The notes under the pieces were generated by a model that saw nothing but the letters and a program-made list of their open reading frames with translations, made no database searches and was not told the origin of the DNA. Source: Nitrospiraceae bacterium (GTDB lineage: Bacteria > Nitrospirota > Nitrospiria > Nitrospirales > UBA2166). Taken from it: a stretch of DNA of 64,000 nucleotides. The position numbers and the translations under genes were made by a program. The first letter of the stretch is position 1. Every line of letters starts with the position of its first letter. The stretch spans positions 66,088 to 130,087 of the forward strand of contig PBSN01000008.1 in assembly GCA_002726235.1 (NCBI GenBank), written 5' to 3'. Shown here piece by piece: positions 1 through 64,000 of the stretch.

Positions 1-180
1 CATCAAAGTAAGTCTGTGGGAAGTAAGTATTGTCCTTCGTGTCAGGTTTTTATCATAAGAGTGCCCAGCGCTTCATTTTAGGATACGGTTGATCTGATAA
101 GGCATTTGCACTGCACAGTGGGTGAGGTGAGACGATGTTTGATGCAAGGAAAATTTCCCGGATGCTTCTCTTTGGACACG

Positions 181-1314
181 TCATAAGGATGAGGCGTGAG
201 CCTCATTAATAGTTGAGTGATGTCCATTTTTCGTCTGTACTGATTTCTTCCGACGCGAGCTTGCCAAGGCTTCCACCTCCTCGACCAAAACCTCTTCCAG
301 ATCGGCAGCTTTCACCTTACGCACAAGGTTTCCTTCTTTGAACAGGATGCCAACCCCTTGTCCTCCGGCAATGCCAATATCTGCCTCCTTGCCTTCACCG
401 ATGCCGTTGACTACGCAACCCAAGACAGAGACCGTGATTGGTTCTTTTATGTGTGCAAGGCGGCGCTCGAGGTTATTTGCAATCTGGATGACATCAATTT
501 CAAGGCGACCGCAGGTTGGACAGGCGATTACATTGATGCCACGATGGCGCAGCTCTAGCGCTTTAAGAATCTCAAAGCCAATACGGATCTCTTCGCAGGG
601 ATCGGCCGCAAGCGAGATGCGCAACGTATCTCCGATGCCATCCGCGAGTAAGAGACCAAGGCCAACTGATGACTTGACCGTACCGGTTATCGATGTCCCT
701 GCCTCGGTAATACCGAGATGAAGAGGGTAGTCACTCGCTTCTGAAAACTGGCGATAGGCATCAACTGCAAGATGGACATCGGATGCTTTGAGCGAGACTT
801 TCATATTGGTAAACCCAAAGTCTTCAATAACCTTTACGTGTGTTATTGCAGATTCGACCATGGCTTCTGCGGTTGGATACCCATACTTTTGGAGAAGTTC
901 GCGTTCTAGAGAGCCGGCGTTGACTCCAACTCTTATTGGGATGGCTCTATCCTCTGCTGCCTTTACCACCTCCCTTAGTTTCGTACGAGATCCTATATTT
1001 CCGGGATTAATCCGAATACAGTCTACGATCTCTGTGGCAAGAAGTGCGAGGCGATAATCAAAATGAATGTCCGCAATCATCGGGATATGGGTTGCAGCCT
1101 TAATTTTTGGTAATGCGTGTATCGCTTCTTCGGTTGGCACAGCTACCCTTACGATCTCGCACCCTGCTCTCTCAAGCTGGTGAATTTGCTCTATCGTGCC
1201 GTGAATGTCGCAGGTGTCAGTCGTGGTCATTGATTGGACGACGATTGGCGCATTGCCGCCAATCGGGATTCCTCCTACCTGAATCTGGCGGGTTTTTCGG
1301 CGTTCTGGTTTCAT
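181..1314 (-). CDS. ispG: (E)-4-hydroxy-3-methylbut-2-enyl-diphosphate synthase (flavodoxin)
   Basis: VQSMTTT, ADIHF, RINPGN, GIGDTLRISL, CPTCGR and GCVVNG [4Fe-4S] motifs. Confidence 0.97.
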   Translation of the reverse strand: MKPERRKTRQIQVGGIPIGGNAPIVVQSMTTTDTCDIHGTIEQIHQLERAGCEIVRVAVPTEEAIHALPKIKAATHIPMIADIHFDYRLALLATEIVDCIRINPGNIGSRTKLREVVKAAEDRAIPIRVGVNAGSLERELLQKYGYPTAEAMVESAITHVKVIEDFGFTNMKVSLKASDVHLAVDAYRQFSEASDYPLHLGITEAGTSITGTVKSSVGLGLLLADGIGDTLRISLAADPCEEIRIGFEILKALELRHRGINVIACPTCGRLEIDVIQIANNLERRLAHIKEPITVSVLGCVVNGIGEGKEADIGIAGGQGVGILFKEGNLVRKVKAADLEEVLVEEVEALASSRRKKSVQTKNGHHSTINEAHASSL

Positions 1315-1536
1315 GGCATTGGCGGTGGTTGAAAGTCCGTCACGAAATCTGGACAGAGGTGATTCTGGGGTGAGCTAATAAGCAAAGAGCGAGAATTCCG
1401 GGAGTATGAAAGCGATAAACGATGCCAACAAAACCCAAAAGCATCCCAAGCATTGCAGAGAAGCCAAGCTTTGGCCCAGAGTGTCGGTACTCCTTGGTCA
1501 CAGAGTCCCACAATGCTTTACTTATGAGGGAGTCTG

Positions 1537-3432
1537 TTACTTCGTGACGGGCTCATTCTTAAAGGCTGGGTGCAGCTCTTTCGCGGTATGATAGATGCCG
1601 TCTGCGGTAATTCCGCATTGCTCTCGGAGACGGTGTTGTGGGCCTTGGTCAACGAAGATATCTGGGATCCCGACGCGCTTGATTCTGATATTGCTGACAT
1701 TGTGGTCTGCAAGGCATTCAAGCACAGCACTTCCAAAGCCACCTTGAAGGACCCCATCTTCAACTGTAATCACGGCATTTGCTTCGCTTGCCACGGTAGT
1801 GATGAGTTCAATATCTAACGGTTTAACAAATCTGGCATTCACCACTGTAACCACGATCCCTTCAGATTTGAGTCGCTGAGCTGCCTGCATTGCTGGCGCC
1901 ACTCCGGCCCCAATCGCAATGATGGCGATATCTCTTCCAGACTGGAGGAGTTCACCTTTTCCAATTGGAATGAGTTTCAGTTCGCGGTTTAGTGGCACTC
2001 CAAGCCCACTTCCACGTGGATATCGTACAGATGCAGGACCGTCAAGTGTGAGGCCGGTATAAATCATGTGTTGAAGTTCGTTCTCGTCTTTGGGTGCCAT
2101 CACTGTCATATTGGGAATGTGTCGTAAAAACGCGAGATCGTAGACACCATGGTGTGTCGCTCCATCTTCGGCTACTAAGCCACCGCGGTCAATGCAATAG
2201 AACACCGGCAAGTTTTGAATCGCAACGTCATGTAGTACTTGGTCAAATGCGCGTTGGAGGAAGGTTGAATAAATGCCAACGACTGGTCGCATACCTTGGG
2301 ATGCGAGGCCTGCAGCAAATGTGACCGCATGTTGTTCGGCGATCCCAACGTCGTAGAATCGTGAAGGGAATGCCTTGGCAAAACGGTCGAGGCCGGTGCC
2401 TCCAGCCATCGCAGCAGTAACAGCGATGATGCGCGAATCTTTCTTTGCTTGACGAATGAGCGCGTTGCTCGCGATAGAGGTATATGATGGTGTCGAGCTG
2501 TCCTTTTTTGGTTTACCCGTTGCGCGGTCGAATGGTGAGCAGGCATGAAACCAGACGGGGTCTTTTGTTGCAGGTTCATATCCGGTGCCCTTTTTAGTCA
2601 CCACGTGTAGAAGTGTTGGCCCACTGAGTTTTCCGATATGTTCAAGTATGGGGAGCAGTTGATTGAAGTCATGACCTTCAATGGGTCCAACGTATCGGAA
2701 TCCAAGCTCTTCAAAGAGGAGTCCAGGCAGAATGAGTCCTTTTGCTGATTCCTTCGCTCGTCTGGCCATTTTGAGCATTGGTTCGCCAATGCGAGGAATG
2801 GATTGCAAAGCAGTCTTCGCCTCTGCTTTTATCCATGTCGCAAAACTTCCTGTGATTGTCCGATTCAGGTACGCGGATATTGCTCCGACATTCCGTGAGA
2901 TCGACATCTTATTGTCGTTCAGAATCACAATGGAGTTATGCTGAAGCATCCCGGCATGATTGAGGCCTTCATAGGTCATGCCGGCAGTGAGTGCTCCGTC
3001 GCCAACGATTGTGATGACTTTATATTTCTGGCCGAGAAAACCTCTTGCTTCAGCAATGCCAACTCCTGCGGAAACCCCTGTTCCTGCATGACCAGCATTG
3101 AACACATCAAATTCGCTCTCTTCACGCTTACAGAAGCCGCTGATGCCTCCAAATTGTCTTAGCGTGTGAAAGGTGTCCCGCCGACCTGTAATGAGTTTAT
3201 GTGTGTAACTCTGGTTGCCAGTGTCCCAGATAATTTTGTCATTCGGTGTGTCGAAAGCGTAATGCAGTGCCAAGGTGAGCTCAACAACCCCAAGGTTAGA
3301 TGCAAGATGGCCTCCGACCTTCGAAGTGATATCAATGAGCCGTTCGCGAATTTCTACCGCAAGGGCTGGGAGCTGACTAGTGGAGAGATTTCTGAGTTCA
3401 GCCGGGCTGTTAATTGTGCTGAGAAGTGACAT
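1537..3432 (-). CDS. dxs: 1-deoxy-D-xylulose-5-phosphate synthase
   Basis: GGHLASNLG, GDGA..G..ND TPP motif, DVGIAEQHAV, DGATHHG; start moved to ATG 3432 (MSLLSTINSP), which has an upstream GAGAGG SD. Confidence 0.97.
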   Translation of the reverse strand: MSLLSTINSPAELRNLSTSQLPALAVEIRERLIDITSKVGGHLASNLGVVELTLALHYAFDTPNDKIIWDTGNQSYTHKLITGRRDTFHTLRQFGGISGFCKREESEFDVFNAGHAGTGVSAGVGIAEARGFLGQKYKVITIVGDGALTAGMTYEGLNHAGMLQHNSIVILNDNKMSISRNVGAISAYLNRTITGSFATWIKAEAKTALQSIPRIGEPMLKMARRAKESAKGLILPGLLFEELGFRYVGPIEGHDFNQLLPILEHIGKLSGPTLLHVVTKKGTGYEPATKDPVWFHACSPFDRATGKPKKDSSTPSYTSIASNALIRQAKKDSRIIAVTAAMAGGTGLDRFAKAFPSRFYDVGIAEQHAVTFAAGLASQGMRPVVGIYSTFLQRAFDQVLHDVAIQNLPVFYCIDRGGLVAEDGATHHGVYDLAFLRHIPNMTVMAPKDENELQHMIYTGLTLDGPASVRYPRGSGLGVPLNRELKLIPIGKGELLQSGRDIAIIAIGAGVAPAMQAAQRLKSEGIVVTVVNARFVKPLDIELITTVASEANAVITVEDGVLQGGFGSAVLECLADHNVSNIRIKRVGIPDIFVDQGPQHRLREQCGITADGIYHTAKELHPAFKNEPVTK

Positions 3433-3565
3433 ATTCCTCTCAATATAAACTGTTGCTACATGACAAAATGACGAGGAAAAACGCCATGGTGCACCCCGAA
3501 ATCGACCGGAGTCTCCCACAAAGCTGAATGGGCTGTCAATGGCCATTTAACCCCGCCATTGGCGG

Positions 3566-4768
3566 TCAAAACGGGAAATCGAGGCCAGCAAAGACGCCTA
3601 CGCCTTCGGTTCCGAAGCCGACATCGACTCTGGCAGCGATGTTGGGTGCAGCAATGGCTCTGAAGCCGATTCCAGGGTTCAGTTGCCACTTGTCAAAAGT
3701 ATCGGATCCAAATGTATCAAACACTGTACCTACATCCACAAATGGCGCGATTTCAAATTCGGTCATTGTTCCAGCGATTTGCTTCTTGGTGACTTGAATT
3801 CGCTCCTCAATATTGAAAAGCGCGGAATGATAACCGATGAAACGGTCGATCCCAAATCCTCGGAGTGTTGATTCTCCGCCGAGACTGCTTTGCTCGAAGA
3901 ATGGAATCTCATCTCCAAAGGCCGTTTGAATTTGGGCGTGGGCCACGAATATGAATCGCTCTGATAGTTGACTTGGATAGAGCCCTGTGTATTCGACGTG
4001 GTATCGCTGGAAGGTGGTGCCAAAATTTTTTCCAATGTTTTGGTTCAACTCGGCAAACGCCGTCATTAACGTACCACGAGTGGGGGTTTCCCGATCATCC
4101 CTTGAATCGTAGAGAGCTCCCAAGCGATGTCCGACGATTGTTGCGCCGCCAATTCCCGGCACGAGAGAAAAGTTGTCAGTGATAAAGGGAAGAGAGTCTA
4201 CGCCGCCGCGTTGGATATCGACATCTCGAAAACGCTCTGTCAGTTGAACCTCAAAGTGATCGGTGAACCGGTATCCGATCATAATACGCATGATACCTTC
4301 CTGATTTGTGTAGTTGGTTTGATCAGATTCGCGACTTTTGTTTGAAAGCCCAAAGAAGCGTGCAGTGGCATCTTTAAAAAACCCGCCTTCAGCTTCAAAG
4401 GTAATACGTGGGTGCCCAAATGCATAATTGCGATATCGAGCAACAAGTTTTCTTTCGATGGTCTCAGTGTATGATGCGATCAGGCGATAATCGCTGTCAT
4501 TAGTCGGAAATCCTATCAAATTAAGGCTTGCTCGTGAGCCAAGGAATTCATTGAAAATATACATAGGAGCGACAATTGTCTGTATTTCATCATTCTCGTT
4601 GCTCGATACGAACACTGGGAGAGCGCCGTATTCTGTGCCACCGTTTTCTGAGGTTGCGAGGACAGGGAGCAAAAAATGTGAAGTTTGGATTTCTGAGGCG
4701 TGGCAGGTCCCAGTAAACAGCAATATGCTGGAGAGAAGCCAAGGCCAGAGCCATGATAGGGAGAGCAA
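3566..4768 (-). CDS. Omp85/BamA-TamA family outer-membrane beta-barrel protein without obvious POTRA domains
   Basis: Signal peptide, LGGESTLRGF (RGF-type loop motif), PFVDVG strand, C-terminal Phe (GLDFPF). Confidence 0.8.
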   Translation of the reverse strand: MLSLSWLWPWLLSSILLFTGTCHASEIQTSHFLLPVLATSENGGTEYGALPVFVSSNENDEIQTIVAPMYIFNEFLGSRASLNLIGFPTNDSDYRLIASYTETIERKLVARYRNYAFGHPRITFEAEGGFFKDATARFFGLSNKSRESDQTNYTNQEGIMRIMIGYRFTDHFEVQLTERFRDVDIQRGGVDSLPFITDNFSLVPGIGGATIVGHRLGALYDSRDDRETPTRGTLMTAFAELNQNIGKNFGTTFQRYHVEYTGLYPSQLSERFIFVAHAQIQTAFGDEIPFFEQSSLGGESTLRGFGIDRFIGYHSALFNIEERIQVTKKQIAGTMTEFEIAPFVDVGTVFDTFGSDTFDKWQLNPGIGFRAIAAPNIAARVDVGFGTEGVGVFAGLDFPF

Positions 4769-4968
4769 TTGTCTACTTGGCTAGTTCCGCAATCTTCTAG
4801 GGTGAATTAAAACGAAGAAGTGCGGATGTTGTCCATACGTGTCGGCGATACGGTCTGCACATGCCCAGCAACTAACCGTATAAATTTTTAGTATGAATAT
4901 GGCAAAGCGTCATTATACATTAAGCCGCAGTGGAAGCGGACCAAGGCATGGAATTAAACACTGACTGT

Positions 4969-5631
4969 TTATGGAGGCGGAGAAATCGCTATCTTCTCTC
5001 TCAATTGGCTGGTTAAGGTGGCAAAGGACTTTGAGCGAATGATACGATCAAATTGTTTACGAAAGTTTCTCACAACGCTGACACCGTCAATGACGACATC
5101 ATAGACTCGCCATTTCCCATTCTTCTCTCGCATCCGGTACTCCACAGGTATTGTTCCTGACTTGTTTATGATTTGGGTTTTTACTTGGCTGAAATCACCT
5201 TTGATTGTTTCGTCAAGGTAGTTCACCTGTGAGTCTGTTCTAGATTCGACTGTTGTGATGTATGAACTCATAAGGAGTTTACTGAGAAGTGAAATGAATT
5301 CTTCTTTTTCATCGGCAGACCGTTTTTTCCAGTGCTGTGCAAGAGTTCGTCTGGCCATTTCTCGATAATCAAATCGCTTAACGAGAATATCATATAGGCG
5401 CGTTCTGCGGTCGGTAGCCACCTCATGTGGCGAAAGCTCAGGATCAATAGGGTACGAAAAAGTAAGTACGGTTAGGAGTGCGTTTGTGGTTTCTTGGATT
5501 GCCTGCGTTGGACTGATTGCTGCGGAAGCGTTGGAAAAATATCCACCTAGGACAAAACACCCTATGATGAAAATCCGTTTATAAATATGAGTGGTTGTGG
5601 AACTCATGTGCATGTTTTCCCGATCAGGCAT
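4969..5631 (-). CDS. mlaC: MlaC/Ttg2D (HpnM-like) periplasmic lipid shuttle
   Basis: FDYREMARRTLAQHW, VEYRM, WRVYDVVIDGVSVVRNFRKQF signatures; signal peptide. Confidence 0.88.
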   Translation of the reverse strand: MPDRENMHMSSTTTHIYKRIFIIGCFVLGGYFSNASAAISPTQAIQETTNALLTVLTFSYPIDPELSPHEVATDRRTRLYDILVKRFDYREMARRTLAQHWKKRSADEKEEFISLLSKLLMSSYITTVESRTDSQVNYLDETIKGDFSQVKTQIINKSGTIPVEYRMREKNGKWRVYDVVIDGVSVVRNFRKQFDRIIRSKSFATLTSQLREKIAISPPP

Positions 5632-5742
5632 GACAATGTGTTGGGTTCCATAAGCTAAGTATGGTGAGTTTTATCGAATGGGTTTGTTTTACACAAGCGA
5701 TCTACAATGGGATAACAAGTCTGCGAATTATATCATGGGAAA

Positions 5743-8268
5743 TCATGTTGTTGGGTGAATCATAGTAGTTTCGTTTGGGCCAAGGGGTCTAAACGCCATC
5801 AGGAGTGCCGGCAGCAGTGTGAGGTTGCTCATCAGTGCGACAAGCATAGCTAGTCCTGTGAGTACGCCAAAATAGACCGTGGGGACAAAATTGGAGAAGA
5901 GAAGAATTGAAAATCCAATCGTGATCGTGAGTGCGGTGTAATAGATGGCTTTTCCAATGCTGCCGTGACAGCGATTAATGGTCTCCTCATATTGGAGTGT
6001 GGTAGAGAATTCGAGTTGAAAGCGGTGCACGTAATGAATTGCATGGTCAACGGCGATCCCAACAGTGATAGCAGCGATAGTAATCGTCATCATGTCTAGT
6101 GGAATTCCAAAAAATCCCATCAAGCCGAGAACAGCGCTTGCTGCAAGTAGATTTGGAATAATGGCAAGAACTGCAAGGTATAGACTTCTGAAAAGAACGA
6201 TAAACATGACAAGAATACTGAAAAATACAACGCCAATAGTCGTGATTTGAGACGTATAGAGGCTTTGCAACATGTTGTTGTACAGTACAACCATCCCGCT
6301 AAACTGAATATCCTGTTCGGCAAAGTCCATATCTTCAAGGAGAAAACGTTTTATATTTTCAATGAGTGTTTTTCGTCGAAGGGTTGGGGACGAATCAATG
6401 AGTCGCATCACGAGACGTATCTGATTGCCATCCTCTGAAAGGTAGGGTGAAACGAGTGCCTGTTTCACTTCCTCAGGCATACGTTTTTGTATCAGCTCGA
6501 GCTGGTAATCATCTGGTATTTGATCATCATTGAGTTGTTTTAAGATCTTGAACGAGGTGGCGAGAGAGAGCACTTTTCCAGCTTCAGGTAGTTGATCAAG
6601 GTGATCGTGGATGCGCTCGATTTTAGTGAGCATATTGGGATGGAACCAATAGGTGTCTTGTGCAGTTTCTTCCTCTGCAAAGGGATCATCAAATGGATCC
6701 TCAGGTAGTATCTCGTCATGTTCTCGGGTAGAACTCTCAAGGTATGCTAAAAACTCTTGGTCTGGGTTGATGATGATTTCGAGTGGTGTCGTACCCCCAA
6801 GTTGTGTATCGATAAGCTCCATTCCGCGGTAAATCTCTGTTGAGCTTTTGAAGTTGTCGATGAAGCGATTTTCAACGTCGAGTTGTGTGATGCCAAATAA
6901 ACTTGTCAGGACGAGGACCGCACACAGTGCGAAAATGAGGTATGTGTATCGATGGGTGAATGAGGCAACTGCGAGGGTAAACAAGCGGGTGAAGTCAGAG
7001 CTGGAGTCTGGATGTTCCGGTTTGAGTAATACAAGTGCGGCAGGAAAAAAAAGAAAGTTCAGGACAAACGCAAGCGTAATGCCTATTGTCATCATCCAGC
7101 CAAAATCGATGACCGGTCGTATTCCACTAACGACAAGAGACCCAAAAGCCACGATTGTCGTAATCGCAGTATAAAAACATGGTTTGGCCATAATTTGTAT
7201 GGTTTTGTGTACTAATGTTCGCTGATCTTTCTGAGGATAGGCTGTCTGCATAATGCGAAAACGGACAATCAGGTGGATGGAAAGTGACATGGTGATAATG
7301 AGGAGGAGTGATATAAAGTTCGATGAGATGACGGTCACTTTCCAATCTAACAATCCGAGCATGCCTACCATGACCCATGCAGTGATAGAGCAACAGGCTA
7401 ATGGGAGGACGACCCAACGCATTTTCCTGAAGAACAATGTAAGTGCAAGGATCAAGAATCCAAGAACGCCGGCACCAAACACGACTAGGTCATGTTCAAT
7501 AAAACTAATCATGTCTGCTGTAATCATGGAAATCCCACCCAGGTACATCTCGGCGCGATCAGCGTGGTGTTCCATGATGTTCCGTATTGCCGTGATTTCT
7601 TCGCGCTCTCGTTTGAGGGTTTTTGCATGGGCGATGGTGAACGCGTCAAGAACCTTATTGAGTGCAGATGCTTCATCCGCGGTAAGTCCAGTCTTGCGTT
7701 GTTTATCGCGAAGGTGATTACGTTGGTGGAGAAGGGAGTGGTATTGCTCGTCGCGGTGCAAATTTATAATGAGGGCGGTCGTTGTTCCATCTTGGCTGAC
7801 GAGGTGATTTCGGTAGATCGGGCTTTCCAGAAATTCTTGTCTGACAAGGTCTTTATCAATTCCAGGAGTTTCAAGTGTTCTGACTTGTGAGTTCATCTCA
7901 GAAAGAGCGACATGCGGACTCTGTAAGAGTGGAACGTCGAGTATGGTGAGAACTGACTTGATTCTTGGAATGGTGGATAGCGCGTCACGAAGGGATTTGA
8001 TGTTTGCGAGGGTGCCATCAGACAATAAATCGTCCATTGGGCGATAGGCAATGATGAGAAAATCATCTGCCCCATATCGCTCTCTGAGTATCCGGTAATA
8101 TTGGAGGTCGGCATCGTCTTCGAGAACGAGAGATTCCGCTGAAGCATCAAGCTTAAAGTTGGGAATATGGAATCCGAAAAAGACGACAGCTAGTGCGACG
8201 AGTGATAAGGCGATGAGAGGGTGTTCGATAACGATTGTACGGTAGAAATACCCAAGGTAAGCACGCAT
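5743..8268 (-). CDS. MMPL/RND-superfamily lipid transporter (HpnN-like)
   Basis: Two repeats of TM + periplasmic loop + TM bundle; GIAVDHAIHY proton-relay motif; LDASAESLVLEDD N-terminal motif. Confidence 0.88.
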   Translation of the reverse strand: MRAYLGYFYRTIVIEHPLIALSLVALAVVFFGFHIPNFKLDASAESLVLEDDADLQYYRILRERYGADDFLIIAYRPMDDLLSDGTLANIKSLRDALSTIPRIKSVLTILDVPLLQSPHVALSEMNSQVRTLETPGIDKDLVRQEFLESPIYRNHLVSQDGTTTALIINLHRDEQYHSLLHQRNHLRDKQRKTGLTADEASALNKVLDAFTIAHAKTLKREREEITAIRNIMEHHADRAEMYLGGISMITADMISFIEHDLVVFGAGVLGFLILALTLFFRKMRWVVLPLACCSITAWVMVGMLGLLDWKVTVISSNFISLLLIITMSLSIHLIVRFRIMQTAYPQKDQRTLVHKTIQIMAKPCFYTAITTIVAFGSLVVSGIRPVIDFGWMMTIGITLAFVLNFLFFPAALVLLKPEHPDSSSDFTRLFTLAVASFTHRYTYLIFALCAVLVLTSLFGITQLDVENRFIDNFKSSTEIYRGMELIDTQLGGTTPLEIIINPDQEFLAYLESSTREHDEILPEDPFDDPFAEEETAQDTYWFHPNMLTKIERIHDHLDQLPEAGKVLSLATSFKILKQLNDDQIPDDYQLELIQKRMPEEVKQALVSPYLSEDGNQIRLVMRLIDSSPTLRRKTLIENIKRFLLEDMDFAEQDIQFSGMVVLYNNMLQSLYTSQITTIGVVFFSILVMFIVLFRSLYLAVLAIIPNLLAASAVLGLMGFFGIPLDMMTITIAAITVGIAVDHAIHYVHRFQLEFSTTLQYEETINRCHGSIGKAIYYTALTITIGFSILLFSNFVPTVYFGVLTGLAMLVALMSNLTLLPALLMAFRPLGPNETTMIHPTT

Positions 8269-8274
8269 CGTATT

Positions 8275-9021
8275 TCAATCGCAATCAAAAATGGGAATAA
8301 AATTCATCAGCAATAGGTTCGAGTGTGATGCCGCGACGTTGGTTTGATCTTTAAACATGTTCAGTGACATGCAACGTGTGGGGTGCCGAATGAGGTTTGT
8401 CTCAGCACGGATAGTCCCAACAGGAGCATTGAAGGGATTAAAATCGAACGGAAGGTCTTTATCAAGCAAATCAGATACATCACGAACGATGAGATTCGGT
8501 GTTTCTTGGACAGTGACTATCTTGGCAAGTGCCGCGCTTTCCATATAAAGTCCGTGTGGCTAGGTTGCTGACAGAAATTTCCCGTTTCTCACTGGCTTTT
8601 CAGATAATGTGGTTTGGCTGTGACAATGGTACTACGCAATGATAGGATCCCTGTTTGCCGTTGCAAGTGCTCTGCACAGTCGATAAAGGTTGAAGTAGAC
8701 GAAAAAAATATGTGGCGACGTTTTGCCAAGACGAAACGTCTGGGCGTCTTATGATGCGATCCTCGATCGACGCTGGTTTCAACGCACAGGTACAGTCCAT
8801 GATACTGACAGCATGAAGTGGAAATTCCTCAAGAGCATTTTTCTTGGAGTGGCGAGTGTTATAAGGCCAACTGCTTGTCTGAATGAGCGGGACCAGGATA
8901 TTTTCACATTGGCTAGATTTGTATTGGTATGTGTGCCTACGGCCACATTTGCGTATCGATAATTTCTGACAACTGTGCAGGAATTCTTGTGTGGACGCGG
9001 TAAAAGACCAACCGTCGTCAT
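8275..9021 (-). pseudogene. hpnG: Decayed hopanoid-associated nucleosidase/phosphorylase (HpnG)
   Basis: ATG 9021 overlaps the shc stop (ATGA). MTTVGL shifts frame into FTASTQE...LIQT...CALKPASIEDRII, meets an in-frame TGA at 8600-8602, then shifts again into GLYMESAALA...VRDVSD (phosphorylase DMESAA / RxISD motifs). Confidence 0.75.
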
Positions 9022-11153
9022 GTTTTGTTGAAGTGCTGGACATACCACTTTTGGGCTTTGTTGCGTTTCGCAATATCATCGGCCCTAAGTCGAGTGTTGG
9101 TCTTCAGGCTTTGGTACATTGAGAGAGCCCACAAGGGAAAATATTGACCATACCAGTGGTAGCGGAGATAAAAAACACGAGGGAATCCGGTTCCCGTATG
9201 AAAGCTCTCTTCCCACGAACCATCGGATTTTTGTGATCGGATTAGTGATTCGATTCCGCGAGTGACATTGTCGGATTTGACCTCTCCAGCACACAATAGG
9301 CCGATAAGTGCCCACGCGGTTTGAGATGCGGTACTTTCTCCCACACCAGCTAAGCTTGGGTCAGTATACGACTGGCATGATTCTCCCCATCCACCGTCAT
9401 CGTGCTGGGTTTCTTTTAGCCAATGTATTGCCTTACAGATGTATGGCTGGGAAAGATCTTCGCCGATACTACGCAGTCCTGCTAGCACGGACCATGTGCC
9501 GTAAATATAATTCACGCCCCAACGGCCATACCATGATCCATTGGTTTCTTGAGCATTTTTGAGGTACGCAATCGCTTCTTGGGCTGGAGGGAATGTCTGA
9601 TCAAATCCGAGCACACCTAGCAATTCCAATACGCGACCGGCAATATCCGCGGTACTGTGATCGATCAGGGATTTGTGATCGGCGAACGGGTGTTCATTGA
9701 ACATTGTGGCGTTGTTGTCTTTGTCGTATGAGGCCCAGCCGCCATCATGGCTTTGCATTGCCAATAACCAGTGAAGGCCACGAAGAATAGCTTGCCGCTG
9801 TTCGGCTTTGTTAGGAAAATTCAACTTTGCAAGTGCCATAAGGACGACAGCTGTATCGTCGCAATCTGGGTAAAGTTCATTTTCAAACTGGAAACTCCAT
9901 CCACCAGGTTGAGCTTGTGGGGCAGAAATCTTCCAATCTCCAACTTTCTTGGTTTGTTTTGACAACATCCAGTGCCCAGCTTTGAGGAGTGCCGGGTGTG
10001 CCTGAGATAGCCCAGATTCTACGAGCGCATTAGTCAGCAAACAGGTATCCCAAATTGGAGAAAAACAGGGTTGAAGGTGAAGCATATCATCTGATTCAAC
10101 TTCGAGTTCTTCAATTTCAGATAGCGCCTTGCCAATCAATGGGTGGTCAGTTTCATATCCAAGAGCATGCAAGGCAAGGACAGAGTTTGCCATGGCTGGA
10201 TAAATGGCTCCGAGGCCGCCATTTCCTTGCATACGCTCTAGCATCCAATCTGTTGCTTTCTTTATTGCGAATCCGCGAAGCGGGAGCAGTGGGCGCTGAC
10301 TGTACAGATGAAGGGCAAAATCAACGAGTAGAAAAAGATTTCGCCAACTCACAAGGCGTGGGTCGGTTTCGAATGGGGGTCCCTTTCGGATGCGTACTTT
10401 ATCGCGTGGGACGACGTATAATTCATCAATCGAATTCTCTTTTGGGATCTGTTTCACTGGCTGTGATGCATAAATGATGAGAAGAGGTACTAGGACAACT
10501 CGCGACCAATAGGAAACGGAGTGAATGTTGCCTGGGAACTGTTTCGGAAGTAGGATGATTTCCGGAGGTATACTGGGGATCCCATGCCAGTCGTATTGAT
10601 CAAACAAGGCTAGGGCGATTTTGGTAAACACATTGGTTTTGACAACACCACCCATTTTTAGAATGATTTCTCGCGCATTGAGCATCAATGGCTCATCAGG
10701 CGAGATGCCAGCGAGCTTCAATGCAAAATATGCTTTGACTGAAGCGCTGATGTTGCTTGGTCCGCCATAATAAATTGGCCAACCACCGTCTGCACACTGC
10801 GCAGCCTTAAGATAGCTTACCTTTTTTCGCTCTTTGTCTGGATCGACCTTATGCAACATACGCCTTAACATGATGTATTCCGAGGTCAGTGTTGAGTCGG
10901 CCTCAAGTTCGGCAACCCAAAATCCACGCGGATCCTGCTGGTTGAGAAGATAGTGAATGCTCTGTTCCATATGCTTGTTGCATGTCTTCAACAATGCCCA
11001 GCTATTTGTAGGCGAGGAAACCGAAGAGGCTGGTAACGGCGTTGTTGTGAGCGAGTGCTTAGGGGAGGTACTGAAGTGGCGTGGGAGTACGGTGGTTTTT
11101 GAGGCGTGCTCCAGCGTAACGTCTTTCAATGACGTATGATCTTCGGTTTCCAT
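9018..11153 (-). CDS. shc: Squalene-hopene cyclase
   Basis: YPDCDDTA (DxDD) motif, multiple QW repeats, GSWYGRWGVNYIYGT, TGTGFPRVFYLRYH. Confidence 0.97.
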   Translation of the reverse strand: METEDHTSLKDVTLEHASKTTVLPRHFSTSPKHSLTTTPLPASSVSSPTNSWALLKTCNKHMEQSIHYLLNQQDPRGFWVAELEADSTLTSEYIMLRRMLHKVDPDKERKKVSYLKAAQCADGGWPIYYGGPSNISASVKAYFALKLAGISPDEPLMLNAREIILKMGGVVKTNVFTKIALALFDQYDWHGIPSIPPEIILLPKQFPGNIHSVSYWSRVVLVPLLIIYASQPVKQIPKENSIDELYVVPRDKVRIRKGPPFETDPRLVSWRNLFLLVDFALHLYSQRPLLPLRGFAIKKATDWMLERMQGNGGLGAIYPAMANSVLALHALGYETDHPLIGKALSEIEELEVESDDMLHLQPCFSPIWDTCLLTNALVESGLSQAHPALLKAGHWMLSKQTKKVGDWKISAPQAQPGGWSFQFENELYPDCDDTAVVLMALAKLNFPNKAEQRQAILRGLHWLLAMQSHDGGWASYDKDNNATMFNEHPFADHKSLIDHSTADIAGRVLELLGVLGFDQTFPPAQEAIAYLKNAQETNGSWYGRWGVNYIYGTWSVLAGLRSIGEDLSQPYICKAIHWLKETQHDDGGWGESCQSYTDPSLAGVGESTASQTAWALIGLLCAGEVKSDNVTRGIESLIRSQKSDGSWEESFHTGTGFPRVFYLRYHWYGQYFPLWALSMYQSLKTNTRLRADDIAKRNKAQKWYVQHFNKT

Positions 11154-11273
11154 TGCAAATTGGCTGGGGAAAGCTGGAAAGGTACTTGTAAGGAAAAGAT
11201 TGAAGCTATTGCTTAAAGACCGTTCGTCTTTTAAAGTCGCCGAAGGGTGTTAATCGTTTTGTAGTTGGTGCGC

Positions 11274-11966
11274 TCACATCAACCGTGTTAGGCCCTTTTC
11301 ATTCAAAATAGTAATTTGCCGTCTCTCCATGGCGATCAGTCCAGCTTGCCGAAACTGTCCAAGCGTGAGGCTTACCGTCTCACGGGTTGTCCCGATAAGG
11401 TTGGCAAGTTCCTGATGTGTCATCTTTGTTTGAATGGCGCAACCGTCCGTGCCTTCTCTGCCAAGTGAGTTTGCGAGATTAAGCAGAAGATGTGCCAAGC
11501 GGGCTGGCGCATCTCGGAATACGAGATCTTCGATGCGGTTTTCGATCTGCTTCATTCGAAGGCCAATCAGTTTGGTAAGCTTGAAGCTGCATTGCGGCCG
11601 GCTTTTCAGAAGCCGCTCGAAGTCTTCTCGGCGAAGCATGCATATGCTAGCATCGTCAAGCGCCTCCGCAATTGTATCTCGAGGCGTCTCTTCGAGCACC
11701 TCAAGCTCGCCAAAAATCTCACCTGCCTCAAGAATGGCCAGTGTGAGTTCCTTTCCATCGTCGCCGATTTTGGAAATTTTAACCCGCCCTGATTTTAGCA
11801 GATAGACAAAATCGCCAGGATCGCCAGGAAGGTAGATTGGTTGTTTCTTTTTAAAGGCTTCCATACGGGTCATTTTCTCCATCTCATCCATTTCTGAATC
11901 GTTGAGATCAGAGAACAATTTGACCTGTTTGAGGTACCAGAGCTTGCTCTTAGCAGGGGATTCCAT
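11274..11966 (-). CDS. Crp/Fnr family transcriptional regulator
   Basis: cNMP-binding domain (GEIFGE) plus HTH THQELANLIGTTRETVS. Confidence 0.93.
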   Translation of the reverse strand: MESPAKSKLWYLKQVKLFSDLNDSEMDEMEKMTRMEAFKKKQPIYLPGDPGDFVYLLKSGRVKISKIGDDGKELTLAILEAGEIFGELEVLEETPRDTIAEALDDASICMLRREDFERLLKSRPQCSFKLTKLIGLRMKQIENRIEDLVFRDAPARLAHLLLNLANSLGREGTDGCAIQTKMTHQELANLIGTTRETVSLTLGQFRQAGLIAMERRQITILNEKGLTRLM

Positions 11967-12318
11967 AGCCTTGAGTTTAGGGCTCGTTACGAGATAACAC
12001 GGAGAAATTAGTCAAGACGACTGCAGAGCGAGTCAAGGAGTGAAGAGGACTCACATCAAAAGTTTGAAAGCGATGAGCGACGGAGCAAGATCCTAAAATC
12101 GCTTGGCTCCCTCGGAAGGAGATCTTTATTTTGTGGTATTGTTGCTCGACAGTCACGGAATACCGCTATGCGCTTTCGTCGTGCCCAACCTCAGTCCACG
12201 CTACCGCGTGCAGGGTCACAGAGAAACTGCCCACCCATCGTGCGGCAGGAGTATACAAGAAGCAATGTTAAGAAGCAATATTTGCATTCAAGCAAATCAG
12301 ATAGTGTGGAGGGGAAGG

Positions 12319-15300
12319 CTATCGTGTGTTTTCGAGGGCTGCAGATAGGAGGATGGTGATTCCTGGTTCCGCCATGGTAGTTCCATAAAGTTTATCGGCA
12401 GCAGTCATGGTCTGTTTGTTATGCGTGATAATTAGAAACTGAGCGGAGGATGATACCTCTTGAAGGAGTCGAATAAATCGCGCGATGTTCTCGTCATCTA
12501 GTGGTGCATCGGTTTCGTCCAACACACAGAGTGGTGTCGGACGCATCAAGTAACTTGCGAGAATCAGCGCAAAGGCAGTGAGGGCCTTTTCCCCTCCCGA
12601 AAGTACTGAGAGTTGTTTCAGGCGTTTTCCTGGGGGTTGAGCGACAATGTCGACTCCCGCGGTGATGGGATCTGGGTTGTCGAGAACAAGGTCAGCCATG
12701 CCACCCTCGAAAAGACGTCTGAAGAGATCGTTAAAGGTTTTTCGAAGTGTTTGAAAGGTTTCTTGAAAGAGCTGGCTCGTAGTGTCATTCAATCGAGTCA
12801 TGATATCTTCGAGTGAGGCGATAGACTGAAGAAGATCATTCTCTTCGGTAGTTAGAAAAGATAAACGTTCGTCGAGTGCTTGTGACTCTTCGGCTGCAGC
12901 GAGATTGATAGGGCCGAGACGGTCACGCCGTTGTCGTTGTTGGGAAAGGATGGCGCGCGTTTGCTCGGCATCGATACGAACGTCTCCAAGTTGTTCCTGT
13001 AAGACTTCCATCGTTGAAATTTCATAGGTCTCGGAGAGTAAGGTTGCAATATGTTCAAGGCTGGTGGTGTGTTCTGCACGACTCACAGCAAACTCGCTGT
13101 GTTTCTGGCGAATCTCTTCCAGGGCCGTTTGGGTATTCGTGTGTGCGATGTTGTGTGTTCGCGTGAGTGCTGTCATTTGGTCTAGGTTGGCTTGTGCGGC
13201 TGCCACAGCGGTATCTTGGGATGCTACCTCTGTATTCAATGCATGAATCGATTTTTCAAGTTGAACAACATCGGCTTGTGCTGAGCGCCATTGCTCGGTC
13301 ATATGACAATGTTCGCGTTCGAGTTGTGCCTTTTTCTCCTTGCGATCGAGTGTTGCCTGTTCTAGGTTTGCCAATTCCAATTGTAGCCCATCGCGTCGTG
13401 AGAGGAACATCTGTTGCGTAAGTCGCGTGTTGTTTACTTGTTCAAGGTTGGTCTGAAGGGTCTCTTCGCTTGCCACGCCTTCTTGCTGGCGTTGGGTGAG
13501 GAGCTGGTCAATGGCCTGGCGGTTTTTCGTGAGTGTCTCTTTGCGTCTGTGTGTATCGGTGAGTTCTTGGTCGATAGATGCTAATGCGTGTCGATTTGTT
13601 CCGATGGACTGTGTAAGTCGTTGGTGATCTGCTTGGAACCGATGCAGCTCGTGATCAGTCCGTTCTTTATCCTTTTGAAGATTCACTAGTTGGATCTCTT
13701 CCGCTCTGGCGTTTGCTTCATGTTCCCGTTGTTGACGTGTATGTTTCTGAATTTGCTCGGCAAGCTCTTCTCGCTGATTTCGTGCCGCTGTAGCGTGCAT
13801 GCGTGCATCGGTAAGCTGTGTCTCGATTTCTTTGACCTCACGCTGGCGTTGCAGAAGGCCCATCGCTGAGAGGACTGAGCCCACACCGACGATCCCTCCA
13901 GCGTCAACATATTCTCCGGCGAGAGTAACAAAAAGCATTGGGTGAGAGGGATTATCGTGGGGATGATTGCCATTGTATTCCCACAGTTTGAGCGCATGGC
14001 TAAGGTCCTCAACAATCATCACGCGATCCAGCAAATAGTCGATGACTTGGCTGAACTCCAGTGTAGTGCTTACCACGTCTCTGGCGATGGCAATGATTCC
14101 AGGCAGTGTGATAGCAGGGTCGTTTCCGTTGGTGTGGAGACGTGGGTAAAGAGGGATAAAGGTTCCCAGAGATAGCCCTTGGGTGCGGAGTAAGTTAATT
14201 GCTTCTTGTGCTTGGAGGTGTCCGTCGACAACAACACCACGAAGCCGTTCACCCAAAGCGACTTCGATCGCGCGCTCGTATTGCGGTGGAACCTGAAGAA
14301 TCTCCGCAATAGCACCTTGAATGCCTGTGCCGGAAAGTTTTGGCCCTTGTTCGCCATATGATGACCATTGTTCTGCTAGGACCCCCTGAAGTGCAGAGCG
14401 GCGAGACTGGAGCGCTGTGGCGTGTTCGTTGGTAGTTCGCTCTTCACCTGTGAGGCGTGTATGCGATTCATGGAGTGTCTGAAGCATGGAAGCGTGCTCA
14501 TGTGCGCTTGCTTGCTGCTGTTTCCACTGTTGTTCCACCTCTGATATTTGTGCGACAAGATCATGTTGTCGTTTGGTCGCATGTGCGATGGTGTGGGTTA
14601 ATGCCTCATGCTCCTTTGTGTCGTGCTCTTGTCTGATGATGCACTCTTGTTGTCGTGCTTCCATTGCACTGATGGATTGTGCCTCGGTGCTCTCCGTGGT
14701 GATGTTTTCCGTCACCTTTGCGTGTAGTTGCTCGATCTCTGCATAAATCATGCGTTGGTGCTCTTGTGCATGGTTCAAGTCTGACTCTTGGGACGTGAGC
14801 ATCACCTCTGTTGCCTCTACGTCATGCTGTACGTCATCCAGTGTGTCCTGACAGGTGTGTCGTCGCACGTCGTCGTTGTGATCGTCGTTCTCGATTTGAG
14901 TGAGTGACGTTGTGGCTTTCTGTAGTTGTGCTTGGCACATTGATGTCAGTGTGCGTTGACGTTCTAACGCTTCTAATGTGCGTTCAAGGCGAATTTTTGA
15001 GGCAGTTGCGGCGTCTTTTGCTCGTGAAAGTTGTGCGGTGCCTTTAGCCTCACGATTTTGGGCATGTTCACGATCAGTGTCGATATTTGAGAGTCTGGCG
15101 CGTAGCTTAACATCCTGCTCCTCTGCTAGGGCCAACTGGGTTTCGATGGTGTCTAAATTATCACGGTGGCTGTCATGGTCATGCTTCAAGAGAGAGAGCT
15201 CAAGAGTGCGTATTTCATCGTGAACTGTTTTGTACGTTTTTGCGGCGCGGGTCTGTCGCTTCAAGGTTCCTTGTTGGCGTTGGAGTTCGCCGATTAGATC

Positions 15301-15861
15301 GCGAAGTCGAAGGAGATTGCCTCGACTAGCCTCGATTTTCTGCATTGTCGCGGTACGCTGTTTCTTGTAGCGCATAGTGCCAGCCGCTTCCTCAATCATC
15401 GTGCGACGTTCCTGAGCAGAGCTTTGTAGGAGTGAGTCTAATTTACCTTGTTCGATGACAGTACACCCTTTAGAACTTGCACCGAGGTCAAAAAACAGGT
15501 CACGGACATCGCGCAGGCGGCATGGCTTTTTGTCGATGGCATACTCGCTTTGGCCGTCACGGAAGAGTCGGCGTGAGATGGTCACGTCCGGTCGACCCTC
15601 AGGCAGGTCAGTTAAGGTAAGGGCGACTTCAGCCATTCCAAGTGGAGGTTTGGAGGCAGCGCCATTAAAAATTGTGTCTTCCATGCGCTCAATCCGAAGG
15701 GATTTCGGGGACTGTTCCCCCAGTGCCCAAAGCACGGCGTCGACAAGATTGCTTTTTCCGGTGCCGTTTGGACCGACAAGAGCGGTGATGCCAAGTCCAA
15801 AGGTGACTGAGGCCTCAACGAAGGATTTGAACCCGATGATATCGAGTTGCTTTAAATGCAT
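12319..15861 (-). CDS. smc: Chromosome segregation protein SMC
   Basis: Walker A GPNGTGKSN, long coiled coils with central hinge, LSGGEK signature, LDETDAPLD Walker B/D-loop. Confidence 0.95.
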   Translation of the reverse strand: MHLKQLDIIGFKSFVEASVTFGLGITALVGPNGTGKSNLVDAVLWALGEQSPKSLRIERMEDTIFNGAASKPPLGMAEVALTLTDLPEGRPDVTISRRLFRDGQSEYAIDKKPCRLRDVRDLFFDLGASSKGCTVIEQGKLDSLLQSSAQERRTMIEEAAGTMRYKKQRTATMQKIEASRGNLLRLRDLIGELQRQQGTLKRQTRAAKTYKTVHDEIRTLELSLLKHDHDSHRDNLDTIETQLALAEEQDVKLRARLSNIDTDREHAQNREAKGTAQLSRAKDAATASKIRLERTLEALERQRTLTSMCQAQLQKATTSLTQIENDDHNDDVRRHTCQDTLDDVQHDVEATEVMLTSQESDLNHAQEHQRMIYAEIEQLHAKVTENITTESTEAQSISAMEARQQECIIRQEHDTKEHEALTHTIAHATKRQHDLVAQISEVEQQWKQQQASAHEHASMLQTLHESHTRLTGEERTTNEHATALQSRRSALQGVLAEQWSSYGEQGPKLSGTGIQGAIAEILQVPPQYERAIEVALGERLRGVVVDGHLQAQEAINLLRTQGLSLGTFIPLYPRLHTNGNDPAITLPGIIAIARDVVSTTLEFSQVIDYLLDRVMIVEDLSHALKLWEYNGNHPHDNPSHPMLFVTLAGEYVDAGGIVGVGSVLSAMGLLQRQREVKEIETQLTDARMHATAARNQREELAEQIQKHTRQQREHEANARAEEIQLVNLQKDKERTDHELHRFQADHQRLTQSIGTNRHALASIDQELTDTHRRKETLTKNRQAIDQLLTQRQQEGVASEETLQTNLEQVNNTRLTQQMFLSRRDGLQLELANLEQATLDRKEKKAQLEREHCHMTEQWRSAQADVVQLEKSIHALNTEVASQDTAVAAAQANLDQMTALTRTHNIAHTNTQTALEEIRQKHSEFAVSRAEHTTSLEHIATLLSETYEISTMEVLQEQLGDVRIDAEQTRAILSQQRQRRDRLGPINLAAAEESQALDERLSFLTTEENDLLQSIASLEDIMTRLNDTTSQLFQETFQTLRKTFNDLFRRLFEGGMADLVLDNPDPITAGVDIVAQPPGKRLKQLSVLSGGEKALTAFALILASYLMRPTPLCVLDETDAPLDDENIARFIRLLQEVSSSAQFLIITHNKQTMTAADKLYGTTMAEPGITILLSAALENTR

Positions 15862-16073
15862 GAAGGCTTCATGTTTGCGTTCTGTGAACGTCCTCGCCGA
15901 GAGTCACTCTCGCAACAATAACATGCATTGAAAGCACTTGCAAAACCGACCTCTGTCTTGTTTGGGGTGCCGCACGTGGGCATTTTGTGGGCAAAATAAA
16001 GAGATTTTAAGCGCTAGCACAAGTGGCCAGAGTATCTCATGTTGCTATGATGGGTCCGAGAAAACTGTAAGAC

Positions 16074-16093
16074 ATATAACGATATCTCTATAT
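16074..16093. promoter_or_regulatory. Candidate ArsR/SmtB operator
   Basis: Imperfect palindrome ATATAACGAT|ATCTCTATAT (8/10 arm match) in an AT-rich promoter-like stretch about 80 bp upstream of arsM. Confidence 0.45.
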
Positions 16094-16172
16094 ATTTTAG
16101 TGTATTATTTGTTGCCGTGCGGCGGGAGTGACATCGCCGTAGACTGCAGAAGATGATGAAGGGGGCGTTACG

Positions 16173-17384
16173 ATGTCAGATGATTTCCTGAGCAAGTCGG
16201 TAATGGAGCTGTATGCTCATGCAGCGCGCAACGGTGAGCAGGTTTGTGTTCCGGATGGATATGACATGGAATTTCTCGCCACATACATTCCTCAATCGGT
16301 GCTGCAAATAGCAATGGGTTGTGGTGTTCCCGTTGGATTGGGAACCGTCCGCCTTGGTGAGACGATTCTTGATGTTGGATCTGGGGGAGGAATCGACTGT
16401 TTTGAAGCTTCTCGGTTAACGGGTAAAGATGGCCTCGTTATTGGCGTCGATATGACTGATGAAATGTTAGAGATTGCGCGTAATTCTGCTGCAACTGTTG
16501 CGACCAATTTGGGGTATCCACAATCGAATGTGGAGTTTCGAAAAGGCAGAGCTGAAAAACTTCCTGTCGATGACCAAACGATTGATCTGATTATCTCGAA
16601 TTGCGTCATTAATTTGGCTCAGGACAAACAAAGGGTGTTTCAAGAGATGTATCGTGCATTGAAAATCGGTGGAAGGTTTACTATCTCTGACGTTGTTGCT
16701 GACACGTCAGTCCCCAACTATTTGCTGAACGATCAAGAGCGGTGGGGTGCGTGTCTTTCAGGTGCTATGTATACCCGTGACTATCTTCGAACGATTCGTG
16801 GTACAGGGTTTGTCGGGGTTCACCAGATTGGCGTGGCGCCGTGGGGAATGATTGATGGCGTGCATTTCTCTGCGCTGACGGTGACGGGTTACAAGGTTGC
16901 CGTTCCGCCTTCCAAACCCTCTAATGAAGAGCAATTTTCAGGGTATGCCGTGCTCAAAGGGCCATTTAAGTGGGTCATTGATGAGTATGATCAGACGTTT
17001 GTTCGGGGCCTCTGGCGCTCGATCGATCAGAAGACGTTGGATTTGTTGCATTTGGATCCGTTTCGACCGTGGTTTCTGTTTTCTAAGGACGTAGTATCGG
17101 GGAAAATGCTAAACGATGACGATCCAGAATTGCTACGAATTATTCCTGAAGATAAGCCGTGTGTGTGGCAGGGACATTTTGCGACAATGACGAGTCTTTT
17201 TGAACGGGCTGAGGACGATGACCATCATCAATTTGAAAGTGGCGTTCCGATCGAAATTTGCTCGAAAACAAATGCTGTGTTGGCGACTCCACAGTACGCG
17301 TCATTTTTTCATATTCTTAACCGTTCGCAACAATCTGTGTCTGGTGAGGCTGTCTCTTGTAGCCCAAACGGAGAGTGCTGCTAG
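16173..17384 (+). CDS. arsM: Arsenite S-adenosylmethionine methyltransferase (AS3MT-like long form)
   Basis: VCVP, MGCGVP, LDVGSGGG, ISNCVINL, WGACLSGA (four ArsM Cys positions) and terminal CC. Confidence 0.82.
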   Translation: MSDDFLSKSVMELYAHAARNGEQVCVPDGYDMEFLATYIPQSVLQIAMGCGVPVGLGTVRLGETILDVGSGGGIDCFEASRLTGKDGLVIGVDMTDEMLEIARNSAATVATNLGYPQSNVEFRKGRAEKLPVDDQTIDLIISNCVINLAQDKQRVFQEMYRALKIGGRFTISDVVADTSVPNYLLNDQERWGACLSGAMYTRDYLRTIRGTGFVGVHQIGVAPWGMIDGVHFSALTVTGYKVAVPPSKPSNEEQFSGYAVLKGPFKWVIDEYDQTFVRGLWRSIDQKTLDLLHLDPFRPWFLFSKDVVSGKMLNDDDPELLRIIPEDKPCVWQGHFATMTSLFERAEDDDHHQFESGVPIEICSKTNAVLATPQYASFFHILNRSQQSVSGEAVSCSPNGECC

Positions 17385-17389
17385 CCATT

Positions 17390-17716
17390 ATGACACGGTC
17401 GGTGAGCGCAAAACCCATACGAAGCTCTAAGGATTGTGCTGGTCTGTTGCGGGCGATGGGGGGTGATACACGTCTCCGAATTCTTCGGTCATTATTCAAT
17501 CGAGAAAAGTGTGTTACCGAGATTGCACATGAACTTGCTTTATCTCAGCCCCATATCTCTCACCACCTTCAAATTTTGAGAAATGCTGGCCTTGTTGAAG
17601 GGCGACGAGATGGCCAACGTATTTGTTACCGGCTCTTTTCTGAAATTGGGGAGGGTCTCACTAATCATGAAAAAAAAGAAATTGATTTCGGGTGTTGTCG
17701 TATCTCTTTTCGATAG
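17390..17716 (+). CDS. arsR: ArsR/SmtB family repressor
   Basis: DTRLRIL...CVTEIA...SQPHISHHLQILRNAGLV HTH; C-terminal GCC. Confidence 0.88.
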   Translation: MTRSVSAKPIRSSKDCAGLLRAMGGDTRLRILRSLFNREKCVTEIAHELALSQPHISHHLQILRNAGLVEGRRDGQRICYRLFSEIGEGLTNHEKKEIDFGCCRISFR

Positions 17717-18584
17717 TTTTCTGATTTTACCCGTAAGANCTGTGTTTTTAACATCCCTATTCGTTGCCGTTTTTCTCAGTGCGGGAGGCTTAATTCCGCA
17801 CAATGTGGATGCGCGACAATCTGTGATAAAAATTGCGGGGTCGTCAACGGTTTTGCCCATTGTGGTACGTGCAGCCGAGGCGTTTTCCGCTCATCATCCT
17901 GATATACGTGTGATGGTAAATCCTGGTGGATCAGGGGTGGGGGTGAAGTCAGTTGGGCATCATCTTGTACACATTGGCATGGTGTCTCGCCGTATTTTAG
18001 ACGAGGAGAAAGCTGTTCTTCCAAAGGCACATCTTCACACTCATGTTATCGGTCGAGATGCGGTGGCCTGTGTAATTTCATCTGAAATCCATGATGCGGG
18101 TGTTACCGTTTTATCGAAGGAGGATATAAGGCAAGTCTACCTCGGTAAAGTAACCAACTGGCGTGAGTTGGGCGGCCCTGATCGCGATATTGTTGCCGTT
18201 GATAAGGAGGCCCATCGTGGGACCCGGCATGTGTTTATGGAATACCTCTTTGGAAAATCGCGNGTGAAAACACCAGGTGTTGATTTGGTCACTGGGTCAA
18301 ACAATGAGCAACACACCAAAATAGCCTTAAGTAATGCAGCCATTGGGATGCTTTCACATGCATGGCTGGATAACGATGTCGTCGGCGTTGGTATTCGCGA
18401 TGGAAACACCATTCTTACTCTCACGAACGATCATGTGAAAAACGGCACTTATCCGATGGTTCGTGACCTCAGTCTGGTGACCGATGGTATACCCAATGGA
18501 CCCGTCAGCAAATTTGTTGCATTTCTGCTCGGCCCGGACGGGCAAAGTATTGTTCGCGAGATGGGGTATGTGCCCGTGCAATGA
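17667..18584 (+). CDS. pstS: Phosphate ABC transporter substrate-binding protein (start uncertain: ATG 17667 or GTG 17742)
   Basis: IAGSSTVLP, GGSGVG, IGMVSR, GKVTNWRELGGPD, YPMVRDL motifs. Confidence 0.88.
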   Translation: MKKKKLISGVVVSLFDSFLILPVRXVFLTSLFVAVFLSAGGLIPHNVDARQSVIKIAGSSTVLPIVVRAAEAFSAHHPDIRVMVNPGGSGVGVKSVGHHLVHIGMVSRRILDEEKAVLPKAHLHTHVIGRDAVACVISSEIHDAGVTVLSKEDIRQVYLGKVTNWRELGGPDRDIVAVDKEAHRGTRHVFMEYLFGKSXVKTPGVDLVTGSNNEQHTKIALSNAAIGMLSHAWLDNDVVGVGIRDGNTILTLTNDHVKNGTYPMVRDLSLVTDGIPNGPVSKFVAFLLGPDGQSIVREMGYVPVQ

Positions 18585-19423
18585 CCCCGTGGCTTCTTGG
18601 CATCGCCTTCCTCATTTCCTCCTCGCTTGCGGGCGTCATACTGATTTTCCTGATTAGTGGCAGTCTTCCCATTTTTGCAGAATACGGCTGGAGCTTCGTT
18701 ACAGGGACGGAGTGGTATGTTGGCGAGACCTATGGGGTGTTGCCGATGCTCTATGGCACCATTGCCGTTACCGGAATTGCGTTGGGTGTCGCATTACCGT
18801 TAGGGCTTGGAACAGCGGTGATGACTTCGGAGGTTGTAGGGAGGCGGACGAGGCGTATCTTGAAATCAGTGATGGAGCTTATGGCTGGAGTTCCAGGTAT
18901 TGTGTACGGTTTGCTTGGAATGGTGTTTGTGGCAACGTGGATTCGCGATCTATTTGGGCTTGTTGATGGGAATTGTCTTCTGACGGCTGGTCTATTGCTT
19001 GGTGTCATGATTCTTCCCACCGTGATGACGCTTTCTGAAGATGCAATTTATGCTGTGCCACGCCTTCATCGAAAGCAAGCTCGTGCTCTTGGTCTTCAGG
19101 AACACGAAGTCATCCTCTATGCGGTATTGCCCCAAGCCATGCCTGGGATTTTGGGGGCTACGTTTTTAGGCATCACTCGGGCAATGGGAGAAACTGTTGC
19201 AGTGATGTTGGTGATTGGGGGCATCGATAAGCTTCCGACTCCTTTGTATAACCTGTTTGNTCCTTCTCAGAGCATTGCGTCAAAAATTGGACGAGAAGCA
19301 GCAGAGGCGATTGGTGTTGGACTCCATTGGAATGCTTTGGTTGCACTTGGGTTGATTCTGTTCGTCATGGTGATAACGTTGACGTGGGCGGCAGAACGGG
19401 TAGGTTGGAAAGGAAGGCTCTAG
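18581..19423 (+). CDS. pstC: Phosphate ABC transporter permease
   Basis: ELMAGVPGIVYG, MILPTV, RAMGETVAV. Confidence 0.9.
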   Translation: MTPWLLGIAFLISSSLAGVILIFLISGSLPIFAEYGWSFVTGTEWYVGETYGVLPMLYGTIAVTGIALGVALPLGLGTAVMTSEVVGRRTRRILKSVMELMAGVPGIVYGLLGMVFVATWIRDLFGLVDGNCLLTAGLLLGVMILPTVMTLSEDAIYAVPRLHRKQARALGLQEHEVILYAVLPQAMPGILGATFLGITRAMGETVAVMLVIGGIDKLPTPLYNLFXPSQSIASKIGREAAEAIGVGLHWNALVALGLILFVMVITLTWAAERVGWKGRL

Positions 19424-19448
19424 TGAGGCCCACCATCTTTGTTGATTT

Positions 19449-20300
19449 ATGATGAGTGTTCGTGGACGAAGTTTGGCCGGGGTGTGCTGGCTTTTCCTCA
19501 CAGGGATCACCACTGTCATCAGTGTCATGCTTCTTGTGAGTGTTGTGACGGTGATGGTGGCAAAAGGGGGAGCGGTGCTGACTTGGGAGTTTCTCTCGCA
19601 GCCATCCCGAGCGTTTGGCGCTGAAGGGGGCATCCGGTCGCAGATTATGGGAACGTTGATTCTGGCCTTGGGGGCTGGTTTGGTCAGTTTGCCAATTGCG
19701 TTGGGGACGGCGCTCTATCAATCGGAATATCTTGCTCTGAGGTTTCAATCTATTGTGATGCGCTTTATTTACGCCTTGAACGGGGTACCGACGATTCTGT
19801 TTGGCCTCTTTGGATATCTGGTGTTCGGCCTCTACCTTGGTTTGGGCATTTCCTGGCTGAGTGGCGTATTGATTTTGGCGATGATGATTCTCCCAACCCT
19901 CGTCGTGAGTATTCGGGAGGCGATCGAGTCGATTCCAAGTCAGTACCGGGAAGCTGGGTTGGCGCTTGGTATGACTTCCCCACAGCTCATCCGAGCGGTG
20001 ATCGTTCCGCACAGTTTTCATGGAACCGTAACTGGATTGTTGCTTGGTCTTGCTCGGGCAGCTGGTGAGACAGCTGCAATTCTCTTCACCGCGACAGCGT
20101 TCTCTGGAGTTGATATGCCCAGATCATTCAATGAACCGGTCACAACCCTGCAGACACATATTTTGGTGCTCTCTCAAGAGGCAGTGAATTCATCAGCGAC
20201 GAGTGCGGTGTGGGGTGCCGCGCTGATGCTCATGGTATTGGTATTTTGTTTCAGTTTAGGTGCTTTCGCGATACGATCGCGTTTTAGGATAGAGGTTTAA
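19449..20300 (+). CDS. pstA: Phosphate ABC transporter permease
   Basis: GVPTILFGLFG, REAGLALG, LARAAGETAAI. Confidence 0.9.
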   Translation: MMSVRGRSLAGVCWLFLTGITTVISVMLLVSVVTVMVAKGGAVLTWEFLSQPSRAFGAEGGIRSQIMGTLILALGAGLVSLPIALGTALYQSEYLALRFQSIVMRFIYALNGVPTILFGLFGYLVFGLYLGLGISWLSGVLILAMMILPTLVVSIREAIESIPSQYREAGLALGMTSPQLIRAVIVPHSFHGTVTGLLLGLARAAGETAAILFTATAFSGVDMPRSFNEPVTTLQTHILVLSQEAVNSSATSAVWGAALMLMVLVFCFSLGAFAIRSRFRIEV

Positions 20301-20303
20301 GAT

Positions 20304-21080
20304 ATGGATCATCCCTCTGATGCCGCATTTTCGCTGGAGGATGTGAATCTGTTTTTTGGGTCGGTTCCCATACTCACCGACGTGAATCTCACGATCCGTC
20401 AAGTGGGGATTACGAGTATTATCGGCCCGTCCGGGAGTGGTAAATCAACCTTGCTTCGGACGCTTAATCGGCTGAATGACCATTATACAACGTTTCGATG
20501 TACAGGATCGATACTGTATTGCGGGAATAGTATCTATGCCAACGGAAATGGGTCAGTGGACGTCCCGCGATTACGACAGGATATTGGGATGGTCTTTCAA
20601 AAACCGTGTCTGTTCCCCACCAGCATTTATGAGAATGTATTGTTCGGCTTAAAGCGGCTGAAACTACGGCCCCGAAGCGAATTCCCAGATATTGTAGAAA
20701 CGACGTTGCGAGCCACATTTCTGTGGGATGAAGTCAAGGATCGATTGAAACGTCCGGCGAACGAGTTATCTCAAGGACAACAACAACGATTGTCGTTGGC
20801 GCGTGCCTTGGCGTGTGAACCCAAGGTGCTTCTGCTTGATGAACCCACCTCGTCATTGGACCCAAAGTCTTCCGAGGCGATAGAAATACTTGTCCGAGAT
20901 CTTGGGACTCGACTGACTGTGATTCTTGTGACGCATCATCTTGAACAGGCCAAGCGATTGTCTGAGACAGTCATTTTTCTCAGTGATGGGTGTGTCTGTG
21001 AATGGGGGGGTGTTGATACAGTATTTTCCTGTNCCGGCAAGGCAATGACGCAACACTACCTTGCTGGACACACCCCATAA
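20304..21080 (+). CDS. pstB: Phosphate ABC transporter ATPase
   Basis: GPSGSGKSTLLRTLNRLND, GMVFQKP, LSQGQQQRL, LLDEPTSSLDP. Confidence 0.92.
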   Translation: MDHPSDAAFSLEDVNLFFGSVPILTDVNLTIRQVGITSIIGPSGSGKSTLLRTLNRLNDHYTTFRCTGSILYCGNSIYANGNGSVDVPRLRQDIGMVFQKPCLFPTSIYENVLFGLKRLKLRPRSEFPDIVETTLRATFLWDEVKDRLKRPANELSQGQQQRLSLARALACEPKVLLLDEPTSSLDPKSSEAIEILVRDLGTRLTVILVTHHLEQAKRLSETVIFLSDGCVCEWGGVDTVFSCXGKAMTQHYLAGHTP

Positions 21081-21150
21081 TATGTGTTAGCGTTCCAGCC
21101 GTTTTTGTGGTGCTATGTCCGTTGCGACAGAGTGTATATCGGTACGTCAT

Positions 21151-21228
21151 GCGCCTGTAGCTCAGCTCGGATAGAGCAATGGCCTCCGAAGCCATGTGTC
21201 GGGGGTTCAAATCCCTCCAGGCGCGCCA
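21151..21228 (+). tRNA. tRNA-Arg(CCG)
   Basis: GCGCCTG acceptor stem, ATGGC-CTCCGAA-GCCAT anticodon arm, GGTTCAAATCC T arm, encoded CCA. Confidence 0.96.
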
Positions 21229-21232
21229 GAGT

Positions 21233-21308
<76 letters not shown>

Positions 21309-21402
21309 TTTATGGCGACTTTTTGCAATCACGTAAATTCTCGCATCGGTTGCTTCTATGCTGATGCTACTTTACGCGACGGGTTAAAAAGGAGGAAGCG
21401 CT

Positions 21403-21621
21403 GTGCGGCGTTATCCTTGGAGCTACTGCATGTTCCTGTGTACAGGAGCGGGGTGGTTGTCCATATACGTTAAGGTTCCTTTTGACATGAGTAGCCTACC
21501 TCCTGGTGATACTTTAAGTCTGATAGGTGCTGGGATCGTACTTGTGGTTGCGGTTGGAGGAGTGGCACTGACACCCATTGTGTTTATGTTTGAGTTTGCT
21601 TCCGGCCGCAACGAGGACTAA
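21403..21621 (+). CDS. Small hypothetical membrane protein (72 aa)
   Basis: Strong SD AAGGAGG 7 nt before GTG; two hydrophobic segments. Confidence 0.45.
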   Translation: MRRYPWSYCMFLCTGAGWLSIYVKVPFDMSSLPPGDTLSLIGAGIVLVVAVGGVALTPIVFMFEFASGRNED

Positions 21622-21942
21622 TCCGCAATAATGAGGATTAAGGATAAAGTAAAGGTAATGGGAGCCACTTAGCACGCGTCATTCTACACTACGGAGATTT
21701 GCGACAAGTGGAAGCTCCTGGAAGTTTTATTGGCTACTATGTACAGAATGGAACTCTATGGCGTTTGACGCTATTACCTATCCCTCGTTCCAGATTATCG
21801 CTCCCAGTGACTGTGCAATCACATTTCTGGAAATTGTAACACGATCCGTATCGCCATAGGACGTGGAATTTTTGCATGTTACTCTCAAAAAGCATTGCTG
21901 TTTGCTGACTTTTGACTCGCGACTCTTGATATCGGTTTCCTG

Positions 21943-23058
21943 ATGTCTGGTAATACGATTGGAAAGATCTTCACTGTGACCACTTTTGGCGAGAGTCACG
22001 GGTTGGCTCTCGGCTGTATTGTGGATGGCTGTCCCCCAGGGATTGAACTTTCTGCCGGGGATATCCAGCCAGATCTTGATCGACGGAAACCAGGCCAGAA
22101 CATTTATCAGAGCCAACGCCGCGAATCCGACGTGGTGAAAATTTTATCCGGTGTCTTTGAGGGCAAAACGACTGGAACATCGCTTGGCCTGATCATTGAA
22201 AATACAGATGCCAGATCCTCGGATTACGATGAACTGGAACAGAAGTTTCGTCCTGGTCATGCGGATTATACTTATCAACAAAAATATGGCATTCGCGATC
22301 ATCGTGGGGGAGGGCGTGCTTCTGCCCGTGAAACAGCCATGCGGGTTGCCGCAGGAGCGATTGCTAAAAAGTATTTGAAGGAAAAACTTGGAATTAAAAT
22401 TCGTGGATATGTCGCGCAGGTTGGATCCATTGGTTTTGAACATTTTGATTGGGACGAGGTTAATCGGAACGATTTCTTCTTTCCAGATCGCCAGAAGATT
22501 GAAGCACTGGCTACCCTCATTAACGATTTACGCAAGGAAGGGAATTCGGTTGGTGCGAAAGTAACGGTTGTTGCGGAAGGCGTACCGCCAGGACTTGGCG
22601 AACCCGTCTTTGACAAACTGGATGCCGACATTGCGTATGCGATGATGGGTATCAATGCCGTCAAAGGTGTTGAGATGGGTGCAGGTTGCTGTTCGGTTGC
22701 GCAGAAAGGCACTGACCATCGTGATGAAATGACGCAAGAAGGGTTTCTGTCCAATTATGCTGGGGGAACCCTGGGTGGGGTTTCTTCGGGGCAGCCTATC
22801 GTGACGCATGTGTCGTTTAAGCCAACGTCGAGTATTCGACTACCCGGACGCACGGTTGATCGTGATGGTCATGATACTACCATTGTCACTACAGGGAGGC
22901 ATGATCCTTGTGTTGGGATTCGTGGAACACCGATTGTCGAGGCTATGTTGGCGTTGGTGCTCATGGATCACGTGTTGCGACATCGCGCTCAGAATTTTGA
23001 TGTGCAGCAACGCACTCCCATCATTCCGGCAGGTTCTGGCGGGAATGTGATGTCCTAA
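21943..23058 (+). CDS. aroC: Chorismate synthase
   Basis: [38 protein letters not shown]. Confidence 0.98.
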
Positions 23059-23134
23059 CGGCTTTTTCATTTCGTAATGGCCGGCGTTAGACGGGCTNCG
23101 CAACCACAATTAGGAAGAAGAGGGATCATCGCAG

Positions 23135-23875
23135 ATGAGGGCTATATTATTAAGTGCGGGCCAGGGACGTCGCCTGCTTCCCCTTACGGAGCGGGTGCCT
23201 AAATGCATGCTCGAGATCCATGGACGATCTGTGTTGGAGTGGCAGCTGGGGGAATTTGCCAAATGTGGGATTGATGATGTCACGGTGGCAGTTGGGTTTG
23301 GTGCGGAACACGTCGAACAGTTTTTAAAAACGCAGTCGATCATTCCTCGTGTGAGAACGGCATACAATCCGTTTTTTGGCATCGCGGATAATTTAGTGAC
23401 GTGTTGGGTTGCGCGAACAGAAATGGACAAAGACTTTCTTCTCGTAAACGGCGATACGGTTTTTGAGGCTCAGGTACTGGACTGTGTGCTGAATGCGCCA
23501 GCTCGGCCGGTCATGATGGTGACAGATCACAAGCCCACTTATGATGCCGATGATATGAAGGTGATAGTAAGTGGAGAGCGTTTGGTCAGAGTTGGGAAGA
23601 ATATTTCACCGGAACGGGCCGATGGAGAATCAATTGGGATGTTACTGTTTCGAGAAGATGGTCCGGTGTTGTTCCAGCAGGCGATTGAGCGTGCGATACG
23701 GACACCGCAGGCACTCAAACAGTGGTATTTGTCGGTGATTGATGATATGGCGCAATCCGGGTTGGTGTGGACGTGTTCTATTCAGGGCCTTCAGTGGGCA
23801 GAGATTGATTGTGCTGAGGATCTTGAGCAGGCCGAAACGACCGTGCAATGTCTTGAACCAGTGCCCAATCGCTGA
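23135..23875 (+). CDS. Phosphocholine cytidylyltransferase-family NTP transferase (LicC-like)
   Basis: LLSAGQGRRL..PKC, NGDTVF, DDMKV, GESIG, WAEIDCAEDL. Confidence 0.85.
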   Translation: MRAILLSAGQGRRLLPLTERVPKCMLEIHGRSVLEWQLGEFAKCGIDDVTVAVGFGAEHVEQFLKTQSIIPRVRTAYNPFFGIADNLVTCWVARTEMDKDFLLVNGDTVFEAQVLDCVLNAPARPVMMVTDHKPTYDADDMKVIVSGERLVRVGKNISPERADGESIGMLLFREDGPVLFQQAIERAIRTPQALKQWYLSVIDDMAQSGLVWTCSIQGLQWAEIDCAEDLEQAETTVQCLEPVPNR

Positions 23876-24620
23876 CGGTATCCACGTCTAGTGCAGCTTC
23901 CGGAAATGGGAGTTCTATGGCGTGTACTGTCAGTCCAATTTTATGGGATAAACGTGCGAGTGTATGTGTCAGTGACAGCCTTCCAAGAAAATATTGAAAT
24001 ACCGTCCTCCAGCCCAAGATTCCAATGATGCGTATAGGGTTTTTTCGATGACGTTCCACCCGACGCCAAAATTTTGCGGCATCGCGACCTTGCGGCGTGA
24101 GAAACGCAAAGAGGTTACAACCGCAATAGGCTCCATCTTGTAGTTGAACCGCAGTCCGTCGTGTAGTGGGAAATGCCGTCTGAACGATGTTGTGACGTGC
24201 AATACCCACGGCAATATCACCACTCGTCGCAGCTGCCGCATCACAAAATGTGTCTATCAATGTGGGATGAATCAGCGCATGGTCAGCGGTTGTGAGAAGA
24301 ATAGGATTCTCACGATCTACAGATGCCATGGCATGATATGCACTTAAGCTTGGCGTCGCTTGAGGTTGAATCCATCGAATCTGCCCGGACAGTACGCGAT
24401 TGGCAAGTGTTTTGTCGTGACTGATTGCCGGCCATTCTGGGCCGCACAGAATGCTAGCTTCGATGGAATGGGATGAAGCAAGCGCGTTGAGCACACGGAC
24501 AACCATTGGCGTACCGTCAATAGGCGTGAGAGCTTTGCATAGAACGTTGGCGGATGCGGCAACTGGATCATGTGGGTTGCGGTCGCCTGCGAGTACGACG
24601 GCGGTAAATCTTCGTGGCAC
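23778..24620 (-). CDS. MobA-like nucleotidyltransferase (NTP_transf_3)
   Basis: AVVLAG, CKAL, LTTADHAL, YCGCNLF, ALDVDTVSDW. Confidence 0.82.
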   Translation of the reverse strand: MPRRFTAVVLAGDRNPHDPVAASANVLCKALTPIDGTPMVVRVLNALASSHSIEASILCGPEWPAISHDKTLANRVLSGQIRWIQPQATPSLSAYHAMASVDRENPILLTTADHALIHPTLIDTFCDAAAATSGDIAVGIARHNIVQTAFPTTRRTAVQLQDGAYCGCNLFAFLTPQGRDAAKFWRRVERHRKNPIRIIGILGWRTVFQYFLGRLSLTHTLARLSHKIGLTVHAIELPFPEAALDVDTVSDWALVQDIARSFRPAQDPQHNQSLPTEGPE

Positions 24621-24623
24621 GCT

Positions 24624-25760
24624 TCAGAGTTCTTTCTGGTAGATTCGGTATTGTTTATATGGGGTTCCACCCAATGAGTGAAGGATATTCCGCATTCCAT
24701 GATTGTCTTCAAGGATCCATGATAGTTCGACTTCTTGGATGCTACGTTTGAGTCCGGGATTGCGGACGGCATCAATCACCATAAAGGCCAGCGCAGTCCC
24801 AAGAAGACTGCGCTGGTAGCGTTTGCGCACTCCCATGAGTGGAATTCTCGCGGTTTTGGGATGTGTTGCCTTGAGCCTCCACAAAAGTTTGATCCATCCG
24901 AAAGGAAAGAGCCGACCATTCAGATCACGAATTGCCTCGTTGACATTAGGGAAGACAACAATCATTGCTGCGGGAATACCATCGACCTCAGCGATTTGAA
25001 TCAAGTCATCGGCGACAAGGTACTTAAGGCTTCGTGCAAGGTGGGAAAACTCTGTTTCAGTAAAAGGAATATATCCCCAGTTATCTGCCCATGCGTCATT
25101 AAAGATGTCTTGCAGAATGGAGATGTCTCGTTTGAAATTCGATCGCTGTAATGGGCGCACGGTGATTCGTTCAGCAGTCCGTGCTGCGATGAGTTGCATC
25201 ACCGGCGGTGGGGTAAAGGTGGCATCAATACGGTATGCCAAGGTGTCCTTCACTTTGCGGTAACCTAAACTTTCTAACTGCGGGGAATAATATCGAGGTG
25301 CATGACCCATCATTACCATCGGGGGATACTCAAACCCATCAACGAGTAATCCACATTCCTGGTTGATAGAAAGGTTGAACGGTCCGCGTATGTACCGCAT
25401 GCCTTGACTACGTAGCCAGGTTTCTGCTGTTGTGAACAGTGTTTTAAAGACCTCAGCGTTATCTTCAGCCTCAATCATCCCAAAGAACCCAGTCAAGTCT
25501 TGATATCGTTCCAAGTGCAGTTTGTCTATTTGTGCACTGATGCGACCGACGGCTGTTTCATTCTGGTATGCGAGCCAAAACTTGGCACGCGCATGTGCGA
25601 AGTAGGGATTGCGTTGAGAGAGTTGCTCTTGGCGCTCAAGGAACAATGGAGGAATCCATATCGGATCATTGGAATATATTAACCATGGCAAGCGAATAAA
25701 ATCTCGACGTAAACGTCGATTTGTCACGGGGATAACGCGTATCTGTTCCATTGAATCCAT
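24624..25760 (-). CDS. YghO-like GNAT acyltransferase, bacterial ceramide synthase (bCerS) family
   Basis: FIRLPW..Y..DP.WIPPL, NPYF, GRISA, RGPFNLSINQECGLLVDGF, FNDAWADNWG, ELSWILEDN; start set at ATG 25760. Confidence 0.8.
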   Translation of the reverse strand: MDSMEQIRVIPVTNRRLRRDFIRLPWLIYSNDPIWIPPLFLERQEQLSQRNPYFAHARAKFWLAYQNETAVGRISAQIDKLHLERYQDLTGFFGMIEAEDNAEVFKTLFTTAETWLRSQGMRYIRGPFNLSINQECGLLVDGFEYPPMVMMGHAPRYYSPQLESLGYRKVKDTLAYRIDATFTPPPVMQLIAARTAERITVRPLQRSNFKRDISILQDIFNDAWADNWGYIPFTETEFSHLARSLKYLVADDLIQIAEVDGIPAAMIVVFPNVNEAIRDLNGRLFPFGWIKLLWRLKATHPKTARIPLMGVRKRYQRSLLGTALAFMVIDAVRNPGLKRSIQEVELSWILEDNHGMRNILHSLGGTPYKQYRIYQKEL

Positions 25761-26261
25761 GTCCAACCTGCCTGAGGTGGAAATTGTAGGACATTCTTTC
25801 GTGTGTCTCAAGGGATTAACTATGTGTGCCTTCCAGAAAAGTTTGTCTTCCCATGGCTTGTGCACATCAGATTGGATAAGCGGTGGGTGTATCTGCAGAG
25901 AGGGAACATCATCTGTGTCCATCGGTGGAGCGCCTTATCTTTTGCGATACTCCATACATGCCTGTGATTTTTGTGAGGTGGATTGTAAACCGTCAGATTT
26001 GCGAGCTGTTTTCGAGACCTAGTTGGAACGCATGTGGCCATTGGCGCGAGTGTAGCAGACGGTTCTTTCTACCGCGCAAANGATTTGGTTGAGTCAGATC
26101 AATAGGTACAGTGGTAATCTCGATCGTAAACGATAGGGTGATCCATAAGAAGTGCCCGTATGTATTTTAGTTGAAAGGGATGATCCTCTCGGATCAATTC
26201 ATCCTGATTTTGGCCTGAGAGGTCGAAGCTTTGAGGTGTCAGTGGCTCTTCGCAATGTGGT

Positions 26262-26290
26262 TTGACTTTCATGGGCCAAGCCGTTAGAGT
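26262..26290 (+). promoter_or_regulatory. Sigma70-type promoter for uppS operon
   Basis: TTGACT-17 nt-TAGAGT, 25 nt upstream of the uppS ATG. Confidence 0.55.
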
Positions 26291-26315
26291 CCGCTCAATT
26301 ACACGCTAATTGGAC

Positions 26316-27122
26316 ATGTCTACGCTCGATATCACCGTGCTTGACCAGTATTCCACTGAAGAGTTATTGACTCGCTTAGACCACGGCCGGCTTCCTCGCC
26401 ACGTGGCTGTGATTATGGATGGGAATGGGCGGTGGGCAAAATCGCGATATATGCCACGGATTGCTGGTCACTACGAAGGTATGAAGTCGGTTCGAGAGGT
26501 GGTCACTGCCTGTCGGGAAATCGGAATTCAGGCGCTGACGCTTTATGCATTTTCGCAAGAGAATTGGAAGCGGCCTCCCGAAGAAATCGGGTTGCTCATG
26601 AAACTTATGGAGGGGTACCTCAAGAGTGAACTTGATCTTCTCTTGGAACAGGATATTCGGTTCATGACCATTGGTCGACCAGAACTTCTTCCAAAGCCGG
26701 TATTACAGTGGATTGAGAAGGTAGAGACGGCAACTCGTGACTGCAACAAAATGATTTTGACAGTCGCGGTTAGCTATGGCGGTCGGGGAGAAATTGTTGA
26801 TGCGATGCGGGCGATTCTTGAGGACTATCAACAGGGCAGTGTTACTATTCAGGATATCGATGAATCTTTGGTCGACCGTTATTTATATACCACAGCACTC
26901 CCTGACTTGGATCTTCTCATCAGAACGAGTGGTGAGGCGAGGATCAGCAATTTCTTATTGTGGCAAGTGGCCTATGCAGAATTGCATTTGACCAAGACCT
27001 TATGGCCAGATTTTCGTCGTCGAGAACTATTGCTCGCGTTGTTAGATTATCAGACGCGGGATCGGCGATTCGGGAGGACCCCACAGCCGGGCCTTGCCCA
27101 AACCATTGGAAAGCCATCATGA
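26316..27122 (+). CDS. uppS: Undecaprenyl diphosphate synthase
   Basis: HVAVIMDGNGRWA, YAFSQENWKR, YGGR, IRTSGEARISNFLLWQ. Confidence 0.97.
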   Translation: MSTLDITVLDQYSTEELLTRLDHGRLPRHVAVIMDGNGRWAKSRYMPRIAGHYEGMKSVREVVTACREIGIQALTLYAFSQENWKRPPEEIGLLMKLMEGYLKSELDLLLEQDIRFMTIGRPELLPKPVLQWIEKVETATRDCNKMILTVAVSYGGRGEIVDAMRAILEDYQQGSVTIQDIDESLVDRYLYTTALPDLDLLIRTSGEARISNFLLWQVAYAELHLTKTLWPDFRRRELLLALLDYQTRDRRFGRTPQPGLAQTIGKPS

Positions 27123-27197
27123 CGTCAGTTGTAGAGGGTGTCCGCGGGTGTGAAACGTTGAGTCCCGAGGAAACAACGCCGCAATGATGTTACAACG

Positions 27198-28061
27198 ATG
27201 GCTGCGTTGAGGTATTTTCCTGACAGGATAAGTGTGCACAGTCGGCGTGTCTATACCGCCGTTGTGTTTCTCCCGTTTTTTTTCGTTCTCGTCCAATATC
27301 TTCACCCTATTGCCTTTCTCGCCTTCGTGCTGGCTGGTATTCTCCTCACGCAGTACGAATATTACCGTTTTCACGCACATAGGGCCTGGTGTGTCCCTTT
27401 GGCTATTGTGGGCTCGTTACTTAGCGTTTGGCTTGGGTTGAGCTTTTATCTCGGGTATCAGGTTCCCATTCCTGTAGGGCTAGCAGGGATTGTCGCGGTT
27501 GTGGGTATTGGATGCTTGCTACCCCGTATTGGGAGCCGTACAAGGGGACTTACTGATCCAATCATCATTCTATTCGGAAGCGCCTACATTGGGTGGATGC
27601 TCAGTCATCTCATTCTTCTGCGTGGGTTCGAGTGTGGGATTGCCTTGATTTTCTTTGTGTTTCTTGTGACGTGGGTATCTGATACCGCGGCGTATTACGT
27701 TGGATCATCGTTTGGTACGCACAAGCTTGCGCCTCAAATTAGCCCTGGAAAAACTATCGAAGGCTCCGTTGGGGGACTTGTGGGTTCGGTCATGATGGTG
27801 GTCATTGCAAAGTTTGGATTTATGCCGTGGCTTGATCTGGAGGATTGCCTTATCGTAGGCTTGCTGTTGGGGAGCGTCGGGCAGGCAGGGGATTTGTTTG
27901 AATCCCGTTTGAAACGCTATGCTGGGGTTAAGGATTCGGGAACAATCTTGCCAGGGCACGGTGGCTTGCTTGATCGAGTTGATAGCCTTATTTTTACCGT
28001 CCCTGTCTTTTATTACTATGTGATGCTGATCAAAGGCGGAACGAAAGAGTTCTGCACGTAG
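27198..28061 (+). CDS. cdsA: Phosphatidate cytidylyltransferase
   Basis: SDTAAY, ISPGKTIEG, GDLFESRLKR..GVKDSG..LPGHGG.LDRVDS. Confidence 0.95.
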   Translation: MAALRYFPDRISVHSRRVYTAVVFLPFFFVLVQYLHPIAFLAFVLAGILLTQYEYYRFHAHRAWCVPLAIVGSLLSVWLGLSFYLGYQVPIPVGLAGIVAVVGIGCLLPRIGSRTRGLTDPIIILFGSAYIGWMLSHLILLRGFECGIALIFFVFLVTWVSDTAAYYVGSSFGTHKLAPQISPGKTIEGSVGGLVGSVMMVVIAKFGFMPWLDLEDCLIVGLLLGSVGQAGDLFESRLKRYAGVKDSGTILPGHGGLLDRVDSLIFTVPVFYYYVMLIKGGTKEFCT

Positions 28062-28078
28062 CGCAACGATATCTTCTC

Positions 28079-29272
28079 ATGAAACACATTGTTATTTTAG
28101 GCTCAACGGGATCAGTTGGCATTTCGGCTCTTGAAGTGCTGGCTTCGTATCCAGACCGGTTTGATGTCTGTGCACTTACAGCGGCGAGGCAGGATGAACG
28201 ATTTGCGGAACAAATTGAGACGTTCCGTCCGAACGTGGCTGCGATGGCGGATGAAAGTGCTGCTAATCGTCTCAGAAGTCGCCCGAACATTGGGGATACC
28301 ACAATCTACTCTGGAGTCGAAGGGCTGGTGCAGGCCGCTACACTTGATCAGGCTGATTTAGTCATCTCAGCCATCGTTGGGGCTGCTGGTTTGGTTCCGA
28401 CGTTGGCTGCGATTCAGGCTGGAAAAAATGTCGCCTTGGCGAACAAGGAGCCGATGGTGATGGCGGGACAGCTTATGAAGCAGGAAACTAGTGCGCATGG
28501 TGTAATGATTTTCCCCGTGGACAGTGAGCACAGTGCGTTGTTTCAATCGATGCAGGGACATCGCAAAGAAGATATTAGGCGACTCATTCTGACTTGTTCA
28601 GGGGGTCCATTTCGGACTTGCACACGTGAGGAAATGCGGCACAAAACGAAAGCCGAAGCGTTAAACCATCCGAATTGGGAGATGGGATCGAAAGTTACTA
28701 TCGATTCGGCAACCCTTATGAATAAAGGGCTTGAGGTTATTGAGGCCCATTGGTTGTTTGGCATCCCATCGTCAAAAATCGAAGTCATCATCCATCCGCA
28801 AAGCATAATTCATTCCATGGTAGAGTATAAAGATGGCTCGATTATTGCGCAGATGGGGATCCCAGATATGAAAATTCCTATCGCCTATGCGCTGAGTTGT
28901 CCTGAGCACATTTCACTTGACCTCCCACGATGTGATCTGTTGAAAGAAGGACCGTTAACTTTCGAAGCACCTGATACGGAGAGGTTCCCTTGTTTGGCCT
29001 TGGCATATCGGGCATTGCAGGTTGGCGGGACGATGCCTGCCGTTCTCAACGCGGCCAATGAAGTCGCTGTGCAGGGATTTTTAGATGATAAGATCAGTTT
29101 TATTGATATTGAAGGCGTGATTGAACGGACCATGGATGCCCATTCGAGGCTAGAATTGGATACGCTTGAAGATGCGCTCAGTGCAGATTCTTGGGCACGT
29201 GAGTGCGCTGGAATGATAGTGCATGATTGTGCTGCTGACAGTGTTGTCATGAGGAGAGGATCGTATGCTTGA
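28079..29272 (+). CDS. dxr: 1-deoxy-D-xylulose 5-phosphate reductoisomerase
   Basis: LGSTGSVG, LANKE, PVDSEH, HPNWEMG.K.TIDSATLMNKGLE. Confidence 0.98.
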   Translation: MKHIVILGSTGSVGISALEVLASYPDRFDVCALTAARQDERFAEQIETFRPNVAAMADESAANRLRSRPNIGDTTIYSGVEGLVQAATLDQADLVISAIVGAAGLVPTLAAIQAGKNVALANKEPMVMAGQLMKQETSAHGVMIFPVDSEHSALFQSMQGHRKEDIRRLILTCSGGPFRTCTREEMRHKTKAEALNHPNWEMGSKVTIDSATLMNKGLEVIEAHWLFGIPSSKIEVIIHPQSIIHSMVEYKDGSIIAQMGIPDMKIPIAYALSCPEHISLDLPRCDLLKEGPLTFEAPDTERFPCLALAYRALQVGGTMPAVLNAANEVAVQGFLDDKISFIDIEGVIERTMDAHSRLELDTLEDALSADSWARECAGMIVHDCAADSVVMRRGSYA

Positions 29273-30347
29273 AGCAGCGGTCTCTTTTATCCTGGTTCTT
29301 GGCGTCTTGATTTTTTTCCATGAACTTGGACATTTTCTTGTCGCGCGCTGGGCAGGGGTAGGCGTGTTGAAGTTCTCTCTCGGATTTGGCCCAAAGCTAT
29401 GGAGTTGGAAAGGTAAAGAAACCGAGTATATGTTGTGTGTGATTCCGCTTGGTGGCTATGTCAAGATGCTGGGTGAGGAAGATGGGGAGGAAGTGCTTGA
29501 AAAGGATAAGGCACGATCCTTTGAGAAACAATCGCTTTCTCGACGAACCGCCATTGTGCTTGCGGGCCCGATTGCCAACTTTCTTCTTGCCTATGGCATC
29601 TTTGCTAGCGTTCTTGCCGTGGGACTTCCGCTTTACGTTCCACAATTTGAAAGCCTGATGCCCATGGTAGATTCCGTGCTCGAGGAGTCCCCCGCGGAGC
29701 GTGGCGGACTCCAAGTTGGCGACAAAATTGTCGCAATCGATGGAACACGGATTGATACTTGGCATGAGATGACAGAAATCGTCATTGAAAACCCAGACCA
29801 TGAACTTACCATTGAGGTTGAACGTGCGGGGGGGCTACTGAACTTGACCGTCACGCCGCGAAGTGTTGAAGCAGTATCACAGGGTGGAGAACCCATCCTT
29901 ATCGGTCAGATTGGGATTACCCGAATGACTGGGGATGTTTCGATTGAGAGCGTGTCACCCGTCTATGCGATTGTTGATGGAGCCTACGCAACATGGCGGT
30001 GGGCGGAGCTCATGGTGGTTGGAATTGTGAAGATCGTGCAGGGTGAGCTTTCCGCAAAGAATATTGGAGGTCCGATCCTCATCGCCGATATGTCTGCACA
30101 AGCGGCGTCGCAAGGATTTCTCAATATCGTACTGTTTGTTGCCCTCATTAGTATTAACCTTGGTATTGTCAATCTGTTACCGGTGCCAGTGCTTGATGGG
30201 GGGCATTTGATGTTCTTTGCCATTGAGGGCATTAGAGGGCGACCGCTCGAAGAGCGGGGACGCGAGATTGCACATCAGGTTGGCCTGTTTCTTCTGCTTT
30301 CTTTGATGACCTTTGCCTTTTATAATGACATCATGCGATATCTTTAA
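29265..30347 (+). CDS. rseP: RIP metalloprotease RseP
   Basis: HELGH, PLGGYVKM, PDZ domain, NLLPVPVLDGG. Confidence 0.96.
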   Translation: MLEAAVSFILVLGVLIFFHELGHFLVARWAGVGVLKFSLGFGPKLWSWKGKETEYMLCVIPLGGYVKMLGEEDGEEVLEKDKARSFEKQSLSRRTAIVLAGPIANFLLAYGIFASVLAVGLPLYVPQFESLMPMVDSVLEESPAERGGLQVGDKIVAIDGTRIDTWHEMTEIVIENPDHELTIEVERAGGLLNLTVTPRSVEAVSQGGEPILIGQIGITRMTGDVSIESVSPVYAIVDGAYATWRWAELMVVGIVKIVQGELSAKNIGGPILIADMSAQAASQGFLNIVLFVALISINLGIVNLLPVPVLDGGHLMFFAIEGIRGRPLEERGREIAHQVGLFLLLSLMTFAFYNDIMRYL

Positions 30348-30360
30348 AGAAGGATACCTT

Positions 30361-32118
30361 ATGCCAATGACTTCTGAACATTCTCATCAGCATCAAAACG
30401 AATCTTCATATGTTGAGCATCCCCAGGAACATCTTGCGTTTGCGCACAAGATTTTGGAAGAACACGGCGTNTTACGATATCGCAAGCACGATGACTTTCT
30501 GGAATTGCTCAATGTTATGAAAGGCCATCGGTTAACCATGCGCGTTGTGATTGAAATGCTCAAAGAACATACCCCTAGTGAGGTGTTAGAACGCGTGCGT
30601 CCACGCGAAGACGATGATGCTTCCACATCGATATTGCAGGCTAGTGTTGAACTGTTGTATGGAGATGACGCCTCGTTGGTTCGTCCATTTTATCTCTGCC
30701 TTGTCCCGTTTCGATCATCTATCAATCGCGTAGCGCTACAACCTTATATTGATGTTATTGCAACACTCCCAGTGATGAAAGAGGTGGACGCGAGCAAATG
30801 GGAAGACTATCTGGCTACAGCTGAACAGGCTGGGGTGTTGAGTCCCGTTTCCGAAGGTGCACCTTTGCTGCATCTGCAACGGGCATTTGCATTTCTCCTT
30901 GAACGTCGGTGGCTGTTAGATGTGAGCGATGAAGATAAGCAGGCGATCACGAAAGCCCACATGGAGCATCTCCGTAATTTGATGTCCACATATCAAGTTC
31001 TGATGGAATCTGAGGACCAAAAAGAGCAACAGTTTGGCCTCATGGTCTGTCAGCAGGAACTTGAAAATGTACATGTGGCGCTCGACACTGCATTGGAGCT
31101 TCAGGAAGATATTCTTCCATTTGCGAAGTATCTGATGGCGTTTTTTGACGCTGCTGAGGAGCAGGAGACGGCACTCCAGATTGCAGAGGACATGCTTAAG
31201 AAACTTGAGCAGTACGATGAAGATGTGCTCAATGGACCCGCAGGTATCGGATACATGGCAGTCATGCATACTGTTGCAGATCGATATGCGATGACGCCGC
31301 AGATGCCGCGCTCTCGGGAGTTATATCACCGGATCATCAAACACTACGACCGGATAACAAGCATAACACCACAAGGCAAAATGCGTGGGCGTGCGACCGT
31401 ATACGATGATTTAGGGGAGTTGGCGCTGTATGAGCAAGAGTGGGATGGCGCGGAAGAACAGTTTAAGAAAGCGTTAGAGTTAAAACGTGAATGTGCTGAT
31501 CGTGAAGGAGAACTCAGCACACACGTCAGTTTAGCACGTGTGGCACATCACGTGAAGCGATGGAGCGATGCCAATACGCACTATAAGAAGGCGCTTGAAA
31601 TTGCGGTTGAACTGAAGCTGGATGATAAGCAAGGTGGTATTCATCAAGAGTGGGGTGAGATTGCCTTTGATGAAGAAGATTGGAAGAAGGCCGAGAGTCA
31701 CTTTAAGGCAGCCATTGAAGTGAATGTGAAGCTGAAAGACCATCGGGCACAAGCTGCGGCATGGCATCACTTGGGAAAGGTGGCGCAAGTTCAGAGTGAT
31801 CTTGTTCAAGCATCTAGTTGTTACCAGGAAGCGCTTAAACTGTTCACCGANGAAGAGGATCACCACGCAAAAGCCACGACATTTCATCAACTCGGTGTCG
31901 TGGCGATGGAACAAGAAGAATATAACGAGTCACGGAAATGGTTTCTTGCTGCTTTAGAATCTTTCAAGGGCATTGAGGATGGTGACAATATTCAGCTCAC
32001 TCTGTCCAATATGGCTCGTCTTGTCGGGCACTCCGGAGACCACGATGTACTAGCCGAAGCCGGAACCATGCTTGGGGTTAGCGAACAAGACCTTGCCCGT
32101 TGGCTGCAATCGCAGTAA
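30361..32118 (+). CDS. Tetratricopeptide-repeat protein with STAND-like helical N-terminal region
   Basis: About 6 TPR units (e.g. ATVYDDLGELA, AAAWHHLGKVA, ATTFHQLGVVA); N-terminal GHRLTMRVV resembles the NB-ARC GxPLAL helix. Confidence 0.75.
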   Translation: MPMTSEHSHQHQNESSYVEHPQEHLAFAHKILEEHGXLRYRKHDDFLELLNVMKGHRLTMRVVIEMLKEHTPSEVLERVRPREDDDASTSILQASVELLYGDDASLVRPFYLCLVPFRSSINRVALQPYIDVIATLPVMKEVDASKWEDYLATAEQAGVLSPVSEGAPLLHLQRAFAFLLERRWLLDVSDEDKQAITKAHMEHLRNLMSTYQVLMESEDQKEQQFGLMVCQQELENVHVALDTALELQEDILPFAKYLMAFFDAAEEQETALQIAEDMLKKLEQYDEDVLNGPAGIGYMAVMHTVADRYAMTPQMPRSRELYHRIIKHYDRITSITPQGKMRGRATVYDDLGELALYEQEWDGAEEQFKKALELKRECADREGELSTHVSLARVAHHVKRWSDANTHYKKALEIAVELKLDDKQGGIHQEWGEIAFDEEDWKKAESHFKAAIEVNVKLKDHRAQAAAWHHLGKVAQVQSDLVQASSCYQEALKLFTXEEDHHAKATTFHQLGVVAMEQEEYNESRKWFLAALESFKGIEDGDNIQLTLSNMARLVGHSGDHDVLAEAGTMLGVSEQDLARWLQSQ

Positions 32119-32227
32119 CTCGCCCGAATTTCCCCTAACCTTTTTTTTCAAAATCTGGGGATCTGATGTGTTTCTTTGAAATGGTTGCGTGTCTTTCCAC
32201 CCAATGACGAAGGATAGCTCTCAACCT

Positions 32228-32247
32228 TCCCATTTTTAAAAATGGGA
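32228..32247. repeat. Perfect 20-bp palindrome (REP-like)
   Basis: TCCCATTTTTAAAAATGGGA is its own reverse complement. Confidence 0.7.
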
Positions 32248-32280
32248 TAGGAGAAATGTGGATCATAAAGACAATAAGTA

Positions 32281-33738
32281 ATGAAGATTACCGCTCTTGA
32301 TCTTTATAACTTTACCAAGTGTCAGCACCGGGTTTATTTGGATTCCAATGGCAATCCCAATGAGAAGGGTGAAGTTAGTCCATTTGTGAAGCTACTATGG
32401 GAACGAGGCCTTCAAACAGAACGGGAATATCTTAAAACGCTCGGCGATATTCAGTGGTTTGACCTTGGGGATTTGCCGATTGACGAGGGAGCGGCCAAAA
32501 CTCTTCGGATGATGCACGAAGGTGTACCACTTATTTATCAAGGGGTCCTCAAAGACGATGTTTANGTGGGNCGGCCGGATTTGTTAATGAAGCGCTTTGA
32601 CCGTCCATCTCGGTTCGGAGCCTTTTGCTATGAACCAATTGATATCAAGGCAGGAGTGGGGTGGAAGGAGCGTGGCAATTCGCGACGATTTAAAAAGCAC
32701 TATGCTTTTCAGATGTTGTTTTACTGGATGGTCTTGGAGCGGCTTCAGGGTATGGCACTTGAGGTTGGACGCATTATCAACGTCGATGGTGACATCGAAG
32801 AGTTTCTAATGGATGAGTTTCGTGCGTCGTTTGCGACTGGATTGGAGGAAGTGAAACAGCTTGTTCCCGGATTGAAGACGTCAGAACCGGCTCTTGGGAG
32901 TGATTGCCATTTGTGTGGGTGGTATGGCCACTGTGAGCGCTGGGTCAATAAGCGGGCCGATCCTTCCGGACTCTTCTACGTTGGCAAACGAAAGTTTAAA
33001 ATGAAGGAAGCGGGACTGCGGACAATCTCGGACATTGCGACGATGAACGTCAAAGAATATACCATTCCGCCGAAAAAAATCCATGGACTCGGCGAGAAAT
33101 CGTTGAAGCAAATGAAGAATCGTGCGCAGGTGATGCTTGGAGGAGAACCTGATATTCGAGCTGGATATACTCTGCCACGGGGCAAGCGTGAAATTTTTTT
33201 TGATATCGAAGATGATCCCACACGCAATATAACCTATCTTTTCGGAGTACTCATCAAGGATGGTGGTGCGGAATTTCCGTTTCAATATTTTGTGGCTCGC
33301 CATCCTGCTGACGAAGAGGAAACGGTTAGAGCCTTCTGGGCATTTCTCGGTGGTATGAGAGAAGCTGTGTATTATGTGTATTCCCATAAAGAGCGGACAA
33401 CATTGCGCAAGCTCATGGACAGATATCAGCTTGATCACGATGTATTCGATCGGTATGTTGCATCCGAGTACGATTTGTATGCGGCTTTGGTCGTCCGGTA
33501 TTCTGATTGGCCAACGCATTCATATGGCATTAAAAATATCGCAAAAATAGTTGGATTTCGGTGGGGAGATATCGATCCATCTGGCGCAAATTCCATTGCC
33601 TGGTACGACGAGCACCTAAAGCACCCGGAAGATGAATCTTCGCTTCAACGCATCATTGCCTACAACGAAGACGACTGTCGTGCAATGGTGGCGGTGAAGG
33701 AATTTTTTGAACGACGCACAGGAGCTACAAGAATTTAA
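32281..33738 (+). CDS. TM0106-family RecB-like nuclease with C-terminal RNase H-like (YprB) domain
   Basis: PD...D-I-K nuclease core (RPDLL..EPIDIK), Cys at CQHR and CHLCGWYGHC, FFDIEDD and YNEDDC exonuclease motifs. Confidence 0.85.
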   Translation: MKITALDLYNFTKCQHRVYLDSNGNPNEKGEVSPFVKLLWERGLQTEREYLKTLGDIQWFDLGDLPIDEGAAKTLRMMHEGVPLIYQGVLKDDVXVXRPDLLMKRFDRPSRFGAFCYEPIDIKAGVGWKERGNSRRFKKHYAFQMLFYWMVLERLQGMALEVGRIINVDGDIEEFLMDEFRASFATGLEEVKQLVPGLKTSEPALGSDCHLCGWYGHCERWVNKRADPSGLFYVGKRKFKMKEAGLRTISDIATMNVKEYTIPPKKIHGLGEKSLKQMKNRAQVMLGGEPDIRAGYTLPRGKREIFFDIEDDPTRNITYLFGVLIKDGGAEFPFQYFVARHPADEEETVRAFWAFLGGMREAVYYVYSHKERTTLRKLMDRYQLDHDVFDRYVASEYDLYAALVVRYSDWPTHSYGIKNIAKIVGFRWGDIDPSGANSIAWYDEHLKHPEDESSLQRIIAYNEDDCRAMVAVKEFFERRTGATRI

Positions 33739-33819
33739 TGTAGTGCTCTAACAAATCCTTGCGCAAGACGGCGTGTCTTTGATGCCATGCCTTGTCAAAC
33801 CAGCAATAGGCAGTTTCCT

Positions 33820-34199
33820 ATGACTGCAAATAATGAGTTCGTGCAATATGTGCTTGAACTACTCGAGTCGCTGGGTAGGCTGACCGCGAAAGCGATGTTT
33901 GGGGGATTCGGAATCTTCCGCCAGGGGATCATGGTGGCGGTGATCGCTGATAATATGCTGTATCTCAAAGTGAATGATGTTAACCGACAAAACTTCGAAG
34001 TGCAGAGGGTTGAGGCATTTAAGTATCAGAAAAAAGACAAGGTGCTTGCTATGTCTTATTATCAAACCCCCTCAAGGCAACGGACGATTCTAAGTCTCTG
34101 TGCGAATGGGTAGAGGGGGTGTATGATGCCGTGATGCGTAAAGTAAAGAAAAAGGCAACGAAGCCTAGAGTAAAGAAAAAGAAATTTAAAGCGAACTGA
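33820..34199 (+). pseudogene. TfoX/Sxy N-terminal domain protein, frameshifted
   Basis: KAMFGGFGIF, LYLKV, MSYYQ; the expected C-terminus (DDSKSLCEWVEG) is in the -1 frame after C5 at 34067-34071. Confidence 0.7.
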
Positions 34200-34313
34200 C
34201 CCTGATGCCTCCTAGTGAGAAGTGCTCGAAGTAGATGAAATGATCGAATACTCACCACTTGATGGTGTGGGTAACATGATGCATAGGTGACTCATTCTGT
34301 ACCGCAAAAAATG

Positions 34314-35498
34314 TTACTGTCGTTGTAGCACCAAAAGAATTCCCCCAACGATCACCACAGTAGCGGCGAGGAACATCACGTTATATCCGCCAATGTCTAC
34401 TAGAAGTCCCCATAGTGGGGCACCAATCAAAAACCCGACATCGAATAGCAACGTGTAAAATGTCACGACGCTTCCTCGTGTCTCCGCATCTGCGTCCTCG
34501 ATGATGATGGAGGAGAGGATGGGGAATCCATAACCATGCCCGATTCCACATAGCATGCCTGTGAGCATCAGGCCCCAGGTTGTTGGAAGGTGGACGATCA
34601 TGAGGACTCCAGCAGCGAGGCATCCAAATGAAGTGCTTAACACTATCTTTTCACCAAGCCGTTGCGGTAAACGGGCACCGAATATTCTGATGAGAACGGC
34701 AACGCTTGAGTATGTGGTGAAAAAAAATGACACGTTTGTGAGGCCAACGGTCTCGGCGAAGGGCTTGAGAAATATGAAATAGGATGATAAGCCGAGCGAG
34801 AAAGCAAGGCTCACAATCCACAACACGACAAATCTTTGATCTTTGACGATTCCCCAAAGGTGCTGACTAGAGCCTTCTATTCCCTTAAACTCTGGTTCTG
34901 TGATCATGGCGAAAAATATTACTGCGATCGAGCTCATTACTGCGCCAGATATGAATAAGGCAGGGAACCCACCAAACCAAATCATCCACTCCCCAAGCAT
35001 GACACTGATAGATCCGGATAAGTGGCCTGCAATTCCAAAGTATGCAAATCCCTCTGTCCGGCGTTTCTCTGGGATAATGTCTGCGGCAAATGTCATGATG
35101 GCTGCGAACAGAGGCCCGACTGACAACCCGTGCATTAAGCGGATTCCATAGATTAGTGGTCCAGCCTCGTCCACTAATATATAGCCGAGGTTCACGCCGA
35201 CGAAGAGAGCAGCGGCTCCGATAAGGAATGGTTTTCTCCCTCGACGATCAAGGCTGATGCCAATCCAAGGTCGAATCAGCACTCCTGAGAGAGAGGCAGT
35301 ACCCATGAGGACCCCGATCATGAAGCTGTCGTAACCCAAGTTTCCAAGAAACAGAGGGAGCAGGACGTAGGGCCAAAACGCCATGCCGATGCAGAAGTGC
35401 CCTGTGAATGCCAGAAGAAAGTTCTTGGTTATGATGGGAGTCGTGGTAGGGTGGGAGTGGCTATTATTGGCGGGCAGAAGATGCCGCGATGTGCGCAT
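34314..35498 (-). CDS. Major facilitator superfamily transporter
   Basis: About 12 TM segments, motif A (LDRRGRK). Confidence 0.88.
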   Translation of the reverse strand: MRTSRHLLPANNSHSHPTTTPIITKNFLLAFTGHFCIGMAFWPYVLLPLFLGNLGYDSFMIGVLMGTASLSGVLIRPWIGISLDRRGRKPFLIGAAALFVGVNLGYILVDEAGPLIYGIRLMHGLSVGPLFAAIMTFAADIIPEKRRTEGFAYFGIAGHLSGSISVMLGEWMIWFGGFPALFISGAVMSSIAVIFFAMITEPEFKGIEGSSQHLWGIVKDQRFVVLWIVSLAFSLGLSSYFIFLKPFAETVGLTNVSFFFTTYSSVAVLIRIFGARLPQRLGEKIVLSTSFGCLAAGVLMIVHLPTTWGLMLTGMLCGIGHGYGFPILSSIIIEDADAETRGSVVTFYTLLFDVGFLIGAPLWGLLVDIGGYNVMFLAATVVIVGGILLVLQRQ

Positions 35499-36658
35499 TA
35501 ATTGCGGCGAAACTGTTTACTGAGAGAGAGGCCTTGGCACTGGTATGAAGATGCGATGTTGACTCCGTAAACCTTTTCCGATGGGGCCATCAGCCGCTCA
35601 TAGATCAGCCTTCCTACGGTTTGTCCATCTTCGATGATAAACGGAACATCATGAGAACGAACTTCTAGGACGGCATGTGAGCCTTTGATGTCGCTTTGGC
35701 CGTATCCAAATCCTGGGTCAAAAAACCCTGCGTAGTGGATGCGGAATTCTCCGATGGATGAATCATATGCAACCATTTCCGCAGCGTAATGTGGTGGAAC
35801 GCGGATCTTTTCTTTTGAGCCAAGAATATAGAAGTCATCAGGGTTTAAGATCAAACTGTTATTCTTTGGATTCTGAATAATTTCCCAGAAATCTGTTGGC
35901 GTGTATTGATTGATCTTTCTAAAATCAATCGCCGGCGCATGTTTTTTTGCACGATATCCGATCACCTCGCTATCTGATTTTCCTTGTAGGTTAATCGATA
36001 GTCTTAGACCGTTTCGGATTGATGCTTCGCCCGGACGATCCCCATCTTCATACACTAGAATTTCATCCTCATCTAATTTCTGGAGCTGGCTGTCAAGAGA
36101 GAGTGGGTTTCCTCGACTGAATCTGAGCTGGTTTAAGCAGTCACCTTGCGTGAGCACGACGGGAAATGTACGGGGAACAATTTCCGCATATAACCCACCT
36201 GTGTAGCCGTTTGGAACTTGTTCAAATTCGATGGCCCCGTCTGTGATAAGGCGTGTGAAAATATCTAATCGTCCTGCTGTGCTTTTTGGGTTAGTCTTTG
36301 CCCCAATGTCGTTGGGAAGGTTCATGCTTTCCATCAGGGGTACGATGTAGACACACCCTCGCTCGAACACTGTTGGTGTGGTGATGTCAATTTCCGCAAT
36401 CATCCACTCCTGAAGTTTATTCATCACTCCGGACATGGGTCCAGGAAGGAAGCTGGCTTGGATACGGTAAGCCTTTGACCCTAGACGCAAATCAATACTT
36501 GCGGGCTGAATTTGGGTATCGGTGATTGCCACATCGGCGTGAACATAACCTTTTTCAGTAAGTTGGCCAATGATTTGAGACGGAAGGATTCCGGTTGTGT
36601 GGAGGGTGTTCTGCTCCTTCTCGTACTCTGGGAATAATGTTTCAGTGTGCGCCTTCAT
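35498..36658 (-). CDS. dcd: dCTP deaminase (long two-domain type)
   Basis: QIQPASIDLRLG, NPKSTAGRLDIFTR, HYAGFFDPGFG, AVLEVRSH. Confidence 0.9.
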   Translation of the reverse strand: MKAHTETLFPEYEKEQNTLHTTGILPSQIIGQLTEKGYVHADVAITDTQIQPASIDLRLGSKAYRIQASFLPGPMSGVMNKLQEWMIAEIDITTPTVFERGCVYIVPLMESMNLPNDIGAKTNPKSTAGRLDIFTRLITDGAIEFEQVPNGYTGGLYAEIVPRTFPVVLTQGDCLNQLRFSRGNPLSLDSQLQKLDEDEILVYEDGDRPGEASIRNGLRLSINLQGKSDSEVIGYRAKKHAPAIDFRKINQYTPTDFWEIIQNPKNNSLILNPDDFYILGSKEKIRVPPHYAAEMVAYDSSIGEFRIHYAGFFDPGFGYGQSDIKGSHAVLEVRSHDVPFIIEDGQTVGRLIYERLMAPSEKVYGVNIASSYQCQGLSLSKQFRRN

Positions 36659-36673
36659 TGGGGTTTAGGCTTG

Positions 36674-37591
36674 TTATTCCTTGTTAAGGACACCGCTAGG
36701 GTTTCTAAGGCCTCCTTGGTCATTGACGGCAGCCTGTCTGGCTTGGAAGTAAGCATCTTGCACAGAGATATAAAAATCAAGCGATGCGGTCTCAATGTTC
36801 GCAAATGATTCAAGATGGAGGGATCGGGCGTTGGTTATCTCGGTACCGTATGTACCATAGCTTAGGACAGTTGGCAAAATCGGGTTTGTGACGGGTGTGT
36901 CAAAGGCAATATAGGTGAGAGGTTCAAGGGCAGTATCGAAAATCAGTCCGATGCTGTCGCGAAGGGATGATGGTCCAAAAAACGGAAGAATAATGTATGG
37001 ACCGGAGCCCATACCCCAGACAGCAAAGGTTTGTCCCGTATCCTCATTACTCGGATCGATACCAACGAATGGATGTGATGCAATGTCATATAGCCCACCG
37101 ATTCCGATGCTGCTGTTGATGGCAAACCGGACGAATTCTCGAGCGGCACCATCAAGTTTTCCTTGCAATATGCTATTGACAAAGCGTCTTGGCATGGCCA
37201 GGTTCGTAAAGACATTTTTGATATTCTGTTGTACAGAGTCTGGCATGATCCAGTCATATCCGCTTGCGAATGGCTTAAAAATAACCCTATCGAAGTAGCG
37301 GTTGAACGCAAATGTTTTGACATTTAACGACTCCCATGGGTCGGGATGAATCGCATTTTGGTCATCCCAGTTTAGTTTCCTTGCATCGGTAAAAGAGGTT
37401 GCAAAGGGATCCTCAAAGGGATCCTCAAAGGTGGTCGGTTGAACATTGATCGCCTTCGTCGGTATTTTTGCAGAACCGGGGGTTGAGGCACATCCAGAGA
37501 AGAAGACGAGAGTGACACTCAACAGCACGATCGACCTGGTAGCGAGTGTTCTTTTTCCAACTGTGTGTTGATATCTCATGCCGCGCCTCAT
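36674..37591 (-). CDS. mlaA: VacJ/MlaA family lipoprotein
   Basis: Lipobox FSGC, DPWESLN, RFAINSSIGIGG, EDTGQT..WG.GSGPY..LPFFGPSSLRD. Confidence 0.92.
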   Translation of the reverse strand: MRRGMRYQHTVGKRTLATRSIVLLSVTLVFFSGCASTPGSAKIPTKAINVQPTTFEDPFEDPFATSFTDARKLNWDDQNAIHPDPWESLNVKTFAFNRYFDRVIFKPFASGYDWIMPDSVQQNIKNVFTNLAMPRRFVNSILQGKLDGAAREFVRFAINSSIGIGGLYDIASHPFVGIDPSNEDTGQTFAVWGMGSGPYIILPFFGPSSLRDSIGLIFDTALEPLTYIAFDTPVTNPILPTVLSYGTYGTEITNARSLHLESFANIETASLDFYISVQDAYFQARQAAVNDQGGLRNPSGVLNKE

Positions 37592-37764
37592 CTCCGTTTC
37601 TCAGCGTGGGTAACGGTGAATCATTTGCGGTTGCAGAGCTATCATACCTCAATCGCTACCGAAGACTGAAGAGTCAATTTTATGATCGAGATCAAGTTTG
37701 CTTGAACCTTGCAAAGGGCCAGGTACTGTGCTAGCGTCTCCATGTTTTTTAGGTGGGGAACTGG

Positions 37765-38199
37765 ATGGCTACTGAGGAGGAAGAAAAAGGTTTCGTTATC
37801 AAAGATCGGCGTGCGCGGTACGGCGACGATGATGAATCGGTCACATCGCAATCTGCGCAATCTGATGGTGGGGCCGCAGAGGAGACGGTCTCTGCTCCAG
37901 TGAACGATACTGCTTCTGGGACTGAAAGGGAAAAGCCAACTCAGCCTCGTGAACTGACATTTCAGTCCTTTGTCTACTCCCTCGCATCCTCGGCTCTGAT
38001 GTTACTGGGAGGAGAGGCAAAAGAGGGTAGCGAACCCACACCGCCGAATCTTCAACAGGCAAGTGAGATCATTCAGATACTGACGTTGCTTCAGGAAAAA
38101 ACAAAGGGCAATCTTGAGGCGGAAGAAGATTCGTTGCTCAAAGATCTGCTCTATACCCTCCGAATTACGTATGTCGAACGGGCCGCGCCGAAACCCTAA
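37765..38199 (+). CDS. DUF1844 domain protein
   Basis: GFVIKDRR N-terminus; L..A...I..L..L.EKTKGNL...E..LL..L.Y.LR..Y. Confidence 0.8.
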   Translation: MATEEEEKGFVIKDRRARYGDDDESVTSQSAQSDGGAAEETVSAPVNDTASGTEREKPTQPRELTFQSFVYSLASSALMLLGGEAKEGSEPTPPNLQQASEIIQILTLLQEKTKGNLEAEEDSLLKDLLYTLRITYVERAAPKP

Positions 38200-38262
38200 G
38201 CGACCCCGCTAAATAGTTCCTGATTAGATGCACGCGGTATGGCGTGCTGAGACCATCCCCTT

Positions 38263-40137
38263 ATGTTAGTGAAATCGCGTATCGTGGTATCTCCACAATC
38301 TAAGTTAAGCCTTCGGCCGGTCTGGATTACCATTCTGTTTCTGTTGCCATGCCTCGGGCTCACCTATGCCCTGAATGAATGGACTGGCGCCACTCCTTAC
38401 ATTCCAAGCAACATTCTCGTTTTGACGATGGTCAATGTCGACCTAATTCTTCTTGTTCTACTTGCATTGCTTCTCTCACGAAATTTGGTTAAGGCAGTTT
38501 TTGAGCGTCACTACGGTTCCGGGTTCCAGTCAAAACTAATCTTGGCGTTTGTTGGTTTTTCCCTGATCCCGTCAGGGCTCTTGTTTATTGTAGCTAGTGG
38601 GCTGTTGACCAACAGCGTGAATAATTGGTTTAGCATTCAGGTTGAACAGTCATTGAAAGGCGCCCTTGAAGTTGCACAATCCTATTACCAAGATCAGCAA
38701 ACACACATACAGCAAAGTGGACAAGCCATTCGTGATGAGATTGTGCGCCGGAATCTCCTATTGCTACGCCGAGAAAAGGCATTGCGTGTTGCACTTGAAC
38801 GGAAGCGTGTTGAACATGGCCTTGCGGCAGTCGAAGTCTGGTCTCCACACATGGAGCTTCTTGGTTCAGCAACTGATCCGCATTTTCCAGAGGGCGAGTT
38901 AGGGCGCCCGATGGAGCCTGTATTGGAACAAGCCATTGCAGGTGTTCAGGAATTGTTGTTTGAGCCCACATCGTTTGGGAAGCTCATGCTTATCGCTTTA
39001 CCGATTACCTCTTCTTCGACGGCTGCAGTGTCAGCAACAAACACGGCAAATGCTATTGTTGTTGCCTATCGCATATTTCCAGAGTCGGTTGTCGCAAAGG
39101 GTGAAGATATTGTGAGTTCCTATGAAGATTACCGGCAACTTAAAGCGTTTAAAAACCCTATTAAAACGACATATATTGTCTCTTTCGCTGTGATTGCGAT
39201 GGCAATTCTGTTTTCGGCAACTTGGTTCGGCGTCTATCTTGCTCGTCGTATTACTGTGCCAATGGAAAAGTTAGCTGAAGGCACGAAGGCAGTTGCGGCG
39301 GGCAATCTTAGTGTCCACATTGATACGAAGGCTGACGGAGAAATGGGAACGCTTATGGAATCATTTAACACCATGGCCAACGATTTGCGGGTCAGTAACG
39401 CTGAGTTGGTTAAAGCACAGAAAGTGGCAGTGTGGCGAGAGGTTGCCCAACGGATAGCGCATGAGATTAAGAATCCCCTCACACCGATTCAGCTCTCCGC
39501 CCAGCGACTCCGGAAAAAAGTGCTGGAGGGTGCAGATGGGATTCAAGAAACAGTCCAAGACGCGACAGGTATTATCATCAATGAAGTGCAGAGCCTGATG
39601 CGCCTGGTGGATTCATTTTCCACTTTTGCACGAATGCCTGAACCAGTGATGGCGGAAGAATCCCTTCATGATGTGATTCGTGATGTTAGCATGCTCTATA
39701 CGACGTCTCAGCGGGATGTGGAGGTGAATCACAGTTTGGATGATGCCGTTCCCCCGATCTCAATCGATCGGGAACAGATGAAGCGCGTGTTTGTCAACTT
39801 GTTTGAGAACGCGATTGAGGCAATGGATCACAAGGGGAAAATCTGGGTACGAACGCGGTATGATGCTCAGCAACGCAAAGTGTATGTTGAGGTAGAAGAT
39901 GAAGGGAAAGGGATTCGGCCTGAAGACCGGGATCGACTGTTTCTTCCGTATTTTTCAAACACGAAGAATGGAACAGGATTAGGATTAGCGATTGTCAATC
40001 GAATTATCACCGATCACCATGGCCAAATTCGAGTGTTGACTAATGTATCTGTCGGAACGACTTTTTTCATGGAACTGCTCGTAGGGAAGAATGGCGAACA
40101 TGTTGCGGTTGCATCTCAAGGAGTAAACCATGGATAA
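38263..40137 (+). CDS. ntrY: NtrY-like sensor histidine kinase (TM-periplasmic-HAMP-DHp-CA)
   Basis: WREVAQRIAHEIKNPLTPIQLSAQRL H-box, FSTFARMP, N/G1/F/G2 boxes (NLFENA, DEGKG, GTGLGL). Confidence 0.9.
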   Translation: MLVKSRIVVSPQSKLSLRPVWITILFLLPCLGLTYALNEWTGATPYIPSNILVLTMVNVDLILLVLLALLLSRNLVKAVFERHYGSGFQSKLILAFVGFSLIPSGLLFIVASGLLTNSVNNWFSIQVEQSLKGALEVAQSYYQDQQTHIQQSGQAIRDEIVRRNLLLLRREKALRVALERKRVEHGLAAVEVWSPHMELLGSATDPHFPEGELGRPMEPVLEQAIAGVQELLFEPTSFGKLMLIALPITSSSTAAVSATNTANAIVVAYRIFPESVVAKGEDIVSSYEDYRQLKAFKNPIKTTYIVSFAVIAMAILFSATWFGVYLARRITVPMEKLAEGTKAVAAGNLSVHIDTKADGEMGTLMESFNTMANDLRVSNAELVKAQKVAVWREVAQRIAHEIKNPLTPIQLSAQRLRKKVLEGADGIQETVQDATGIIINEVQSLMRLVDSFSTFARMPEPVMAEESLHDVIRDVSMLYTTSQRDVEVNHSLDDAVPPISIDREQMKRVFVNLFENAIEAMDHKGKIWVRTRYDAQQRKVYVEVEDEGKGIRPEDRDRLFLPYFSNTKNGTGLGLAIVNRIITDHHGQIRVLTNVSVGTTFFMELLVGKNGEHVAVASQGVNHG

Positions 40138-40147
40138 AACCGTACTT
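39851..40147 (+). repeat. Direct repeat copy 1 (ntrY 3' end plus dead start of the downstream gene)
   Basis: Aligns by eye with 42631-42867; last 37 nt match 32/37; contains the stub ATG GAT AAA ACC GTA CTT TCG GAC TGA (40130-40156). Confidence 0.8.
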
Positions 40148-40198
40148 TCGGACTGAATCCGAACTTCCTTTTTCGCGGGAAACAGAAATTTACTGCGT

Positions 40199-42238
40199 TC
40201 AAGTATTCACAAGCGGTAAAGGATAGGCGCTTTCGGCAGGTACCATTTGTAAATTGCGCAGGAAGAGTGAGCCGATACTGCGGGCGTTTAAAACCTTCGA
40301 TAAAGTTTTACCCTGTATGTCCAGCAAAAGATCGCATGCTTCACGCCGCTTAGGAGTTTCCACCAGCTTTACCGCCATTCTATTGGTTGAAGGTGTAAAT
40401 CTATCTATAGACTTCTTGGTCAATTCTCCGATGTTTTCCGGAAAACTTACCATTTTTTCCTTCAATTCACAGTCTAATGGGGGGAAAAGTGCTGAGGTAA
40501 AAGTGCTGACATCTTCTAATATCATTTCCGGAATACGTGCAAAAGATGCGATGCTACTTTGAATTGCTGTATCAAAAGCGGACTTATATTCTTTTAGCAA
40601 GATAACGCTGAACAATATGTTCAACTTGTCGAATTCCTGATTGATTAAACGTTGAAAGTTGGTCTCATTGGAAAAGTAGGTTTCGATGTCTTCTGCGCTA
40701 TCAAACCATTCAGCATGGGAAAGCTCATCAAACCGATTAAAAAAAACTGCTATGAGGCTCTGGTTTGCGTTTGGAGGCGAGCAAGTCCTCTGAGTGATTT
40801 CCAAAATATTGCGAAAGACATCTATAGGGTTGATGCCATAAAACTGGGCTACTTTCAGGAGCGGTTTGTAAATATTTAAATTCCAGCAGAAATCAATTAG
40901 GAAATGCAATTTCCTAAAATAAAATAACTCTGACTCTCTCATCGTATTAGTCTCTCGTACACTCTCTTCATATTCGAAGGCATGCAGTGTTGACCCGTCA
41001 GAGCACCTGTATATTCCCGCGTCTCCATGGATGAGCCTAAACCGAGTTTTGAATCCAAACTCTTTGCGCGTTTGAGTCGAATTGGTTTCGGCCCCGGCAA
41101 GTAGACGGATGTTGTGGGTATATATAATATCAACGCCAATATCGAGAAGTTCTCTTAATGCGTCTTCATGACTTTCCTTGGTTTCACCACCCATTGGAAT
41201 GATCAATTCAGAAAACGTGTCCGACCCCATATTGCGAAATTTTTCATGGTAGTCAATATAGGTGTTCAAGGAGATATTAGAGCGTTTGATATTTTTCAAA
41301 ACCTGCTCATTCAAACTCTGAACAGACATGAAAACTACGACCATGTCCCCGAGTATTTCACCGATCTCAATGTTTCTTTGGCTGACGTTTTTGGCCATCC
41401 AAATATGGCATCTATGAGGATATCCCGTCGAATCCTTGACACGCCGAATAGCTCTAGCAATTTCAATATCACGCGGGAAAATTCCAAAATTGGCATCGCA
41501 GATGATCCAGTTTTTCGCCTGAGTCCTCTGACCCACGTAATCGACTTCAGCCAAAGTAGTGTCCACATCAAAACGGCTGATTCGGTCTTTAGAAGCAGCG
41601 CCCCATGCACAGAATGTACACTTGTATGGGCAACCGCGGTTGCTTTCGAACATTGGGACCATTCCGGCTTCGAGAAATTCATCTAAATAACCATTCAGGT
41701 ACGGTGAGGGAATATTGGTTATTATTTTCTTAAGAGGGCGAACTCCATTCGAAAGGATTTCTTTCCCATCACGCCAAACAATATTTTGCGGCAAATGGTT
41801 ATAGTCATGGTTGCTTTCACGCCACCAGGTAACTAGTTCGGAAAAGGGTTCCTCTCCACTATCGATAACAAGGAAATTCAAGTACTGATGCCGGTTGAGA
41901 AAAGCGAGGCGTCTTTCTTGGTCTGGATCGATATTAGGGCCTCCGGCCACAATCAGTGCATTTGGTAGAGTTTTTCTGATGTATCCGCCTACCGACCTAT
42001 TCAAAGTTTCGTTCCAACCATAGTTTGAAAGCCCTACGATATCAGGGCGTTCTTCCACGATTTTGGAAAGGAGTTTTTCGGGATGCTTGAATAAGGTGAT
42101 GTCGACGTTGGAGCCATGCATAGCTGTGGCATAGGATTTTATATAACCAATGTTTAGAGGGGTTAACAACGAATCGTTTTGAACGGAATGGGTGTGGGCC
42201 AAGTCAGCTAGAAAAATTTTGGTCGCTTTTTTCATCAT
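40199..42238 (-). CDS. Cobalamin-binding radical SAM enzyme
   Basis: B12-binding domain (DIVGLSNYGWN, VAGGPN, GEEPF), RGCPYKCTFCAWG CxxxCxxC, DANFG; visibly AT-richer than its flanks. Confidence 0.9.
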   Translation of the reverse strand: MMKKATKIFLADLAHTHSVQNDSLLTPLNIGYIKSYATAMHGSNVDITLFKHPEKLLSKIVEERPDIVGLSNYGWNETLNRSVGGYIRKTLPNALIVAGGPNIDPDQERRLAFLNRHQYLNFLVIDSGEEPFSELVTWWRESNHDYNHLPQNIVWRDGKEILSNGVRPLKKIITNIPSPYLNGYLDEFLEAGMVPMFESNRGCPYKCTFCAWGAASKDRISRFDVDTTLAEVDYVGQRTQAKNWIICDANFGIFPRDIEIARAIRRVKDSTGYPHRCHIWMAKNVSQRNIEIGEILGDMVVVFMSVQSLNEQVLKNIKRSNISLNTYIDYHEKFRNMGSDTFSELIIPMGGETKESHEDALRELLDIGVDIIYTHNIRLLAGAETNSTQTRKEFGFKTRFRLIHGDAGIYRCSDGSTLHAFEYEESVRETNTMRESELFYFRKLHFLIDFCWNLNIYKPLLKVAQFYGINPIDVFRNILEITQRTCSPPNANQSLIAVFFNRFDELSHAEWFDSAEDIETYFSNETNFQRLINQEFDKLNILFSVILLKEYKSAFDTAIQSSIASFARIPEMILEDVSTFTSALFPPLDCELKEKMVSFPENIGELTKKSIDRFTPSTNRMAVKLVETPKRREACDLLLDIQGKTLSKVLNARSIGSLFLRNLQMVPAESAYPLPLVNT

Positions 42239-42248
42239 TTGATTAGCT

Positions 42249-42259
42249 GGGGGGGGGGG
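42249..42259. repeat. G11 homopolymer tract
   Basis: 11 consecutive G (C11 on the coding strand), 10 nt upstream of the radical SAM ATG. Confidence 0.85.
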
Positions 42260-42630
42260 CTTAGGAGGAATTTACGCTGACAGTTAGGTTTCGCGATCAA
42301 GATGCTTTGCGCTATTTTAAGCAGCCATTTTTCATTTTTTGTTAACTTAGCTTAAGTAAGGTTTTCATTGAAAAGTAAAAAATCTTTGAAGCTTGTCTCG
42401 AGTAGGAAAGTATCTCTTGAAGCTCAAACCTTTGTTCGAATTCGCGCCAAAGTATAACATTTATTTGCCTTTCTTTGAAGACACGGTTTTTTAAAAAAGA
42501 AATTTTAAATTGACTGAAAGTGTATCTATTTTGGAGAAATTTGCTCTTAGCACTGGATCAACTTTACACGCCGTGGTCTCTTTGCTACCTTCAGACTATT
42601 CCAGAATGATCCTTTGAATTCTTTTTTCTA

Positions 42631-42867
42631 AACACGCTGTGATGCTCACGTAAAATGCATGTTGAGGCAGTAGGTAAAAGAAAATCGATTCGAATCAGTG
42701 ATCGTCAACGGCATTATCATTAATCACCATGGTCAGATTTGAGTTTTTCTCAATGTATCGAAATGTATCGAGCAGAATGACTTTTGCGATGGGGATGCTT
42801 GTAAGGGAGAGTGGTGGATATATCACGGCTGCATCTCACGGAGTAGACCATGGGTGAAACCGTGCTT
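42631..42867 (+). repeat. Direct repeat copy 2 (decayed ntrY 3' end with an internal deletion, plus the functional RBS/start of REC-lpxC)
   Basis: GATGCTCA..ATGTTGAGG, GTGATCGTCAACGGCATTATCATTAATCACCATGG and GCATCTCACGGAGTAGACCATGG all match the ntrY tail. Confidence 0.8.
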
Positions 42868-44112
42868 ATTGTCGACGACGAGACCGCAATTCTGGAGTCT
42901 GTTTCCGGCATTCTACAAGACGAAGGGTTTAGTGTTGTGGCTGCGAATTGCAGTCGTGACGCCTTGGCCATGATCAAGAAGTGTAATCCGTCACTTGTTC
43001 TCCTTGATGTCTGGATGCCAGATGAGGATGGCTTGACACTTTTAACGCGGCTCAAGACTTTGAGGCCGAACATGCCGGTGATCTTGATTACCGGTCATGG
43101 GACTATTGATACAGCTGTTCGTGCCATTCGACTTGGCGCTGTGGACTTTCTCGAAAAGCCTCTTTCATTAGACGGTCTTGTTCAAGCTGTCAAAGGAGCA
43201 ATTGGGAATGAAGTGACCAAGGTGGATGTGTTGCCCGTAAGCCAGACTGTCAAAAATCGCTATCGTGGTAGCAAAAGAGTATCGTCAGTGCCGCAACGAA
43301 CAGTGGCTAAGAGTGTCGTGATAGGGGGAGTGGGGTTACACAGTGGTGTACGAACTGGCCTGATTTTGCAACCACTCGGATTGAACAATGGGATTCGATT
43401 TAGCAGTCTTGCTGGTGATGGCGTGGTTGAGGCCCATCTTGATAATGTCGACTTGACTGGATATGCCACCACGCTTCTCAAAGATGGGATGCGAGTACGC
43501 ACAGTGGAACATTTCATGTCGTCGTTGCACGCTTATGGTATTACAAATCTTTTGGTGAAAGTTGAAGGAGAACTTCCAATTCTTGATGGTTCTGCCAGCG
43601 AATTTTGCGAATTACTTGAGTCCGCTGGCATTGAAGAACAAGCGGGGACCTTGCCACAGATTGTCATCAAAGAACCAATTAGTGTGACAGACGGATTAGA
43701 TGCCGAGATCTCGATTAGCCCGTATGAGGGATTTAAGATCACCTACGAACTCTCTCATCCACCTCCCGTTGGCGATCAAACATACACCTTTGAACTAGAC
43801 TCACCTGCTGCCTTCTGTAACGAAATTGCCCCGGCGCGTACCTTCGGATTTTTAAATGAGGTGAGTGAATTGGAAGAAATGGGACTGGCCAAGGGGGGGA
43901 AACTCGACAACGTCATTCTCGTTTCAGATCACGGAGTGATTAATACCCCACTGCGGTTTTTAGAGGAATTTGCTCGCCACAAAATTCTCGACATCATAGG
44001 AGATTTTTATTTACTCGGACGGCCAATCAGCGGTGCAGTTCATGCACGAAAAACTGGCCATACCGAAAACATTGCACTGCTACGAAAAATTCGAGAAACC
44101 ATGAAACTCTAG
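42850..44112 (+). CDS. lpxC: Response-regulator receiver domain fused to UDP-3-O-acyl-GlcNAc deacetylase (REC-LpxC)
   Basis: aa 1-120 NtrX-like REC (IVDDE, LLDVWMP, ITGHG, FLEKP); from about aa 148 LpxC (QRTV, GVGLHSG, TVEH, ELPILDGSA, EIAPARTFGF, RHKILDIIGD, TGH). Confidence 0.93.
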   Translation: MGETVLIVDDETAILESVSGILQDEGFSVVAANCSRDALAMIKKCNPSLVLLDVWMPDEDGLTLLTRLKTLRPNMPVILITGHGTIDTAVRAIRLGAVDFLEKPLSLDGLVQAVKGAIGNEVTKVDVLPVSQTVKNRYRGSKRVSSVPQRTVAKSVVIGGVGLHSGVRTGLILQPLGLNNGIRFSSLAGDGVVEAHLDNVDLTGYATTLLKDGMRVRTVEHFMSSLHAYGITNLLVKVEGELPILDGSASEFCELLESAGIEEQAGTLPQIVIKEPISVTDGLDAEISISPYEGFKITYELSHPPPVGDQTYTFELDSPAAFCNEIAPARTFGFLNEVSELEEMGLAKGGKLDNVILVSDHGVINTPLRFLEEFARHKILDIIGDFYLLGRPISGAVHARKTGHTENIALLRKIRETMKL

Positions 44113-44139
44113 TAGAATGTTCAAATGGCAACAATGATT

Positions 44140-44313
44140 ATTGTTCTCCGTCGCCGCAACCATCTTCTGCGAGCGTCGTACTTCACTTCGCGTTCACGAA
44201 CTGCTTTGGTCCATCGCCATCATCGGAACTCACTAGGACACTTAGCGCAGGTGGTGCAGACCTTCGGCACCGTCCGGTTCTACTAAAGCTCGCTCGTCGA
44301 TCCTAGTACGCAC
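44140..44313 (-). mobile_element. Probable truncated 5' fragment (domain I) of a group II intron; left boundary approximate
   Basis: Minus strand starts GTGCG at 44313, then an ACTAGGA/TCCTAGT-closed multi-stem with a GGTGC/GCACC hairpin and an AAAGC..GTGAACGCGAAGTGAA segment; no domain V or RT ORF. Recognised from memory only. Confidence 0.45.
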
Positions 44314-44401
44314 AATCTGCACAATTGATAATCCCCATAATTGCCCTTCTTAAGGGAGCGAAACGATGATAATCGTGTCGTTGGAAAACCATCGAGTGCA
44401 A

Positions 44402-45052
44402 TTATCGTATCTGGTCAGATTGTTTCTCAAGTAGCATTACATCATTCTCTTCGCAGATCAGTACAGCGTGCCATTGAGTGGCTAGCCATTCAAACGTTTT
44501 GCGGGAGAAAAAACACACATGGGTTGGGTCACGCTTATAGTACCACTGAGCAAATGTGTCATGTTCTGGCACAAGTTGGGTCATGATCCCAAGGATTCCT
44601 CCTGGTGTCAGGATTGTCCATAGACGGTCCAATTCAATTCTCGGGTAGTGAAGGTGCTCGACCACTTCGGTTGCGGTAATGAAGTCATAGGGTGCATCTA
44701 GTACCGCAGGATTTGGTGCATAGAAATGATCATAGAGTGCCATTGAATGTCCAACTTCCTCAAACATCACAGATAGTGTTGGACCGGGGCCGGAACCAAA
44801 ATCGAGGCCGCGGCTTCCTGGGGCCAATCGATTTTGCATGGGAATGAATAACCGGCTGAGAAATGCTCGATATTTTGGATCCTCATAACTGTTCTGATGA
44901 GTATCATAACGTGCTTTTTCTTCTTCCGTCGACAGATAGTGTGCGGAGGGAACGAAGACTAATTTACATGTTTGGCATTGGAAATACTCGCGGTCTTTGT
45001 CTGTGTAGAAGAGTTTGATCGCGTCCTCTGTTTGGCACAGTGGACACATCAT
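44402..45052 (-). CDS. Class I SAM-dependent methyltransferase with N-terminal CxxC..CxxC
   Basis: CPLC..CQTC, LDFGSGPGP, TEVVEH, WYYKRDPTHV; ATG 45052 overlaps the upstream stop. Confidence 0.88.
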   Translation of the reverse strand: MMCPLCQTEDAIKLFYTDKDREYFQCQTCKLVFVPSAHYLSTEEEKARYDTHQNSYEDPKYRAFLSRLFIPMQNRLAPGSRGLDFGSGPGPTLSVMFEEVGHSMALYDHFYAPNPAVLDAPYDFITATEVVEHLHYPRIELDRLWTILTPGGILGIMTQLVPEHDTFAQWYYKRDPTHVCFFSRKTFEWLATQWHAVLICEENDVMLLEKQSDQIR

Positions 45053-45369
45053 ACATACCACACGCCGTTGCTTATGAAGCAATTGATTGAATCGAGGATC
45101 ATGTGAATGAGCAATCCGATTCCAATGAGCCGTAGTTTTTTGGCAAAGCACAAGATTCCGTACATGGCGATTGCGATTGGATTATGAAGAGGGTGGAATC
45201 CGACGCTGCATCGGTTGGGGTCGTAAATTGGGTCAGCGAGAAGGTGGTCAAGATCCACGAACATTGTGGACATCATTACGAGATAGCTGATACGCCAGGT
45301 CGTTGTAAAAGCTAGTTTCGCGACAATTGCGGGAATGATGAAATGGAGGACAAGATGTGAAATCGCAAT
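45049..45369 (-). CDS. DUF6122-family membrane protein (ATT start or damaged start)
   Basis: HLVLHFIIP..., VDLDHLLADPIYDPNRCSVGFHPLH, GLLIHMILD. Confidence 0.75.
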   Translation of the reverse strand: MAISHLVLHFIIPAIVAKLAFTTTWRISYLVMMSTMFVDLDHLLADPIYDPNRCSVGFHPLHNPIAIAMYGILCFAKKLRLIGIGLLIHMILDSINCFISNGVWYV

Positions 45370-45392
45370 CTCTCACAGAGAGGTTCAACTGT

Positions 45393-45863
45393 TCATGTTT
45401 TTATCACAATAGTTCCTGCTAGCTTGTCGTGCCATCCTTGCTTTTGTTTATCGAACGCAACCCAGAGAAGGCCGAGCATCAACGGAATGGTTGAGAAAAA
45501 GTATGCAAAGTAGCGCCAGATCAGTTTTCCTGGTGTAGGGTTACCGCATGTTCTTGCGTCTACGATTTTGATACGTAGGATCATTTTTCCTGGAGTGGCA
45601 GCACGAAATACCCAAAAGACAATGACCACGACAGCTGGCATGACCCATGTAATCAGGAACGTTGATAGGCCTCCGGCTGTTTTCCCGGAAAGAATTAAGT
45701 CCATACTATCTGTTCCAATCAGCAACGGGGTGATGAGGAACAGTAATAGTATGGAATCAATGGTGGATGCAGCTACACGGATCAAAAACCCTGCGTACAT
45801 TGGTTTCGAAGCGTTTTCGCCAGAGGCTCCATGTTGTGGAGGCTGACCTGATTGCTGGTCCAT
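45393..45863 (-). CDS. RDD family membrane protein
   Basis: YAGFLIRVAASTID, TPGK, KQGWHDKLAGT. Confidence 0.9.
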   Translation of the reverse strand: MDQQSGQPPQHGASGENASKPMYAGFLIRVAASTIDSILLLFLITPLLIGTDSMDLILSGKTAGGLSTFLITWVMPAVVVIVFWVFRAATPGKMILRIKIVDARTCGNPTPGKLIWRYFAYFFSTIPLMLGLLWVAFDKQKQGWHDKLAGTIVIKT

Positions 45864-45889
45864 TCGGTTTTCCCTGTGTCTTGCCTGAG

Positions 45890-47593
45890 TTATATGTTAT
45901 CTGCTTGCAAGGCATCAAGGCGTAGCTCAAAAATCGTACATGGCATAGTGATCTGCCAATTATCAAGTACTTGTGGATGGAGTTCGCCGAGGAGGCCACA
46001 TGGCTCCTGATTCAGTGTGAGTTGTCCGACACGGCCATCAATGAAAGATGGATGTGTTGTTGGTTTGACTTTGTATGATAAGCCGAGGGTGTAAAACAGT
46101 AGGTCAACGTAGGAGTGTATTTCCGAAAAGTTGGCATTTGGGTGGGCTAAGAGTGCGCCGATGGCGTTGAGTGTTCGAGTGCCGGATTCGGTGTTCGGGT
46201 CTGGTTGTACGATCTCGCCTGCTTCGAAGAGGCAATGAGGATAGAAACTATGAGAAGACGCGGCTTCTACACGAAGTAACGAAGGAATTATCCATTGCCG
46301 GACACAGCTATAGGTGAGGGACATCACGTTGTCAACCTCGATGATGTCTGTGGTCGGGAGGTTCATCCGAATCGCCAAGTCTTCCTGTGAGGACAAGATG
46401 TTCGAAAGGATTTCTTGAAATCCAAACCCAATCATGAGTTCGCGGACTTTGTCCGAGATTATCTCAGATTGAGAAAGGCTTCCGACGGTGAACTCGGAAG
46501 GGAGGGCGGTTGAAAAGGCGTTATACCCAGTGCTGATGGCAATGTCCTCGATGGCATCGACGGGGTGCATGAGGTCATCACGGTAGGGAGGTTGTTTCAC
46601 GTAGAGAGTTTTTACGTGTGACTTGACCTGATATCCATATTCAATTAGCGCTTGTTTTCCTTCGTTCAAGGTTAGTGAGTTACCAAGGGTGGCATTGATG
46701 ATCTCCTGAGGCACTTCGATCTCTGACCCACAATCATACGGCACGTGAATTGATTTCCCGAATTCTGTCGGCGCAGGATAGAGTACCTCTATGGAATCAA
46801 TTTTCGCCTTACGATCGGCGAAATTAGCTGCGAGAATATTAATCGCATGCAGGACCATGCGTAGATCGGTTCCAGTCACCTCGACGAACAGGTTTTTATC
46901 GCCAACCTGCACTTCCCCAATTTCACGGCTATTGATGATTGGGGGGAAGGAAAGGATAGTCCCATTGGCATCGGTGAGCAATGGGCAGTGTTGTTTGCCG
47001 TCTTGACCGATCAGCGTGGATTTGTACTCAATCCCTTTGGGATGGCATTCTAGGATCTCCGTCAGCGTCATTGGCTCGTCAAATCCTAACGGAGTGAAAC
47101 GCACGGTGTCAGGGTCTGCGATGGTATACGTGACGGGGAACTGTATGGGATCAAGCCGATAAATGCCGATGGACACGCTCTTTCGTTTACGTCCGAAGAT
47201 ATCGGCCAGTTTTTCCTGTGTTTGGATCAGTTGTGCCAATCCTCGATCTGAGAGTGTGTAGCCTGTTGCCTTAAAACCGCCAATATACTGCCTGATTACA
47301 TGAAGACCGTGTCCGACCTTGATTTGATCGAGAGTCTTCTTCGCTGGTTTGAAAAACGAATAGGGGAGGAGCTTCTCATCCAGTTTTGTGCGAATTTGGC
47401 GTGCAATTCCCTCAGTACACCAGAGATCTGGACGATTGGTATCTTGAAGTTCGATCTTAAGCGTGTCCGTTGCAGGTTCATAGTCCTTGATTTCGCCCTT
47501 TGCCAGCAGTATCCATTTGTCTAATTCCTCAAGGGTGAACGTGTGCCCGATGAGTGTTTCGAGGTCTTGTTTTGGAAAATCAATCGTTGGCAT
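45890..47593 (-). CDS. pheT: Phenylalanine-tRNA ligase beta subunit, archaeal/eukaryotic short type
   Basis: 567 aa, MPTI start, NRPDLW, GRKRK..SIG.Y, LSFPPIINS, RDDLMHPVDAIEDIAI; lacks bacterial B2/B8 domains. Confidence 0.92.
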   Translation of the reverse strand: MPTIDFPKQDLETLIGHTFTLEELDKWILLAKGEIKDYEPATDTLKIELQDTNRPDLWCTEGIARQIRTKLDEKLLPYSFFKPAKKTLDQIKVGHGLHVIRQYIGGFKATGYTLSDRGLAQLIQTQEKLADIFGRKRKSVSIGIYRLDPIQFPVTYTIADPDTVRFTPLGFDEPMTLTEILECHPKGIEYKSTLIGQDGKQHCPLLTDANGTILSFPPIINSREIGEVQVGDKNLFVEVTGTDLRMVLHAINILAANFADRKAKIDSIEVLYPAPTEFGKSIHVPYDCGSEIEVPQEIINATLGNSLTLNEGKQALIEYGYQVKSHVKTLYVKQPPYRDDLMHPVDAIEDIAISTGYNAFSTALPSEFTVGSLSQSEIISDKVRELMIGFGFQEILSNILSSQEDLAIRMNLPTTDIIEVDNVMSLTYSCVRQWIIPSLLRVEAASSHSFYPHCLFEAGEIVQPDPNTESGTRTLNAIGALLAHPNANFSEIHSYVDLLFYTLGLSYKVKPTTHPSFIDGRVGQLTLNQEPCGLLGELHPQVLDNWQITMPCTIFELRLDALQADNI

Positions 47594-47598
47594 GGGTG

Positions 47599-49176
47599 TT
47601 AAAATGGCATTGGTTGCTGACGGATGAGGTCGAGATTGGCAGTAAAGAGATCGCGAATATCATGAATTCCCAGTGCGATCATTGCCATGCGGTCCAGTCC
47701 TAGGCCCCATGCGATGACGGGGACTTTGATGCCTAGTGGATGCGTAACTTCTGGCCGTAGCAGTCCAGCCCCTCCAAGTTCCATCCAGCCTAATTTCGGA
47801 TGTTCGACATGCAGTTCAACTGAGGGTTCGGTAAATGGAAAGTATGCTGGTGCGAATTTCACCTTTGTGGTTTGCGCCATCTCCTTTGCAAAGAGTGATA
47901 AGAGTCCGAGGAGTGTCTGGAAGTTGATGGTGTTTCCAAGCACGATACCTTCTGTTTGGAAAAAGTCAGTAGCATGGGTGGCATCAATCTGGTCATAGCG
48001 AAAACAGCGTGCCATGGAAAAATATTTTCCGGGAATCTTCGGTTGTGACGCGAGAGTTCGCGATGATACTGCAGTTCCTTGGCTACGGAGGACCAGACGT
48101 CGAGTCTGTTGCTCATTGAAGGAGTAGCGCCAGCCTCGGGACCCTGTTGTCCAGCCATCACGATGGGTTTGGGAAACTCGGCTAACATAAGGTTCAGGGA
48201 TAGGTTCTGAATACGCAGGACTCTTCACGAAATACACATCATGGATATCGCGGGCGGGGTGAAATTGCGGCATGTAGAGCGTGTCCATATTCCAGAATTC
48301 ACTTTCGACGATCGGACCACGCATTTCCTCGAAACCCATGCTGACCAATGTTGTTTTGACTTTGTCCAAAAATGATCGGTAAGGATGCTTTTTTCCTGCA
48401 GTAATTCGTGGGGGACGTAGCGCGATGTTGTATGGGCGGGGGGCACGCGTTCGCCACGATCCGTCTTTCAATATTTCAGGCGTCAGTTGTGCGTAGCCCT
48501 CTTTGACTCCAGTGGTCATCACGTTTGTGGCAATTGCTTGCCCTGCGTCAGTGAGTGCAAAGGATCGCGTGATATGTTCATCAACCCGAAACGGTTCTTG
48601 TGAACGTCCTCGCCGTTGGGAAAAGGTATCGATGATCTTGCGTTCCGTATCAGGTCGCGTGTCGTAGCTTGCCGGACCGTGAGCGATATCTTCGATGAGC
48701 ATACGGAGCGTAGACGTTAGCTCACTCACTGGTGATGTTGGTTCGAGTACTCCTCCAGGACCTATCTGAAGGGACCCTTCTGTTTTTAGCGCTCCGATGG
48801 GACCACTCAGGTCGCTTGCCTGTAGGCCTAGCGTCTCCTGAAGGGTTTTCATGGTGAGAAGGCCGCCCTGTTGCTTAGCTTCCGTGGCTCCAGTGAAAAT
48901 TCGTTCTAAGAGGGATCCTTCTTCAGAAAACTTAGTGCCTACTGAGGTGAGGGAGACGACTTTTGTGAGAACCTCTGACGTGATCGTGATGTACTGCTTG
49001 GCTTGCATCCATCCGATGCTCATGCTGACTTGTGCAGGGTCGAGGCCAGTATGTGCTGCGAGGTCAGCTTCGCTGGTGGGGGATTGTTTATGCAAGTCGC
49101 TAAGGATGGCGACTTCGAGTGGATGAAGGCTTGAGAGTTGGTGCTCCTCTAGAGGAGACGATTCTTTTTGTGTCAT
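47599..49176 (-). CDS. pheS: Phenylalanine-tRNA ligase alpha subunit, archaeal/eukaryotic long type
   Basis: 525 aa with long N-terminal extension; FWNMD.L..PQ.HPARD, DATH, YFPFTEPS, AWGLGLDR. Confidence 0.93.
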   Translation of the reverse strand: MTQKESSPLEEHQLSSLHPLEVAILSDLHKQSPTSEADLAAHTGLDPAQVSMSIGWMQAKQYITITSEVLTKVVSLTSVGTKFSEEGSLLERIFTGATEAKQQGGLLTMKTLQETLGLQASDLSGPIGALKTEGSLQIGPGGVLEPTSPVSELTSTLRMLIEDIAHGPASYDTRPDTERKIIDTFSQRRGRSQEPFRVDEHITRSFALTDAGQAIATNVMTTGVKEGYAQLTPEILKDGSWRTRAPRPYNIALRPPRITAGKKHPYRSFLDKVKTTLVSMGFEEMRGPIVESEFWNMDTLYMPQFHPARDIHDVYFVKSPAYSEPIPEPYVSRVSQTHRDGWTTGSRGWRYSFNEQQTRRLVLRSQGTAVSSRTLASQPKIPGKYFSMARCFRYDQIDATHATDFFQTEGIVLGNTINFQTLLGLLSLFAKEMAQTTKVKFAPAYFPFTEPSVELHVEHPKLGWMELGGAGLLRPEVTHPLGIKVPVIAWGLGLDRMAMIALGIHDIRDLFTANLDLIRQQPMPF

Positions 49177-49865
49177 GCTCGTTGGGTTTCCACTGGCATT
49201 GCCCCTATTCCAGCTCGGCGCATCTGCCGGATAACCATGTCGTATGGTGGTGTTTTGAAAATTGCAGATCCTGCAACAAGAATTGTTGCCCCGGCTTGAA
49301 CGACATCCGCAGCGTTGTCAGATGATATGCCTCCATCAACTTCGAGTTCTATCTGAAGGGCGTTGGCATCAATGAGGTCCTTGGCCTTTCGGATTTTTGA
49401 CATGACTGATGGAATAAAGGATTGACCACCAAACCCTGGATTGACGGACATAATGAGCAGGAGGTCGAGGTCTGCTAAAATCTCCTTGAGCGATTCAATG
49501 GCTGTTTCTGGATTCAGAGAAACTCCCGCTTTTGCGCCCAAGTCTTTGATGGCTTGAACGGTGAGATGGAGATGTGGACAGGTTTCGCAATGGACGGTCA
49601 GTATGTCCGCTCCCGCGTCACGAAATGCCCCGAGATAATCGTCTGGGTTGGTCACCATCAAATGGACATCGAGTGGAAGCTTTGTGCTACGACGAATGGC
49701 TTCGACAATTGGTGGGCCGACGGTGATGTTTGGTACAAAGTGGCCATCCATCACGTCGATGTGAATCCAATCTGCTCCACCGGCTTCGACTGCCGCCACT
49801 TCGTCTGCAAGCCGTCCAAAATCGGCAGCGAGAATTGATGGTGCAATTTTTAATGATGGCATCAT
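49173..49865 (-). CDS. rpe: Ribulose-phosphate 3-epimerase
   Basis: IAPSIL, HIDVMDGHFVPN, MSVNPGFGGQ, EVDGG. Confidence 0.97.
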   Translation of the reverse strand: MMPSLKIAPSILAADFGRLADEVAAVEAGGADWIHIDVMDGHFVPNITVGPPIVEAIRRSTKLPLDVHLMVTNPDDYLGAFRDAGADILTVHCETCPHLHLTVQAIKDLGAKAGVSLNPETAIESLKEILADLDLLLIMSVNPGFGGQSFIPSVMSKIRKAKDLIDANALQIELEVDGGISSDNAADVVQAGATILVAGSAIFKTPPYDMVIRQMRRAGIGAMPVETQRA

Positions 49866-50758
49866 GCGATGTTGGAACGGCGGAGTGCCTCGATTCGTTC
49901 CTCAATACGTGGATGGGTTGATATTAGGCTCATGAATCCGCCCGTTCTTCCCGAAATCTTCATCGTCGCCAGTGCGTCTTTCGTTCCGTAGTCAATTTGG
50001 GATTGTTGGACCCAGGTTCCAATCGCTTGTAATGCCGCGATCATGGAGTCTGGGCCATAGACTCGTGCAGCAAAGGCATCTGCGGCGAACTCACGCTTTC
50101 GTGAAAACCAGCAAATCGGGATCATTGCAAGAAATGACAATACAATCTGAAGAAAAATATACGTGGCGAAATACAACATCGGGTTACGGTTTGCAATATG
50201 ACGTGCGATGAACTGACTCAAGAAGTAGACAAAGGTGTTCATCAATCCGGCCAGAATAGTTGTGGTGAGCATGTCCCCGTTTCGGATATGTCCCATCTCA
50301 TGCGCAAGAACGGCTTGAAGCTCTCGCTCGTTAAGGTTCTGCAAGAGTCCGGTTGAAACGGCAACCATTGAGTTGTTTTTGCTCGGCCCCGTCGCAAACG
50401 CGTTCGGATCGGGGGCATCATAGATCCATACCTCTGGCATTGAGATTTCCATTCCACGGGAAATTTCTCGGATGGAATCGAATATCACGGATTCTATTGG
50501 GGATCCGGGGCGCTCAATTCGTTGGCCGGACACCATGGCTCGCGCCATTTGCTTTGAAAAGGCCAAGCTAATAAATGCGCCGCCAAATCCAATGACAAAC
50601 GACCATAGCAACATGGTTTGGTTGATTGATCCTCGAAGATCAACGCCAAACATTGGAAGAAGGATCTCAACCAAGACTGTAAAGGTGATCGATAACGTAA
50701 CAAAGATCAGGATATTTGCAAGAAGTAGCAGGAACATTCCTTTCATTCGACTCATCAA
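49862..50758 (-). CDS. htpX: Membrane zinc protease HtpX (M48)
   Basis: PNAFATG, AVLAHEMGH..NGDM.T, FSRKREFAAD, STHP. Confidence 0.93.
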   Translation of the reverse strand: MMSRMKGMFLLLLANILIFVTLSITFTVLVEILLPMFGVDLRGSINQTMLLWSFVIGFGGAFISLAFSKQMARAMVSGQRIERPGSPIESVIFDSIREISRGMEISMPEVWIYDAPDPNAFATGPSKNNSMVAVSTGLLQNLNERELQAVLAHEMGHIRNGDMLTTTILAGLMNTFVYFLSQFIARHIANRNPMLYFATYIFLQIVLSFLAMIPICWFSRKREFAADAFAARVYGPDSMIAALQAIGTWVQQSQIDYGTKDALATMKISGRTGGFMSLISTHPRIEERIEALRRSNIA

Positions 50759-51732
50759 ATCGTCTCCTCTTGGGTATTTGCTGCCAAGGGCAGAGGTGTG
50801 CTTGTCAAGGTTGATCCCGAATTAACTCTATGTCCGGATAGGTAAGCATGCGCAGTCATTCTGCGTCGTGAGGCTGGTTGAAGTTCACGAATTTCGATTG
50901 TGCCATACCCTGTTGCAACGGTGATACTGTTTCGTGTCGTGTCGAGGACAGTACCTGGAGATTGTGATGACGGCGAATAATTTACTGATTTGACGTCCCA
51001 CAGTCGCCACTTTTCAGTTCCATAATAGGTGTGTGCTCCAGGCCAAGGATCCATCCCACGCACGAGATTTGCAATCCGTGATGCGTTATTGCTCCATTGG
51101 ATCATCCCATCTTGCTTTTTCAGGATTGGCGCAAGTGACGCGTGGTCTGAATTTTGTGGTTGGGGAGTGATCGTATCGGTCTCAAGTGCCTCAAGGGTTT
51201 TGAGTATTACCTCAGCACCGATGTCTGCGAGTCGATGTGCCAGTTCTCCAGCACGTTCATTTGGTCGGATGGCAATAGGACGTTTTAACAAAATTGGTCC
51301 GGTATCCATGCCGTGGTCCATGAGCATTGACGTGACTCCAGTTTCTATCTCTCCATTGCAGATTGCCCACTGGATTGGCGCTGCGCCGCGATACTTAGGA
51401 AGTAACGAGCCATGAAGGTTTACGCATCCAAATTGAGGGACATCAAGAATTTGTCGTGGCAAGATGCGGCCAAAGGCGATGACAACACATGTATCAGGTT
51501 TCCACTGGTGCAACGTCTCAAGAAGTGTCGAGTCTTTCACACTCTCGGGTTGCAGAACCTGGATATTTTCACGTAAGGCAAAGACTTTTACCGCTGACAT
51601 ACTCATCCGGTGGCCGCGTCCTTTCGGTTCGTCAGGCTGTGTGACCACTCCGAGAATATGGTGCCTAGAATGTGATAGGGCGGTCAGTGTGGGAACCGCA
51701 AATTCTGGTGTCCCGAAAAACACAATCCGCAT
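50755..51732 (-). CDS. fmt: Methionyl-tRNA formyltransferase
   Basis: FFGTPEFA, NLHGSLLPKYRGAAPIQ, MDTG. Confidence 0.97.
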   Translation of the reverse strand: MRIVFFGTPEFAVPTLTALSHSRHHILGVVTQPDEPKGRGHRMSMSAVKVFALRENIQVLQPESVKDSTLLETLHQWKPDTCVVIAFGRILPRQILDVPQFGCVNLHGSLLPKYRGAAPIQWAICNGEIETGVTSMLMDHGMDTGPILLKRPIAIRPNERAGELAHRLADIGAEVILKTLEALETDTITPQPQNSDHASLAPILKKQDGMIQWSNNASRIANLVRGMDPWPGAHTYYGTEKWRLWDVKSVNYSPSSQSPGTVLDTTRNSITVATGYGTIEIRELQPASRRRMTAHAYLSGHRVNSGSTLTSTPLPLAANTQEETI

Positions 51733-51737
51733 GGGGG

Positions 51738-52268
51738 TTAGCCCACGGCTGCGTGTTCATGTGCACGATTCTTTTCGAGTTTTTTGATACGCTTGATGTA
51801 GAGACTTCGTTTTAATGGACTGAGTCGATCCAGCATCAAGACTCCTTGCACATGATCATATTCGTGCTGCATCGCACGAGCCAATAGCCCGTTGCCTTCA
51901 AGCGTGGATGGCTTGCCATTCCGGTCGAGGCCGGCCATCGTGATGCTTGCGGCACGTTTGACATGGTCAACATATTGAGGAAGGCTTAAGCAACCTTCCT
52001 CGTCGATAACCTCGCCCTCTTGGGAGAGAATGCTTGGGTTAGCCATGACGATGATGGGGTGGTCGGGGTCTTGCACTGCACCATCGATAATGAAGAGCTG
52101 CAGTGGCAGACCAATTTGGTGGGCGGCAAGTCCAATTCCAGGCGCTGCGTACATTGTCTCGATCATGTCATCAATAAGACGCTGAAACTTGGCGTCAAAT
52201 ACTGTAACCGTTTCGCCCTTTTGTGCTAGAACCGGATTGGGATAATGCCGAATTTCTCGAATTGCCAA
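51738..52268 (-). CDS. def: Peptide deformylase
   Basis: GIGLAA.QIG, EGCLSLP, QHEYDH. Confidence 0.97.
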   Translation of the reverse strand: MAIREIRHYPNPVLAQKGETVTVFDAKFQRLIDDMIETMYAAPGIGLAAHQIGLPLQLFIIDGAVQDPDHPIIVMANPSILSQEGEVIDEEGCLSLPQYVDHVKRAASITMAGLDRNGKPSTLEGNGLLARAMQHEYDHVQGVLMLDRLSPLKRSLYIKRIKKLEKNRAHEHAAVG

Positions 52269-52767
52269 TTATCTGCCCTTATCTTCCACACCTACTTAAT
52301 GTTTGATCGTGAAACATCACTCACCGCTAGCTGTTTTGTAGCATCCTGCAGGGCGCAAAATCAAGATTCTCCCACATAATCAGGCTTCTAGCGGACTGTG
52401 GGAATTCCTAATTAGTTCGCGAGGGATCCTGTTCTTCCGAGGTATGGCGCGATCCTCAGAATGCTCTACAGGATGTTCTTGGTGCAACTCATGAACCATG
52501 CAGTGGGGATCTAGATAGTTGCCTGTCGTTGTGAGATGAAACGCAAAATTTGGTGAACTTTGCGTCCCAGCTGTTCCGTCTTCTCTCGCAAATACACATA
52601 TGCGGGTGTTGATTCGTGATCAAGTGCCGTTCCCTTTGAATTTGATTGTCGGAAATGTAGTGTCATGACGTGATGGGACTGTGGCTGTTATAATCCGACA
52701 GTTTTGTAACGACGATGTCAATGGAGGAACTGTGGAATCTTTTGGGGAACAACACCACAGATCAAAT

Positions 52768-53859
52768 ATGAAGTTTCTGAAACAGGATGGTGCCTATGGT
52801 CATGACGTGAACGCAGAAGTCGAGCGGCGCACTCTTCTGGTGAAATCAATTGGGGTGATGGTAGGCACTGCTTCTGTGTGTGTGGCTGGATCTGTTGGCA
52901 TTTTCCTTATTCTGGCAAATCTTGGAAATGGAATCAAAGGGGTCAAACTCGGATGGTTTATTCTTACCCACCCGTCAAAGTGGCTTTCAGTAAGCACAGT
53001 TGTGGGTATGCCGGTGTGGGAAGCTCTTTCGATTTCCAGTGTATTGCTTGGCGGTGTGCTGATCTACGGGATGATTCGACTTGTCCGCCGACCTCTCTCT
53101 AGTCAAATAACTCGTCTGAAAAAAATCTTGATGGGCTGTTTCCTGCTGGGTGCTGTGCCACTTCTTACGTTTTTGGCAGATACAGGCCAATGGTGGGTGA
53201 TGAAACATGCATTTGACTATGAGACAAAAATGCATGTGCTTACAGGTGTGCAGAATGACTATGAGCGATGGTTTCGCAAGACATTTTCTTCGGTCAGCGA
53301 AAAGGAAGTCCAACGCGATCTCTTGACAGGCTTCAGAAACCACTTTCGTGACAATGAGCTGGAGATATTAGACGACGATGTTGCCGCACATACGCAAAAA
53401 GTTGATTGGTGGTATGTGGAATATCCCGATTTCATTGAGGTGATTACGAAAAGTCCGCATCGAACGTTAGCTACTAGTTATCGTGCGGGATTGCTGGGCG
53501 ATCGTCAAGGACAGCTCAAAACCTCCATTGGAACGGACGGAAGGGTCGTGCTTCAATTGGTGTTGAGTATTGAAGGATCGTTGTCTGATAAGGTGAATGC
53601 ATCCCAGGTGACGACGGTCATAAGGGATACTGACCGTGATGGCATTCCGGATGAGTTTCAAACCATTCCTGCAATGGAACGAGGCTATACCGGCCCTGTG
53701 ACCTTGGAAGGCTTTATTCCATTAAAGCGGAATACAGGTTTTGATGATGTGTATAGCTTGTGGTCGCAGGGAATAGGCTATGCGGTCAATTTTTTCTTGC
53801 ATGGATATGACTCAACACTACCTCGCGGTCTTTTCCCGGGTGAGGATCAGGAAACTTAG
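52768..53859 (+). CDS. Hypothetical membrane protein (3 TM plus soluble domain; start uncertain)
   Basis: Long ORF with hydrophobic N-half and a DTDRDGIPD Dx[DN]xDG-like loop. Confidence 0.6.
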   Translation: MKFLKQDGAYGHDVNAEVERRTLLVKSIGVMVGTASVCVAGSVGIFLILANLGNGIKGVKLGWFILTHPSKWLSVSTVVGMPVWEALSISSVLLGGVLIYGMIRLVRRPLSSQITRLKKILMGCFLLGAVPLLTFLADTGQWWVMKHAFDYETKMHVLTGVQNDYERWFRKTFSSVSEKEVQRDLLTGFRNHFRDNELEILDDDVAAHTQKVDWWYVEYPDFIEVITKSPHRTLATSYRAGLLGDRQGQLKTSIGTDGRVVLQLVLSIEGSLSDKVNASQVTTVIRDTDRDGIPDEFQTIPAMERGYTGPVTLEGFIPLKRNTGFDDVYSLWSQGIGYAVNFFLHGYDSTLPRGLFPGEDQET

Positions 53860-53903
53860 TAGAGACTGGCTATAACATAACAGAGGAGGCATCTTAGAAA
53901 AAT

Positions 53904-54341
53904 ATGATTGCGAAGATGTATAGCATTATCTGTGTAAGTATTGTGGGATGGTTTTTTCTTTTTCCTCTCAGCGGAGTAGCTGAAGAGAAAGGAACAACAC
54001 AGGTCACGTCCGAAATGCACGGGGTAGAAAAAATCTGTGGTGTATGGGAGATGCACATTCATAATATGTTGAATCACCAAGAATATCAGTACATGTTGCA
54101 TGTTCCTCCGTCTCCGGATGCAGGCGTTCCTTTTACGAGTCAGCACGTCGTCCCTTCCCAATTGCTCGTCAATGGACAGACGGTATACATTCGATGGGAT
54201 TTCCCCGAGGGATTTTCTGAGGATAGCCTGTTGCTTCGGCGTGGAGGAAAGGCGATGGACGGGACATTTATGAATTTCGCTGGGGCTCGTGGGGCCGTAT
54301 CCGGAAAACTGATTCGCCCGTGTGCTACGAATGATGAATGA
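53904..54341 (+). CDS. Hypothetical exported protein
   Basis: GAGGAGG upstream, signal-peptide-like N-terminus, overlaps the next gene. Confidence 0.55.
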   Translation: MIAKMYSIICVSIVGWFFLFPLSGVAEEKGTTQVTSEMHGVEKICGVWEMHIHNMLNHQEYQYMLHVPPSPDAGVPFTSQHVVPSQLLVNGQTVYIRWDFPEGFSEDSLLLRRGGKAMDGTFMNFAGARGAVSGKLIRPCATNDE

Positions 54342-54633
54342 CCAATATGACAAAATAATTACCGCAAAAGTGCGAGAAGAATTTAAGATTTGTCTTTGGG
54401 AAGATCGGACTCGTGGGGAATTGTGGGTATCGACCTATGATTCTGATCAGCTTGCGCTTATTGATGATGCTTTTCAGCGGAAGACGGGTGGGACTATCAA
54501 TGATTCAGGAATGCGGATATTTCGGTTTCAGGCTGATCATCCAGGGAAATATGGACTGGTATTTGAGAAGAGGTTGGGCTGGAGATTTACATCCATCAAG
54601 CGGCGGGACTACATTGTCTCCGTCGAACCGTAG
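54331..54633 (+). CDS. Chagasin/I42 protease-inhibitor-like protein
   Basis: Size and pattern EEFKI.L...TRG..W ... G.RIFRF.A..PG...L.F..R.GW. Confidence 0.55.
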   Translation: MMNDQYDKIITAKVREEFKICLWEDRTRGELWVSTYDSDQLALIDDAFQRKTGGTINDSGMRIFRFQADHPGKYGLVFEKRLGWRFTSIKRRDYIVSVEP

Positions 54634-54644
54634 AATCAAACGGC

Positions 54645-55484
54645 ATGTCTGACATTGCCTACCTAAATGGTGAATTCACAAAACTTGCTGAAGCCTTTGT
54701 TTCGGTTGAGGATCGAGGGTTCCAGTTTGGTGATGGGGTCTATGAAGTCATCCGAGTGTATGACGCGACACCACACTTATTGCGAGAACATATCAATCGA
54801 CTCAAGCTCAGCGCGGCATCAATACATTTGGATGATCGTCTGTCGTATGACGAGTGGGAAAGCATCGTTCGGGAAGGTATCGATCGAAGCGGATACACTG
54901 CAGCCAAGGTCTATATTCAGTTAACGCGCGGTGTGTCGCCGCGTGATCATCGTTTTCCTGTCACGGCACCTCTCACTAGGGTTATGACGGTACGCGAAAT
55001 CGAGCCTGATGATCTACAGTTGCGGGAAACCGGGGTTCCTGCGATCACCGTCAAGGATATTCGATGGAATCGCTGTGATATTAAATCGCTGAACTTGCTT
55101 CCGAACATCCTTGCGAAGCAGCAGGCGACACAAGTTGGGGCGTTCGAGGCTTTGTTCGTCAAGGGCGAGTTGGTGTTTGAGGGCTCAAGTAGCACTGTGA
55201 TGGTGGTATCCGATGGTGTTGTACATACGCCACCGGAAGGGCCTCGCATCTTGTCCGGAATTACACGTGACTGGGTGCTGAACGTAGCCCGCGCGAGCGA
55301 AATCACAGTTGTTGAAGAACCCGTATCAGTGGAGACGATGCTTAGTGCCAAAGAGGTTCTGCTTACCGGGACGATTATTGAGATTATGCCTGTGGTTAAA
55401 GTAGACGAATATCAAATTGGCGATGGGAGACCAGGGAAAATATATCATCGCTTATATCAGAAGTTCCTCGCTTCGATTTCCTAA
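54645..55484 (+). CDS. dat: D-amino-acid aminotransferase (class IV PLP)
   Basis: EDRGFQFGDGVYEV, RCDIKSLNLLPN, ILSGITR. Confidence 0.9.
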   Translation: MSDIAYLNGEFTKLAEAFVSVEDRGFQFGDGVYEVIRVYDATPHLLREHINRLKLSAASIHLDDRLSYDEWESIVREGIDRSGYTAAKVYIQLTRGVSPRDHRFPVTAPLTRVMTVREIEPDDLQLRETGVPAITVKDIRWNRCDIKSLNLLPNILAKQQATQVGAFEALFVKGELVFEGSSSTVMVVSDGVVHTPPEGPRILSGITRDWVLNVARASEITVVEEPVSVETMLSAKEVLLTGTIIEIMPVVKVDEYQIGDGRPGKIYHRLYQKFLASIS

Positions 55485-55634
55485 TTGCTCCAAACGTCCA
55501 GGTTGAATCGCTATAGGTGGTCTTTTCCGTTGTTTGTGGCATCTGCTCTGACACTGTGCTCAGGATGACAGTGCCTCTGTTTTTGCAGTGCTGTTGAGTC
55601 AGTTAGTGCAGTGTGGTTTTGTCACTGATCTACT

Positions 55635-56627
55635 CTACAAGTGGCACCATACTTGGTGTCGCATTTTCCCTTCACCAATTTGAACCAGCGGAGGGTTCGT
55701 CGTTTTACAGTGGTCCATTACTTGGGGACAGCGGGTGTGGAAACGGCATCCCGTTGGAGGATTGAGTGGGGATGGTACGTCCCCTTGGAGAGGAATACGC
55801 TTTGTCTGTATTGTTGGGTCGGGGATGGGATTTGCTGAGATCAAGGCTTGGGTATAGGGGTGTTTGGGTTCGCGAAACAGTGCATCAACAGAAGCCACTT
55901 CTGCGAGTTTTCCGAGGTACATGACCGCAACTCGATTCGCAATGTGTTGCACCACATGAAGATCGTGGGAGATGAATAGGTAAGACAGGTTGTGTTCTTC
56001 CTTAAGATCTTGAAGCAGGTTCAAGATCTGGGCTTGGATTGACACATCCAGAGCTGATACGGCTTCATCGCATACAATAAACTTAGGTTTCAAGGCGAGG
56101 GCTCGCGCGATTCCGATCCGTTGTCGTTGTCCTCCTGAAAATTCATGAGGGTAGCGGGATTGATAGGTTGGAGAAAGACCAACGTTCTCGAGTAATGCGG
56201 CGACTTTTTGTGTTGTTGCCAGGCCATTGGTGAGTCCATGAATGTTCATGGCTTCGCCAATAATTGACCCGACGGTCATGCGAGGGTTCAGCGAGCTATA
56301 TGGGTCTTGAAAGATGACCTGCATGTGTGGGCGCGTGTGCCGAAGTTGTGCCGCATTCATCGCTGTGATGTTTTTGCCATCAAAGACGACAGTTCCGGAT
56401 GTTGGCTCCATGAGGCGAAGGAGGGTTCTCCCTGCGGTAGTCTTTCCACATCCTGATTCGCCAACCAGTCCGAGTGTCTCGCCCGCATAAATCTCAAATG
56501 ATATATCGTCAACAGCTTTGACCCATCCAGCAATTTTTGAAAACACGCCATGGCGAACGGGAAAGTGTTTTTTGAGATTGCGTACGTCGAGAAGTACGGT
56601 CTTGGATAATGGGGCTTGAGTTATCAC
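55635..56627 (-). CDS. oppF: Oligo/dipeptide ABC transporter ATPase
   Basis: GESGCGKT, YPHEFSGGQRQRIG, GCRFHTRCP. Confidence 0.9.
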   Translation of the reverse strand: MITQAPLSKTVLLDVRNLKKHFPVRHGVFSKIAGWVKAVDDISFEIYAGETLGLVGESGCGKTTAGRTLLRLMEPTSGTVVFDGKNITAMNAAQLRHTRPHMQVIFQDPYSSLNPRMTVGSIIGEAMNIHGLTNGLATTQKVAALLENVGLSPTYQSRYPHEFSGGQRQRIGIARALALKPKFIVCDEAVSALDVSIQAQILNLLQDLKEEHNLSYLFISHDLHVVQHIANRVAVMYLGKLAEVASVDALFREPKHPYTQALISANPIPDPTIQTKRIPLQGDVPSPLNPPTGCRFHTRCPQVMDHCKTTNPPLVQIGEGKMRHQVWCHL

Positions 56628-56655
56628 GGCGTAGGTTTAGCTCAACGGTTCGATA

Positions 56656-57645
56656 TCATCCGGCTTCTGACTTCTCGCACAGCCAGCAGGCTGTCTCATG
56701 CGCAGGCTCGGTTTGAATTAACGATGGGTTCTGATCCATACAGTGGTCGAGTCGATCTTTGCAACGAGGCGCAAAGTGGCAGCCTTGAGGGTAGAGCAAT
56801 GGGGAGGGAACCATGCCGTCAATTGATGCGAGACGGGTAGACGGGTGGTCTGGTCGAGGGAGTGCATTGAGTAGGGCTTTCGTATAAGGATGCTGAGGGT
56901 TCTTGAAGAGCGTCATCACGTCAGTTTGTTCTACGATTTTACTTGCGTACATGACCACCACGTTACGTGCAAATTGTGCAACGATGCCAAGATTATGCGT
57001 GATCAAGAGGATGGCCATTCCCATTTCAGACTGCAAGGTTCTTACTAGGTCGAGAATTTGAGCTTGGATGGTCACATCGAGGGCTGTGGTTGGCTCATCC
57101 GCGATAAGAAGGTCGGGGCTGCAGGCGAGGGCCATGGCGATCATGACTCGCTGCTTCATTCCACCTGAAAGCTCATGGGGATATTGGTCGATTCGTCTCT
57201 TGGATGAGGGAATTTCTACTCGGTCCAATAATCGTAAGGATTCGGTTCTTGACTGTTCTTTGGTAAAACCCTTGTGTGTGAACAATGCTTCTCCAATTTG
57301 TTCGCCGATTCTGAATACCGGATTGAGTGATGTCATGGGTTCCTGGAAGATCATTCCGATCTTGTTTCCACGAATATTTCGGAGCTCGTGGTCGGTAGTT
57401 TTCGTCAGGTCTTGGCCATTGAAGATGATTTGGCCGTTGACAACTTTTCCTGGATAATCAAGCAATTGCATAATCGAGAGCGCCGTCACCGATTTTCCAC
57501 ATCCGGACTCTCCAACTAGGGCAAGGGTTTCTCCAGGCAGGATCTGAAAACTCACATCTTGCACAGCGCCGACTTCACCTTTCTCGGTAAAAAATGACGT
57601 GGAGAGATTTCTCACATCAAGTAATGGAGTGTTTGGCTTGCTCAC
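56656..57645 (-). CDS. oppD: Oligo/dipeptide ABC transporter ATPase
   Basis: GESGCGKS, FQEPMTSLNP, LSGGMKQR, DEPTTALDVT. Confidence 0.9.
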   Translation of the reverse strand: MSKPNTPLLDVRNLSTSFFTEKGEVGAVQDVSFQILPGETLALVGESGCGKSVTALSIMQLLDYPGKVVNGQIIFNGQDLTKTTDHELRNIRGNKIGMIFQEPMTSLNPVFRIGEQIGEALFTHKGFTKEQSRTESLRLLDRVEIPSSKRRIDQYPHELSGGMKQRVMIAMALACSPDLLIADEPTTALDVTIQAQILDLVRTLQSEMGMAILLITHNLGIVAQFARNVVVMYASKIVEQTDVMTLFKNPQHPYTKALLNALPRPDHPSTRLASIDGMVPSPLLYPQGCHFAPRCKDRLDHCMDQNPSLIQTEPAHETACWLCEKSEAG

Positions 57646-58629
57646 TTATCTTCTTCTCAGTTTTGGGTTTAGCGCTTCTCGTAAGCCTTCTCCAAAAAGA
57701 TTGAACGCGAGGACGACGATGAGAATGGCAAATCCGGGGATGAAAAATAGCCATGGGGCATCAAAAATAAATCCCTTTCCGTCGGAAAGGATATTCCCCC
57801 ATGTTGCAAATGGCGGTTGTACTCCAAATCCCAAAAAACTCAGGCCTGATTCGGTCAGAATAGCCGATGCGACACCAATGGTGGCTGAGACAAGGACTGG
57901 AGCCATCGCGTTGGGTATCATGTGGCGGAAAATAATTCGGTGTTCTGGCAATCCCAACGCCTTTGCCGCAACGACAAAATCCTGTTCTCTCAATGACAAG
58001 AATTCTGCGCGAACGAATCGCGCGGTACCCATCCAACTGGTCACTCCGATCACGATCATGATGTTGTAGATACTTGGTGGGAGGAGTGCAACGACCGTAA
58101 GGATCAAGAAGAATGTTGGAAAGCAGAGCATGACATCAGTAAAACGCATGATCAGAGTATCGACGGTGATGAAACCAAGTTTGACGTTGCCGTAGTACCC
58201 AGACAGACCCCCAAGCAAGATTCCAATTGCCACTGATATTCCAACTGCGATAAATCCTATTGAAAGAGAGACAAATGACCCTTGAAGCATGCGAGCGAAG
58301 ACATCACGCCCCAGCTCATCGGTTCCGCATAGGTAGACTCCAAATACCGGACGGTCTTCACTAGGAATGAGATTGGTAGACGATTCCGACATAGGAGGAA
58401 GGAACTTGTCTGGAAGGCGTACGGTTGAAGGATCGAAGATCACGACCCATTCGGTGGTGAACTTGGCTACGATTGCCAGCATCAATAGTAGACCCAACAC
58501 GATCATGCCAAAGATCGCGAGACGATCTTTCTTCAGTATTCGCCAAAATTCCTGCAGTTGGGTTTCAGGCGGAGGGAGTTGGGCTATTTCCTGCTGGGTG
58601 CTCATCGCTGATTCGTTTGTTGCCATCAC
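57646..58629 (-). CDS. oppC: Oligo/dipeptide ABC transporter permease
   Basis: GTDELGRDVFAR, EAA loop, ESGLSFLGFG. Confidence 0.9.
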   Translation of the reverse strand: MMATNESAMSTQQEIAQLPPPETQLQEFWRILKKDRLAIFGMIVLGLLLMLAIVAKFTTEWVVIFDPSTVRLPDKFLPPMSESSTNLIPSEDRPVFGVYLCGTDELGRDVFARMLQGSFVSLSIGFIAVGISVAIGILLGGLSGYYGNVKLGFITVDTLIMRFTDVMLCFPTFFLILTVVALLPPSIYNIMIVIGVTSWMGTARFVRAEFLSLREQDFVVAAKALGLPEHRIIFRHMIPNAMAPVLVSATIGVASAILTESGLSFLGFGVQPPFATWGNILSDGKGFIFDAPWLFFIPGFAILIVVLAFNLFGEGLREALNPKLRRR

Positions 58630-59588
58630 TGTAACCGTATTCGAGGATCCACCACTGCATACAACAGGTCGGAAACCAATGTTCCTACAAGCGTGAGCAC
58701 GGCAGCGATAAAGTTGATGGTGAGAATCACGGGGAAATCGCGTGCAAGAATGGCTTCATATCCAAGCCGTCCGAGTCCTGGCCAGGCAAAAATCTGTTCG
58801 AAAATAACCGAGCCCCCGATAAGAGCCGGAAGTAGGAATCCAAACATGGTGACGAACGGAAGCAATGCGTTCTGAAGTGCATGGCGGTAGATGACGTTAT
58901 CTTCTGAGAGCCCTTTGGCGCGTGCAGTTCGAACATAGTCCTGCCCCACCACCTCCAACATTTGTGAACGGACATAGCGTGAAAGAACCGCGATGCCACC
59001 GATGGCGGACATGAGAGATGGGATCACTAAGTGCCAGAGGCGGTCCATTGATCTGAATACCATGTCAGCATCTTCCATGCCAAACGTTTTCATCCCAATG
59101 ACGGGTACATTAAAGGTGTTGACCACCCACAAGATCATGATGTACGACAGGAAAAAACCGGGGATTGAGATCAGTGCATAGGCAGTGAAGGTTGTTGTCC
59201 GGTCGTACGTTGAGCCTCTTCGAATCGCCGCATGAATGCCTGTAGGAAACGAGAGACTCCATATGATAAGGGTTGCACAGATCAGTAAGGGGAGTGAATT
59301 GAGAAAACGCTGCCAGATTTTTGGAAGGACAGGCTGGTTATCTTTGAAGGACTTCAATTCTCCAGTGAAGAGATCCCGCATCCAATACACATACTGAACG
59401 TGCAGTGGGTCATCGAGATGAAAGGCAGCCCGGATATTTTCTATGTCGGATGGCTTCATTCTTGGGTTTGACGGATCAACCTGACTTGGCTCGCCAGGAG
59501 CAAGGTGTATGACCGAATGTGCCACGATGGAAACAATGATCAACGTGACGATGCGTTGGAGGATGTTTCGAGCGATGTAGGTCCACAT
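58626..59588 (-). CDS. oppB: Oligo/dipeptide ABC transporter permease
   Basis: QDYVRTARAKGL, FAWPGLG, DLLYAVVDPRIR; start at ATG 59588. Confidence 0.9.
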   Translation of the reverse strand: MWTYIARNILQRIVTLIIVSIVAHSVIHLAPGEPSQVDPSNPRMKPSDIENIRAAFHLDDPLHVQYVYWMRDLFTGELKSFKDNQPVLPKIWQRFLNSLPLLICATLIIWSLSFPTGIHAAIRRGSTYDRTTTFTAYALISIPGFFLSYIMILWVVNTFNVPVIGMKTFGMEDADMVFRSMDRLWHLVIPSLMSAIGGIAVLSRYVRSQMLEVVGQDYVRTARAKGLSEDNVIYRHALQNALLPFVTMFGFLLPALIGGSVIFEQIFAWPGLGRLGYEAILARDFPVILTINFIAAVLTLVGTLVSDLLYAVVDPRIRLQ

Positions 59589-59590
59589 AA

Positions 59591-61723
59591 TCAGAATGCT
59601 GGCGTATGTTCCAGTTTTCGCCACTTATTAAAGTAGAATTGGATGGCTCCATGCTTGAGCGGATAGATTTTTTTATAGCGCTCGGTTCCATCAGGCTGGG
59701 GCTCCACGATTACGATCTTTTTGTCGAGAATGCGAGTCCCCTTACTCGCATAGAGGAATGTATATGGCTGATCTTCGTGAATAATTTTGTGTAGTTTATG
59801 TGTCAATGTGCGCTGTTGGACACGATCATATTCTTGTCGAATGCGGACGATCAGTTTATCAACTTGTGGGTTGTTGTATCCGACAAAATTTAGCTGTTGA
59901 GGACCGGCTTGGGACGAATGCCATATTTGATAAAGGTCTGGGTCGATACCCATACTCCATCCAAGTACTGTCGCATCAAAATCTCCGGTATTAATAAAGT
60001 CTTTGAGAAATACCGCCCACTCAAAGTATTGCGTATTACATTTGATTCCGATTTTCTTCCAAGCGTTTTGCGCGATCGACATAATGTTTTTGCGAATAGA
60101 ATTGCCGCTATTTGTGACCATGTTAAATTCGAAAATATTTCCATCTTTTTCGAGCCACCCCTCAGTATTTTTTTCCCACCCGAGGGATGCAAGTAGTGTG
60201 CGTGCACCCTCTGGATCGTAGGGAACTGGCTGAATTGACTCGTCATACCACTCTGTGATTTTGGGAAAGGGCCCGGTTACTCGCTCCGCCTCGTTGTACA
60301 TAATATATTCGATAATCTCATCGACATTAATGGCCATGCTCATTGCTCGACGGACTTGAGGGTTGGCAAAGAGTGGTTTGCGGTTGTTGTACCCGATATA
60401 GACGTAGCCGAATCCAAGGTTCGAGAAGTTTTGATATCTGTCGTCCTCACGATAGCGTGCGACTTGGTGTGGGAGGGTAGAGTAAAAGTCAATTGCGCCT
60501 GTTCGAAACTCGACTTCTTGTATTAGACTATCTGGGATAATTCGAACGATATACTGCTCGTATTCTGGCGCACCCTCCCAGTAGTCCTCGTTTCGATCAA
60601 GCTTGATAAACTGGTCGCCCTGCCATTCGACAAAACGAAACGGTCCAACTCCGATCGGATTACGATTGAACGTGCTATCACGCATGCCGAATGTTTCTCG
60701 CGTCACTTCTGAGAGGTTGCGCTCATCCATTTCTTTTTGCATGGCGGTATCATTAAGGAGATGCTCTGGAAGGATACCCATCGTCCACGCCGAGATAGCA
60801 GGTGAGTACAGCCGTTTATAAATTATTTTTATGGTGTGGGAGTCAAGAATTTCAATGGCCTTGATGGGTTCGAAGTCTGAAGTCCGGGGCGAAATGTTTC
60901 TGGGGTTCATAATCGAGGCATAGGTAAATTTGACATCGGTAGCGTCGAACTCTTGTCCATCGTGGAATCGCACTCCTTGGCGAAGATGAAACAAAATCTC
61001 TGGATTATGCTCGGTAACATTGAGGAGTGATGGGAGTTGCGCTTTGACCTGCGCCACAATGTTGTCATCCACTGAATCTACATTGTTGAGGTACTTGTTG
61101 TGTCGAAAATGGGTACCGTATTGATTTCCGATGACCGGTGTTAAGCGATCGAAAAAGTCTTGATCAACTCGATTAAGCGTAAATGCAAGGCGTTCGGGGA
61201 TAGTGATTGATATCGCAACTGATGTCGTTTTCGGTTTATTCTTGCCATCCCGAGTTCGAACGTCGATAGTCGTGGTCTGCAATTCCGAAGGTATCCTGCG
61301 CATACCAAGTAAGATGCTATTCAACTCAGGAAAGGCTTTGGTGTCGAGCGCATACTGTATTCGTTGTTCAATACGTGCACTGGTTGCTGGCTTTCCATCA
61401 GGAAGTTGAGAGTCTGGGTCGACGAGTAAATAGGCCTGCTCTGTAATGGCCCAGTTGGTCGCCAGGCGGCCACGAAGTGCAAGGTTCTCATCTAGATCCA
61501 CTAGACCCTCGAAGACCATACCGACGATAGTGCTGCTTGCACTATCTGCATTCAAAATCGGGTTCAAAATCTTCGCATCACCACTTGAGGCTTCAATGTA
61601 TTTTAGAAGTCGTTTTGGGTTTCCCTTCGTCTGCGTCTCATAGGTGGGAACCCAGAAGTAAGACTGTAGCAAGAGAGCGGCTAGGAGCAGTGGAACGAGA
61701 ATCAGGAGGCGCTTAATCCACAT
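59591..61723 (-). CDS. oppA: Family 5 peptide-binding protein with large N-terminal insertion
   Basis: LNPIL, LRQGVRFHDG..F.A.DVKFT, PIGVGPF, VRRAMSMAIN. Confidence 0.88.
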   Translation of the reverse strand: MWIKRLLILVPLLLAALLLQSYFWVPTYETQTKGNPKRLLKYIEASSGDAKILNPILNADSASSTIVGMVFEGLVDLDENLALRGRLATNWAITEQAYLLVDPDSQLPDGKPATSARIEQRIQYALDTKAFPELNSILLGMRRIPSELQTTTIDVRTRDGKNKPKTTSVAISITIPERLAFTLNRVDQDFFDRLTPVIGNQYGTHFRHNKYLNNVDSVDDNIVAQVKAQLPSLLNVTEHNPEILFHLRQGVRFHDGQEFDATDVKFTYASIMNPRNISPRTSDFEPIKAIEILDSHTIKIIYKRLYSPAISAWTMGILPEHLLNDTAMQKEMDERNLSEVTRETFGMRDSTFNRNPIGVGPFRFVEWQGDQFIKLDRNEDYWEGAPEYEQYIVRIIPDSLIQEVEFRTGAIDFYSTLPHQVARYREDDRYQNFSNLGFGYVYIGYNNRKPLFANPQVRRAMSMAINVDEIIEYIMYNEAERVTGPFPKITEWYDESIQPVPYDPEGARTLLASLGWEKNTEGWLEKDGNIFEFNMVTNSGNSIRKNIMSIAQNAWKKIGIKCNTQYFEWAVFLKDFINTGDFDATVLGWSMGIDPDLYQIWHSSQAGPQQLNFVGYNNPQVDKLIVRIRQEYDRVQQRTLTHKLHKIIHEDQPYTFLYASKGTRILDKKIVIVEPQPDGTERYKKIYPLKHGAIQFYFNKWRKLEHTPAF

Positions 61724-61741
61724 GGTATACGTGGATGAGGT

Positions 61742-62173
61742 TTAGGCTGAAGGAGGGCCTTTGATATTCGGTTCGTAGAGGACTTGTATGGTATTGCCAT
61801 CGGGATCAGCGATGTAGAACGAATAACTTCCATCACGGTGTGTCTTCGGTGCCTTCGTGATTGGTATCTCACATTGTTCAATCCATCTCAGCATCTCGTC
61901 GACGGCTTCGGGGTTTTCCATGAGAAAGCCAAAGTGGTCCAGTGAGGTTGAGCTTGGTTGCGGGTATATCGTGGGGTGTTCTGCAATTTGATGTAAGGCC
62001 AAATTATCTGCACCAGAACTGAGGTAACTGTTCAATGGATCTGGCTCCCATACGGGATACATCCCGAAGACGCGCAGGTAAAATGCTTTTGATTGTTGAA
62101 TATCGCCCACACGAAGGGCAAGGTGTCTAATGCCGAGTGAATGTGGTGATTGTTTCACGGTGTTTTCAGCCAT
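61742..62173 (-). CDS. VOC/glyoxalase family protein
   Basis: IRHLAL.V, LDHFGF, FYIADPDGN. Confidence 0.88.
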   Translation of the reverse strand: MAENTVKQSPHSLGIRHLALRVGDIQQSKAFYLRVFGMYPVWEPDPLNSYLSSGADNLALHQIAEHPTIYPQPSSTSLDHFGFLMENPEAVDEMLRWIEQCEIPITKAPKTHRDGSYSFYIADPDGNTIQVLYEPNIKGPPSA

Positions 62174-62365
62174 CGCGAGTTCTGCCTATGGGGTTAAGAA
62201 ATGAGAGCAAAACTTATCACGAACCGATGTGACTGGGCAACGGACCCCGATAGATTCAACGAGGCGTTGTTTGGTTTGGTATTGGCCATTACGTATAGGG
62301 CTTTGAAGTTCGGCGAAGTCCCGTATAATTACGTTGGGAATACGAATACGAAATGGAGGGAAAGC

Positions 62366-63268
62366 ATGATTTTTAGATCATATCTGATTGGCGTCTTTCT
62401 TGTTGTGATCGTGATGCTGAGTTATCACCTAGTGTATGCCTTTGGCGATGAGGCGATGTTTCTCAAGGCTTCCTCTGGAACATTTAACCATCCGCACGAT
62501 CTAACCCTCGACCCGAGCAGTCAGTATCTGTACGTTGCAGATGTGGGGAGTCACGTGGTTAAGGTTCTCGATCCCTTTTCCCTCAAGATACTTGGTGTGA
62601 TTGGGAAGGGAGAGCTGTCGGCTCCGCACGATGTAGCCTTTGATCGTATGGGTCGATTGCTTGTGGCTGACAGTGGGAACGATCGGATTGTGATCTACAA
62701 GGTCAATGGTGTGAATGCGACATATGAGGGAGAGTTGAGTAGTAACTTGGGAAGCCCTGAGGGAGTCACGTCGGATTCGCGTGGCGTCATTTATGTGACC
62801 AATGCGCGATTGCACAACGTTGTAATGTTTAAAGATGGAAAGAGTATTGGTGTTCTCGGTTCTCATGGGGCAGGGGCGCGTCAGTTCGTTCGACCACACG
62901 ATATTGAGCTTTCCTACGATAGCCAACTCTATGTTGCCGATCCTGGGAATAATCGAATTCAAGTCGTGAGTCCGAGTCTTGACGTGCTCGGAACATTTGA
63001 GGGTGATAGGACGGATTTTCACGAACCAAAATATATCGCTATAGACGAAGGTAATTGGCTATACGTTGCGGATCAGTACAATCATCAAGTAAAGGTGTTC
63101 AATGAAGCTAGGAAGTATTTAGCAACGATAGGGACAGGCAAAGCTGGACAAGAGATTGATCAACTCAATGGGCCGGAAGGTGTTGAGGCACGTAGCGGGC
63201 AGATCTGGATTGCCGACACGCATAACGATCGGATTGTGTTGTATAAGTGGAAGATGTTCGAGCCATAA
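62366..63268 (+). CDS. Exported NHL-repeat beta-propeller protein
   Basis: Six P.D/G...YVAD.GN.RI repeats; GGAGG SD before ATG 62366; signal peptide. Confidence 0.85.
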   Translation: MIFRSYLIGVFLVVIVMLSYHLVYAFGDEAMFLKASSGTFNHPHDLTLDPSSQYLYVADVGSHVVKVLDPFSLKILGVIGKGELSAPHDVAFDRMGRLLVADSGNDRIVIYKVNGVNATYEGELSSNLGSPEGVTSDSRGVIYVTNARLHNVVMFKDGKSIGVLGSHGAGARQFVRPHDIELSYDSQLYVADPGNNRIQVVSPSLDVLGTFEGDRTDFHEPKYIAIDEGNWLYVADQYNHQVKVFNEARKYLATIGTGKAGQEIDQLNGPEGVEARSGQIWIADTHNDRIVLYKWKMFEP

Positions 63269-63384
63269 AAGATATTGGCGATTTGATATTACGCCCCGAT
63301 CGGCATGCCCGGGACAGAGTGTGTTATATTTCGCGGCAGACAATCAAACAACTGTATGCATTGATTTTTAGACATGTCTAAACG

Positions 63385-63582
63385 ATGAAAATTCATCTCT
63401 CTCAGCCTGATCGAACTCTCGAGCTTCAAGGTCCCAAACAGGTTAAGGCGATTCTGAAAAACCTTGATATTATTCCGGCGACTGTACTTGTCATTCGCGA
63501 CGGTGGGCTTCTTACCGAAGATGAGATGGTTCGTGATGTGGACAGCATTGAGATTCGATCGGTGATCTCCGGGGGCATATAG
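63385..63582 (+). CDS. ttuB: ThiS/MoaD-family sulfur carrier (TtuB-like), ending GG-I
   Basis: 65-aa beta-grasp pattern, IEIRSVISGG-I, directly upstream of ttuA. Confidence 0.78.
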   Translation: MKIHLSQPDRTLELQGPKQVKAILKNLDIIPATVLVIRDGGLLTEDEMVRDVDSIEIRSVISGGI

Positions 63583-64000
63583 ATGAAATGTCGTAAATGT
63601 TTAGACAAAGCGGTGTTGTCGATTCCCCGGCACAATACCGCGCTATGTGGTCCGTGTCTGACTGAGTATGCGCAAATTCAAGTGGAACGTGCGATCGGAC
63701 GAGAGAAAATGTGTACAAAGGAGAACAAAATTCTCGTTGCAGTATCTGGAGGGAAGGACAGTCTGGCATTATGGGATATTTTGCTGAAGTTGGGGTACTA
63801 CGTAGATGGACTGTATGTGAACTTAGGCATCGGTCAGTATTCGGTTCGATCACGGCAAAAAGTGGAAGCGTTTGCGGAGTTGCGTAACGCAATGTTGTTC
63901 ACAAAAGATGCCGCCAACGATGAGGGTATTGGCATTCGTGAGTTAGCCGATCTTGTGCGCCGTCCCACCTGTGCAGCGTGTGGGTGTATCAAACGCTACC
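63583..64000 (+). CDS. ttuA: tRNA 2-thiolation protein TtuA/Ncs6 family (runs off the window end)
   Basis: Manual translation: MKCRKC...CGPC zinc finger, AVSGGKDS PP-loop, CAACG. Confidence 0.85.
   Translation, partial: MKCRKCLDKAVLSIPRHNTALCGPCLTEYAQIQVERAIGREKMCTKENKILVAVSGGKDSLALWDILLKLGYYVDGLYVNLGIGQYSVRSRQKVEAFAELRNAMLFTKDAANDEGIGIRELADLVRRPTCAACGCIKRY

Follow-up and report, generated by a model that had tools for sequence, protein, structure and literature searches.

The window, by which we mean the whole 64,000-nucleotide stretch of Nitrospirales DNA that was analysed, carries a gene for an NtrY-like sensor histidine kinase, a gene for a B12-binding radical SAM protein, and an open reading frame that joins a receiver (REC) domain to LpxC within one predicted hybrid response regulator (Table 1). 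Between the kinase gene and the fusion gene lie 2.7 kb and a gene on the opposite strand, and the two are thus no longer co-transcribed. No promoter-like site above chance was found upstream of the fusion gene. At the RNA level a single contig of 190 nt (42815-43004) represents the gene, from one metatranscriptome that possibly has DNA in it.

Table 1. Features of the ntrY/REC-lpxC locus, with positions counted from the first nucleotide of the window.
Feature	Position	Strand	Remarks
NtrY-like sensor histidine kinase	38263..40137	+	624 aa; NtrY_N, HAMP, HisKA, HATPase_c (Pfam)
Junction copy A: ntrY 3' end and remnant REC start	39977..40147	+	ATG at 40130, short ORF to 40156
Segment between the junction copies	40148..42686		G+C 0.417, versus 0.474-0.476 in flanking genes
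B12-binding radical SAM protein	40199..42238	-	679 aa; B12-binding and Radical_SAM (Pfam)
Junction copy B: decayed ntrY 3' fragment	42687..42867	+	Stops upstream; final TGA overlaps the REC-lpxC start
REC-LpxC hybrid response regulator	42850..44112	+	420-aa ORF; sole LpxC match in the genome
REC domain, NtrX/NtrC4 type	42862..43194	+	Residues 5-115 (Pfam Response_reg)
Linker	43210..43287	+	Residues ~121-146; basic here; predicted disordered; variable in the family
LpxC domain	43294..44091	+	Residues 149-414 (Pfam); without C-terminal tail

Both parts of the fusion protein match their Pfam models far above the cut-offs (PF00072, Response_reg: 2e-31, 108.8 bits versus 30.2; PF03331, LpxC: 1.6e-82, 277.5 bits versus 27), and the LpxC part also exceeds the cut-off of the NCBIfam lpxC equivalog TIGR00325 (243.2 versus 187.25 bits). 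The top NCBIfam match of the receiver is the NtrX equivalog NF051870, as a partial match of 126.5 bits under a cut-off of 600, and the nearest solved receivers are 1zit, from the NtrC family, and 4d6x, from a Fis-family regulator. A Pfam scan of the 420-aa protein found neither an AAA+ nor an HTH domain. The receiver type fits NtrX, but the central AAA+ domain and the C-terminal Fis-type HTH are missing; the protein descends from NtrX without belonging to that family. In the receiver, the translation contains D9, D10, E11, D53 within LLDVWMP, T81 and K103-P104, of which we take D9 and D10 to belong to the acidic pocket, D53 to be the phosphoacceptor, and T81 and K103 to have their receiver roles. 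E220, H221, H377, K378, D381, D385 and H404 are intact in the LpxC part and presumably include the zinc ligands (His, His, Asp) and the catalytic Glu and His known from work on the E. coli and Pseudomonas aeruginosa enzymes. The latter enzyme aligns with the LpxC part over its full length (2.2e-54), including the motifs TVEH, HKILD and TGH. D9, D10, D53, K103 and the seven LpxC residues are invariant across 121 aligned fusion proteins with 51-92% identity to the window protein; position 81, a Thr in the window protein, is Ser in at least 90% of them. The initial annotation, which had described one ORF with an intact NtrX-type receiver, a complete LpxC and no AAA+ or HTH output domain, is therefore borne out by Pfam, NCBIfam and the residues alike. 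The short linker that it named is basic in the window protein, but both its length (25-51 aa in 32 short-form fusions) and its sequence vary across the family.

In structural comparisons, the AlphaFold model matched solved LpxC structures with target-normalised TM scores of 0.90-0.94 and an rmsd of 1.7-2.0, and linker residues 121-143 had a pLDDT below 50. A pTM of 0.84 was obtained for the window protein, of whose chain LpxC alone makes up about 65%, and one of 0.78 for a Holophagae member that is 47% identical. Both were predicted with a disordered linker, and these values suggest a defined packing between the REC and LpxC domains; the remaining four models of the window protein reached lower confidence (mean pLDDT 75.9-81.8). 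The short REC-LpxC form is small and soluble-looking.

There is next to no chance that assembly or gene calling joined a separate regulator gene and lpxC, and nothing in favour of such an artefact came to light; at one related locus (L046) the REC and LpxC parts do lie in different frames, apparently through a frameshift or an error of sequencing in that record. The same continuous ORF is present in all four other genomes of the genus, both Pfam domains occur in every one of the best 120 database relatives, and the REC-linker-LpxC junction is spanned with no indel by contigs X2 (42486-43720) and X5 (42747-43383), which come from two independent DNA runs. The misassembly that had been named as a possible refutation is excluded by the uninterrupted ORF and these junction-spanning contigs.

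The two junction copies are identical in 131 of 170 ungapped columns. In the first copy the ATG of the remnant REC overlaps the ntrY stop, and in the second the true REC-lpxC ATG shares nucleotides with the stop that ends the decayed ntrY fragment. This identity and the overlapping ATGs confirm that REC-lpxC once sat directly behind ntrY and overlapped its stop, as had been read from the duplication. In two of the three same-genus genomes fetched (G001 and G002) ntrY adjoins the fusion, and the segment that separates the two genes in the window is missing together with its radical SAM gene; it is present in G004. A 2.5-kb segment of low G+C content has split the once-coupled pair in the window genome. 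The radical SAM gene is cargo of this segment and stands outside the signalling pair. The top NCBIfam match of its product is a KedN5-family C-methyltransferase, at 175 bits under a cut-off of 700.

As the committed step towards lipid A, LpxC governs how much flux enters the pathway, and it is a validated target for antibiotics. The initial annotation had proposed to check whether the genome has another lpxC. In the genome that contains the window (G000, 90.65% complete), REC-LpxC is the only LpxC match, and LpxB, LpxK and LpxD are represented by one match each. The predicted deacetylase activity of the fusion protein is indirectly supported by this sole match and by the presence of the three other enzymes. 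The fused gene is also the only LpxC match in nine of ten other fusion-carrying genomes. For the longer forms described below, this holds in all three genomes checked (G046-G048).

The kinase contains NtrY_N (29.9 bits versus a Pfam cut-off of 23.2), and a hydropathy scan placed hydrophobic segments at about residues 19-38, 50-72, 93-115 and 303-325, around a loop of ~180 aa. The H-box is His400 in HisKA, and the HATPase domain follows. Pfam detected no PAS domain in the protein, where HisKA begins at residue 392, shortly after the end of HAMP at 376; in contrast, PAS was found in all 11 related kinases scanned, and those encoded beside fusions are 734-794 aa long. The assignment to the NtrY type thus holds for NtrY_N, HAMP, HisKA and HATPase and fails for the PAS of NtrY proper, and the kinase is therefore named NtrY-like.

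The fusion is no isolated oddity, as it is conserved in the genus and beyond, and the synteny with ntrY for which the initial annotation had proposed a search is found at some of the family loci. Among the 30 loci with enough upstream DNA to be judged, ntrY lies directly upstream of the fusion in 13, from several phyla, and does not in 17. In fusion genomes of the latter kind, an ntrY located elsewhere keeps its own NtrX-like partner in two of five cases. The genome of the window has six REC ORFs in all and five HATPase_c matches. Its two kinase-like genes besides the NtrY-like kinase each adjoin their own regulator; among the HATPase_c matches, those on C16 and C25 lie next to REC genes of their own, those on C15 and C1 being unclassified. 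No NtrX was found in it, and neither of its strong sigma54-activator ORFs has a REC domain. The NtrY-like kinase is likely the partner of REC-LpxC. That all three parts of the reading hold together, namely that REC-LpxC is a true hybrid response regulator, the working LpxC of the cell and the partner of this kinase, appears highly probable.

Phylogenetic analysis placed the 43 fused LpxCs sampled in one clade, separate from 49 free-standing LpxCs (SH-aLRT 100; 100/99 in a second tree). This clade also contains forms of ~700 aa that consist of REC, a decayed sigma54-type AAA+ module, in some cases an HTH, and LpxC. Such long forms (~670-750 aa) occur in Nitrospinota, Desulfomonile and Syntrophaceae. 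About 300 residues of AAA+ module separate REC from LpxC in these proteins; a Walker-A-like motif is kept, GAFTGA and the Walker B DE are gone, and an HTH_8-like stretch is present in three of the seven that were aligned. At two of their loci (L038 and L040) ntrY is located directly upstream. Consistent with descent from NtrX, the fusion receivers cluster with receivers of the NtrX-like type whose genes follow ntrY (SH-aLRT 91). Of the 42 loci at which lpxC is free-standing, eight have an unfused lpxC-ntrY-ntrX cluster, with the Pfam architecture verified in L058 and L079. The single fused clade, the long REC/AAA+/LpxC forms and the unfused clusters together identify the window protein as the reduced end of an ntrX-lpxC fusion. 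Thus, REC-LpxC is a reduced form within a wider family of NtrX-LpxC fusions, and these data show its descent from an ntrX-lpxC gene fusion via longer intermediates. The genus of the window bacterium probably gained the fusion horizontally. The recognition of fused LpxCs as one clade with long, AAA+-containing intermediates is new, and the graded series, which begins with separate genes and passes by way of a full NtrX-LpxC fusion and a decayed AAA+ module to the minimal REC-LpxC, documents with unusual completeness how a transcription factor became an enzyme regulator. A broader proposal, to which we give an even chance, is that an undescribed class of response regulators with an LpxC output replaces protease control of the E. 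coli type, and that this class arose once by read-through fusion of ntrX and lpxC, lost its parts for sigma54 and DNA binding, and has since spread across phyla, with this marine Nitrospirales genus as one recipient.

How the receiver might act on the enzyme can be approached through CheB, in which the receiver gates the active site. Most likely, the PAS-less NtrY-like membrane kinase would sense an envelope or periplasmic cue and phosphorylate Asp53 of REC. Phosphorylated REC would then pack differently against LpxC across the flexible linker, and the altered packing would change deacetylase activity, much as the receiver of CheB gates its esterase. We adopt this putative gating of LpxC catalysis as a working model, with a confidence somewhat short of even. 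The variable, disordered linker and the ~300-residue spacer of the long forms argue against one conserved direct contact between REC and LpxC throughout the family. As for the direction of the effect, phospho-REC may lower LpxC output, purely by analogy, because transcription of lpxC is under repression by NtrYX in two alphaproteobacteria: in the available text on Rhodobacter sphaeroides the repression is called indirect (PMC7240162) and loss of ntrYX raises lpxC mRNA about nine-fold and increases LPS (PMC7240162; PMC12444477), and repression is also reported for Caulobacter crescentus (PMC12444477).

Alternatively, REC could set the lifetime of LpxC and not its rate, if phosphorylation exposed or hid a degradation signal or recruited an adaptor or a protease such as Lon, ClpXP or FtsH, in place of the enterobacterial C-terminal degron. 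Proteolysis is the best-known control of LpxC, exerted by FtsH/LapB in E. coli and suggested for Lon in alphaproteobacteria in the accessible part of a recent review (PMC12444477). In addition, the fused LpxCs lack the C-terminal extension: relative to the end of the profile, their C-terminus lies at a median of -1 aa (43 proteins), versus 24 aa beyond it in the 49 free-standing LpxCs; the long disordered linker could serve as a protease entry site. The missing extension would also fit the working model, as a sign that the mode of control has changed. However, the defined packing that the pTM values would imply fits a control of activity at least as well, and we know of no protease adaptor for NtrX-type receivers. 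Control of lifetime is unlikely. A somewhat lower probability still is assigned to the idea that phosphorylation alters the oligomeric state or the location of the protein, so that dimerisation or tethering at the membrane kinase would change its access to the lipid substrate or to neighbouring enzymes of the Raetz pathway. NtrC-family receivers signal via dimer rearrangement, and the receiver found here is of the NtrC4/NtrX type. Moreover, the long forms still have, between REC and LpxC, the decayed remains of an AAA+ module for oligomerisation, which suggests that the ancestral signal was passed on through the assembly state and not through direct contact of the two domains. Against this, the short forms shed the AAA+ module yet kept the receiver, and the solved LpxC entries are, as far as is known, single-chain enzymes.

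Finally, the receiver might be non-regulatory, either a frozen relic of the fusion or a mere phosphate sink, with LpxC being constitutive. The parts of the ancestral NtrX transcription factor decayed stepwise, so that functional decay is under way in the family, and the operon is broken in the window genome. A relic would have mutated at its phosphorylation sites as the AAA+ module did, however, and the five phosphorylation residues are invariant or conserved as T/S in the 121 proteins, down to 51% identity. The receiver is also kept in all 43 fused LpxCs sampled, and a phosphate sink alone needs no lasting fusion to an essential enzyme in several phyla. We therefore consider a non-regulatory receiver improbable and retain gating of the LpxC active site by the phosphorylated receiver as the working model.

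Control of the level or activity of LpxC is known in detail only for E. coli and in part for P. aeruginosa. Cases beyond these two in which LpxC is matched to envelope needs are 'still emerging' according to a 2025 review of lipid A regulation, in whose accessible text the words 'fusion', 'receiver' and 'response regulator' have 0 occurrences each (PMC12444477). No description of a REC-LpxC fusion was found in the literature searched, in agreement with the initial statement that no characterised example was known. The fusion and the nearby kinase point to a direct signal control of outer-membrane synthesis that is absent from this literature. If true, no connection described so far would couple a membrane sensor to the making of outer-membrane lipid as directly as a receiver carried in cis by the sole LpxC, and LpxC would join the short list of enzymatic response-regulator outputs.

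Among known systems, NtrY/NtrX of Brucella, R. sphaeroides and C. crescentus shares with the window pair a kinase with NtrY_N, HAMP, HisKA and HATPase and a receiver closest to that of NtrX, and NtrYX affects the envelope. In the window, however, the output is the enzyme itself and not DNA binding, AAA+ and HTH are missing and the kinase lacks PAS, whereas alphaproteobacterial NtrYX affects LpxC at the level of transcription. Another precedent for two-component control of lpxC is DVU2934 of Desulfovibrio vulgaris (kinase DVU2931), for which lpxC is the single mapped target in the available part of the study; in Syntrophobacter fumaroxidans, lpxC adjoins an operon orthologous to that of DVU2931/DVU2934 (PMC3333781). 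This linkage resembles the unfused lpxC-ntrY-ntrX clusters described above, but the control is transcriptional and involves separate proteins. CheB, PleD/WspR and RpfG resemble REC-LpxC in that a flexible linker ties a receiver to a catalytic domain of the same chain; unlike in these proteins, the enzyme in the window is a zinc deacetylase of an essential biosynthesis and the only copy in the cell. The long NtrX-LpxC fusions share LpxC clade and receiver type with the window protein, but the latter has lost all of their ~300-residue AAA+ module and of the HTH_8-like stretch that some of them carry. Bifunctional LpxC/FabZ provides another case of LpxC fused to a second domain, and its model NF009667 partially matches the window protein, on the LpxC part only (206.8 versus a cut-off of 465 bits); there, however, the partner is a C-terminal metabolic enzyme, in place of the N-terminal signalling domain found here. 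The control of LpxC by FtsH/LapB/YejM in E. coli and its activation by MurA in P. aeruginosa are post-translational and target LpxC as the flux-setting step, as far as the accessible text of the review covers them (PMC12444477). Each involves partner proteins distinct from LpxC, and the FtsH degron of the E. coli enzyme is its C-terminal tail (PMC12444477). In the fused family, by contrast, the regulator is present in cis and the C-terminal tail is gone.

The stretch from 38263 to 44112 of the window contains three genes, the last of which joins a receiver domain (REC) to LpxC, the arrangement given by the initial annotation and found to be correct by Pfam, NCBIfam, alignment with solved structures and AlphaFold modelling. 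The LpxC part scores 243.2 against the cut-off of 187.25 of the NCBI lpxC equivalog, and in a comparison with solved structures it aligns along its entire length with P. aeruginosa LpxC (2.2e-54). The top NCBIfam match of the receiver is NtrX. Its closest solved structures are 1zit, an NtrC-family receiver, and the Fis-family regulator entries 4d6x and 5m7n, which we take to be Aquifex NtrC4 and Brucella NtrX. Besides Response_reg and LpxC, no further Pfam domain was found in the protein. The AlphaFold model, based on 121 relatives, has a mean pLDDT of 86.2 with a disordered linker (residues 121-143), and its LpxC part matches solved LpxC structures with a target-normalised TM of 0.90-0.94.

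Genes in the stretch containing the REC-LpxC fusion (window coordinates)
Feature	Length	Position	Strand	Evidence
Membrane histidine kinase	624 aa	38263-40137	+	Pfam: NtrY_N, HAMP, HisKA, HATPase_c
B12-binding radical SAM protein	679 aa	40199-42238	-	Pfam
REC-LpxC fusion	420 aa	42850-44112	+	Pfam: Response_reg 5-115 (2e-31), LpxC 149-414 (1.6e-82)

The NtrY_N match of the kinase reaches 29.9 bits (Pfam cut-off 23.2), and a hydropathy scan predicts four hydrophobic segments around a loop of ~180 aa, with the H-box His at position 400; Pfam found no PAS domain in this protein. Just upstream of the kinase, at 36674-38199, lie mlaA, which codes for an outer-membrane lipid asymmetry lipoprotein on the minus strand, and a DUF1844 gene. 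The adjacency of DUF1844 and ntrY is retained in the same-genus genome G004 and absent from its relative G001. The radical SAM protein has a KedN5-family C-methyltransferase as its top NCBIfam match, far under the cut-off. A run of 11 G occupies 42249-42259, 11-21 nt upstream of the minus-strand start codon of this gene, and is one G shorter in contigs of two independent sequencing runs (X2 and X5); the run may be prone to slippage, or the difference may be a homopolymer sequencing error.

The fusion is continuous and not an artefact. The same uninterrupted ORF occurs in all four other genomes of the genus (83-91% identity), and contigs from the independent metagenome runs X2 (42486-43720) and X5 (42747-43383) bridge the REC-linker-LpxC junction without any indel. 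Ten runs contain the stretch, or at least half of its sampled words, and 20 runs of 14 studies contain parts of it; those carrying it are all from marine, seawater or hydrothermal-vent samples. Next to none of it is contained in four of the five RNA runs listed, and the RNA run X20 contributed four short contigs, one of them at 42815-43004, which are too few to claim expression or a transcript start. The source genome (G000; 1.87 Mb, 27 contigs, 90.65% complete) has a single LpxC match, which is the fusion gene, and one match each for LpxB, LpxK and LpxD. By this gene content, the fusion is presumably the working LpxC of the organism. The fused gene is also the only LpxC match in nine of ten other fusion genomes, and the tenth (G049) has an extra partial match. 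No cultured carrier was found among the member names of 10 protein clusters. A search of the source genome with PF18073, a LapB marker, gave one match (contig C25, 494-aa frame), which was rejected as a sign of LapB because the model also matches 10 of 14 control genomes, Gram-positives included.

That the fusion gene was once located directly behind ntrY, as had been proposed, is supported by a duplicated junction and by the related genomes. Positions 39977-40147, which comprise the ntrY 3' end and a remnant REC start, align with 42687-42867, which comprise a decayed ntrY 3' fragment and the actual start; the two are identical in 131 of 170 ungapped columns. Each copy has an ATG that overlaps the stop codon of the kinase frame, which is the hallmark of translational coupling. 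Between the copies the G+C content is 0.417, compared with 0.474 and 0.476 in the two flanking genes. Wider flanks were compared for three of the four genus relatives, and this comparison supports the earlier adjacency: in G001 ntrY and REC-lpxC are ~90 bp apart with no duplication; in G002 the distance is ~360 bp, and a pilin-like fragment separates two copies of the junction; in G004 the radical SAM gene is present, as in the window. In place of the latter gene, the G002 locus (L016, 8380-8740, minus strand) contains ~330 bp with a fragment of a prepilin-like N-terminal motif. The junction site seems to have undergone more than one hit or remodelling event, and the ntrY/REC-lpxC operon was broken recently, within the window genus. 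Neither promoter-like sites (3 versus 7.5 expected) nor terminator-like sites (4 versus 3.9 expected) exceeded chance in 40100-44400, and thus the present REC-lpxC promoter was not located.

The architecture is widespread. The best 120 database relatives of the window protein (417-447 aa) all have both Pfam domains; where named, they are called plain LpxC and derive from Nitrospirales, Binatia, Dadabacteria or 'Deltaproteobacteria'. The 80 best loci from a scan of species-representative genomes consist of 28 with this short form, 42 with a free-standing lpxC, and 10 with a long form, a single ORF of ~700 aa that encodes REC, a sigma54-type AAA+ domain, an AAA lid and LpxC. L038 and similar loci might be taken for ntrY plus a separate regulator and a free-standing lpxC; this was rejected, because the supposed regulator and lpxC are a single ORF of ~700 aa. 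Alignment with genuine NtrX-like regulators shows that the long forms retain a Walker-A-like motif and lack GAFTGA and the Walker B Asp-Glu; their Sigma54_activat scores are 36-81 bits, and those of the genuine regulators 220-246. Three of seven aligned long forms (L038, L035 and L028) still have an HTH_8-like stretch immediately before LpxC. The long form is the rule in Nitrospinota, and the best 120 relatives of the L035 protein all have this architecture. In Nitrospinota-type loci, purN is found just downstream of the long fusion (L038, L050, L052), followed by lolA in two of them (L038 and L050), and L050 and L051 encode an RseP-like M50 protease; these are additional envelope genes beside the fusion. 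Among 50% identity clusters, 37 of the best 150 representatives are fused as judged by length and matched ranges, namely 16 short forms matching in one full-length stretch, six short forms matching in two stretches, and 15 long forms. Four representatives of 535-615 aa (P0271, P0276, P0279 and P0280) have only C-terminal matches to fused-type LpxC (48-54% identity) and a long N-terminal part without a match to the window receiver; they may represent further architectures of the family. At L046 (7001-8259, a 'delta proteobacterium' record) the receiver and LpxC parts are in different frames, which is a frameshift or assembly error. A long fusion on a 3.2-kb contig labelled Promethearchaeota archaeon (L028) and a short one on a 4.4-kb contig labelled Enterobacteriaceae (L042) fall in the tree among sequences from deltaproteobacteria or Binatia, and therefore these labels are probably binning errors.

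The LpxC-domain tree separates 49 free-standing proteins from the 43 fused ones (33 short, 10 long), and the latter make up a single clade with an SH-aLRT support of 100 in a quick tree and 100/99 in a careful 50-row tree, which omitted L040, L043, L046 and 39 free-standing rows. Within this clade short and long forms are intermixed. Short-form monophyly, for which groups were set by architecture but which was tested after the quick tree had been seen, occurred in none of 200 bootstrap trees, and the constraint costs 41.5 log-likelihood units (AU p 0.025). In a weak receiver tree of 120 columns the receivers of the fusions join the NtrX-like ones that are encoded behind ntrY (SH-aLRT 91). The two trees disagree on a single loss of the AAA+ module: the LpxC tree rejects short-form monophyly, and the receiver tree groups 29 of 31 short forms (SH-aLRT 80). 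Together, these trees may be read as a single ancestral fusion of ntrX with lpxC, from which the AAA+/HTH part was later lost in one or more events. The window genus forms a long branch inside the fused clade. Free-standing LpxCs from other families of its order are 37-44% identical to the window protein and far from it in the tree. Full-length matches at E <= 1e-90 exist in 38 of 401 sampled Nitrospirota genomes (the source genome included), nearly all in one other family (34 of 64 in f20, 2 of 35 in f25, one in f43), and in none of 75 genomes of family f2 and none of 40 of f3. The simplest reading would be that the window genus acquired the fusion by transfer, together with the kinase.

The NtrY-like kinase of the window is the likely partner of the fusion, judging from gene order and content. 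The signalling set of the source genome is very small for a free-living bacterium, with only six REC-containing ORFs, five HATPase_c matches, of which those on contigs C16 and C25 adjoin REC genes of their own and others are on C15 and C1, and two strong sigma54-activator ORFs (C3, C23). Both of the latter lack a receiver, and thus the genome has no NtrX. The initial annotation proposed that the kinase switches LpxC by phosphorylation. This interpretation is supported in part, namely for the pairing of kinase and fusion: the two genes were formerly adjacent (duplicated junction and G001), and a window-like kinase is encoded directly upstream of the fusion in 13 of 30 judgeable loci of the family (11 short and two long forms; in 8 of the 38 fused loci the flank was too short to judge). 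The switching of LpxC itself would be a further step. In other phyla the upstream neighbours of this kinase are ruvCAB or DUF4390 and not mlaA/DUF1844: the order ruvC-ruvA-ruvB-ntrY-fusion is frequent (L017, L022, L029; ruvA-ruvB visible in L020 and L025), and DUF4390-ntrY-fusion is an alternative (L018, L038). Of genomes in which the fusion is away from ntrY, five of five have an NtrY-like gene elsewhere. In two of the five it is followed by an NtrX-like receiver ORF, and therefore the fusion may be a second target of the kinase there. Free-standing lpxC genes show the order lpxC-ntrY-ntrX in 8 of 42 loci, where the regulator is REC-Sigma54_activat-HTH_8.

As for the mechanism, we tentatively prefer that phosphorylation of the receiver would gate LpxC catalysis. 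The phosphorylation residues are invariant in 121 proteins and the adjacent AAA+ module has decayed, which indicates that the receiver is under selection for phosphorylation. AlphaFold gave the window protein a pTM of 0.84, and a Holophagae fusion of 47% identity (all five models agree, pLDDT 86.5-87.5) a pTM of 0.78; both values exceed the expectation for a freely placed receiver, because LpxC makes up only ~65% of the residues; this hints at a defined packing of both parts, as in CheB. A complex prediction of LpxC (145-420) with REC (1-120), run without controls, scored 0.03 and 0.01 against a mark of 0.32 and argues neither for nor against docking. Control of LpxC stability is a live but rather unlikely rival. 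Free-standing LpxCs run a median of 24 residues past the point where fused LpxCs stop, as measured from a profile end built from fused proteins, and according to a 2025 review the C-terminal tail of E. coli LpxC is the FtsH degron (PMC12444477). The fusion family seems to have swapped one control device, this tail, for another. Control of the assembly state is also a live rival, of slightly lower probability still.

No description of an NtrX/REC-LpxC fusion was found in the literature, although one could be mentioned in subscription journals or supplements. A search for census papers of response regulators listed nothing on LpxC. The words 'fusion', 'receiver' and 'response regulator' do not occur in the accessible part of the review PMC12444477, and in the available text of an HD-GYP preprint (bioRxiv) the only mention is of the DVU2933 operon. 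The window fusion belongs to a wide, apparently undescribed family, to which it adds the extra feature of a recently broken operon. In known systems, lpxC is the single target of the D. vulgaris regulator DVU2934 (PMC3333781), and an ntrYX mutant of R. sphaeroides shows an 8.8-fold rise of lpxC mRNA, although no NtrX site lies upstream (PMC7240162). REC-LpxC would represent a new type of output among response regulators with enzymatic outputs, which are a known kind of protein.
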